From the NCBI RefSeq assembly GCF_001447785.1, contig NW_015173690.1:811230-875229 (forward strand): a stretch of 64,000 nt of DNA, given 5' to 3'. Of this stretch, positions 1 through 64,000 are shown one piece after another. Positions within the stretch are counted from its first letter, which is position 1; every line of letters starts with the position of its first letter. The translations under genes and the position numbers were made by a program. The notes beneath the pieces are model-generated. The model ran no database searches, was not told where the DNA came from, and was given only the letters and a program-made list of their open reading frames with translations. The stretch comes from Gekko japonicus (taxonomy: Eukaryota).

Positions 1-3000
1 CCAGTCTAAATATTTTACAAACAACAGAAACAGCAGCAAATGCCAGTAGTAATCCTGTTTATAATCTTCGTACATAGCTGTTTACAAGAAAACTAAAAGT
101 TTATGGGCACAAACTGAAAAAAATAAGCTAATGTTTTAGGTTTTCGCTGAACCTATGATAAAGGTGGCAAGGCAGGAGGAAAGGTGTATAAAAGCAAAGT
201 TTGCATATCAGCATCCTACCATCAACTGGCTACCTCTCCTCCTGGGGTCAAGAACATCTTCCTGACCACTTTGCCAGAGGCAGAAAAGTAGCATTAGAAT
301 GCATTGCATTTCCTCTTTCCCCCTTTATCACAAAAAGACAAAGATAGGTGGCTTGTGGCTTTGGATGTCTAAGCAGCAGCTGAATGGAAGCAGCCACCAA
401 AGAAGTGGTGCAAGTAAGTACGGGGAGGGAATGCTGTTCTTCCCTTTCACCCTTGCAGTTCCGTCCTTGACTTCCCACAACAGAAACACATACATCTAAA
501 TGGTCCACTGACATCACAACCATGCACATTTTAAATTAATACTTTAAGAAACTAGTGATAGTCCACCTTCGCTTTGTTAATCTGAGAACTCTCAATCCTT
601 TCTTTTTCTTCCTCATAGCAAAAGCAGTACTGTTCCTTCTAGTCCATATAATACCACTTAGTTGTTTTGCAGACATATAAATCACATCAAACTCTGCAGG
701 AACTCTACAGAAACTAACCCAAAGCTCCCCACCTATACATGCAAATTATACTGAACAGAATAAAATGTTTTCTTTACCAAACAAGGCAAAGTTGAGAAAA
801 TTTCTACTCTTGTACTGTGAACACCTCCCCATACCAAAAACAATTTAGCTCTTACATGGATGAACATGCAAACGAAACAATGTGCATTAAATAATACGGA
901 TTCAACTGGAAGAAACTTGTGTTTTTTGAACTCCACTGCTACACTGAACATTCTGAGCCTTCTCTGAACATTTGGATTTTCTATCATCATGGCAACCAGA
1001 CAATAGATTTTATTTTCTCACAATGCCATCTGTACACTAGTGTTCCAGTCTAGTCAAGGATTTCTCCATGCATCAAGCAAATAAGCAGTTAAGTACTACG
1101 CCAGACAAAGGCAACAGGACAACATCCAATGTATGTTTCACTGCCAACAAGCATGTCTGTTTGTAGCCAGGAAGAGATCACTACAGTGCAGTGTGAAAGA
1201 ACACTCAATGTGACTATAGCTAGCTAGTGTATAATGGCAGAACATATTCTAGGCCTCTGAGAATTATGGTCCTGAATAACCAGTCAGAAACTCTTCGCTT
1301 TTCAAGTACCTCGCTCAAATAAATTAAAATTCTACTTTGAGACTGCTGATTTTCACTCAGGCTCCATTCTCATGGATCCTTATTTCAAGAACAGCAGCAG
1401 GTGGGGGACTTTGTCGACATCTTTCTTTCTTTCAGTGGCCCCTAGGGGTCCAAAATAGCTGTCCCCTGGCTCTCCAAAATGCTAGATTTCTTCAACTCCA
1501 GCTGTAGCAATGGAAGACTACTTATATAAACCCGTCTAGAAGGTAGATGTGCAGGTCATACTATATGGTAGCTATACAGAAAAATGATTAAACATGTCAA
1601 TTATTTAATTTTAAAGTCTCATCACTGTCAGAAATATAGCTCATAAATTTTTGTTCCTTGACAATGCAGGTAGTACCTTTGTATAGATTTCAAAACAAAT
1701 TGAGTTAAGCTATTTCAGATCCCACTGTATTATCGTAGGAAGGAGAAAATGATGCCTTTCCTCGCTGGGAAACTCCTTTCCCTGGAAACAGCCCAGGACC
1801 TAGGCAATTTTCTGTGAGGGAGAGTGGGGAGCTTAATTAGATTACCACTAATTATGTTAGTGACTGATTGGTGGTAACATTTTTAAAAGCCACCTGCTAC
1901 TTAATTTCATTAAGAGAGACAGGGATCATGCAGCTTGGGGCGGGGGAGCTTCTGCCCACCACCACTTCTGGGTGGAGCTGGGAGCCCCCACCTCTCTCCT
2001 CTCTAGCTCAGGGGCCAGGCAAGGCCAGATGGGATGCCAACTACAGTCCAAGATTCCCAAGGATGACTGAGCTAGCCCCAGAATCCCCTTGGGTGGCCTC
2101 CTTCAGCTTCCGAGGCCCTCAGAGCTGCGACCTAGGACTGCCACCGCTGCGGTAAGCAGGCCTCGACCCGCTGGCGGCGGACAACCTTTCCTACATGGGG
2201 GTTGTCTGACATCCAGGGGAGAGGGGCAGGGGAGCTCCGGGTGTCACAGAACTGAAAGGAGTGAAGCTGGTCCCGTCGGCTTTCTTCCGTCACCTGCTGA
2301 GGTGGACCAGGAGCCAGACCAGAAAGGGCTGTGGCCTGCACGCACTGTCCTCCACAGAGAGTCATGCTCTGACTATATGGTAACGAATGATATACTCCCA
2401 GCTAAGCAGATCTATCATAAATGCTTGTACTTATAGGTGATAGCAGATAAATTAAAAATATCAAACTCACAGTTACCCAATAGGGTTGTATGGTGTCGGT
2501 ATGTCGTTAACCTGTAAGTAATAATTTTTAATGCTATATGTAGAAATGTAGAAGCAATAAGTTCTGTCTTATGTAAATCTTTTAACAAAACCAATAAAAA
2601 GATTTAACAAAAAAAAAGAGTCACGCTCTGGAGGGGAAGTACGTGTGGAGAATGGCATGCCTGGAATCAGCCCCAGGCCTTCCTCCACCTCCTGTGGAGG
2701 GGGACCGGGAGAGAAGTGGGCTGGACACATTCGTAAGGAGTCATCATCCTCCAGGTAGCTGTGGACCTGCCTGGAAAGCACCCTGGTAACCAGCTGCCAC
2801 CACTCAAGACCTCCTGAGAACATCTAGGCTGACCCACTGAGAAGGTACTCTTCTAGCACAGTACTATAGCAATAACAAAGTGACAGGGTAGAAACCATAC
2901 GAAATACCTTATCAACTATGTAGCACCTGTGCTGTTTAGCACATGGGGAAGAGATTAAGAGAAATATCCCAGAGAAATAAACTGTACTAAGTAAAGCAAA

Positions 3001-3827
3001 AAAAAAAAGTATTTTTTAAAAAGGGTTTATTAGAAAAGAGAGAGAAAAATGAAAAGGGTGGTTGGATCCAAAAAGTGGTCTAAAGGGGGTAAAAAGAAAA
3101 ATACAGGGAAGGCACACAACAACAACAGCAGTGGCAGCAATGTTCAAATGACAAGCAATACAGTTGAACTAAGCTAAACACATTTTACCAAGGCTGTAGC
3201 AGGCTTGATCCTCACAGTAACAAGAAGTCAAAGGGGTCATTAACTCCTACCCAAATTTCTGTAGATGTAGTTTGCCCTGAAGGCTGAAAACTGCAAACAA
3301 GAAAACATCCCAAATGTCCAAATATTTATGGTAAATCGAATTGGACCTAAACCAGCCTCCATTCTAAGAGTGGCACATTGCTTTAGCAAATCCCATGCAA
3401 AGCTCTGTCTTGGATGTCAGGGGCAACTGTTAACCATCAGAGCCATATAAAATATCGTCCCACCTTCATCAAGCATCTGGCAATGGCTCTGAACTTCCAT
3501 GACAAATAGGTGGCCTGGGACAAACCAGATTGTCCTTTGTCCAAAAGGGATTAAGACTGCCAGGATGGGTCAATGTGGAATGCAAGTGAATTGTTCATCT
3601 AACCCTCCAAGGGTTCAAAATCTCAGACACTCTTGGCAGCACTCTTGGGCCTTTAGTAAGTTTTAGGGTTTCTGTCACACACTGATTTTCTCCATTCAGA
3701 TTAATGGGACCTAAAAATATGTAACTTTGGCTAGAATATATGCAGTACCTTTAGGTCTCACTTTCTAGTACAAACTAGGTACGTAGTCAATATCAGTGCC
3801 ACCCTAAGCAGTCATATGCTAAACTCA

Positions 3828-3882
3828 TTTATTTATTTTATACACCGCCCTCCCCGCCAAAGCAGGCTCAGGGCGGCTTACA
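3828..3882 (-). mobile_element. L2-type LINE/SINE 3' tail
   Basis: (TTTA)n followed by ccgccct...ctcagggcggcttaca stem-loop, typical of reptile L2 3' ends. Confidence 0.6.
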
Positions 3883-5911
3883 AGAGCAATATAAAAGCAG
3901 TAAATGGATTTAGAAAAGTGTTAACTGTTTAGGATGAATTGTAAGTCACTTGCCTTTATTAAAGACTTACATGGCACAATAGGATTGTGCTTCTAAAACT
4001 TATTAATTTCATGTTCAGAACCAAAAGTGTGCTATAATTAATGCATTCCATGAAAATACTACGCATTACTCCCAAGTAGGGGGAGGAGGAAGGCAAGGAC
4101 AGAAAAGGAATATCCGAGATGTTTAGAACATAGTGACTAATCTAGTGGAAAGGAAGCTGTGATAAGTCTTCATAAGCAAACCCTTTATATTTACCATTGT
4201 TTTCTAATGCAAGATCATAGCACACACTCCTGCATTCCAAAATACTATGGTGGTAAATCTGAAAGTTAAACTTGAAATAGTGAAGATTTTTACAAGACGT
4301 CTATATGTAAATACAAGGCAAATTTTGCACTGGATTGACCACTTCAACCTTGTTCTTTATGCTGCCTACAACCTTGTCCTAATAGCTAACATTGGGGAAA
4401 AATACACACACATCAATGATGACATCTGTGTTCCTAAATCTTCATATAAAAATACCCATTTACCACTGTTCATAACTAACACTGTAAAAGCATGTTAAAT
4501 AGTTTACTGTAAAAACCAGTGAGGATTAACGTTGGGAAGACAACAGTTACTCTCCTGAATAATTACAATCGGAATCAGGAGGACTTATGATTCTCCATGA
4601 TTGCTAGAAGCTCTGAGGCTCACAGCAGGGCCATCGTATAAAGGCCAATTCCACTTCAGCAGAGAGCTAATTTAGTCACAGAGCTTCTCTCATATTCTGA
4701 GCAGAGAATGACACAAACCAAAACAATTATTTGAATAATGTTGAGCCCAAATTTATACCAAATCAGCATCTCATGAAAATCTACAGCCAATAAAAGTCTG
4801 ACCAGTTGCCTTTAAGAATCTCTTATCCACCCACCTTTACTGCAGTAAAACAGAAGGGAAACCTGGAGTACAGAGAGCTAGAGGCTGAAGAAGCCTTGAC
4901 TCCCTAACCTCTAAAAAGTTCTGTTTGGAGTACCTACATTACATAGTAGTTTTCTTCTGGCTCTTGCAGAAATCAGGGAAACTGTATTCAGACATTACAA
5001 GCAAACCCCAGTATGTTTGCGATGAAGCCGGCTAATCAATGTGCTTGTGAGCACTCTCTCCAATAGGTCCTAACGTCAGAAGGCAAATAACTCCAAATAT
5101 TCCAGGCAGCCGCATACAGATGTCACAACCTAAGACTTCTTTATTCAATCACTGTATGATGGAAGGAGTGTGAGAATATAACTATTTATCAGGTTCATAT
5201 CAATCATGAATAAGATGAAGTTTACTCTTAATGTCTGAAGAGGTGTTGGACAGTTATATTATTGAGAGTCCTATCTGATAAAAAACAGGGTTGTATGAAA
5301 ATCAGCAACCACATTTGCAAAAAATACATATTGCATATGTTCTTTCTTCAAGCAAAATGATCCAGGTGTGTAGCAAAGCAGGGAAATAAAATAATCTATG
5401 GCTTTGTACCTGAGTTTATAAGCATTTCTTTTTGAATTGCCTATCAAAACACTTCTATTAGAATTTTATATAAGAAATGTTGACTCTCTTTTTCCCTTAG
5501 ATGTCTGCATACTTCTCCAATTTACAAATATTCTAATTATTTTAATTTCTCCACATAACCAGACTAAAGTGAGAATATTCGTAAGAATGTATGCTTTGTA
5601 TTTTGGGGAAACTAACAGCTTAGTTCAATGAAGGTAATATAAAAAGTACTTAAGCATGTTCAAAATTCTATTTCATAGAAACCTGTTATTGTCCAATTAC
5701 ATAAAAATATGGATTAAGTGCATTATTTCCATTATAGTGAACTCACCTTTTAGAGTTTAACACAGTGTCAAGGGTTAGCAGATCAGTAAAACGCTGTTTG
5801 CAAGCTAAACTGTTCTAACAGCAGGGAACTGGAAGTCCAGAACAGTGTTAAAAAATCATTTTTAATAAATAACACCACCACCAACAAAAAAATCTATTAA
5901 AAGAAGCTTTT

Positions 5912-6631
5912 CTACTGTTCCAACAGGTCTATGCCTGCTACAGTTATGCTAACAGGAAGTGCCTGGAATGAAGAGTCACAGTCTGTCGGTTTTCCTTTTG
6001 CTGTCTCTGCATTCAAATTACACTCTTCTGATGCCTGACCAATTCCATCTTGTGATGATGCAGCTGCATCTTGGAAGCCTGTGGCATCTAAGTTTTCTAA
6101 TAAAACAGCTGCCTGGAGCCTACTGCTTTCTGTCTCATGGCTGCAGCTTAGAGTATCATCTAGCTGCTCAACTGATTTCAAATACTGCTGGAGAAGGCTA
6201 CTGTCCTGCTCACTGTTAGACCCCGTTTCACTACATTCCGCATGGTTCAGTCGGACATCTTCTGCATCTGAAAAGCAGCCTGAAAGAGAATCTTCATGCT
6301 GTTTGACTGTTTCCAAAGAAGTCCCTAGAGTGCTCTCATTTGTTTCCACCAAACTTTCTTCAGATCTCTGTGATTCATTAAGGCAATTTTGGTCAGTCAC
6401 ACAGGAATGAAATCCTGAATCAGGAAATTCTGGTAAGGACTGATTATGACAAGCTTCAGCACCTGAAACTACCCAGGTAGAACTAGCAACAGGAGACAGT
6501 ACTTGATTCAGTCTGGATGTCTCTTTGGGTAACTCTGAAGGACACAAAGCACTTGATGTAGGGATGCCATGCTGCCTGGCAACACTTAGATGTTGGTTCA
6601 CAGAAAGCTGCCACTCCTGCATGGATCTAAC
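5912..6631 (-). CDS. CEP97: CEP97 exon 11 (terminal coding exon)
   Basis: VRSMQEWQ...[12 protein letters not shown]...[17 protein letters not shown]...stop. Confidence 0.93.
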   Translation of the reverse strand, partial: VRSMQEWQLSVNQHLSVARQHGIPTSSALCPSELPKETSRLNQVLSPVASSTWVVSGAEACHNQSLPEFPDSGFHSCVTDQNCLNESQRSEESLVETNESTLGTSLETVKQHEDSLSGCFSDAEDVRLNHAECSETGSNSEQDSSLLQQYLKSVEQLDDTLSCSHETESSRLQAAVLLENLDATGFQDAAASSQDGIGQASEECNLNAETAKGKPTDCDSSFQALPVSITVAGIDLLEQ

Positions 6632-9600
6632 CTGTTAACAACACAAAGAGGAAATTTTATAGTGCAGTATGAGAAATATAAGCACTTGTAGCTGTGACAG
6701 GCCGTGTATGTTATATCTATGATGTGTTGAAGAGAAAGGCTAGTAGCTCTTGGGTAATGAAGTAAAGAGAAGCAAGACTGGATATGCACTGATTGTTCAG
6801 GAGTCATTGCATAGTACCAGACATAGCTTTAGCCACACTGAAATAAAATGAATTCAAACTGGGACACACAAGGTGTAGGTGAGAAAAAGAAAATGCTAAC
6901 AGATCAAAGACAATAAAAGTAGCAACTGCAATAAACCCATCCTGGGTCTATGTGTTCTTATATGTGTGTTGTGTGCATGTAAAAAGTGTGTTCCTCTTCA
7001 CTGTGCCACCACCCCAAGTTAAAATTCAGCCTCCCATGTTACCAGTGACATGGGGAACCCTGGTAAAGGCTGCCTCTGGGCAAGTACAAAGGGCAGAGGT
7101 TCCCAATTACTTCAACCCATCCCATGTGCAAGCATGTGAGCATGAGCAAGTGATTTAAGGTCTGTGTGAGGAGGATTTGAGTAACAGTATCCTTTGTTAA
7201 ACAGGCCAAGACTTTATTACTACAGATTAAGCTACAGCACAGACAGAGATAATAGCTATCATGCCTACTGGTTACAGATCTAATGAAAAGAACAGAAACA
7301 TAAATCTAAGCTAAACTTAACCATACAGAAGAGTTATCTCCAACGCCCCTCCTGGATGGCTGCAGACCAAATGCATGGCCTTAACCCCACCCTGCTCCCT
7401 GCAGAGGAATCCAGCTTCCAGCATTTGAACAAAGACTAACAGATGTTTCAGCCTTTTAATCCTTCCTGCTCTTTGTTGGTGGGAAGCCTCTCTCAATTCA
7501 GATTTAGGGAACTTGCCCCACATGGGAAGGTGCACCCCAATCTCCCTCAACCACCCTAGAGTGCATGTTCCACACACCTCCATACCCAGATCATATTTTT
7601 CAACACCCAGGTAGGCAAATACTTCTTTTTCGCTCTGACTTCTTCGTGCATTTTATTGCTCTCTTCCCTGGGAAAATAAACTGCTGTCAGGATCCCAAGA
7701 CTCCCCAATGCGCTCCAATGCACCTTGCACCCCAAAATTATAACTGCAAATCAAAACAGGTAGAGGGCAACCAAAAATAAGAGAAACTGTACAGAATACA
7801 AAATATAAATGGAATACATTTAAACAATGTGAACAATATGGAATACATTTAAACAATGTGAACAATAGTGTCAAAAGAATATTACCAGGAGAAGTCTCAA
7901 AGAAGGAACAACAAGATACGAGGTTTCATATGAAACAATCTTTTGAGCTATGTAAATGGTGAAACCTTGAAAGATATCAGAAACTTTGTAATACATTTTT
8001 CCTTACCATATTTAAAGTGCATATTGGATTACCAGTTCTTCTTTGATAAAGCTCTTGAGCGATAGCCGGCATGCTCATTAGAGACTTCATTCTTTGGGAA
8101 CTGTCATAATCAGATTAATTCCTGCATAGAGACTGCATTCTGAGAACCTTCTATGTAGAGAGACGGCATGTTGAGAACTAATCCCATTAGAATTATTTGT
8201 ACGATTGTTTCTTATGAAACTTTGTACCTTGTTCCTTTTTTTTTTGTATGTAAACTCTCCTAAAAAGGAGAGAATTTTATTGCTTTTCATATAGAAAGGG
8301 GGGAGGGTATATAGAGGGGCAAAGAAAAGGTCGAGTGATGTTTTCATTAGTATATTAATCTGTTAGTAATAATAAAAAAACGTTCTTCTTTGGCTTCATT
8401 GTGTTGTCAATCATCTTTCATCTTCTCAATTATAAACAATTGTTAAGAAATTAGTAGTGTCCCACTATTATGCTGTTAATAAAAAAAAAGACTTTTCAAA
8501 CGCCTTGCGAGTTGTTTCTTCTATCTTCGGGCTGGTTTTTCCTCCGAAAAGACAGGAAGGGTCCTCCTCCTCCTTCTCTTCTCCAGCTTCTTAACTTCTC
8601 TTCCGGGTCTTCGCTTTCCAATCACAGTCTGCAGCTGCCGCTTTTCAACACGCCTTCCCGATAAAGTCCCAAGCTTTTAGAACGATTATTTCTCTTTTTA
8701 TGTCTTTCGACTTTAAAATAAACGCTGTCGTTCTTGTGGCTGGATCCCTTATCCGCACCTCCACTTTAAAGGCATTTTCCTCGTCCGTCGCAGCTCAGAA
8801 CCTTTCAACAGATTTCCCAGAGGAAACTATCGTTCAGACCGGAAGCTCCTCCCTTCTTGTTGCGCAGTTCATTTTCCAGCACCGACATCTTATTTATTTT
8901 GTTTACATTAGACAAAGTTCGCAAAGCGTAGTCAAAAGATATATCTTCATAGCTTTCTATCAAACATTCCATCGCCGAGTGGCACCACCCTTTTCAGTTT
9001 TCGTTCTCCCCCCTTTCTCTTTTAAAATCTCTTTTTAAACGGGAGTACAGGAGTCCCTCCTCCTCTTTCGCTGGGGGGGAAATGCGCTTAGCTTCTTTTA
9101 ATCGTCATGATCAACAACTTACAATTTCAGCCACTCCTTTTCTTTTCATTCGCATTTTCGCTTCATCACTCAGGTGGCGTCTGGNNNNNNNNNNNNNNNN
9201 NNNNNNNNNNNNNNNNNNNNNNNNNNNCGCGCCCGGAGTCGGAGCCCCCCTGGGGCTCGTCCGGGTCTCTGCTTGTGCGGATCCCCCCCTCGGCCGCGGG
9301 TGGGCGAAGACGCCCTCGGGAGCGCCCCGAGGTTGCGTCCACCATTCGCGGAAGCCAAACCGGAAGCCCCTTTTTTGAGACTTCTCCTGGTAATTAATTC
9401 TTTTGACAATATTGTTCACATTGTTTAAATATATTCCATTTATATTTTGTATTCTGCACAGTCTCTCTTATTTTTGGTTTCCCAAATTTATAACAGCAAC
9501 TACTTTTAAAACCCACGTCAAATAATACTGGGTGTTGAAGAAGGGATGCACACAATAGCAAGCTACTGAAGCTTCAACAGTACAGCAATTTATTCTGTGA

Positions 9601-12600
9601 ACATCTTCACCAACATATACCTGAGGATTGCCAAAATAAATTTACAAATGTTATGCTCTCTGTCGAACGTAGGCAATGATTACTGGAAAGCAGCAAACAC
9701 TAAACAAGCCATATTTGACAGAAACCTTAACATTGTCTATTAATTTTTTCATGAAAGACTAGTTCCTTCAATGGATAGCATTTAGATGAGGAAAACCACA
9801 CATGTTTTGAGGAGTACACATATCCCATTTGTACCTCTCAAATGGCAGCAAAGTCCCTCAGGGTCTGTGTGTGCGTGTACATATATATCGTGTTTGCCAT
9901 ATGATACATGCAGTTTTTTATACTCAAGCAGTATCAGTGGAGGAAATTTGTTTTGTGATTTTTCCTGTAGTCAGATGCATTATACAATACCAAACATGCT
10001 TCTCTTCAGGGTATCCCTGTCCCACAAATTCTTGGTTTATATTGAGATAAGGTGTGAAAAGGATTGAGGGCAATGTTCCCTCTAAGCTGAGTTAGTGTGA
10101 GCTAGCTCACACTAACTCAGCTTAGAGGGAACACTGATTGAGGGACAAGCTTTTTACCTGGTCCCAAAGGAATTTGACAGCCTCCTCTTGCACCATTCTT
10201 TGAAGTTTTTCTTCATCCTTCTCTTTTCTCAGTCTAAAATAGAAACGACCCAGAAGTATTTACACTAGAGAGAAATTTAAGATACCTTAAAACTGTTACC
10301 TCCATCAATGGGCCATATTTGTTGCAGTATTTACATTACAGAGTTACCATTAAAACTTCATCACTTTTCCCTTCTACCAATTCGTGTTCTCAGAATGATA
10401 AATAGTAACTCCTTCTTTGCTACAGATATTGAAAACTTAGAACTTTCCTTCTTGTGCATTAAACGTTAATATCACGTCTTCTGTTATGTATAACAAGTTA
10501 GCCTCTAAAATCTTCTCTGGGTTTTTTAGTCTCCCTCCAGCTTCCCCATAAACATAACTAGAGACAACATCAGAAAAAAATACAACTGAGGGTGCAACAG
10601 CTCTATCTTGTTATCCTCTTACAGTTAGCAGCTAGATCTGTTCAAGGTTGTATTAAGCCTCAATCTGTAATAGTATCATTTCTAAGGTTCACTGTAGATA
10701 GGATTGCAGACTTACTTTTCTACTTCTTCAGTTAAATGCATAATATGTTCCTGCATTCTGCTGAGTCGTATTTCATAGCGCACCTCTTTGGTTCTGGAAT
10801 GGTGGTTCCTAGTGTAATATCCTCTCCAAGAGGCTTGAAGCTTTGTGGCTGCTCTGTTCATTTCTTGAAGTGCATCATCCGTTTGAAGTAAAGGAGCAGA
10901 GGCATCTGATCTTTCTTCTAGATATGTAGCAAGGCAAGCAGTTTTGATTATGTCTTCTTCAGGTGTATGCAACTGCTTGACCTGACTACACTGAACACAG
11001 TCTTTGGAGGACGCCTGACAGCTTCTGATGTCAGTGGGTAGAGTAACAGTGACCACTGATTCACTGGAAGCGGACAATGTGCCTTCTTTTTGCCCTTGCA
11101 TTTGAGTTTCCATAGTCTCTGTTGATTTGATGGGATCTTCTTCAAGAACCAAAAAAGTCTTTTCCTGTCTTTCTTCATCTTGCTTATTAACCTGTTTTAC
11201 AAGCCCAGTGTTAGCATCCTCCATATTTTCTGTATCAATACAGACTCCATGAAGTCTCAATACTGCAGCAGTAGGAGACATCGGTGAGAGCCCTGAAGCA
11301 ACAGGCATAAAAGTAGACTCTGAGGTCAGAAGACTGCTGTTTAGTTTGTCCTCATCAGTTTGTATGTCTTCCAGATAAAGTTCCTCACAAGCATTTCTTT
11401 CACCTTGTGAAGAAGCTGGAAAAACAGTTGTAATTGCATAGGAATGGTCATCATTAGGTCTTGACCCAACCCAAGAATTCTTTTGGATAACAGGTTCTGT
11501 AATAACAGAATGAGATGAGATTAAAGTGCTTTGGATATTTTGTCATGCACTTAAGTGAGCAGTAACTAATAACAATCAACACAATCTGCTTCTCCCTCTC
11601 AGACCTACACAGAGCACATGATATTTCTCTGCTGGCTCTCAGCCAGGTTGTAGCCAGCCTCCTCAGCCCTGAACCTGACCTCTGCATCTCCACAAGCAGT
11701 GCCCTCTGCATCTCCACAAGCAGTGGCTTTTGCTGGGAGGCTAGGCTAGGAGAACCACATCTTGGCTGGGAAAACTCAGGCCAAGTGAAGACTCTCCAGG
11801 CTGGCTGCACTGCCAAGCACCCTCTACGCAAGCAACCCCCCCCCCCGGTCTATCCTGTCAGCTCAGTCCAAAAAGGACGAGAACGGGCAAGTCTCTGCCC
11901 TTGCCTCAGGGGCATCTTCTACTGACCAAATGGCTGGTCTTTTGTCTGTCAAATGTACAGGCAGGCAGGGACAAAGAACCTCTGGTCTGTGCTATTGTCA
12001 TGAATGAAGTATGTTGCATGTTTCCAGCCCCCTCTCCTATTTCACCTAGATGTTAGGAAATACCTTTGGAATAATCCTCTCATTCCTGTCTCCATATATT
12101 TGTCTCAGATATCTGCATTCTTACACCTATGCCAGACCTATCAAGGAAACATTAACTCTCCATATCTAGTGAATGGTCGCCCATTCAGGTTCATCCTGCC
12201 TCACATTAAGAAACATCACCTCTTTTGTCTGGCACCAGGGAAATGCTAGGCCACTCTATTGTTCCACAATGGACACTCCCAGCCACCCATCCAGCACCTG
12301 GCTTAATCCAGTTATAGCTAGACTCTGCCCCTCTGAAAGCTCACTGGTCCCACCTAGGGCTTGCCCCTCTGGATGCCACACCTCCTGAGGCTCATCATTG
12401 GTCCAGGTACTCTTTTGTCTTCACCTGGGGCAACCCTCTCAAGAACTCCCATTAGTCAGCATTGTTTTCCAAAGTCTATATCCGTCAGAGCACATGGTCT
12501 CAGATTGTGTATCTGCCCCTGATGCCAACTGGCAGTTCACCCCTAAACCTCTGGTTTGGGTCATAGACTTATCCATAGACTCCTGCACATCTGGACAGGC

Positions 12601-15600
12601 TGTATCACCCTGTAATTGACCCCTCTATTGGCTATCAACCACCTCCACTTTCTTAGTTCTGCATCGTTTGCTCTTTTTGAATGCTTAGTGTGTTTGTAAT
12701 TAGGGAAATGCTTTAATAAAAACTATTTAATTTACTCTTCAAATTTGGAGTTTCCCTACTGTGCCGGACCTCACTATACAAGTGGTGTGCGATTCCTGTA
12801 TCCCTCTGGCCTATCCTGCTGCATAGCTAATTTCCCCAAACAACAAGGCAGGCCATTGTTGGTAACAAGGTGTATGCAGTATTAGCCATTACCTTCAGTG
12901 GAAAGCCAATCCACGCTTCCTTTAGAGAACACCACTAGTCCTGGTACTCTCTAAAGCTGCATGTGAAGGCCATGTGTCCTTCAAGCATGAGTAGTACTCA
13001 CAGTACGTAGCATGCAGTGTCACAAAGCGGAGGGGGAGAAAATGCTGGTTTTCCATTCACAGAGCAATCTGGAGTCTACCCACTATGAGACATAGAACTC
13101 AGAGGGTACATGTCACAGATCTGCACTGGCTGGCTAAACATAAAAATCTCCAGAAATGTTTTCCCCCATGAAAAAGAGGAGGCAAATCCTCCTCTACCTT
13201 TCCAAATGAAGCAGCATTGGTTTACACTGACCTTGAGATACTGCTGCCCATCTCTGAACTCAGCCAGTACATTCTCCAAGTTCTTACAGTTTCTACTCTC
13301 ATTTGCAAGTTTCCTCCCACAGCCTTCCTAGCCCCACCATACTCCCATACTCCCTCTCTCCTCAAGCTAATATAATCTGTCGTTTTGGCCCTAGTCAAAA
13401 GAAACCAGGACTACAAGTAAAGTGTACAAGGAATTCCACTACCAGAAGATATTAAGCTACAACAGTGAATATGACTTACCTTGTTCGGTCCTTATTTGTG
13501 GCACATGGACAGGGCTATTTGGCTCACTGGCAACAGGCATCCCTTTATTCCGAGACAAGGAAACCGAGATCTCATCAGCTTGGCTTTGGTACATCAGTTG
13601 CCTCTGGTGCAACCTAAAGACAACAATTAGAGACTGGCTTGGTTTTGCTAACCATGGACCATATTGGCACTGTTTTTCCGGAATAGCTAAATTAGCAAAC
13701 ATGAGTAATACAGGTCTTTCTTATGAGAGCCACTGTGTCAATGTTTTGGACTAGGGGAGGCCTACTCACTGCAAAACTCACGGAGTGACACAGGGCCAGT
13801 CGTTCTCTTCCTCCTAACCTGTTACTGTGAAGGTGGAAAGAATTTAAAAAAAAAAAGGTGGAGAGATTCACGTAGGCAGCTCTGGGTTTCTTAGTGGAAA
13901 AGCAGGATAAAAAATGAACTAAAATAAATTCTGTAATCTCTTGAACACGAAAAGACAATTCACAGTTATTATAGCTAGTGGTATGTGGGCTGAAGTTGCC
14001 ACATCAACTAGGTTATCCTTTCGGTACTTCTGCTGCAGAAAACTGTTCCCTATTTTATTAAGTTACTTATTGTGTTCTTACCTTTGCTTATGTAGTATTT
14101 TTTCCAGTTTGGCATCCTCTGCAGTTTGGAGTCCAAACATAGTGGTAAGAGGGCAAACACTGGCAAGGTAATGTACTAATGAAACATGCTGGCCTGGGCG
14201 AAAAGATCTTCCCTTTCCTTGACTGTAAAGCCACTCTGCTTTCAAACTAGAGGGAAGTAAAAGAACAACACCTATAGCAGCAAAAGTATTTATTTAAAAA
14301 AATTATTCAAAAATACACACAGCATTACTCTAATCAATTGTGGACTTAAGAGGCCTTGCATTCATTACAATTTTTCAATACTGTTAGGTTTTCTGGTCAT
14401 GTGACCTTCCCAGGCCCTCAGGGAGGCCTCTTTAACAAGTTCTTAATAGAGGATTTTTCCCTAAAAGAGGGTGGGACTAATCTTTCCCTTCCATCCTAGA
14501 ACTCCAGGAAGTTCAGGATTGGCCTTGCCCATTTTAATATGTGTGTGCATGTGTGTGTATGCGTGCATGTGCACCTGGAAGTCATGGCGACCTCTGGTGA
14601 CTGACCCCTACTGGGGGGCCTGGAGGATATAAAGCCTACCCCCCCTCTGGTATTTCAAGGAGGTGCCGCATCCAAGTACTTGCCAGAGTCCACCCTTGGG
14701 CTTCCCTGGGCTATCCAGGTCAGGGTGGCCCCTGCCCATTTTGAAGGGGATACGATAACCTAAGGAAAGGGTAGGGATCTGTGAGTAACCCTCCTCCTCC
14801 AAAGCTCTGTATGCATTCCCCTGGGATTGGTTAGCAGGGTGGCTGCTGCTAGTGGGATGTATGCTTGCAGGCTAGGGAATCACAGGCCATGCCAGCCTGT
14901 TCTAGCAAAGGACTAAGGGGCATATTTAAGGAATCAGTTCAGGTGTGGTAGGGAACCTTTATTTGTTTTCATTTGCCTGGCAACCTTAAACCCATAACAG
15001 TGCTTATGAGAAGAGTTACTAGCAGGTTTTCTGTACTTTTTGGCTTTTCCATTCTAAATGAAATCTTAAAATAAATAAAACCTTTTAAAACTTTGCAATG
15101 GTTTCTTTGTATTCCTCAGACTCTGTGGCTGATTCAGGCAGCTCCTCCTTGGAATAAAAGGAGTTCTGCCAGTGGAATTCAAGGAGAAAGAGAGAGGGAT
15201 AACCTGGGCCCCTCTTAAGCAAAGGCAAAGCCTGGTTGATGGCTTAACTAACCCCCCCCCCAAGGAATTAAGCAGGGCTTGCGGAAAGGAAGCAAAAGGG
15301 GGGGGGACAGGGAAGTCCACTATGCAAGAAAGGTGCTCCAGCTGATCCCTCCCTACTCCAGAGCCCCTGCTTCCATGACAGTTACACAATAAAAGTAAAA
15401 TAATGCAATAAATAAACCATCAGTACAAACAAATCTATTTAGCAACACACCAGCAACAATTACGGGAAAACAAAGCTTGTAGTCTAATTCATGGTTTTAA
15501 TTAGTTGGGTATGTTTAGCCTGGGAAAGAGAAGGCTTAGAGGGGACATGATTGCAGTCTTCAAGTAGAAGATGAAGCAGATCTATTCTCTCTCACTCCGG

Positions 15601-18600
15601 ATTGCAAGACTAGATCTAATGGGTGGAAATTACAAGGGAGTCGTTACCGGCTAAATATCAGGAGAAACTTCCTAACTGTAAGAGTGGTTGAGCAGTGGAA
15701 CAGACTGCCTCAGGAGATGGTGGATGCTCCTTCGCTGGATGTTTTCAAGCGGAGGCTGGATGACCATCTTTCGGGTATGTTGTAGGTATGTAGGGCTATC
15801 TTTCAGTATACTCCTGCAGAGTGCAAGGGGTTGGACTAGATGACCTGCAAGGTCCCTTCCAACTCTAACATTCTATGATTAAATGGTGGAAAGAATATAA
15901 AGACATTATAAGGTAGGCTTCTGTCTGCAGGGAACTTGAAAAAGTCAACTATCAAGAAAGCTATGTTCTTCCAGCTTCCCACCAATCTCACCTCATAAAA
16001 GGAAGAGGGACTCTCCAGGCAAACACATCCAGAAGATGATAAAACATGGACCTAGCCACAAATGCAATGTAGGAATCACACACTTTCATTCTATTTCTGT
16101 ACTAGCCAACACCAAGGAAAACATTCATATCTTAGACTTTACAGTTGAAAGACAGTAGATCATATAAAATTAGTTAACATCTGAATAATCCTGATGACAG
16201 GGTCAAGGATTTTCAAGCAGTTTGTCCACCTTCTCAGAAGAAACAAACTGAAATTGATCAAATTCTATCAGATAAACTTCAGCCACTGCCACCAGAAAAG
16301 CTGTAACAGTAGTGCTAGGGTGGATTTGATTTAAAATAGTCAGTAATATTAGATTTAAATCATAGTTTTCTACATAGACTTGTAGGAGATACCCAGGGTT
16401 CATATAATTTTCTACTGATTATTGCTGATACACAGGAATCTTTGGGGAAAAGTCTTTGGGACTCTCCTGGAAGAATTGGACTGTTTAAGCCACTAAATAG
16501 CATTATGAAAGGAGGTGTTTTAAATCAAACTTAATTGACATGTTCCAGCCCTTGCTTCCTAGTAAAGCTAATTTTAAATAGGGAGGAAACTGCAGGTGTT
16601 TCTGCCCGGTTAACTTTGCCAATTTTCAATTAGGAACTGTCAATTTTTAAGATTTATGAGAACCTCCCTACTTCAGAGAATGAGTTCAGAAGTTTATTTC
16701 AGCTTCTGATTTTCAGTAATTTTAAATGACGAAACATCAAAGAGGCTTCTCTTTCCCCGAGTTTGGAATACTCTAACATATTAATATTGAATTATTAGAG
16801 TCTATAAGCAATATCTATATATATGTTTGCCTTTTCAACCTGTTTTAAAGAGGAAAAGACTTTGTTGGTTTATATAGACACTTAAATGAACTGGACTAGT
16901 GTAAAAGCACCACAGTAATTAATTGTCAGTTAAGAGATTTATGGTTATATAAAAACTGACCTGGCAAGGATCCACAAGCTAAGTGAAAAGGATGTCAAAC
17001 TTAATAGGGTTAAATAAAGTTCAGTTGTACTTTCCATACAAAATAAATATAAGTATTTAAGGGTGCTTATAATTGTTAAAAGGTAAAATATCTCTGAATG
17101 TTTATAGCTGAGAATGAAAGCTTATGGATAAAATGTTTTTGTATGTTGACTGAAAAAGAGAAAACTAGTTAAGCTTTAAGGAATTGTGTTTGAAATTATC
17201 AACCGGAAAATTGGGAGATGTTCCAAAAGGTTTAAGAAAACAAAGTAATCAATCATGCACACCTGTTCATTAAGAAGTTCAGGTGGGTCTTAAATCATAG
17301 ACACCAGAAGTCAATTAAAAAAAGAAATACTTGTATTATAAAAGGGTGACTCCTGCTGGCTAAAAAAGGTGGTGTATTTTACAAATTAAAAGTTTGATTT
17401 AGATTTTAAAAGGCTTTATAAAATGTACCAAAATAAAGACAGATAGATTCAGTGCATCTACGAGAGCTTTATGCCATAGGCTACTTTAAAACACTAAAAG
17501 ACTTCATAGCCGCTCTGAGACTCCAAGTGAAGGGCAGGGTATAAATCCAATCTCTTCTCTTCTTCTTATACTTTTATATGCATGAATTAATGTAAAAGAA
17601 CCATTTTTGTAATGAAAACATCTAAGTTTTGTACTGGAAATGAACTCAACCTGAGAGTTCATTCAAAGGTGAAAGGACTCTGGGAAGGCAGCCAAAAGAA
17701 GTAAACAAAAATATAAATCAGCATAATGAGCAGTGCACCTGCATTGTAGGAGTTGAGATGCGGCCAAGTAACATCCTGTGTGTCAAAGATGTGATTGATG
17801 GCTGACCAGACAAAGAAAACTGAACTGAGCATGCCTAAATGATGTCAGTGATGATGTAAAGTGAGGAGGAGCAAGAAGAGCATATAAGCAAGCTCCCGGC
17901 TGTAACACATAGAACATCTACACTGAATTTTACCTGTGAGGTGTTCCTTATTCGAATAAATTCTTTTGTTACCCTTTACTGCCTGGATAATTGTTTTACT
18001 GTGTGGTTTATCGGCTAGCCACACAAGTCAAAGAACCTTAGAGCCCTCAGGGCGTTGGCAGCAGACTCATTCTTGCTGGTATAATCTTAAGTGTTTCCAT
18101 TTTGCATGCCTGCCTGCCTTACCCATAGGTAGAGGAACTTCATTAAAATATTCCCAAACTGGGTCTCCTTTACAGCCTGCTGCCATTATAGGTTTTCTCC
18201 TCCAGGGAGAGAATAATATGATAAACCACAGGCTATATACACAAAGATCCCAAGACTTGTGGAGTATTTTGTTCCAAAGGTTTCACTTTCATTTTTATAG
18301 CTTGCCCCTCCCTTCTCACACTTAGCTCCTTGTGCAGATCTAGTCCACTCCACTTCTTGAAACTTAGCACTTAAGAGGTAAGTAGTTGATTCTATGTGGA
18401 TAGATTTGCTGAGGTACAATAGGATTAACACCTTTTCTCATCTCTTTATTTTATAACATTTTTGTTGTGAAGAAGAGGCATGTTATCTCTGCAGGCACAA
18501 ATTCACCGTTTTGAGAACTACAAAACCAAGCATCTAGAAAGAAAAACTGCCCCAAAAAAATCTTACAGAAACCTCTGGGAGAGCATGACTTTGTGAATGG

Positions 18601-21600
18601 ATTAATGGAATTCATTTACCAAAAAAATTAAACATTGCATGAATATACAGCCTTCATGCTACATAATTAAAAACTAATCCATATCTCATGATGAAGAACC
18701 TTTGGACTATAATGTAACTTAAATGGAAAAACTATCTTTAGATAAATTTTCCCTCAAAAAGCATTCTATTAAAAAAGTCTGATTTAAATTTTTAAAAACC
18801 CAATTTAAATTTTAAAATCCAATTTAAAAAAATCATTGATTTTTATCCACCCAGTACCAATGCTCCCTCTAAGCTGCAGAGTCTTGTGAGCAAAAATTCT
18901 ACTTTGTGAGCTACTGACATTAAAGTTGTGAGTGAGTGATTTGGCTACTGCATAAATTAATTTGCTCTGGAGCCATCCTTCCTGAGCTAAGACAAAAATG
19001 TGTGAGCTGGAGGCTAAAAAACTATGAGCTAGCTCACACTGACTCAGCTTAGAGAGAACACTGCCCGTAGTGCATCAGACCAGAACAGTTTTATCTACAA
19101 AATGTTCACAAACTGGCCAGATGAGCTGGTATGTGGTTGTTGTGACAACCAAACAACCTGATAACTGTGCTGCTGCTCTCTTTAATGCTTTGGTATCTTC
19201 ACAGAGTGTGGTACACCTTGTTCAGCTCTCTTCCCTAGGCTAATGCAAAGCTGAATACCTGAGTAGCAAGGTCAAAACAGAACCCCCATTTTATTACTTC
19301 AGGCTGTTGCTGCTGACATGATTTTATTGCTAATTTTTCACACTTTGAAGATTTCTTAACAGAAAAAGTTAAAATATTTAACCACATGAAATAGCTCTGC
19401 CAGACAGCAGTGGAAGCAAAGAATAAAGCTTTCTTTACATCAATCTCTATCACATCACAGACCTCTTAATGACAGGTGCTTGACCCAAGTTTTCAGTTAC
19501 TAGCATTCTTGCAGACTCCCGGGAAAGACCACTGCCCACAGGTACTCAGCTATGCTGCTTGGCCAAAGGATACTCAGGAGTGACTGTGTTAATGGCCAGG
19601 TCAGATACCGATTTCAGTTCAAATATGGCCAAACACAGAAACACTTGTAAAGCCAGGTGGCAAATCCCATGGAGGTTTCTGGAATGACACAGAATCCAAG
19701 AGTTCTCTAAGTCCCTAACTGTGAGATTTTGTGCTCCTGTGATCTATGCTTGACTAGGTAAGGGTGTCTCCATGTCAGTACAATGCTGAAGCTACTTCAA
19801 AGAAGTCACCAACTTCAGGGCCAGTAAGGAACATCATGTCAAGCATGCATCAAGCAATGTTGGAAGGGCCTCTGACAAAATGGGACAAGCTGGTACTTGT
19901 GTGTCACACCTCTGCAGGAGTATCAGCCTGCATACCGAAGGCCTACAGAACTAAGAGCCTGTGAGACCAGTGGAGTCCTCTTGTTAGCAAGGTGAATACA
20001 GAACTAAGAGCCTGTGAGACCAGTGAAGGAGTCCTCTTGTTAGCAGGGTGGATAGAACACTATGAGAAGAAGCAGTTTTACTCTGCTCTCTGCAAAGATC
20101 ACAGCATCATAATTCTTCAATCTCACTTTAGGATATCTGGAACAGAGGATGGTATATCTATGTCAGTGGCATACACTGTCCAATTGTCTTCCCCTGGGTT
20201 TGTGCAAAACTGAATACCTGATTGGAGCTAGCTAGGCTAATATTTAATCCCTAGCAACATTCAGCCAGATTGCAGTAAATATACAAAGGTTAGCAGGTTC
20301 TCCTAGAATTAAAGAAGGAACAAGTATGTTCAGTAACTAGACATCCAAAAGCACCCGCTGAACAGACTAGGAACAGCTGTCCAAACATTCTGTGTTCAGA
20401 ATAACTTCACTGGTTGCCTGTTGTTGGGGTTTTTTTTTGTTTTTTTGAGGGCCTGGGACCAAAGTACCTCAAGGATTGTCTGTTCCCACATGAACCTACC
20501 TAAGCATTGAGATCCTCAGTTTCTGGCTCAGGTGCTGCTACCTTTAGAGGAAGCCAGTGGCCACTTCAGTTTCACTTAGGATACCTGGATAGGGCCTATT
20601 CAGTTCAGGCACCTTGTCTATGAAACACCATGCCTTTATTTGACTACTTCCCAGTTTGGTAGAGCTTTGATGTCAGGCCAAGACTTAAAAAAAAAAACCC
20701 AACCAGATATTTAAACTAGCAGTATTACACTCTTTTATTGGTTTTAAGTTTAGTAATGACAATATGTTAAAAAATGGCTGTTTCATTGAGATTTTTTGGG
20801 CTGAGTACTTATAATATCAGTTTTAGGTGCTGTGTGTTTAATGCTGTTTTGTGCTGCCAACTGGCTTTTAATTATGGTGCTGTGGGTTTTATTGGATTAT
20901 ACTGCATTTAATTGATATTAGAAATCAACTCAAGTGATTTTAGTCAGAGAGCAGTTCAAGCCTCCATCTTGACCACAGAGCTTTCCCACTCTGACCATAT
21001 CTCCCATTGCCATCACCAAATGGAATTACTAAACCACACTCAATCCCAGCCCTCCAAATTATTTGATTGCATTTCATAAGTACCTTAAAAGTAAAGAATC
21101 TAGTTACCAAACTAATTAATGTAAGTTAAGAAATACAAGATGTTCCTAATAGACATACTTCACCAAATGGAATTACTAAACCACACTCTATCCCAGCCCT
21201 CCAAATTATTTGATTGTATTTCATAAATACCTCAAAAGTAAAGAATCTAGTTACCAAATTAATTAATGTAAGTTAAGAAGTACAAGATGTTGCCTAATAG
21301 ACATACTTTATTCTGATTTCAACACTGAGAGTTAGGGGAGAGAACGGATGATTGTGGCATTTTGATAAAGAAACTGGAGAGATGATGAATATGTTTTGTC
21401 ATATTCATTACCCACTGCTTACCTTTCTTTCTGAGAAATCACATAGCCATCAAGGACTTTAAGACTGAGACACCAACTAACAATATATGGCCGATAGTCA
21501 AATCCTGGGATGGAAGGAGTGGCCATCACACAAGGATTGTTCATAATTGACAACTGCTCCAGCTCAGAGAAAGAAGCCAAGAAGGATATCTGAAACAAAT

Positions 21601-24600
21601 AATAGCGTTGTTGATCGACTATAACTTATTTAATATCATGGGCTGTAGCTTCAATGGCTTAATTCCATTTACAAGCCAGTTTTTTTATTTTCTGTGACTT
21701 GGGTCACATGTTATGCTAAACATCATGAGTGAGTCTTGGCGCCAATGCCTGTTCCATTCCTTCACACTACAATTCCCTCCCTCTTTAACAATAGTTTGCA
21801 ATTTGGGGGCCAAGCACAATCCACAGTTTGACACTTTAGATTAACCACAAAATCAAGTTGGATCTTTTCAAAGTTCAGTTGCATCACAGCAGACAACCCC
21901 TTATCTTCTATCAAATGCTTTTGCTTCGGTTGGCAAGGAGGGAAGGCAGGGAAGTACAGGAAGCACAGCTCTACAGCACCTGCACTCATGGCTCTCCTAT
22001 GATTTCTGGTCTTTAAAACCAGAAGTCAAAGAAAATTGCAATCAGCTGCTCTGTGTTCCCTGAAGCTACATAATGTCACAGGTACACAGACAGAGAGTTA
22101 TCTCTACAAATGATAATGTAAACTGAATCCCAGACCTAACCAAATCTAATTTGTCCTAACAAAAAGTAACATATCCTCAAAATATTCTTGACAAATAATT
22201 ATCAAGAATGTAGATTCAGGTGGGTAGCCACATTGGTCTGAAGCAGCAGAACAAAGTTTGAGTCCAGTGGCACCTTTAAGACCAACAATGTTTTATTCAA
22301 GGTATAAGCTTTCATGTGCAAGTACACAATACACATCTGAAGTGTGCTTGCACACAAAAGCTTATACCTTGAATAAAATCTTGTTGATCTTAAAAGTGCC
22401 ACTGGACTCAAACTTTATCAAGAATGTATAATTCCCAAACTGGACATATGGTCACCATAATCCCATGATCATAAAACACAAGCTGTTCTTGAAGTTCTTT
22501 GCTATTAATTTTCATATTAATCTTACATAATTATATTTGATCCATAAGATGATAATCAAAGAAATATTCAAACTCTGATATTAACAATCCTGGACCACAG
22601 CTCAAACACACAAATTGACATCATGGCTTAACCTGAGCTACAGGCATTAACATATATGGATATTTGGAGGATCAAGTTAAACACAGCTTCATAAGAACAC
22701 TTCATGAATCTGGATAATTACGAGACTCAGATAAGAGGCTCAGAATATACACCTATTTTGAAATGCAATTTATATTTTAATTACAAAAATAGCATCCGTC
22801 CAACAGAATGACCTTCATTCTTCCGGAAAAATAGTTTAATTACTCTGCCCTAATTATATCTTCTTTTTGAAAATGTACAGCTGGCATCTGTTCTGTGCCA
22901 GTGAGTTTGTGTAGCTCCCCCTCTAGTTTATGGACATGAGTAGGAAACTAAAGACTGCAGTGACAATTATCTGTGCTTCATTTGAAACTTTATTTTGACC
23001 TTTCTCAAAAAGGTACCTAAAGAATGGCTCATTTGTGGTTGTTGAGAAACATTGTTCTTACCTCATTTAAGTCTCTGACTTCATTTTCTGCCAAAGAAAG
23101 AATAGCAAGACCTTGAGGTAAACAAGCAGGAGCCGTACGCAATGATGTTATGATATTTCCATGCAGCAGAAGTGTCTTGAGGGATGACAAGAGGGGAGGG
23201 AAGTACAAGAGATAGAAATTTAACAGAGTTCATTTAAATCCTTTGAGTATTTCAAAAGAGCTGCCTAAATGCATTGAAAAAACACCTCTGGCAAATAACT
23301 GTAGAACATACGAACACTAAATTGGTTGTTTACCAATACTTTATAACAAAAGAAATATTTTAACATACATGTCCATCCACTGAATCAACTGCAAAGCATG
23401 AACAGCATTTGTAGCTGGGAAATACATTATTATGTTGGCCGTATCCAACTGTCTTTGATCACTGCAAGACAGCTAAAAAGTCCTTCGTTTCATGCACTCC
23501 TCCCCTCCTATCTCTTCCATTGCACAACTGGGAAATTGAAAACCAGCTTGGAACTGTAGAATGTTCTGACACTTCAAACAGACAAAACAACAAACTGTGA
23601 TTTGCTCCCTAGCCTACAAACCAGGACTAATCTATTGCTTACAGGAAAGAGAACAAAAGTTTGCATGTGATGCCTGAATGCATCCATAAGCTTTAATGAT
23701 GAACAGCTCTCAGACAAGTAAAATACCACACACAAATAACCAAGCAACATTTACCTTCAGAGAGGAAAGCTTCGAGATATCACCTATTTGGGATATATTG
23801 TTGTCTGATAAATCTAGGTGTTGAAGTGATGTGCAGCTGTTGAGTTGATCAATCAACTACAGAAACATAAAATGTTTTTTCAGCAATCATAAACATTTAT
23901 AAAACTGTTATACATTAGTTTCTCAATGAATTAACTATAGAAAAACACTTCAGCACAGCTTCTTGCTCTTTAAATTTAAAACTATGTCAAAAAGACTGTA
24001 GGTCATATAACCATCACCCTAGGTGTTCTGAAATTCCAAGCTAAAAACAAAACAAACAAGCAAACAAAAAACCCTGCACCCACAAAAATTGGATTTAGTC
24101 ACTAGAATAAGCAATGAGACTGATTACATACTTCATTCTGGTTGCAATATTTTAAAGGATTTAAATAATTTGGAAATTTTAATACCAGGAGTAGGGCAGT
24201 AGGCCAAGAAGGAAAAATGGGATGGGGGTGGGGTGGGGGGTGTTGATGTATAGATATGTAGATAAAAATTGATGCATGAATAAGATTAGGGATTTAAGGA
24301 AAGTGGCTCTGGAAATACTGCTTAGGCAACTTCTTGTTTCTAAAGCTATTGACAATTTTCCATCTGCAAAAATAAATGCTAGAAATTATTATAAAAACAT
24401 GAATATTCTCTGGGCTAATTCAGGTATAACATTTGGCAGTATAATATGGAATGATTCCAACAATATTTTTATTGCATTTGTGTGAAAAATGATTCATTCA
24501 CAAGGGTTAAAGCTTGCTTTCTAATGACACCATATCCTACATAGAAATAGTCCACAGGATCACCTACAAAGAATTTGCATGGGCAACCCTTTCCAATATA

Positions 24601-27600
24601 GTGTTTTCCTGTGTGTGCAGCGGAGTAACAATTCCAAAAGTTATTCTGAACATGAATGATAGTAAAACAGAACAGGGTCCCGAGATATGAAGAGCCATAA
24701 CACACCACTAAAAAAATGGATTCTATGAACAGTGGTTGAGTTGTGGCCAAAAGTATTTCCCCAATTTTTAACACTGCTTGAGAAGAGCAATTTTATTCAC
24801 TGCTCTTTCAAGAGATGCATTCAATTGAATGCCCTTTACTAGTAAGGCATTTATTTTTTAGTGTAAATTTCAATGCCATGCTTTTTAAAAAGCACTCTAG
24901 CAGCTTGATGATAATAAAGCAAGCTACAATACATAATAAAAATTAAACTGGATTAAAAGTTTTATTAGTTCAAGTGGGATTAAACCACACACAATTTTTT
25001 GTTGAAATTATTAATTACATTTCTATTCTGACAGAAAATGTAAGAAAATTCACCTTTATATTATTTCCTGCCAGGTTCAGCCACTCCAAATGCACTAGAT
25101 CCTTCAGACCTTCCACATAACCAATACTGTTCTGAGGCAAGTTTAATACCCGAAGCTGGGTGAGCTTTGCTACACCCATCATCCGTACCAGCCGATTATT
25201 TGCAACAGACAACTGCAAGGTAAAAAAAGTCATTGTAGTTAAAAGGGCATAAACCAACCATGACGGCATCAGATATTGTTTCCATTCAACTGTCAATTTA
25301 TAATGTTTTGATGCTGTTCAAAAAGCTCATGACACACATTTAAGAACTTTTGAATTAATCCATAATAGAAGTACACAGTGTGGAAAATGTAACAAAGTAA
25401 AAACACAGTTGTGTTAATCACTATCTCCAAAAACTGTTAGTTACAACAACCCAAAACATTGCTTTTTGAGAAAGGATAAATTATTTCCTTGCAACATATG
25501 GATGGGACACTTTACGAGATCAATTTATCACACAAAATTTGAGGGACAGAAGTTGTGACCTTCCCTGATTCCAAAATGGTAGTACAAACCAGCCCTGACA
25601 GGACACATGATGAATACAAACCATTGTCTGTCAAGGTCAGTATTGTCTGCTCTAATAGACAAAGGTTCTCGAAGGTCTCATGGAGACTCTTTTACATCAC
25701 CCAATAGGTCATAGGTGTCAAACTCATTTGTTACGGGGGCCAGATCTGACAGACACTCTGTTGGGCCGGGTTATGTGTGCCATAAAACATAATGCCAGGT
25801 ACTGGAGATATAAACTTTATGAAGGACAGCAACTGGTAAGCTCCACGTTTATGCGTCCTCACTGCAAGGCCTCATGGACTGGGAGGGGGGTGCAGAGGAA
25901 AACCCACATGGGCGGACTGAAGAGCCAGCAGTGCAGTGCTGGACACACACTCCCATGCCCAGAGGATTGTGTGCACACACACCCCAATGCAAACACTGAT
26001 CCCTTTGGCCATCTGGGACAGCATTTCTGGAGCTGCAGGCTGAGTGGAGAGGTATGAATGAAGCTGTAGTGCCTCTGTAGTGCCTCCCAGTGAGGCTGTC
26101 CCTGAAGTGAAGGGTTCTGTTTAACTGTTGCAGATGAGGTTGCTCTCCTGGCCTGAAGCTCTGCCCGCCCACCCTGAGCAACTTCCTGTTTCCTCACACC
26201 AGGTGCTTGCGGGCTGCATAACAGCCCTGGATGGCCAGTTCCGGCCCCCGGGCCTTATGCTTGACACCCCAGCACTAAGTGATCCTTTTAACCTGAACCA
26301 GACACTGTCATTGAGCCACACCCCACCCTACTGGAGAAGCAAATTAATTCATCCACAAAAAAGGATTTCCACCAACCCAGCCTAGCTCATCAGATGGCCC
26401 CTTACTTTAATATGGCTGACCTGGCTACCTGGAACCACGCTATAGTAACCTCAAGACTAGACTACTGTGATGCATTGTAAATTAGTCTCCCCTCAAAATC
26501 AACTTGGAAACTCCAGCTGGTCCAGAATGCTACGACTTGACTATTAATGGAAACTAGATAGAGTATGCATATTACTCCTATTCTCCAGATGCTCAGTCGG
26601 CTGTCCACCTGTTACTAGGCACTGTTTAAGGTAAAGGTTTCCCTTGCTCGAAAGCCAGTCGAATCTGACTCTAGGGGGCGGTGCTCATCTCTGTTTCCAA
26701 GCTGAAGAGCCAGCGCTGTCTGAAGACTTTTTCCGTGGTCATATGGCAAGCATGGCTAAACACCGAGGCGCACAGAATGCTGTTACCTTCCCACCAAAGT
26801 GCTACCCATTTATCTACCTGCAATTCCTTGCTTTTGAATTGCTAGGTTGGCAGGAGCTGGGGCCAGAGACAGGAGCTCACTCCATCACGTGGCACTCGGG
26901 TCTCGAACTGCCTTCCGGTCTGCAGCTCAGTGTCTTAACCTCTGAGCCACCACGCCCCTCACTGTTTAAGGTACTGGCTATCATATACAAAGCCATTCAT
27001 TGCCTTGTCCCCTTTTATTTGTGGAACTGCCTCGCTCCCTTTTCTCCACCACAACAATTTCGCTCACGTCAGCAGGGGCTTCTGCAGGTCCCAACCTGCA
27101 AATGGGCAAAATCAACAACTGCCCGTACAACAACTGCTTTCTCAGTTTTGGCTCCCACCCTGTGGAACGGCTTGCCTGATGAAGTCAGGAAAGCACCCAC
27201 TCTCTTGGCCTTCTGCACACTATGCAAAACTGAACTATTCAAGAGGGAACTGCAAGGGAGGAGCCACGAGTGGCAATGTTTGGGTATGTGTGCATGTATC
27301 TGTATCTGTAACTTTGGAGACTCCAGTGAATGCAAATCTAGAAGATTTTAAAGTTGTTAACACTCCAGTGTAAAGCTTGTGAAAATCTACTGAAGAATGA
27401 CATTCTAATATGTTGAGGATGTTATATTTACCTCTCCTAAATTTTTTGATGATCTTTTCTCTAGTTTCCCCCCCCCCAGTACTTGTAAACTAAGGATAAG
27501 CTAACAAACATAGCATGAGAGTATCACAGTCATATACAACTAACCTGCATCAATTTCCTGCATTTCTCCAGGTGCTCCAATTTAATTAACTGGTTTTTAT

Positions 27601-30600
27601 CCAGAATCAAAGTATGTGTATCTGCATCACAGGACAAAGTTGGTCCCAATTTTTGTAACCCTTGACCTGACCAATTAACTACTGAACCTGTGATAACAGA
27701 GCAAAAGTTCAAAAGTTTGAATTATACATGTATATATTGTCTTATACTGGGGAAAAATTAAATGGACTTTACTCACAGGCAATGTATTTAATAATTTTAT
27801 ATCCCACCTTTCTGCCCTCTCAAGGGCTACCAAAGCAGCTAACAATTTAAATATACATGAAAAAAATCACACTTTAAAACCATTAATAAAGCCCTAACAT
27901 GCATCATTAAAACAATTTAAAACAGCATTAAAATACATACAAAACATAAAAACTACAATTAAAACATTGGTTAGAAAGGAGGGATCACTGAGTGAATACC
28001 AAATGAAAGAAAAAAATTTCTGTGTGCCAGCAAAAAATGGCAGCAGAAGAGGACAGATGAATCTCTCTTGGGAGAAAGTTGCCACCCACCTAATCTCAGA
28101 AGGTGAGGGCAACCAAAGTAAGGCCTCAGAAGAAGACTGTAGAGGTCATGGCATGTCATCATAATACTTAATTTTGAAAAATTATTTTGAATTCCCACCC
28201 AATTCATTCTTTTGGGTGTTTGCTTATTTGAAATCAACATTAACAATGCAAAATGCAAGGTTATTAGGTTATCCAAAAAGTCCACCCATTAAAGCAAAGC
28301 TTTAGCTATCAAGTTATAAAATATCCTTGTAACTGTTATATCTATTCAAGGGCACAAAAGCATTCCCTCTTTACAGCAACAGCCAATGGTGCAGCAACGG
28401 GCAGGAACATCATCCATTACCACCCTTCTCCCACACCGCTTGCTACTACCTTCTTCCTCCCCCCCTTTTCCATCACACCTGTACAAAAGGTCAGACATTA
28501 TGGCAACTTCACCAGAACACCCTTGGCAGCCAGTAACACCCCCCATCCTTTCATCATGCTATAATGCTATAGTGCAACTCAGCAGGGAAAGCGGAAAAAA
28601 GCCCATTAAAGAACTAAAGAGCAAATTGGCTCACAGCAGCAAGCTGCCCCACACCATTTTGAAAACAGAGCTTAGACCTGTTCCCCTTCCTGTACTGACT
28701 ATGGAAAGATACTTAGCACAATCACACTTGGATGTTCTCCTTTAATGCAAGGGCTTCTTGCTTTCAGTGTGTGTGTGCAGGGAGGGGGGATTCTCATGTG
28801 GAAGCAAACATTGATAAATGACAAGTGAAGAAAATATCTCTTGGGGGAAAAGCAGAGTATTTTGGAAAAAGCCACATATCAATTGCATCAAATAAATGGA
28901 TTAGTTGAAGACGGCCTGCTGTACCACACCCCCAGATTCCACCCTCCCCAGGCACTGCCCCAAGATCATCCATACTGGAGATCCTGTAGCTGACAGCACC
29001 ATCCTCGACAGAGTTAACACCCATAGGCCCATGGACTCCATTGGACTTACTAGAGTGTAACTCTGTTTAGAACTGCAATACAAGACATATGTCACCTCAT
29101 AATACAGAAAAAGTAATGATTAGGTTATTGGTCAGTCTTCAAAACACAGGACACTACCAGCACATACTTTCTATAAAGATAGGCACATTAGAAATATGAT
29201 CATTTAGCAGATTAACATTGTCACCCAAGTTACGCCCTTGTAAATCCATTGACATCAATAGGCTTTTGTTGTTCAGTCGCACAGTCGAGTCAGACTCTTA
29301 GCGACCCCATGGAACAGATCACGCCAGGCCCTCCGGTCTTCCGCCGTCCTCTGAAGTTTGCTCAACTTCATTCAATAGGCTTAGAAGAGAGTAAGTCTGT
29401 TTGGGACTGCAGTATGAATTAGCATACATCATGGCTCAAGAAATTGATGGGACCTTTATTTAGACCTTTCAGAAATCTGACATGCTCTCTCAAAAGTACA
29501 TGGATGGTAGACAGTGAAGAAAGGAAGGGCAAAGGAGATAACTAAGTAGGAGTGGGAGTATAAACTGTTAAAACACAACTGCGGCAACAAGCATAAAGCA
29601 ACTTTACAACTTCCTATTTCTCTTTGTGCAGCCTGTGCTTTTGTTCTCTCCTTTGGTTCTGTGTGCAGTAATAAAGACCCTCTGGGACTCATGCCTGCCT
29701 GGAAGTTACACTTTCCTAAGAATGAACACTTTCGCTCTTCCTAGCTACTTGGCGATAGGTCTGACGGCTTCATCCTGGCGACGGGGCACTCCACACGTTC
29801 AGAGGCCCTCAATCATGAGTGTTTCCACATAACAACGTCCCGCAGTTCAGCTGTGGTACTCAGACAATAAATAAGCTAGCTACAAGATCATTTCAAAAGC
29901 TTTAGCGAGTATTCCGCTCTTACCAAGATCAGAGCACCTTTTAGAGTACTAGCCAAACTCTAGCAAAAAAGGACAACAATACTCATTCAAACTATTGTCT
30001 CATGTGCTTCTATGATGACTGATCTCACCTACCATTAGACGCCGAGGGAAAACGGTTTGAAGACAAATAGGGCTGATTTGTATTTGCTATGGTAAAACTT
30101 CGTGCCGACAATAGGGCAACATAGCCTTCACCTCGGCTTTAAACAACCTCGTTTTAATAGCACAACGCCCGCACCCCAAAATAAAGAAAACGGCCATCCC
30201 GCAAGGTCCTCTGGGATTTATAGTCCAGTTCGAAAATAACTAAAGACATTAAATGGGATATATTAGAGGGAAGAAACTACAACCCCCATGAGCCACCACA
30301 GGACAATACCACCCCCCCCTCTTGCATCCCCGTGAGGCATAACTACTTGACTGCCCCTCACCCAACCTCACAATAATACCTCTCCCTGCACCTCTATCAA
30401 GGTTCCATCAATGCTNNNNNNNNNNNNNNNNNNNNNNNNNNNNNNNNNNNNNNNNNNNNNNNNNNNNNNNNNNNNNNNNNNNNNNNNNNNNNNNNNNNNN
30501 NNNNNNNNNNNNNNNNNNNNNNNNNNNNNNNNNNNNNNNNNNNNNNNNNNNNNNNNNNNNNNNNNNNNNNNNNNNNNNNNNNNNNNNNNNNNNNNNNNNN

Positions 30601-30891
30601 NNNNNNNNNNNNNNNNNNNNNNNNNNNNNNNNNNNNNNNNNNNNNNNNNNNNNNNNNNNNNNNNNNNNNNNNNNNNNNNNNNNNNNNNNNNNNNNNNNNN
30701 NNNNNNNNNNNNNNNNNNNNNNNNNNNNNNNNNNNNNNNNNNNNNNNNNNNNNNNNNNNNNNNNNNNNNNNNNNNNNNNNNNNNNNNNNNNNNNNNNNNN
30801 NNNNNNNNNNNNNNNNTTCCCTACCGCCCATAGATGACTTAGTCGCCTCCGTCCTCGAAGATAAACTCGCTGGTGCTGCCGACGTCGCCAT
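5912..30891 (-). CDS. CEP97: Centrosomal protein of 97 kDa, whole gene: complement(join(30825..30891,27545..27687,25054..25212,23755..23856,23062..23175,21423..21589,14082..14246,13480..13613,10716..11496,10158..10233,5912..6631)), 2628 nt, ~875 aa
   Basis: Leucine-rich repeats ([16 protein letters not shown]..., [17 protein letters not shown]...), IQ motif ([15 protein letters not shown]) and C-terminal [12 protein letters not shown] match vertebrate CEP97. All introns are GT-AG and phases sum to an open frame. Confidence 0.95.
8040..9370 (-). mobile_element. Putative L1-type LINE 5' UTR fragment (CpG-rich, young)
   Basis: Minus strand starts GGGGCTTCCGG...ATGGTGG, like non-mammalian L1 5' ends. 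CpGs are retained and a purine-rich body follows. The left boundary is uncertain. Confidence 0.45.
10071..10136. mobile_element. 66-bp palindromic hAT-type MITE
   Basis: Self-complementary except for one pair; 8-bp TSD ATTGAGGG at 10063-10070 and 10137-10144. Confidence 0.85.
10158..10233 (-). CDS. CEP97: CEP97 exon 10
   Basis: [25 protein letters not shown]; 76 nt. Confidence 0.93.
10716..11496 (-). CDS. CEP97: CEP97 exon 9 (includes IQ motif)
   Basis: [11 protein letters not shown]...[12 protein letters not shown]...[13 protein letters not shown]...RMQEHI; 781 nt. Confidence 0.93.
13480..13613 (-). CDS. CEP97: CEP97 exon 8
   Basis: [14 protein letters not shown]...; 134 nt, tag|...|gtaag. 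Confidence 0.92.
14082..14246 (-). CDS. CEP97: CEP97 exon 7
   Basis: [33 protein letters not shown]...[10 protein letters not shown]; 165 nt. Confidence 0.95.
15505..15880 (+). mobile_element. CR1 LINE 3' fragment
   Basis: [20 protein letters not shown]-like RT tail; ends ggtcccttccaactc...ttctatgatt. Confidence 0.85.
18858..19063. mobile_element. hAT-type MITE, same family as 10071-10136
   Basis: TIRs caatgctccctctaagctg / cagcttagagagaacactg. Confidence 0.75.
21013..21308. repeat. Tandem duplication, 2 x ~147 bp
   Basis: tcaccaaatggaattactaaacc...agacatact repeated with a few mismatches. Confidence 0.9.
21423..21589 (-). CDS. CEP97: CEP97 exon 6
   Basis: [41 protein letters not shown]...; 167 nt. 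Confidence 0.95.
22213..22414. mobile_element. Penelope-derived inverted pseudo-LTR (fold-back) insertion
   Basis: ~75-bp inverted arms homologous to the Penelope 3' end at 47420-47540; 14-bp TSD TTATCAAGAATGTA (22199-22212 / 22415-22428). Confidence 0.8.
23062..23175 (-). CDS. CEP97: CEP97 exon 5
   Basis: [38 protein letters not shown]; 114 nt; AAG acceptor. Confidence 0.93.
23755..23856 (-). CDS. CEP97: CEP97 exon 4
   Basis: [34 protein letters not shown]; 102 nt. Confidence 0.95.
25054..25212 (-). CDS. CEP97: CEP97 exon 3
   Basis: [17 protein letters not shown]...LAGNNIK; 159 nt. Confidence 0.95.
25710..26272. mobile_element. hAT-type non-autonomous DNA transposon
   Basis: Ends (ca)taggtgtcaaac / gcttgacacccc(ag); degenerate 8-bp TSD caataggt/cactaagt. 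Confidence 0.65.
26395..27250 (+). mobile_element. L2 LINE RT 3' fragment interrupted by a Sauria SINE
   Basis: SRLDYC..LQLVQNA..HITP.L and [18 protein letters not shown] motifs typical of the L2 C-terminus. Confidence 0.75.
26634..26959 (-). mobile_element. Sauria SINE
   Basis: aaggtaaagg tail and body ...ttacctttccca...tttatctac...ttgctaggttggcagg; 14-bp TSD CACTGTTTAAGGTA (26620-26633 / 26960-26973). Confidence 0.85.
27545..27687 (-). CDS. CEP97: CEP97 exon 2
   Basis: [47 protein letters not shown]; 143 nt, cag|...|gttag. Confidence 0.95.
29266..29371 (-). mobile_element. RTE-BovB 3' end
   Basis: ttgttgttcagtcgcacagtcgagtc...gaccccatgga, reverse complement of the BovB-like end at ~39170-39230. 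Confidence 0.75.
30825..30891 (-). CDS. CEP97: CEP97 exon 1 ([22 protein letters not shown]+G)
   Basis: ATG in ggaagtATGGCG context. Donor GCG|GTAGGG is phase 1, matching exon 2. It lies next to an N gap, so it is less certain. Confidence 0.7.
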
Positions 30892-31203
30892 ACTTCCCGC
30901 TTGCTAACAACACTAGGCAACCGGGCGGGTACTGAACGCTGATTGGGTAGTTAAAATACCCTCACAAAATATTTTCCAAAGGTTTTATATAAAATCAGGA
31001 GACTTTCGAAACCTCGTGGCATCATGAATTGTGATTTTTGAACATTTTCAGCGCTACATAACTGCCTGAAAAAGCATCCCATAATGCCTCGGAAACGGGC
31101 ATTTTCCCACAATACCCCGCGCGAGTAATAGAATCCGGTTTCCCATGATCCTCTCTTCCTTTCCGCTGCTGGAGCTGCTGCTGCTGAAGCAGTTGCCGTC
31201 ATT
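30892..31203. promoter_or_regulatory. Bidirectional CEP97/RPL24 promoter (ZNF143/Staf-like sites, CCAAT, RFX half-sites, ETS-like site)
   Basis: The two start codons are 312 bp apart and divergent. TCCCA-n-AT-(G/A/C)C motifs at ~31075, 31102 and 31139; ATTGG at 30942; CTAGGCAAC at 30913. Confidence 0.8.
31149..31164 (+). promoter_or_regulatory. RPL24: TCT core promoter / 5' TOP tract of RPL24
   Basis: Polypyrimidine run tcctctcttcctttcc ~40 nt upstream of the RPL24 ATG, typical of ribosomal protein gene starts. Confidence 0.8.
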
Positions 31204-38542
<7,339 letters not shown>

Positions 38543-38568
38543 CTTGTCATGGTGTTTTGGCTATGTCA

Positions 38569-38574
38569 AATAAA
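38569..38574 (+). terminator. RPL24: RPL24 polyadenylation signal AATAAA
   Basis: 26 nt after the stop, followed by a GT/T-rich downstream region. Confidence 0.85.
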
Positions 38575-38919
38575 TGTTTGACTTATATCTTGTATGTGTG
38601 ACTTGATTTTGTGTAACTTTTTAGTTTGGAGTTGTGTATTAGTGAATTATAGGCAGAATGTGTAATAACAAAGTCTTTAAACATATGTCTAATGGGAAAT
38701 GTGCAATTGCAAAGCTGTCCAATGATATGATACCAAGGAAAACCTCCATTATAGAGGCACCCTTGAAGCTCAATAGTAACTATAATAATATTTTTGCCTA
38801 GCTTGAATGCTTCATGTGAATGTAGCCTCAACTATGGCTTGATTTGGGGGGGGTGTCTGTGTATATGCTTGTTTGGGAATTGGTAAGAATAAATTATAAC
38901 TTATAAATTATAAGTAAGG

Positions 38920-39230
38920 AGAGCAAATCAGTCAATCCTAAAAGAAATCAACCCTGACTGTTCCCTGGAAGGCCAGATACTGAAGCTGAAGCTCAAATAC
39001 TTTGACCACAAAATGAGAAGGGAGCACTCACTGGAGAAGAAACTGATGCTGGGAAAGATTGAAGGTAAAAGAAAAAGGGGAAAACAAAGGATGAGATGGT
39101 TAGACAGTGTTGTTGATGCAGTGAACGTAAAATTAAGCAAACTCCAGAGCACGACAGAAGACAGGAGGGCCTGGCGTGATGTGGTCCATGGGTCCATAGG
39201 GATGGACTCGACTGTGCGACTGAACAACAG
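38920..39230 (+). mobile_element. RTE-BovB LINE 3' end
   Basis: SLEKKLMLGKIEGKRKRGKQRMRWLDSV...WRDVVHG; ends cgactgaacaaca. Confidence 0.9.
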
Positions 39231-41711
39231 TAAAGAATAAGTTATATAGGAAAGTTACTACTTTACACAGAGTGGTTTAAAATGCAGAATTTGCTGCCAG
39301 AGGATGTAGTGATGGCCACAGGAACAGCTTTAAAAGGGGATTAGATAGGGGAACCTCCACATTCAGAGGCACTAAGCCTCTGCAGCCCAGAACCAGGAGG
39401 CAACATCAGGGGAAGGTCTCAGCCTCTATGCCTTGTTGGCCCTCCAGAGGAACTGCTTGGCCACTATGTGAGACATGATGCTGAACTAGATGGACCACTG
39501 GTCTGATCCAGCAGAGCTCCTATGTTCTTACATTATTTTTGACACCTGCCTGTAAATTAGTTGAGAATGATACTGTCATGCTTTAGATGAAATCCTTTGG
39601 CATGGTTCATGCTGATGAAAATGGGAAGAAGGGAGGGTCCCCCTTGACCACCCAAAAACGTTATGCTGGGGATCGTGAGACCTGCACGGACAAAAAGTCC
39701 TGATAAACAGGCTGTAGTTGGGTGAGACTGAGTGGAAAAGCTGGTTGGATCTGCCCCTGTATCTCTTGCTTGTTATAGCCTTTAGATTGTGAACACACTC
39801 TTCCTAGATGAAAAAATATCACCTAATACAATGCAGCATTATGTTTACACAGCTTCAAGGCAGTTAGGGTTTCAGGTCAACCTGGTATTGCACCAGATTA
39901 TGTACCATTTTCCATAGGAGGGAGTGCTCATGCACTCTTGAGGCCTGCACTCATTAAGTTGCTTGATTAGAAAATACAGTTTTAAAACTAGCCTTTAATT
40001 TGGGAGTAGGCATCTTATTTTAGGAATTAGTTTAATTGTAGATAAAAGCAGTGTATTAAACTATTTGAAATGCCTGATTCTGAGTCCCAAAGTGAATCTC
40101 AGTATTAACTATTCATGCTAAGTACACATTTTTGACAGAAAGCATTTTGTAGTTGAATACTATTGTGACCACACTAATAAACACAGCAGGGAACTATATA
40201 AAGCTAAACAAAATGTCTTTTGTTTTAAAAAAAGAGGACATTAAATACAGTCAAGAAATTAAAAAAAACATTTTTATTACCTGGGTCTTTTGTAAGGTTA
40301 TCCAGTCACAAAGGCTTATAAGAATAAACTTTGTTGAATTTATAGGTTTCACTGGACTCAATCTTTGTTCTATCATTCTACTATTAGAACAAATAGTTAA
40401 TTTCTCAAGTTTGGAGAAGGAATGCAATTTAGCTCTACTCTAGTGTCATATAACTTCCTATGAATTCACTGAACAAACCTATACTTCTAATGTTATACTA
40501 ATAAAACTAAATTCTAGATAAAATGTAACCAAATGAAGCCTAGATTTCTAGGTTCAGTAATGAGATGGGATGTTCACATTGTGTTTCAGCTGTAAATTTA
40601 CAGATGGTTGGCTCTAGAACGTCTTGTCAATTTATTATCATGTAGATAGCAATAAACCTTGTGCTTGTGGGGAGACTACAGCTTGTCCTCTGCTAATTAA
40701 GTCACTCATGACATAATTTGGAAATTAGTGATAGTAAAAGCAGTGGGAGTTGTGCACTGCAATCTTACAGTGTTACTCCAGTCTAAGCCCATTGATTTCA
40801 GCAGCCTTTGGGTAACTGTACTGGATCGTGGTGTTAAGTACATCCACCAGTAAGTGGGTTTCCACTATTTGGTAAATACACAGCCTGCCAACTGATTGCC
40901 AGGAGGAGTTGGAGACTGAGATAGTGTGAAAAAGAATGGGGAACACTCAATGATGACTCAAATGAGAACTAGGGGAGGCCACCCCGAAGCAACATGGAAT
41001 GGGGGCCGGTGGAAGCATCCGATCTAAAGGTTGGTTTGTTCAGGATAAAAAGACAACCCTTTAACTTGGACAGACATCCGACGTATGGTGCTGAGTTACC
41101 AGACTCTGCAACTACGTCGCTGTGTCAGGTTGTCTGCGTTACCACATATGCAGACACGTACTACTAAAAGCGCAGGTTTTCGGTTATATTACCTCGCTAG
41201 TTGAAGCCTTAAGAGACTCCACTTGAAGCAAAAAATCGGTAGTCCGCAAACTAGGCAACTTTACAATATATTAACTTGGTTTTCCCATATTACTGGGGAG
41301 AGCGCCACGGGAGGTTTTGCCCAATGCGGAGATGGTGGTGGCGACTAGCCAAGGCGGGTCTACAGTGGCATCCACGAAAACGGCCTCTCACTCGGCAGCG
41401 TCTGCCCGGTTCCAACATGGCGCTCGCTCCCTTAAACCACTTCCCCTCTCATCTCCGCAAAGAGCTGGTCCACATTTTCCTGGACCTCACTTCCGCTTGT
41501 GCAGCAGCCATTTTGTCTTTCCGTTGATCCTCCCCCTCCCCCACCCTATTCCTTCCCTTAGGTCCGCGATCTCTCCGATACCTGTGACAGCAGCAGCGTC
41601 CCCCGCTCCCTAGCCCACCTTGTCCTCCGCCAAGCTTCCCCCCCTTCCCCGGCACCTACCGTGGGGGACCGCAAATGCTCCCCACCCGCTCTCTCCGCCT
41701 CCTTCCCCACT

Positions 41712-41732
41712 AGCAGCAGCAGCAGCAGCAGC
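41712..41732 (+). repeat. (AGC)7 trinucleotide repeat upstream of the ZBTB11 ATG
   Basis: agcagcagcagcagcagcagc. Confidence 0.85.
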
Positions 41733-41781
41733 CCCGCTTGCCTTGAGCGGCCGAGCCGTCCCCTCCCCTCCTCGGCGCGCC

Positions 41782-42091
41782 ATGTCGAGCGAGGAGAGCT
41801 ACCTGGCCATCCTGCGCTACCTGACCAACGAGCGCGAGCCCTACGCGCCGGGCACCGAAGGCAACGCCAAGCGCAAGATCCGCAAGGCCGCCGCCTGCTA
41901 CGTCGTCCGCGGCGGCACCCTCTACTACCAGCGCCGGCAGCGGCACCAGCGGCGCTTCGCCGAGCTCGAGGTGGTCCTGCAGGCCGAGCGCCGCGCCCGC
42001 CTCATCCGGGCTGCGCACCTGGACGCCGACGGCACCCACCGGACTCGCCTGCAGACATGGCAGCGCCTCTCCCGGCGCTACTGGTGGCGAG
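41782..42091 (+). CDS. ZBTB11: ZBTB11 exon 1
   Basis: MSSEESYLAILRYLTNEREPYAPG...SRRYWWR+G|gtgagg. Confidence 0.96.
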
Positions 42092-45000
42092 GTGAGGGGA
42101 GGTGGCGGCGGCGGGAGGGCTGGTGGCGGGAAGGAGGGACACGGAGGCACCGAGCGTGGGAGCCGCCTCGCCTGGCCCGGGCGGAATGTGCTCTTCTTAC
42201 AGGCTCCCGGAGCCCCGGAGGAAGGCTGGCCGCTCGCCTGGAATGAACTCCCTGGAAAAAGGTTCCGCTCACACAAAGGGTCCTCGAAGGAGAACGCTGT
42301 CCGCTCCGGCAGAATCTTGCTCCCTTTCCTTTAGTTTTCTCATCGGAAGTGATGGCCTTTAAGATAATATTGGGCATCCGTATTGCTCGTCGTCTGAGGT
42401 GTCCAAAGCTCTTTAGGTTATCTCAGTAAGCACTACAGTTATCTTGTCAGGGATCCAGTGTTATTCCTACACAGCCCAATCTAGGGTTGCCAGCCCTGGG
42501 TTGGGAAATACCTGGAGATTTGTGGGGTGGAACCTAAGGAGGGGCAGGGCTGGGGGTGGGACTTCAATGGGGTCTAATGCCATAGTCCACCTCCCCAAAT
42601 GGCCATTTTCTCCAGGTGAACTGATATCTGTTGCCTGGAGATCAATTGTAATAGTGGGAGATCTCCAGCCACTACGTGGATGTTGGCAACCATAGCCCAA
42701 TTACACCTGTATTTACTCAGCAGCTGCTTCTGATCTCCACTGACTGAGAATTCATATATCCGAAGAGGCTGAAAGCTGACTTGCCAAGTAAATGAAAGGA
42801 TTCCTGTGACTTTTCCTATAACAAACTAACAGTTATTCCCATGGGAAGTAGGACTCCAAATATGGGAGAAAGATAATCCCAAGCATATTTGAAATTAAAT
42901 GGTCTTGTAGACACATTTCTTGGACTAGAACCCACTCAATCAGATGCATTGTGTATCTGTCCTCAACTGGCTGTATTATGTTTACATCTGTGGGATGGGC
43001 TTTTGGATAGTCAAGCATTTTGGCTGCAGCTGATCTTTAAACTCTTGGGAGCACATTCTGTATCAATAAGGAGCTGCTTTCGTTTAAGTTTTTGGAGTGA
43101 AAATGAGAATGGTTGTTGTCTAGCTTGTTGCATAGCTGAATCTGTTTTGAAAATAATGGTACAGAACATTGTAGTAGGACAACTTGATTAGATAGTAGTC
43201 CTTTGGAGAGATTAAGGTTACAGAGATTCTCCAAGAGCATCCATACTGTGGCCTGAAGGCCACCACTAGCCCATGAACACTTTGCATCCAGCAGTCATAC
43301 TACCCTGCTAGTGTACAGGTTAGCTTTGGCCCCGGTCACACGGCAAAGTTGCCGCGGGAGAGGCACGGATGGTGGACGGTTTATCCGGGCGCGATCACAC
43401 CTCAACATCTGGGAAGTGGAGCGCACCCATGGCTTACTGCCTAAAATGCGCGTTAAAAAAGTAGTACCTCGAAAGTACTAGTAAACGTTTGCCACGGGCT
43501 GCCTCCAGACTCCCGTGATCGTGCCGATGCGCGGCATCCCCCTCCGGTCCCTCGTTTACCCGCCAGCGCCGAGGGAAGGACCCATGGTGTGCTGCCGGCG
43601 CGTCTGATCATGTAATCGCGGATCAAACTGCGCCGGGGCAATTAGCCACGCCTCCCCCCTGCGATATCTGGCAGTGTGACCGGGTCCTTTGTACCTCTAA
43701 TGATGTGCCTGAAAGCAAAAACAGGCATATCTAAAGTGACACAGATCCCTCAGTGTCATGGATCATGCATGCACCATGCATCCCTTAGATCTATAAAGTG
43801 GAGAGACTGTTCCCATTTAGAGATCCTAGAGCATCTGGGGCATGTGTGGCAAAGAATGAAAGTAGACCATGCCCTTGCTCAGTCTACCAAATTGTTATGG
43901 GTAGTAATGGTGTAAGGCATTTCTGTATTACCTGTACAGGATCTTCTCTAAGACTTGATCTTTATAAGTCTACAATAAAGGTTGAGGGGAAATTTGACCA
44001 GCTCTTAGTCAATAAGTTGAAAATGACACTGGCAAAGTCTTATTTTTTCGTAGGGGGTAACTTACTGCTTTCTAGACACAAGTACAGCTGAATATTTTGT
44101 AGAGGTTGTAAAAGCAAACATCAGCTACAAAGGTGCTCAAGCCTTGCAGCCCGAGGGTTGTCTTGTTTTAGATAGTAAAATGAACAACCTCTAGCAAGCA
44201 GATAATTTTCTGCTCAAGAGTGTTTCTTGGAGGGAAAACAGGATTTTGAAGTGGGTCTAATCAAAGTATTTCCTATGAGCTTCCCGTGCTGTTGATTCAA
44301 CAAGAGACTGGCAGAACCCCAAAAAGGGAAATTCTGTGTTATGCAAAAATTCTGCAACATTTTCTCATGTGGACTGTGTTTATGCTTGGTGCACAATTGT
44401 CATGATCTGGCATATGTACTAATGGGGGGGGGGATAAGTACTGTTTCTGTGTATCTTTCAGGATTGGGTGCCCTTAAACAATACATGGAATCCTGATGCT
44501 GGCTAAGCTATGTAGGAAGATCTGTAGGAAAGTGCTGGCATTAGTTTGTTGGTTCCATCAGTTTCTAATAGAAAGCTGGGTTTCACAAATAGTAGCTGTA
44601 CTATTATTTTCTGCTAATCAGCTCCAAAATCTAATCCCACAGCAGTATTACCTGGTATTGTCTTGTTATGGTTAAACTTATGAGACATTATACTAACTTT
44701 GTTAAGAAAAAGGAAAACTATTCTTGTAATTGCAAGACTCATGCCGTTCAAGCTTATTTAAATTAATTAGTACATGAAATGGCTTTTATTTTCGAGCTGT
44801 GGTTACTTTTGTAACTTTTTGACTAATTTGCCCTTTCAATTAAAAAATAATTAGCAAATACCTAATTTTTACAAGAAAAGTTCAAATACTATAGAAAGTG
44901 TACATTTTGGGGTGAAGAGATTTGGACCAATCCATAACTTATTTACAATTTGGGCTTTGTACCATAAAATCTATGGAGTATTTGAGCTTTATAAACAGTG

Positions 45001-48000
45001 TTGTTAGGATCCAGAGAGCCTTTCTGCAGGTGAAAATAAATGGAGGGGTCTCCTTCAACCACCCAAAATGGCTATGCTGAGGATTATGGGACTTGCAAGG
45101 ACAGAAGTTGTGTGGGAGTGGAGCTATAGCAAGAAACAAAGTTCAGTGAGCTTTAGCAAAAAGGCTGGCTGGATCCAACCTTATGTATTTGCTTTTAAAA
45201 CCCTGTGTTATGCTTAGTTTTAGAGTTTGTATTTTTTAAAACAAAACTCAAAGGAACTGACAAGTTTTACTAGAACAAGGAATTCTGTGCACTTTAAAGC
45301 CTTTTACCACATTTTTGGTGGCAAGAATTTCTAGATTCAGCTTTTTCAGATAGAGTTTTTTCAAATAACAGGAGGGGTTTGTCTTCCTGCAGAGCGCATA
45401 CTTAATATGCAAAAGGCCTCCCAGTTAAAATATTGAAATTGCCAGATAAATGGGTCTCTGGTAGCTGGGCTGGGAACAGTCTGTGAATAGTATAATGAGG
45501 TCCAACATCCATTAGAGTAAACAGTGCTGTGCTAGTTGGTCTGATTCAGTATAAGGCAGCTTCATATGTTCAAGCCTGCAATCTTACGTAGTTAAATGGC
45601 AGAAAGTACAATTAAATTCAGTGGAATTTGCATATCATTATTTCAGCATCACTGAAAGTCCATGGCCTCTATGTTTGGAAAAGTTTTTAGTAGCTTTTAA
45701 TAGTGTTGTATGCAGGGGTCATTTCGTAGAAAAAGAGGTGCAGGAGCTCATGAGCATACCTCATTAGCATAACTTATTTGCATATGCCACACTCCCTGAC
45801 ATCACCAGAAGTGTGTCAGAAGGCAACACCCACTGCAACTTTCCTGGCTGCTTCTTGCTCCTCGTGGCCCAGGGCTGCTGGGAGCAGGGGGCGGGGCATC
45901 TTGCATGTGCCTGCCCCCTGGGCTCTGTAGTGCCGGAGCTCCGCTCCTGTGCACTCCTGCAGGAAATGACCCCTGGATGTATGTGTGCTATTCCTGTCTT
46001 TATACACCCCGCACCCCCACTGACTGAAGGACAGGATACAGAAAGGATAGTCAGATATTAAGAGGAGCTGCTTTTGATGCACAGAAAAATCTGGGCTGAA
46101 ATTAAAGTAAAAATTGACTATAAGGTCTTTAAGGCACTGTTGAATAAATTCCTTTGCCTTAGACACTTGCTGTAAAGGAAGTCTTGTTACTGGTAAGTTG
46201 TTAAACTTTTCTGTAGAATGCTAATCACGTTCATGAAAGACAGATTGGGTCACCTAATTTACTGTTGAGGATACCTGAAATACCATGAGCAAAGCCGTCC
46301 TTTATGGTGTAAATAAAATCAAAAATTCAAAAGACTTTTTATTCCTTTCCTTAGGTATTCTAAAGCAAGTCAAAGATTACATTAAAGAATGTAGCAAGTG
46401 CCAAGAAAAATTAGATCGTTCCAGATCCTTGTCAGATCCTTCTGAAATGCTGGAAGAACTTGGATTAGACACAGCTCTGCACGAAGACAGTAATGAAACA
46501 GATGATGAATTAAGTAACTCTGCATCACTTCCAGCTGCATCACCAAAGCCTGTGAAAAAGAAGCCAATAGCCAAACATGAGCTTGTATTTGTAAGTTGCA
46601 TTCAATGTACCTTGGTACAGGAGGCTAGTTTACATTTTTATTTCTTATTCCTATGTAGAGAACTGAAGGGCATCGGTATTGGGGGGCAAACCTTTTCTTG
46701 CCCACAGACAGTCCCCCAATCTTAAACAACTCCTCACCCTCAATAATACAGCATCGAATTTGAACTTGGACACTGGTACCAGAGCTTGCAGTAAACTCAG
46801 ATGCAAACTTTGCTGCCACATACACCTAGACAATAAAATCACTGGACCTAACAACATCAACTACACCATTTCAGGCTCATTCATCTTCTAACATTGTCTA
46901 TACCATTAAATGTCAACAGTGCCCTTCAGTTCTCTACACAGGGCAAACAGGTCAAACCCTACACCAAAGGTTAAATGGACACAAATCTGACATCAAGAAT
47001 CACAAGACTGCGAAACCTGTAGGAGAACACTTCAGCCTTCCAGGACATTCAGTGGGGGACCTCAAAGTAGCTGTTTTATTACACAGGAACCTCAGAAACA
47101 GACTAGAACGGGGAAATTGCTGAGTTACAAGTTATTACAACGCTCAGGACAATGGAACCCCCAGGGCTTAAAAAGGATATTGATTTCTTATCTCAGTACA
47201 CATGCTAATGTCATTCGGTTCTTGCATCTGTTGTAAACGCCTTTATTATGCTGTATGCTCATTTGTTGCTGTTCACAGGTTTATCAATTGCCTTCATCCA
47301 GTCTTAGCTATATCTACTGCTCAGTTAGTTATGCATCTTGACTCTAATTGGCCCTTCCTGGCAACACCCTCCTCACCCTCTACCTATATGTAATGGTTGG
47401 TGACTTCTGTTTCGATGTATCTGAAGAAGTGTGCAGGCACACGAAAGCTTATGCCCAGAATAAAGCTCTGTTGGTCTTAAAGGCACCACTGGACTCAGAC
47501 TTTGTTCTATTACTTCAGACTAACACAGCTACTCACTGGATCCTTTAAAGAAATACATCTCTCCCTTATAATAAAAGAGTAGTGGGTGCCAAAATTCTAA
47601 AATGCGCCCCGTTAGTGTATGGCCGGAAGAATTGCCACTCAGAAGACGCTGGCTGCGATGACTGGCTCCCTCAGTGAACCTGGGCTGCCATTGGCTGGGT
47701 GGCTGGGAGGGGAGGGAGCCAGTATCACAGCCAGCGTCTTCTGAGGGCAATTCTTCTGGCCATAAACTAACCCGCCACATTCAGGACAGTGGCGAACGGA
47801 GCCGGAGGCCCCCCCGCCCGCACTCCAGGCCGGCGGACGAGGCCTGCAGCCTCCGTCTGCCGGTTCCCCCCGCCCGCTCTCCAGGCCGGCGGACGAGGCC
47901 TGCAGCCTCCGTCCGCCAATACCTTTTGACGCCGGCGGACTAGGCCTCCAGGGCCCATCCGCCGGCTCCCCCTACCCTCCTGCACCCAGTCCAGGCCGGC

Positions 48001-51000
48001 GGACGAGCCCTCCAGGGCCCGTCCACCGGTTCCCCCCACCCCCCGCCCCCCAGTCCAGGCCGGGTCCGTTCCACTGGGTCCGCTCCCCCCCTCCTTTTTC
48101 TCTCTCTCCCCTCCCAACATTCTCTCTCTCACTCACTCTGTTTCCCCCCTCTCTTTGTTTCTCTGCCCTTCTTCCTTCTCAACTATCCTTCGTCCCATTC
48201 ACTCTCTCTCACTCTCTGTCTTTCTACCCATCTTCCTTCCTTCCTTCCTTCCTTCCTTCCTTCCTTCCTTCCTTCCTCCCTTCCTTCCTAGCTTTCTTCC
48301 TTCCTTCCTTTCCAAATTACTAACATTAACCCCACTCTGTCTCCCCCCCTTTTCTCTCTTTCCCCCCTCTCTAACTCTGTCTCTCTCTCTCTACCTCCTG
48401 TTCTCCATTCCTCCCTTCCACTCGCCCTTCCTTCCTATCTAGGGCCCGTCGTCTACCGCCACGACGGGCTTTGCTTACTAGTTTAAAATAAGTCAAAATG
48501 AATTTGTTTTATGTCACAAAGAACATAAATATTATTTGCTGTATTTTTATCCTTCTCAAAGGGGCTAACAATTTTTTAAATCCAGTGGGTGGAATCCAGA
48601 CTGCCAGTAAATTTTCCACTAACATAAGGGATGGGATAATTTCCACCAACTCTATATTCCTTCTGAAGACTTCCAGTTTGCCTCTCATTCTGCCTCAGAG
48701 GGTCCCCTGTCCCCCAGGAGCAGCATTTTAGGAAGATCTGTGGCTGCAGTCGGGAGGCAGGAATATTCTGTTCCACTGACAAATGTGTCTCGGGTAACCA
48801 GAAAATTTAGTCTAAATCCCATCCATTACCCTTACTGACTACAAAATATGATTCAGGGAGGGAAACATTTTTCTAGTTATTCACTAGAAACATTTTGAAA
48901 GGTTCGTTGAAAGTTAATATGCTGCTTCTTGCATTTTTTTAAATGCCAGGTTGATAGTAAAGGCCTTGTGAAACAGTCTTCTTCAAAGCATTCTCAGTCA
49001 GTCTTGAATCAGCTGAATCAACAACGGCTATCCAATCAATTCTGTGATGTTACTTTGCTCATTGAAGGAGAAGTATACAAAGCACACAAATCTGTTTTGG
49101 CAGCTAATAGTGAGTACTTCAGAGAACTCTTTATCGAAAAGGGAGCTGTTTCCAGTCATGAAGCTGTAGTGGATCTTTCAGGTAAATTTATCTGACAAGA
49201 ACCATGTAGAAAATAAGTTCATTGAACTCTTGTGGTCAAAGATTGGTTGATCAAATATAATTGTAGATAAACTCCTTGCTGTGTTTTTGAAAGCTTGTGG
49301 AGTATTTCCCCCCCAATAGAACTGAGGTTGTTTGCTGTTTGGCTTGATCTTGGTTATTGTGCTATCCGGTTACATCGGCCAAGTTTAAAGTAGGCATGTC
49401 CTTTATCTGCACAGCTTCCCTTTACTGGCCCGTATCCTACTACTCCACAGCAAGGTTTGACTCCTCTCTCCAGCCTAAGGAGCATTGCTCCAACTTAACT
49501 TCCTCCAATGGAAGAGGCACTCGAGTTGGAGAGAGCCTCCATAGGCAGGAAGAAGCCCTCAGACTTTGCTGAGTAGAGGGTACAGGCTGTTATATGTTGC
49601 CCTTAACAAAATATAATTAAACTGCATTAATAGATATTACTGAATTTTTGCATGCTTGATCTGAATACACAGAAATGTCCTGGAATCACAGTAGAAGGAA
49701 TATACTCTACCTAGCTTTGGAGTAGGCTTCAGTCAGACTGATGGAATAAGTGTTTCTCATTCATGCAAGTTGTTATGATGAGAGCCTTTTACCCAATCAT
49801 GAATATGGCAGCTGGCATAGCTATAGTTCTTATGTAGTTTGCTTATTTTGAGCAAGCGGTAGCTGCACAACTCAGGCTGAAGAGACTCAAATCTAATTTT
49901 CAGATACTGTACAACCAAATCTAGGTAATTGTATTAACACTAACGTTAACATTTTACAAGGTAAAGAATACAAATATTGTTTGATATGGTCCTGCAGTAT
50001 AGTTCTCTGCTTTCTGTATATTTAGACTTGCAGTTTAATAAATAACTTGGAGCATTATGTTTTGCTTTAGAACAAAGATGGGTTCCCACATAAGCCTCTT
50101 AATGAGGCTACAAACACATGAAACCCCCCCTATTTCTGCTTGTATAGGCTTCCAAAAGAACGGAGAGGTCTCAATTTCACTAGAAGCCAAAATAGGCAAG
50201 TATTGCTTGAGAAGGCTTCAAATGCAATCTGATTTCTGTGACGTGTACACAGATAAGGCTGTTGCTGCCACCACCACTACACGCAGTCTCTGGTTTCTAG
50301 CATCCTTCAGCTTCTAAGCCCTCTTCTTTATTTCTTGTTTGTTTGAAGCTATAATATACTCTGAGGACTTTGTGCATATAGTTTCAAATTGTTGCTGCAG
50401 TCAGTAATTTTCTAGTAAAAGCATTAATTCGTTTTAAATTAAACTGGGGAATCATCTCTGCACACTCTTCTGATGTCTTATTTCTTATTTGGTGCAGGGT
50501 TTTGCAAGGCCAGTTTCCTGCCTTTACTGGAATTTGCTTATACCTCAGAGTTGACTTTTGATTTCTGTAACATGGCAGAATTAGCAGTGCTGGCTCGACA
50601 TCTCTTCATGACAGAAGTCCTAGAAATCTGTGAAAATGTGCACAAACAAATGGAAGATAAACAAATCACAGTGTACCAGAAAGGGGATGTTCAGGTAGTT
50701 GAGGTAGCACAGAATCTTTTAGCGCCAACTGAAAACGGGGCTAACGCTGCAGACGGGACTGAGCAGCCTTCACCCACAGAAGATGCAGTTGCAACCGTGA
50801 ATGGAGCATATTCAAGCACTGAAGTGGAAGAGCTGACTGAGTCAGAGGCTGTCCTGCAAACTGCACCAGAACCCCCTGTGGACGATGCTCCAAAGCCTGA
50901 GGTGCATTCTACTGCTACAGAGACAGCTGAAAGCAATGTAAAAGCCCCAGCAGAGGAAGTCATCACAGATCAGAGTGTATCTGTGGAGCAGTCTGAGTCT

Positions 51001-54000
51001 TCAGCAGTGGAGCAAGAAGTCATCAGCACTCCAGCAGAAACTGAGGCTGATAAAAATGTAAGCGGTGAACAAAACACAAGCGGTGAATTAACTGCAGAGG
51101 CTGCTGCTGAAGATTCCCAGGAAGGATTTAAACGGAAACGCGGTAGGCCATGTAAAACACAGAGCACTCCATTGTCTCAGTCAGAGATCTCCGTTTCCAT
51201 TCAAGATGACACTTACAAAAGCAAGCTTCGCCAACGGTCTGTTAGTGAAGGTGGCTATATCAAATTGCACAAGGGCGTTGAGAAAAAACTACAGAATAGA
51301 AAGCCAGCCACCAAATCAGCCATCCAACAGGTATAAGAGATACTTAAAAATTTGTAGTGTGTTGTCTTCAGTTTGGTCTCTCATGATGATGTCTTTTGGC
51401 ATGCAAATTGCTCTTTGGTACTCTTTGTGTCACTGATTTTATCATTAGGTGCTCAGCTTACATTCATTTTCGCTAGCAGCTGACACTTTTTTAATTTTCT
51501 AACTAGGTTGCCATGAAGCTAGTACAAAGAGGCAAAAAGATGAAGCAGCCCAAGAGAGATACTGTGGAGCACAATGAGGCAGAAGCACAGCACAAATGCA
51601 GTGAATGTGGAATGATTTTTCAGAGACGTTATGCCCTTATAATGCACACATTGAAGCATGAAAGGACGAAAAATTATAAATGTCCAGTGAGTTGATCTTG
51701 AAATATACCCTGTGTAGATGCATGTTCTGTAACCCTGCTAGTCTGTGGGTTGAGGTCCTGCCAGTATTTCCCAGGTGGGTGGGGATGATCTCCTGTGATT
51801 TCTTTCGTCACTGGAGCCTTGTCCCATGTGGCAGTCTTTCCACATGGGTCCCACAATCTATGGCATAGCCTTTTTGGAGCTCAAAAAGATCATTGCTCCA
51901 GCAGAAAAGCTGGTAGGATCCAACCATATGCAAATAACTATTTTAAGTATTGTGTTTTTCTGGTTGTTTATAGCCCAGCGTTACCACTTGAAGTACTCTC
52001 TGGTTAGGTGCCTTGGTTGTCTTTTAAGAAGCCTTCTGATTCTGTGCTTATTCCAATAATGTAGCTGATCTATAATGTTTCAATCTTCTCACCGGTTAGC
52101 TTCTTAGAAGAAAATAACTATTCTACATTGAACGTTGAAACTTTCTTTCAGTCCTTTGTTTTAGTGATTTTATAGTTATGAGGTCACCTAGTCTTGGAGT
52201 ATTACATGGAAAATGTACTGTTTTTTCAAGGGTGTGTACTGCAGGTGAATAGATTCACACTAGTCTGAGCAATCTTTTAGAATTCCAGATTTCATTAGTC
52301 TATCAGAGTCACACCTTTTATGTACATAGCATTTGCAGACTTGGAAGTAACTCCTACCTTTACAAAAATGTGGTATGCATGCTGGTTTTTGACTTTGTGC
52401 TGTGATCACAGGTACATTTTCTATGAGAAATCAATGCACATTTTTGTTGTTCCAGCTATGTAAAAAAGAGTTCCAGTATGGTGCCTCATTACGAGCTCAC
52501 CTTGTTCGTCATACTCGGAAAAACGAAGTGACTGTTGCAACTGCCAGTATTGAAGAGAGTGGTGCAGCTGCAAAGGGCAGAACTAAACGGGAGTTTATAT
52601 GTGATATATGTGGAAGAAGTTTGCCTAAACTCTATTCCTTGAGAATTCATATGCTGAAACATACAGGTGTAAAGCCACATGCATGTAAGGTAAAATAATA
52701 ATAATAAAGCTATTTCTCAGTGTACTCACTTTCTTGATGCAAATTTTGCATATTCAAGCCATGTCTCTAAAAGTTCAATTATTAACTAAAAGAACAGAAC
52801 TTCAAATATCGTTGCATACAAGTTAAGGGAAAAGTGTGGTCAGTTGTAATTAAAGTCATACTTCGGGTAGCTTTAGGAATAAAGGCAGAGGTGCTATGGA
52901 ATCTTTCTTGAAATTAGTTAATGGGCAGTGATGCTGTTTGCCACATTCCTTTCCCTCCAGCTGTGCTTTCTGACCCTGGGGAAAGTCGATCTCTGGAACT
53001 GTGAGACCCATGTGAACAAATACCCTTGTAGATGAGGTGGGGCTGTAGTGAAGAGGGTGCAAAGTGCAAAATCTCATTTCTACCAGAAGTGCAGCTTTGC
53101 CAACGGAAGCAGGGGGACTGGGGACTTCTCCCCCTTTCCCTTCCTCACTGCAGCAGCTGACCTATTAGTCCATTCATATGCTATGATCCCAGGAATCAGT
53201 GTTCCTGGGATTGGTGGGGAGGGGAAGATGGCAGAAGTCTACATCTGCCAGCACCTTTAACTGACTGCTCCCTGGATCCATCCCAGTACCTCTGTTCGAT
53301 GCTTCCTAAGAAAGATGAAAATTCATCATATCCTAGACACTCCACATTTTACTGACTTGGATTGAAACTCAAGATTTTTGAAATTACTATTCCTATGGTA
53401 CCTTAACTGTTCTTTTGGTATGAGGGCTGGCAGTTTGTTCATACATTGTGTTGGAAGATCTGCTCCACCAATGGTGACAGTGTTCTCCAGTAGAGGAAAC
53501 TCATCTGTCAGCAGGAGGTTCTTGTGTAGGAAGAAGGGTGCCACCATTAGTGGAATGGATCCGTAGGATCTAAGCCAGTGAGTTTGGCAGCAAAGTTGTC
53601 CAGTCTTTTGGTGTGACTATATATCTCATGATATTTGCAGGTTTACAGTTGGTTTGGGGTAATAGGTGATAGAGTTGCACGGCTCTTTGCAACTGAAGGT
53701 TTGAAATTAAAATTTGTGTGTTGTAGGAGGCTTCTAAAAGCATTGGTTGAAATCTCAGTTTGAATTATAATTAAACATTGACAATATTTGTATGCACCAA
53801 AAATGAACCTCTCAAGTATTTTTAAGCTTGAACTTACTTCCTTGGTAAGTTTCTCTTCATTGGAATTTTGTCATCTTCAGCAATATAAATTTTGTCTTTT
53901 CCTGAAACAANNNNNNNNNNNNNNNNNNNNNNNNNNNNNNNNNNNNNNNNNNNNNNNNNNNNNNNTCCATGAAGCTTATTTATTGTAGAATGTTTTTGTC

Positions 54001-57000
54001 TGCTTGAGAATACCTTAACATTCTTGCTGGCAATTTTATGTCTTATAGATTTGTGGCAAGTCATTCACCTACAAGCATGGTTTAAAGATGCATCTTGCAC
54101 TCCATGAGGCACAGAAGCAGTTTAAATGTGAACTGTGTGACAAGTCTTTTGTCACAAAACGAAGCCTGCAGGAGCATGTGAGCATTCACACAGGTAAATA
54201 AGTTCCACTTCTCTCCCCAGGTATACAGACAGCAATAGCTGTCAGAATGTGTAAACTGAATATAAACTACAAACCCTCAGACAAGGCTTGCAAATTCAAA
54301 CTGATATGTGAGATTAGGGTTTTCACAAACTTTAGGCCAGGAAGCCGAGTGGGCTGGCGACTAGAATGCTCTTGTGGTGAGTTACTCGAGACTGTAGGAG
54401 CTCATTCAGCCCCGTTGCTGGAATGTACTGCCTCCTCTCTGACCAGTGTTGGATTCTTCTTTTTAACTTTTGGGAGAGGAGAGGCTGCCATTCTATCACT
54501 GGTGACCTGGCAACCTTTCCATAAGTACATTCATCACCCACCCCTAATAGACATTCCTTGCCTCAGTCACAATAACCTGTGCTACCAGAGCACGTCAGTT
54601 CCACAGTGGTCTGTTTGCTGATATGCAGTGGTCCAGCTAAGAGATGAATGAGGAAAATGCAGTAGGGAATGAACTGGAAAAGTACATTAGAATGCACTTG
54701 ATTGGAGCGGTGGAAAGTAAATGCATAATGTTTTTGCAGGCTTGGAAAACAGGCAAAAGATTGTGCGTGCAGAATGTATGGTCTTCTGTTACTGGCCTTT
54801 GTGTTAATCATGTAGATGCAGGACTGATGCCAAACATGTTAACCCCAGTTTTCCTTAACAGAAATCAGTAGCAGAGCTGGTAATGTCAGAATATGTCTAT
54901 GGACTGATTATTAGACTCTGAGCTTGTTAATGCTTAAATTATAACATTTTAATGGTTTATGGGTTGCCTTTTAAATTAAGTTTACATACCTAGTTAGCAC
55001 TTGGTAGAAATTTGGGCTTTTGCATGTGCCTCTTTGTGTCTTATTCACATGTCCATCTTTATCTATTTTCTGCAACACTTTTTTGGTTGAGGTCATCTCT
55101 CCCCCTTCTTCCTTGTTTCTTCATTTTATCCTCTGGCCCCTCATCTTCCCTATGTCCAGAGCCACCCCAGTTCTTCTGCTTTTTTTTTCTTGGCACTGTT
55201 CCATTTCCTGTGCTAGTTCTGGCTTTCACTCAACCCCTGTCCAACATCTTACCTGTGCTCAGAGCCTATCAGCCAGTCTTTCTCCTGGTGCTTTTGTTCC
55301 CTCTTGTAACCACATCTTCCCTCAGTACCTGTTTTGTCTCCACATCTTTGATTTCCTTTCCTTTTATCAAAGAAAATGCCATTTTGTCTTCGCTTCAGAC
55401 AAAACCTGAATTTGTGTTTATCCTGTTTCCTGCTTTCCCCCACCTGGTGTTCTTGCCATCGAATGATTAACTCCTTTGATCTCTCTTATTTGAGAACTGT
55501 AGCTTCCAACCTGCCCTGTGTGAGACTTTTCCCTTTACAATAATAATTATTATGATCGTATGGTACTGTGTGCAGAATAGCCAGGACATCCAAAGATTGT
55601 CTGGCAGCCGCAAGTTATAGCTTTTAGCATTATGCACCACTAAGTGGTGAGCTACGCTTGTTTTCAGGGGCTGAGAGAGCTCTGAAAGAACTGTGGCTGA
55701 CCTAAGGTCACCCTGCTGGCTTCATGTGGAGGGTAGGGAATTGAACCTGGTTCTCCACCACTCTTAGCTACTACATCAAGCTGGTTCTCTTTACATAAAC
55801 CATTTGTTTCCTTTAAAAAAGAGGGAGGGACTATAAAATTTTTCTAAATAAGACCAGCGTTTGTCTGTATGATATATCTAGATGATGCGACAGCAGCCAA
55901 GCCTTTGGCTGAAAGCAGGACTTGCCTGGTGGCAACAACCTTCTTAAAGCTTAGTATTGACCACCCAACCTTGATTCCACTTGTGTGAGTGTATTATGAG
56001 CACTGTTTGATATTGTTAATGCATATGTAGTTTTACAGTATTAGTTTTAATGCAGTCACTTCTGTGCTTAACAATGTAATGTTCCTTAATGGTGTTTCAA
56101 CTCTTGTTTGTCAGGAGAATCAAAATACTTCTGTCCACACTGTGGAAAATCTTTCCATAGAGCTTCAGGACTTAGTAAGCATATAAAGAAGCACCAGCCC
56201 AAACCTGAAATCCGTGGATATCAATGTACTCAGTAAGTAGGAGAAGATTCTTGAGCCTATGGAAGTAACATTTATTTTGCTAACATTATTGGATATTGAC
56301 AGAAATGTGTCTGTTGCTTTCAGTGAAGATGGTCCAAATTGAATAAGGAAATAACCATTATTGAAGGTGTTTCTGTAGCTGAAAGAATACCAGTTTGTTG
56401 TTGTTGTTTTTTCAAAGGAAATCAGTAGCTGGTAGTTTTGAAACAATTGTAAAAATTTCCTTTGATTAAATAAAAACGCTTTATTACTTTTTGCTGTAAA
56501 TCAATGGTTCCCAAACCTTTTCAGGCCACAACCTCCCTGGTTCCATAAACTCATCCACAGTGTCCCTTACCCTATCAAAAGCATTATTCAGAATAGCGAC
56601 CCACTAAGGAAGATAATATCAATAAAATTCAAAACTGGAACAATTAATTGCACATTTATTCAAAACCAAATTAAAACATTTTAGTTTCATTTATTCAATA
56701 AAACTGATTAACTTGTTCTAGCGATACCTGCTTTTCAAAGTCTAATAAGTCATTTAGCAAGAATCCTAGATACCACATTTAGTAACTTCTTGATGGATAG
56801 GCTTGATGAAGTGATACTAGTTTCCCAAAATCTAATTGAGTTAGTTCTGATATGCATAGTAAGTTTTTATATGCGTGTCTGGTTGATTAGGGTTAAAAGT
56901 ACTGTTCTAAAAACAAAGCCTTCAGAATAAGACTGTATAACATTTTTTTTAAAATAAACTGTTTATTTCTATGTTAGCAAAGATACAACATCGTGAAAGC

Positions 57001-60000
57001 ACAATCCCGCAGTATCTATAAGACTAAAACAACTTTCTCTAAAGACTAAGCAGTACCTCTCAAAGATACATTACATAAGAGCATTAACTGGTGACAACGG
57101 TTTCATTGAGGCCAAACTATCAACCCCTCCCTACTTCCTCTCAGCTTACACATCCGAATTTTACATCGCTAACCACCTATTGTAATACGCGTTCCTGGGC
57201 AGTATATCCTGCCTAGAGAGATGAGAATATTGAAAACCAGACACCCTCAAATTTGGAGCTTAAAGGTAGAGATGACTGGGCCCTGCGTACACCCTCTGTG
57301 ATCTTGGCCATCACAAAATGGTCCCACACTTTATCCAGCCAAGCTGACACCGTGGGCATGTACGGAGATTTCCAACAAGATGCAATTACCAGGCGTGCTG
57401 TCGCTAGAAGTGTAGATATTACCTCCTCATTCCTTTTATCCAGCTCCACTTCCCACCGATTGAGTAGAAAGACTTCAGGTTTGAAGGTAAGAGTGATCGA
57501 AGTCATGGCTGTGATCTGATTCCGAACCTCTTCCCAGAACTTTCTTATACCCGAACACTCCCACCAACAGTGTAACAGAGGACCGATCCGTCCGCAACCC
57601 TTCCAACAATATGGATCATTAGTTGTTTTTATCTTATGTAGCAATTGGGGGGTCATGTACCATCTAGTACTTAGTTTGAAAAACTGCAGCCTTATATTGA
57701 AAACACTGGAGTTATTGGCGGGGGAAGACCATATAGCACCCCAATCCTCTTCGTTCCATTGCACCATCAAGTCCTCCTCCCACCGGTCTTGAAATTTCAG
57801 TTTCGATCGACTTTCCTCCGCTAAAATGACTTTATACAGTTTGGATAGGGTCCCCTTCGGCGCATTGGGGTAGCATTTGATTATTTTCTCCAGGTCCGTT
57901 AGCTCCCGTTGAAAAGTGCCCATTTCCGTGAGCCGTGCTATAAGCTCTTGTAGTTGCAGGTATTGACACCAAGGAGTTCGTTTCCCCATTATCTGATCAA
58001 AGTGGTGCTTGCTCCGTATTGCCCCTTTATCTACCAGGTCTATAGGGCGGTCTTCTCTTAAAAAAAAAAACCACCCAAAAAACAAAGACACCTGGAAGAA
58101 AAGTTGCATACTGGTTCTCCGCCAGAGGAACTAATTTTCTACGTTTGGGGAAAGATTCTCTTTGTTTTAATGTGAACTACCTGATCCTTTTAACTGGAGA
58201 TGTTATGGACTGAACCTGGTACTTTATGCATACAAAAGGGCTTCTAGAGAGATTTTATTTGAAGCAGATACTCTGATAACGGCTTCACCTGCATCATCAC
58301 ATGAGAGTTGGATATCATACTACAGTTTTGTCCCAGCCTTATTCCTAGGATCACAGGGTTGCATATATAATTCTCCTCCTCTTTCACCCACCCCTGTAAT
58401 GAAGCAAGTTAAGCTGAGGGTGTGTAACTGGTCCACTAAATTGGGATTTGAACCCAGTTATCCCGAGTCACACTCTAACCTCTAACCTACACTGGCTCTC
58501 CTGGGGCTCAGCTGCTCCTGTGATTAAACATTTCCAATAAATGCCTCTGTTTTGCATTTCCTTGTATGGGCAGAGAAAACCACTAGAATTTAGTGATTAT
58601 CTTAACAGGAATATAGGGAGAATCAATTATAATGCTTTAATGCATTACTTTTTCATAATACCATCACCAGATGGTTTCAGTTGTGGTTTCTGTCCTCATA
58701 TAGCAGCTTGGACTGCTTGGGTTTGAGCCACTTCAGTGTCCTCTTGTATCATGGTATTAATGATTTAAAGGCACCTTGCAAATGTGAAACACTGTAATGA
58801 GTACTAGCAAGAAAGGGGGAAGCTTTGTCAGCTTCAGCTGGGAAGCTCAAAATACTTGGCTCACCTCACTCAGAAAATGTAATGACCACAGAGGTCTTGT
58901 AAAATCTTTTTCTAAGATCTGCATTTCCCTTCCCCAATTCATTAGTCTGTGTGGTATTAGACTGAACGGTTTAGAACTGAATCTTAGTTAAAAGGCCCTG
59001 TGCAAGAAGCCTCTAGGCCAAGCCAGTGCCTGGAAAGGCTGGGGAAGAGAGGCTGAGGAACTTGCCTGGGTCTCCCTCTTAGGACAAAGTTCCTTTCACT
59101 ATCTTATATGCACATATTGACAGCTGAGATCCATAAGTAGTTTTGGGCCATCCACCAGTTGGCAGTTCTGCTGGAGATTAAAGGATCCAGAGGTATTGTG
59201 AATAGTGCATGACACCTCTTTAAATGCATACACCCCAACAGTGGATCCAGTGCTTCTATGGTGAGGTTTGGGCCAGAAACGTGGACTCCTTTTATTTTAT
59301 GTGTTAAAAGACACCTTCCTACAGTTGTGGTGATCTGAAGATTATCCATTCTTCCTTCATGAAGCATAATTTTCAATTACCTAAACGAATAGTGCATGAC
59401 ACCTCTTTAAATGCACACACCCCAACAGTGGATCCAGTGCTCCTTAACAGGTGGCTATGGTGAGGTTTGGGCCAGAAACTTGGACTCCTTTTATTTTATG
59501 TGTTAAAAGACACCTTCCTACAGTTGTGGTGATCTGAAGATTATCCATTCTTCCTTCATGAAGCATAATTTTCAATTACCTAAACGTGTGTTCAAAGAGT
59601 AGCCCATGTACATTTCTTAGCAGATTATACAGCCTATGATAGCCCCATTTACAATGTTCTTTCCATTATGGACAAGAAAAAACTGTATGAGCGAGCCTGT
59701 AGAATGAGGAATAGGTAGTCTGCCATGCCTGAAAGCTATGCCACATGTGGCCCTGAACATTCATCCAGTAATCTGCCCTGAGGAAAAATTAGCTCTCAGC
59801 CCAAATACACAATTTGCTTCTTTTAAGTATGATAACAAAGCCTTATGACCCTCCCTGAGACCTTTGTTAGGTTTTTATAATCAGGTAGCTTTATCTTCAA
59901 TTATGGCCATCTTTGAAAGTGAAAACATAATCCTAAAATACTTTTGTTGCTGTAGGGTCACTAAAGTATCATATAAAAACGCACTGTGAAATCTGTTCTC

Positions 60001-61723
60001 TTGGACGTCTGTCCCAGTTACCTTTCACTTTTTTTCAGGTGCAATGTGTGTGGCAAAGAATTCTATGAGAAAGCTTTGTACAGACGGCATGTCAAGAAAG
60101 CCACTCATGGGAAGAAAGGGAGAGCAAAACAGAACTTGGAACGTATTTGTGAACATTGTGGGAGGAAATTCACTCAACTTCGGGAGTACAGAAGACACAT
60201 GAATAACCATGAGGGTAACCATGATATGTTGGATGTTCAGAGAAATGAATCATAAGCAATTTATTTAGTTTAGAAACAACAAAATATCCTGTTGGATCTG
60301 GAGAAATTCAAGGACATTTGCAGATGCAGGTTTTTCTCTCCCTCAATCTCCTCTCTCCCCTGACAACTATTCCCTGAGACATCCAGTAAGCTGATGGAGG
60401 TCACAGGATACACATGGGCAAAAGAAAAAGGTAGCCTGGAGGAGGTGAAGCCAAATGAAACCTCATCTTTCAGTAGTATTTCTGTGTGCAAAAGCTGGCA
60501 CAAAAGCTGGCAGTTTCCCCTAATTTTCCATTTTCACTGTTGCCCCACACCACCTCACTCATGGCTTGTGGCTTTTTTGTCCATGTGGGTGGTGCTGCTC
60601 TAGCATCAACTTTTGAGAGGTCTCAAGAATTGTCTGTGGAAAGAGGGGTGACTGGNNNNNNNNNNAAAGAGTGGTGACTGGAAAGGTCTACATCTGCATT
60701 TGCTTTCCACTGGTCCTTCATTGGATCCGAACTGTTAAATTGTTGGGGGAAACAGTTCCTGTCAATATTGCTTTTACAGTACTGAAAACATTAAGAGTTG
60801 AATGTAAATGTACACTCTTTGCAGAGCCTGAGAACAAATATGCAACATCTAGATATCAATTACTGTCTTAACCCGCTAAAAGTTGGCTGTATCTTTGTAT
60901 CACAGACTATAGCATCTTTCAAGAATATTTCATAATCCCTCCCAGGAGGCTGTTCCTTACCTATTTAATACGGTTTCTGCATGTTACATATCATATATAA
61001 GAACTCAGAGTGACTGTGGTTGAGAATGGTATATCTTGGCATGAAGACATTAACCAGTGAAAGGGGACCTTTTAGATTCAGTGTTTTCTATTGTAATCTG
61101 TGGAGACTGAGCCTTCAGAGCGATTGCTACCAACTTACTTTTGCAGAGGTGATTTTGCTTAGCCTTACAAAGGCTTTTAACTTTTCTTTATTTTCATGTT
61201 TTGTTGACTAGGAGTTAAGCCCTTCGAATGTCTCACCTGTGGAGTAGCTTGGGCTGATGCACGTTCTTTAAAGCGCCATGTAAGGTCACATACTGGAGAG
61301 CGGCCCTATGTTTGTCCAGTGTGCAATGAAGCCTACATAGATGCTCGTACCTTGAGGAAGCATATGACCAAGTTCCACCGGGATTATGTACCTTGTAAAA
61401 TTATGCTGGAAAAGGACACACTTCAGTTTCATAACCAGGGGACTCAAGTGGAGCATGCCATCAGTATTTTGACGTCTGATGCAGCAGAACAAGAAACAGA
61501 AATGTGTGATGAACAGATTGAGACAGTTGTAGTAACTGAAGAAACTCTTGAAGCTGTTGCAGCTACTGAAGAGTGTACAACAGTTTCCACTCTTTCTGAC
61601 CAAAGTATCATGCAGGTAGTCAATTACGTATTGGCACAACAGCAAGGACAGAAAATGACTGAGGTTACAGAAGCTATTCAGACTGTAGAAGTAGAGGTAG
61701 AACATGCTTCTGATCAGGACTAA
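41782..61723 (+). CDS. ZBTB11: Zinc finger and BTB domain-containing protein 11: join(41782..42091,46355..46590,48950..49181,50498..51330,51507..51686,52456..52689,54049..54193,56115..56232,60039..60214,61212..61723), 2976 nt, 991 aa as assembled; exon homologous to human exon 9 not found
   Basis: MSSEESY...YWWRGILKQVKDYIKECSKCQ (integrase-type HHCC), BTB domain (FCDVTLLIEG...HKSVLAANSEYF), C2H2 array and C-terminal VSTLSDQSIMQVVNYVLAQQQG. Confidence 0.95.
42482..42694. mobile_element. hAT-type MITE
   Basis: TIR tagggttgcca / tggcaaccata; 8-bp TSD gcccaatc/gcccaatt. Confidence 0.8.
43328..43687. mobile_element. PIF/Harbinger-type MITE, shorter relative of 36489-37076 in the opposite orientation
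   Basis: TIR ggccccggtcacac / gtgtgaccgggtcc; TTT flanks; internal segments are reverse complements of the first copy. Confidence 0.7.
46355..46590 (+). CDS. ZBTB11: ZBTB11 exon 2
   Basis: ILKQVKDYIKECSKCQEKLDRS...KHELVF|gtaagt. Confidence 0.96.
46650..47541 (+). mobile_element. Penelope-like retroelement 3' part (decayed GIY-YIG endonuclease plus pseudo-LTR)
   Basis: ACSKLRCKLC.. then NIVYTIKCQQCPSVLYTGQTGQTLHQRLNGHKSDIK...PVGEHF, a GIY-YIG pattern; 3' pLTR at 47400-47541. Confidence 0.85.
47417..47454 (+). ncRNA. Minimal hammerhead ribozyme motif in the Penelope pLTR
   Basis: gtat-CTGAAGA-a-GTGTG(cagg)CACAC-GAAA-gctt-atgc. Confidence 0.6.
47558..48481 (+). mobile_element. Non-autonomous Helitron
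   Basis: A|TC 5' end, 3' hairpin GCCCGTCGT-8nt-ACGACGGGC, then CTAG|T; no TSD. Confidence 0.85.
48231..48313. repeat. (CCTT)n microsatellite inside the Helitron
   Basis: Read directly. Confidence 0.9.
48950..49181 (+). CDS. ZBTB11: ZBTB11 exon 3 (BTB)
   Basis: VDSKGLVK...FCDVTLLIEGEVYKAHKSVL...AVVDLS. Confidence 0.96.
50498..51330 (+). CDS. ZBTB11: ZBTB11 exon 4
   Basis: FCKASFLPLLEFAYTS...DDTYKSKLRQRSV...KSAIQQ. Confidence 0.95.
51507..51686 (+). CDS. ZBTB11: ZBTB11 exon 5
   Basis: VAMKLVQRGKKMKQPKRD...HKCSECGMIFQRRYALIMHTLKH...YKCP. Confidence 0.96.
52456..52689 (+). CDS. ZBTB11: ZBTB11 exon 6
   Basis: LCKKEFQYGASLRAHLVRH...FICDICGRSLPKLYSLRIHMLKHTGVKPHACK. Confidence 0.96.
54049..54193 (+). 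CDS. ZBTB11: ZBTB11 exon 7
   Basis: ICGKSFTYKHGLKMHLALHEAQKQFKCELCDKSFVTKRSLQEHVSIHT (not in ORF track; translated by hand). Confidence 0.95.
55660..55790 (-). mobile_element. tRNA-derived squamate SINE fragment
   Basis: ggggctgagagagctctg...aaggtcacc...gggaattgaacctggttctcc (B-box-like on the minus strand). Confidence 0.5.
56115..56232 (+). CDS. ZBTB11: ZBTB11 exon 8
   Basis: ESKYFCPHCGKSFHRASGLSKHIKKHQPKPEIRGYQCT+CA|gtaagt. Confidence 0.95.
56943..58057 (-). mobile_element. 5'-truncated L1-clade LINE (ORF2 C-terminus, 3' UTR, short polyA)
   Basis: Open frame with WYMTP...CWKGC...LLHCWWEC..IRKFW (L1 cysteine-rich C-terminus); AATAAA and A-tail at ~56943-56968 on the minus strand. Confidence 0.85.
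59200..59585. repeat. Tandem duplication (187 bp + 199 bp copies)
   Basis: gaatagtgcatgacacc...ttacctaaac twice; the second copy has a ~12-bp insertion and 2-3 SNPs. Confidence 0.9.
60039..60214 (+). CDS. ZBTB11: ZBTB11 exon equivalent to human exon 10
   Basis: CNVCGKEFYEKALYRRHVKKATHGKKGRAKQNLERICEHCGRKFTQLREYRRHMNNHE. Confidence 0.95.
61212..61723 (+). CDS. ZBTB11: ZBTB11 terminal coding exon
   Basis: VKPFECLTCGVAWADARSLKRHVRSHTGERPYVCPVC...EHASDQD*. Confidence 0.96.
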
Positions 61724-61970
61724 ACATAAGTGCTCTCTGATGCAGAAGAGGATGACCTGAATGGAACAGCATGCAGCTATCAAATTATTACCAGTCAGAA
61801 TGATTGGACTCGTATAGAAATATAGTTCCAGAACCATGTTCTGAGTTTCTTGGCTGTATAATACCAACTTCTGTAATTAAAAGAAATATTGGAGACCTGC
61901 AGCATAAACCATGGTCATGTACTAAGATTACTGCATCCATTGTAATCATTTCATTAAAAAGTAATCTAAA

Positions 61971-61976
61971 AATAAA
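61971..61976 (+). terminator. ZBTB11: Candidate proximal polyA signal of ZBTB11
   Basis: AATAAA ~250 nt after the stop; the UTR may extend further. Confidence 0.45.
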
Positions 61977-64000
61977 GTCTTCTATGTGATGGTGGTAGAT
62001 ATGTTGTAGTCTTTTTTTTCTCTGCAGATTTTATTTTATATATATAAAATANNNNNNNNNNNNTGTACATACATACACCTACAGAGTAATTCATTGTATC
62101 AAAAGATAAGCCATATTTACTCATAAGACATATTGAAGACTAGGCGGGGCTGTGCACACAGAGCTAATTATGAATCATTTGTTGATGCAGGTGAATATTG
62201 TGGTCAAAGGTATGATTGTGTACAGTGGTCAGTTTGACATGCTTATTTGTTCATATCTCTGCACAGCTTTTTTGTATTCAAGTCTAACATAGAAAGCTAC
62301 AATTTTTTGTGCTGAGGTTTTCTTAATTAAGTTGTAATCAAGTGCGATCTTTGCAAAGCACACTGTGGCAGGCAGTCTCACAGGGAAACGAATATAGATG
62401 AATGTATAAATCCCTGCAGTTACCATTTTTGTTTTCTTTTGCATAACCCCAGTCCTTTTAAGGTTGCAGTGTTTGAGACAAGAAAAACATGTTTGTACAT
62501 TTTATTTATATACGTTTTTGTAAAGTCATGTATTTAAAAAGAAATATGAATCAAAAGGACTAAAGAACAAAAAAGTATTGTTGTATATATGAACTTATTT
62601 TTGAATATTATAAATTTTGGTTCACAAGCTGACAGAACCAGTGCTTTGGAGTCTGTTGTGAAACGTGCTTCAAAATGGAGATTGTGTAAAACTGTCTTAT
62701 TTCTTGCACCTATATTTATGTTCATTGCTAAGCTACAGGCCACAGCTGAGTCTGTCTAAACAGAAAAGGTAGAATTGTTTAGTGTGTTAACAATTATTAT
62801 GGATCAGTAATGAAATATTTAGGAAAATTTAGATGTAGTGTACCTATGTTGCCTTGAAACAAGAAAAGACAGCATTTTAAGTGAAGGATGGGGAGCTATA
62901 CCAGCTGGCAGTAGCTTTCCTGCCAGCTCTTGCACACTAGAATCAGGGCATGGACCACCTAGTGAATATACATCTTGCTTATAGTTTATTGTTCTAGAAA
63001 TTCTCTGCATGAGTGTCCATTCTCCATACCTATCGCACAAATTTTCAGTGGTCAAAGGACATCTCTGCTGTTCAAATTACAAGCACATCTCTGCTGTTCA
63101 AATACTTCCAGAGACTTTGCCAGTGACAACATGAGGGCATCTTGTTTCCATGAAGAGACAAATAAGTATAGCTATGCAGAAGATTAATCACTACATTAAA
63201 CTGATAAAATGTGTGTGGTATGTGTATCAATTTTCCACTTTCACCTTTGTTATGAAATTCTAACTAAATGCTGGTATTTGGCAAAAGCTGGTGTTTTAAT
63301 GGGCCCAAGCACTAGTCTTTCTCAGTATGTTAATGAACACAAAGAGTAGTGGGTTAAAGAATGCTGTGTTGTTGCTGGCTAGCAGAAGTATGCTAGCAAA
63401 TGCTTATCATTTGATCATGATTTTGACAAATAAGTGCTGGTGTTCTTTCTGAGCTGTTACAAAATTTCTGTACTGAGGAGGGAAGATCTCTTTTATAATG
63501 GAAATGTGTGTGTGTTCAGGATTTTAACTCTTGGCCTCAAAATTAAAGTTTATCCTAGTGGAAAGAACCTCTTCTTAAATATAAAATTTGAAATTGTCCC
63601 TGCAGTGGTTAAGTACAGAAAAATTGTTTTCTCTGACAAGGTTTTTTAAAAGCTTTCCTAGTACTTCTTTTGCCTCTTCAAAGTGGCATTAAGGCTGTGT
63701 GTTTAGTTAATTTTCTTCTAACTATTTAAAGGCATAGGATGCTTTTATTTATTACTGTTATTTAAGTAGATAATTTGTATCCTGCCCTTACGAGAGCCAC
63801 CATGGTGGTTAACAATATAAAACATGCTAAAATTACATTTTAAAGCAGCTTTGTAACATTAGCATTTGTTAACCTTCATATCTTACTAAGGTTATAGACC
63901 TTAACACAGCAGCACCCGGCTACAATCAAATTCTCAAGTAGCTGGCCAGGGCACAGATAATCTAATACCGCAGGTGTGCTGGCTTTTTCTGGGGAGGGAA

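Follow-up and report, generated by a model that had tools for sequence, protein, structure and literature searches.

Does the ZBTB11 gene of Gekko japonicus lack an exon encoding two C2H2 zinc fingers, or is that exon missing from the assembled sequence only? The question was raised by the initial annotation of the window (the whole 64,000-nucleotide stretch of DNA analyzed here), in which exon 8 of ZBTB11 is followed directly by exon 10, and which was read as either a deletion associated with an L1 element or a mis-assembly.

The ZBTB11 gene model and its orthologues

ZBTB11 occupies positions 41782-61723 on the plus strand of the window, where ten GT..AG exons give a 991-aa protein. Comparison of translations showed this protein to be the same as P0001, which carries the database label Gekko japonicus ZBTB11, XP_015278626.1. 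The exons are as follows.

41782-42091, + strand: ZBTB11 exon 1 (GT..AG model, translation as in P0001)
46355-46590, + strand: ZBTB11 exon 2 (GT..AG model, translation as in P0001)
48950-49181, + strand: ZBTB11 exon 3 (GT..AG model, translation as in P0001)
50498-51330, + strand: ZBTB11 exon 4 (GT..AG model, translation as in P0001)
51507-51686, + strand: ZBTB11 exon 5 (GT..AG model, translation as in P0001)
52456-52689, + strand: ZBTB11 exon 6 (GT..AG model; RNA joint 6-7)
54049-54193, + strand: ZBTB11 exon 7 (GT..AG model; RNA joints 6-7 and 7-8)
56115-56232, + strand: ZBTB11 exon 8 (translation model; phase-2 donor, GT at 56233)
60039-60214, + strand: ZBTB11 exon 10 (translation model; AG before 60039; single copy in the assembly)
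61212-61723, + strand: ZBTB11 exon 11, to the stop codon (translation model; joint 10-11 in all three RNA runs)

Pfam detected PF17921 at residues 69-121 of P0001 and PF00651 at residues 204-310, together with PF00096, so that both the N-terminal integrase-like zinc finger and the BTB domain expected of ZBTB11 are present. The C2H2 finger pattern occurs 10 times in the 991-aa window model as against 12 times in P0006, the protein of the gecko Heteronotia. On the predicted protein sequences, the fingers missing from P0001 are fingers 7 and 8 (P0006 residues 764-816).

A sensitive tblastn search with this 53-aa exon-9 peptide found no exon 9 inside the intron at 56233-60038. The best match lying wholly within that interval covered 8 residues (16.5 bits, E 5.5), and the other matches were to other finger exons. 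No Ns separate exon 8 from exon 10, the nearest runs being at 53911-53965 and 60656-60665. The initial annotation had thus described the interval accurately, and its exon 8 and exon 10 boundaries, in-frame direct join, 991-aa product and deficit of two fingers agree with P0001. A degenerate exon 9 elsewhere in the window was rejected because a permissive tblastn search gave no such match, and a second ZBTB11 locus was rejected because exon 10 matches the assembly once.

Orthologues were taken from the best 120 of 401 matches, among which exon 1 is 82-100% identical. Counting was restricted to the 86 entries with both flanking anchor motifs, the remaining 34 being partial or without an anchor. 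The anchors are 70 residues apart in 82 of the 86 entries, which accordingly keep the 53 exon-9 residues, and 17 residues apart in the other four (P0001, gannet, golden eagle, and marmoset). The four other gecko entries examined (P0002, P0005, P0006, and P0022) all have exon 9.

The gannet, golden eagle, and marmoset entries (P0029, P0039, and P0117) are without exactly the same 53 residues as P0001. The gannet short form is annotated as "isoform 2," and its cluster also holds a 1044-aa "isoform 1" (P0121). Exon 9 may be skipped in frame in a minor amniote isoform, or such entries may recur as a product of annotation. Separately, 24 BTB-domain residues found in the other geckos are missing from the Paroedura picta entry P0005 ("isoform X2"), which an alternative exon-3 donor could explain.

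Exon 9 in the assembly and in spliced RNA

A search of the assembly itself with the exon-9 peptide, as the initial annotation had recommended, gave 144 matches. The top match was 100% identical (C102036:137-295, E 1.8e-33), and the runner-up was 45% identical (E 3.6e-9). C102036 is an orphan contig, and the window's missing exon therefore lies on another scaffold of the same assembly.

C102036:136-294 (436-bp orphan contig, same assembly): ZBTB11 exon 9, 159 nt, AG..GT, phase 2/2, open frame

All 52 full codons of this exon are identical in translation to residues 764-815 of Heteronotia P0006, and the exon encodes two PF00096 stretches. The exon-bearing part of C102036 occurs once in the assembly; of the whole contig, the final ~70 nt alone match a dispersed repeat. 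A processed or displaced copy of exon 9 was rejected, as C102036 has the AG and GT splice sites and intron flanks, and its other matches are confined to the 3' repeat.

Six of 24 listed sequencing runs were examined: raw RNA from X21, X22, and X23, DNA contigs from X1, and contigs from X2 and X4. Approximately 3% of X21 and 12% each of X22 and X23 was read. The runs show many differences from the window and were taken to come from animals other than the assembled one. Of 401 X22 reads, 380 were at least 99% like the window, which argues against another species as their source. As a side observation, the 55-N gap in intron 6 (53911-53965) is spanned by a 6832-nt X1 contig, so this gap hides no exon of the model.

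RNA reads leave the window behind position 56232, at the end of exon 8, in X22 (21 reads) and X23 (7 reads), and their 30-nt consensus is that of C102036:136-165, the start of exon 9. One X2 contig has the same exon 8-9 end. At the other side, 15 X22 reads enter at 60039, and the 20-nt consensus preceding this position is that of C102036:275-294, the end of exon 9. Exon 9 is thus included in transcripts of X22, X23, and X2; in X21 the exon-9 loose end was not seen among the rows listed. Joints 6-7, 7-8, and 10-11 were listed in all three raw RNA runs. No exon 8-10 joint was listed in any of the three, where listing required 3 reads with 2 different starts, as against the 21 and 7 inclusion reads; a skipped form may exist as a minor one. 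Of the two kinds of junction that the initial annotation had proposed to look for, those listed are the ones of an included exon 9.

With the two fingers of exon 9, spliced in RNA, added to the 10 of the window model, the count of 12 expected for ZBTB11 is reached. The product of the full gene would be an ordinary ZBTB11 of 1044 aa and 12 fingers, 991 plus 53 residues being the length of P0006.

Intron 8 and the probable place of the break

The following features lie between exons 8 and 10 of the window.

56782-56886, + strand: 105-nt direct repeat, copy 1; copy 2, with 2 differences, opens orphan contig C84876 (reverse strand)
56887-57588, - strand: 702-nt insert between the 105-nt repeat copies, made up of 59 nt of dispersed repeat and an L1 3' end
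57589-58175, no strand assigned: likely foreign filler, 587 nt, with L1 sequence to 58050 and then 124 nt resembling contig C5003
57588-58176, + strand: putative site of exon 9 (the exon itself being outside the window), where ~1.1 kb would consist of C84876 in reverse, a gap, C102036, and ~47 nt
58176-58231, + strand: 3' part of a dispersed repeat, which we presume to be SINE-like; its 5' part ends orphan contig C102036
59200-59586, + strand: tandem pair of 188 and 200 nt, the copies differing by 3 letters and a 12-nt indel

Contigs of X2 and X4 depart from the window at 56886 and run on for 658 and 620 nt, respectively. This continuation matches the assembly once, at the 568-bp orphan C84876. 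When reversed, this contig begins exactly at 56782, copies 56782-56886, and then continues for 463 nt that are absent from the window. The joint 57588-T-56782 was found in 6 reads of X21, 3 reads of X23, and one X2 contig. The 702-nt insert is real at the locus in at least some animals.

The first part of the insert (56887-56945) is 90-95% like all five loci compared and is a dispersed repeat. The following L1 sequence includes 233 nt (56955-57187) that are 100% identical to orphan contig C165141, showing that the same animal has a near-identical second L1 end. An open frame on the minus strand (57213-58127) matches residues 1029-1230 of LINE-1 ORF2p (PDB 8uw3, E 8.3e-23); Pfam gave nothing for this frame at E 1. 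No target-site duplication was found at the assembled L1 ends, where the 60-nt flanks share only a 10-nt A-rich word. The element had been described as a young L1 without a visible target-site duplication. An L1 ORF2 3' fragment without such a duplication is indeed present, but membership of a young, high-copy family does not fit its best long paralogues, which are 81-89% identical, although short pieces are near-identical elsewhere (100% over 233 nt and 97.5% over 121 nt).

Several further observations concern the insert and its surroundings. In X4 a 752-nt DNA contig passes without interruption from 56755 across the 105-nt repeat to sequence on the exon-9 side, the 702-nt insert being absent, whereas X2, X21, and X23 show the insert; it may be polymorphic among animals that share one species label. 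On either side of the insert lies a copy of the 105-nt direct repeat. Past the L1 poly(A), the insert opens with 59 nt from a different dispersed repeat, and there is no second tail. This structure would fit a copy of another locus made in templated DNA repair better than it would a fresh L1 insertion. Sequence entering at 56895 was rejected as part of this locus, since the pattern recurs at 13 places and belongs to a dispersed repeat. A ~340-nt dispersed element at 56491-56833 has many 72-84% copies in the assembly, and its start resembles what we take to be a hAT-type terminal repeat.

Beyond the insert, the window sequence resembles material from other contigs. C112159 and C1709 are both 97.5% identical to the window over 57930-58050 and diverge from it thereafter, and 58051-58174 is 96.8% identical to a stretch of C5003. 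Read depth is zero over 57600-58199 in X21 and over 57600-58124 in X2, with depth on both sides, a dip that is no proof by itself. X1 and X4 do have a contig across 57588/57589, as expected from paralogous L1 copies, but this would be expected from a real allele of the window type too. At the distal end, the 3' end of C102036 and the sequence from 58176 onward stand in tandem in 4 of 7 paralogues of the repeat, with spacings of 47, 47, 41, and 25 nt; the two control stretches showed no such arrangement. In a locus-specific X2 contig the 10 letters before 58176 do not fit the window. No exact end overlaps of 5 nt or more were found among C84876, C102036, and C165141 in the orientations tested.

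The tandem pair at 59200-59586 corresponds to the haplotype-like duplication noticed in the initial annotation. A single 2279-nt X1 DNA contig crosses 58180-60645 with one copy of the pair and no exon 9, and the pair was rejected as the place where the exon was lost. The pair likely consists of two haplotypes that assembly placed one after the other, and it has no connection with the missing exon.

Origin of the truncated model and comparison with known systems

We consider it very probable that the species has an intact exon 9, which is spliced to exons 8 and 10, and that the absence of this exon from the window is a scaffold-level assembly error. In the true intron, position 56886 would be followed by the 702-nt insert, ending in the L1 3' fragment at 57588, and by the second 105-nt copy. 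After this copy would come at least 463 nt (C84876), a short gap, exon 9 (C102036), ~47 nt, and the repeat at 58176; the order of C84876 before C102036 and the gap between them are presumptive. The assembler or a gap filler likely left the short L1 fragment for a longer and nearly identical copy elsewhere, and the assembly path would then have rejoined in the dispersed repeat at 58176. The outcome would be 587 nt of filler replacing ~1.1 kb, with no N left. A mis-join from the L1 fragment into a paralogue would explain the missing target-site duplication at the assembled L1 ends, and the broken model stays in frame because exon 9 is 159 nt long with phase 2/2. As a counterpoint, the 96.8% identity of 58051-58174 to C5003 is lower than would usually be expected had software copied sequence within one animal's data.

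That shortfall from 100%, at 96.8-97.5% for the filler pieces and their look-alikes, is one of the points in favor of a heterozygous animal, with exon 9 on one chromosome (represented by the orphan contigs) and a true rearrangement giving a 10-finger allele on the other. The absence of N from 56233-60038 would fit this too, as would the apparent structural variability of the intron, in which the X4 contig passes from 56755-56886 to exon-9-side sequence with no insert. However, a long contig or read path crossing 58175/58176 as in the window was found in none of the six runs, and no 8-10 joint was listed in the three RNA runs. The replaced stretch also ends on both sides in repeats, a typical place for a mis-join, and another haplotype-like artefact is found in this intron, at 59200-59586. 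We regard such heterozygosity as improbable, and there is correspondingly little chance that the window is a real second haplotype, with an in-frame exon-9 deletion segregating and a 10-finger ZBTB11 in some geckos. Under that reading, the ZBTB11 of such geckos would be like the form without exon 9 that is annotated for gannet, eagle, and marmoset.

An L1-associated deletion that removed exon 9 and became fixed throughout the species can be considered extremely improbable. The window does lack the exon while remaining in frame, and the L1 at the site shows no target-site duplication at either assembled end, but exon 9 exists in the same assembly, on C102036, and in spliced RNA of X22, X23, and X2. 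The proposal of a lineage-specific two-finger loss does not survive these findings, whereas the accompanying judgment that mis-assembly was at least as likely is borne out by them and by the contigs of other runs, which leave the window path within the interval. A true loss would have offered a natural experiment on which fingers of a conserved factor are dispensable.

Our preferred reading, an assembly error, means that the exon-9 loss is no real feature and that the gene is ordinary; the value of the analysis lies in the correction. The public 991-aa model (XP_015278626.1) inherits the assembly artefact and, being without fingers 7 and 8, would introduce a false lineage-specific loss into reptile comparisons of ZBTB11. 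Even where an interval contains no N and the reading frame is preserved, an exon can have been dropped. No literature on ZBTB11 exon 9 of this kind or on gecko ZBTB11 was found by title and start of abstract, in a search mainly of openly accessible articles.

L1 insertions can be accompanied by deletion of sequence at the target. The likeness at this locus is that sequence is missing where there is an L1 fragment, and that the assembled ends of this fragment show no target-site duplication. The differences are that the missing sequence persists in the assembly and in RNA and that the insert is flanked by a 105-nt repeat with its second copy on an orphan contig. An L1 is thus present at the site, but the exon is absent from neither genome nor transcripts.

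In other respects the protein follows the vertebrate ZBTB11 pattern of an integrase-like HHCC finger, a BTB domain, and 12 C2H2 fingers, with the same Pfam domains (PF17921, PF00651, and PF00096). The exon-9 peptide is identical to that of Heteronotia P0006, and only the assembled P0001 model differs. For human ZBTB11, one report mentions finger 12 and disease arising from finger variants (PMC9337812). A further parallel is with false gene losses in short-read assemblies. Kim et al. (2022, PMC9516821) report that in older assemblies missing and fragmented exons are common false losses, and that ~26-60% of genes are hit by one of eight error types. Among the "fragmented" false losses treated there, ADAM7 and YIPF6 have an exon on another scaffold and a falsely short annotation, as ZBTB11 does here. 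ZBTB11 differs from that class in that the dropped exon is internal and symmetric and that filler rather than Ns takes its place, so that the model looks complete and in frame.
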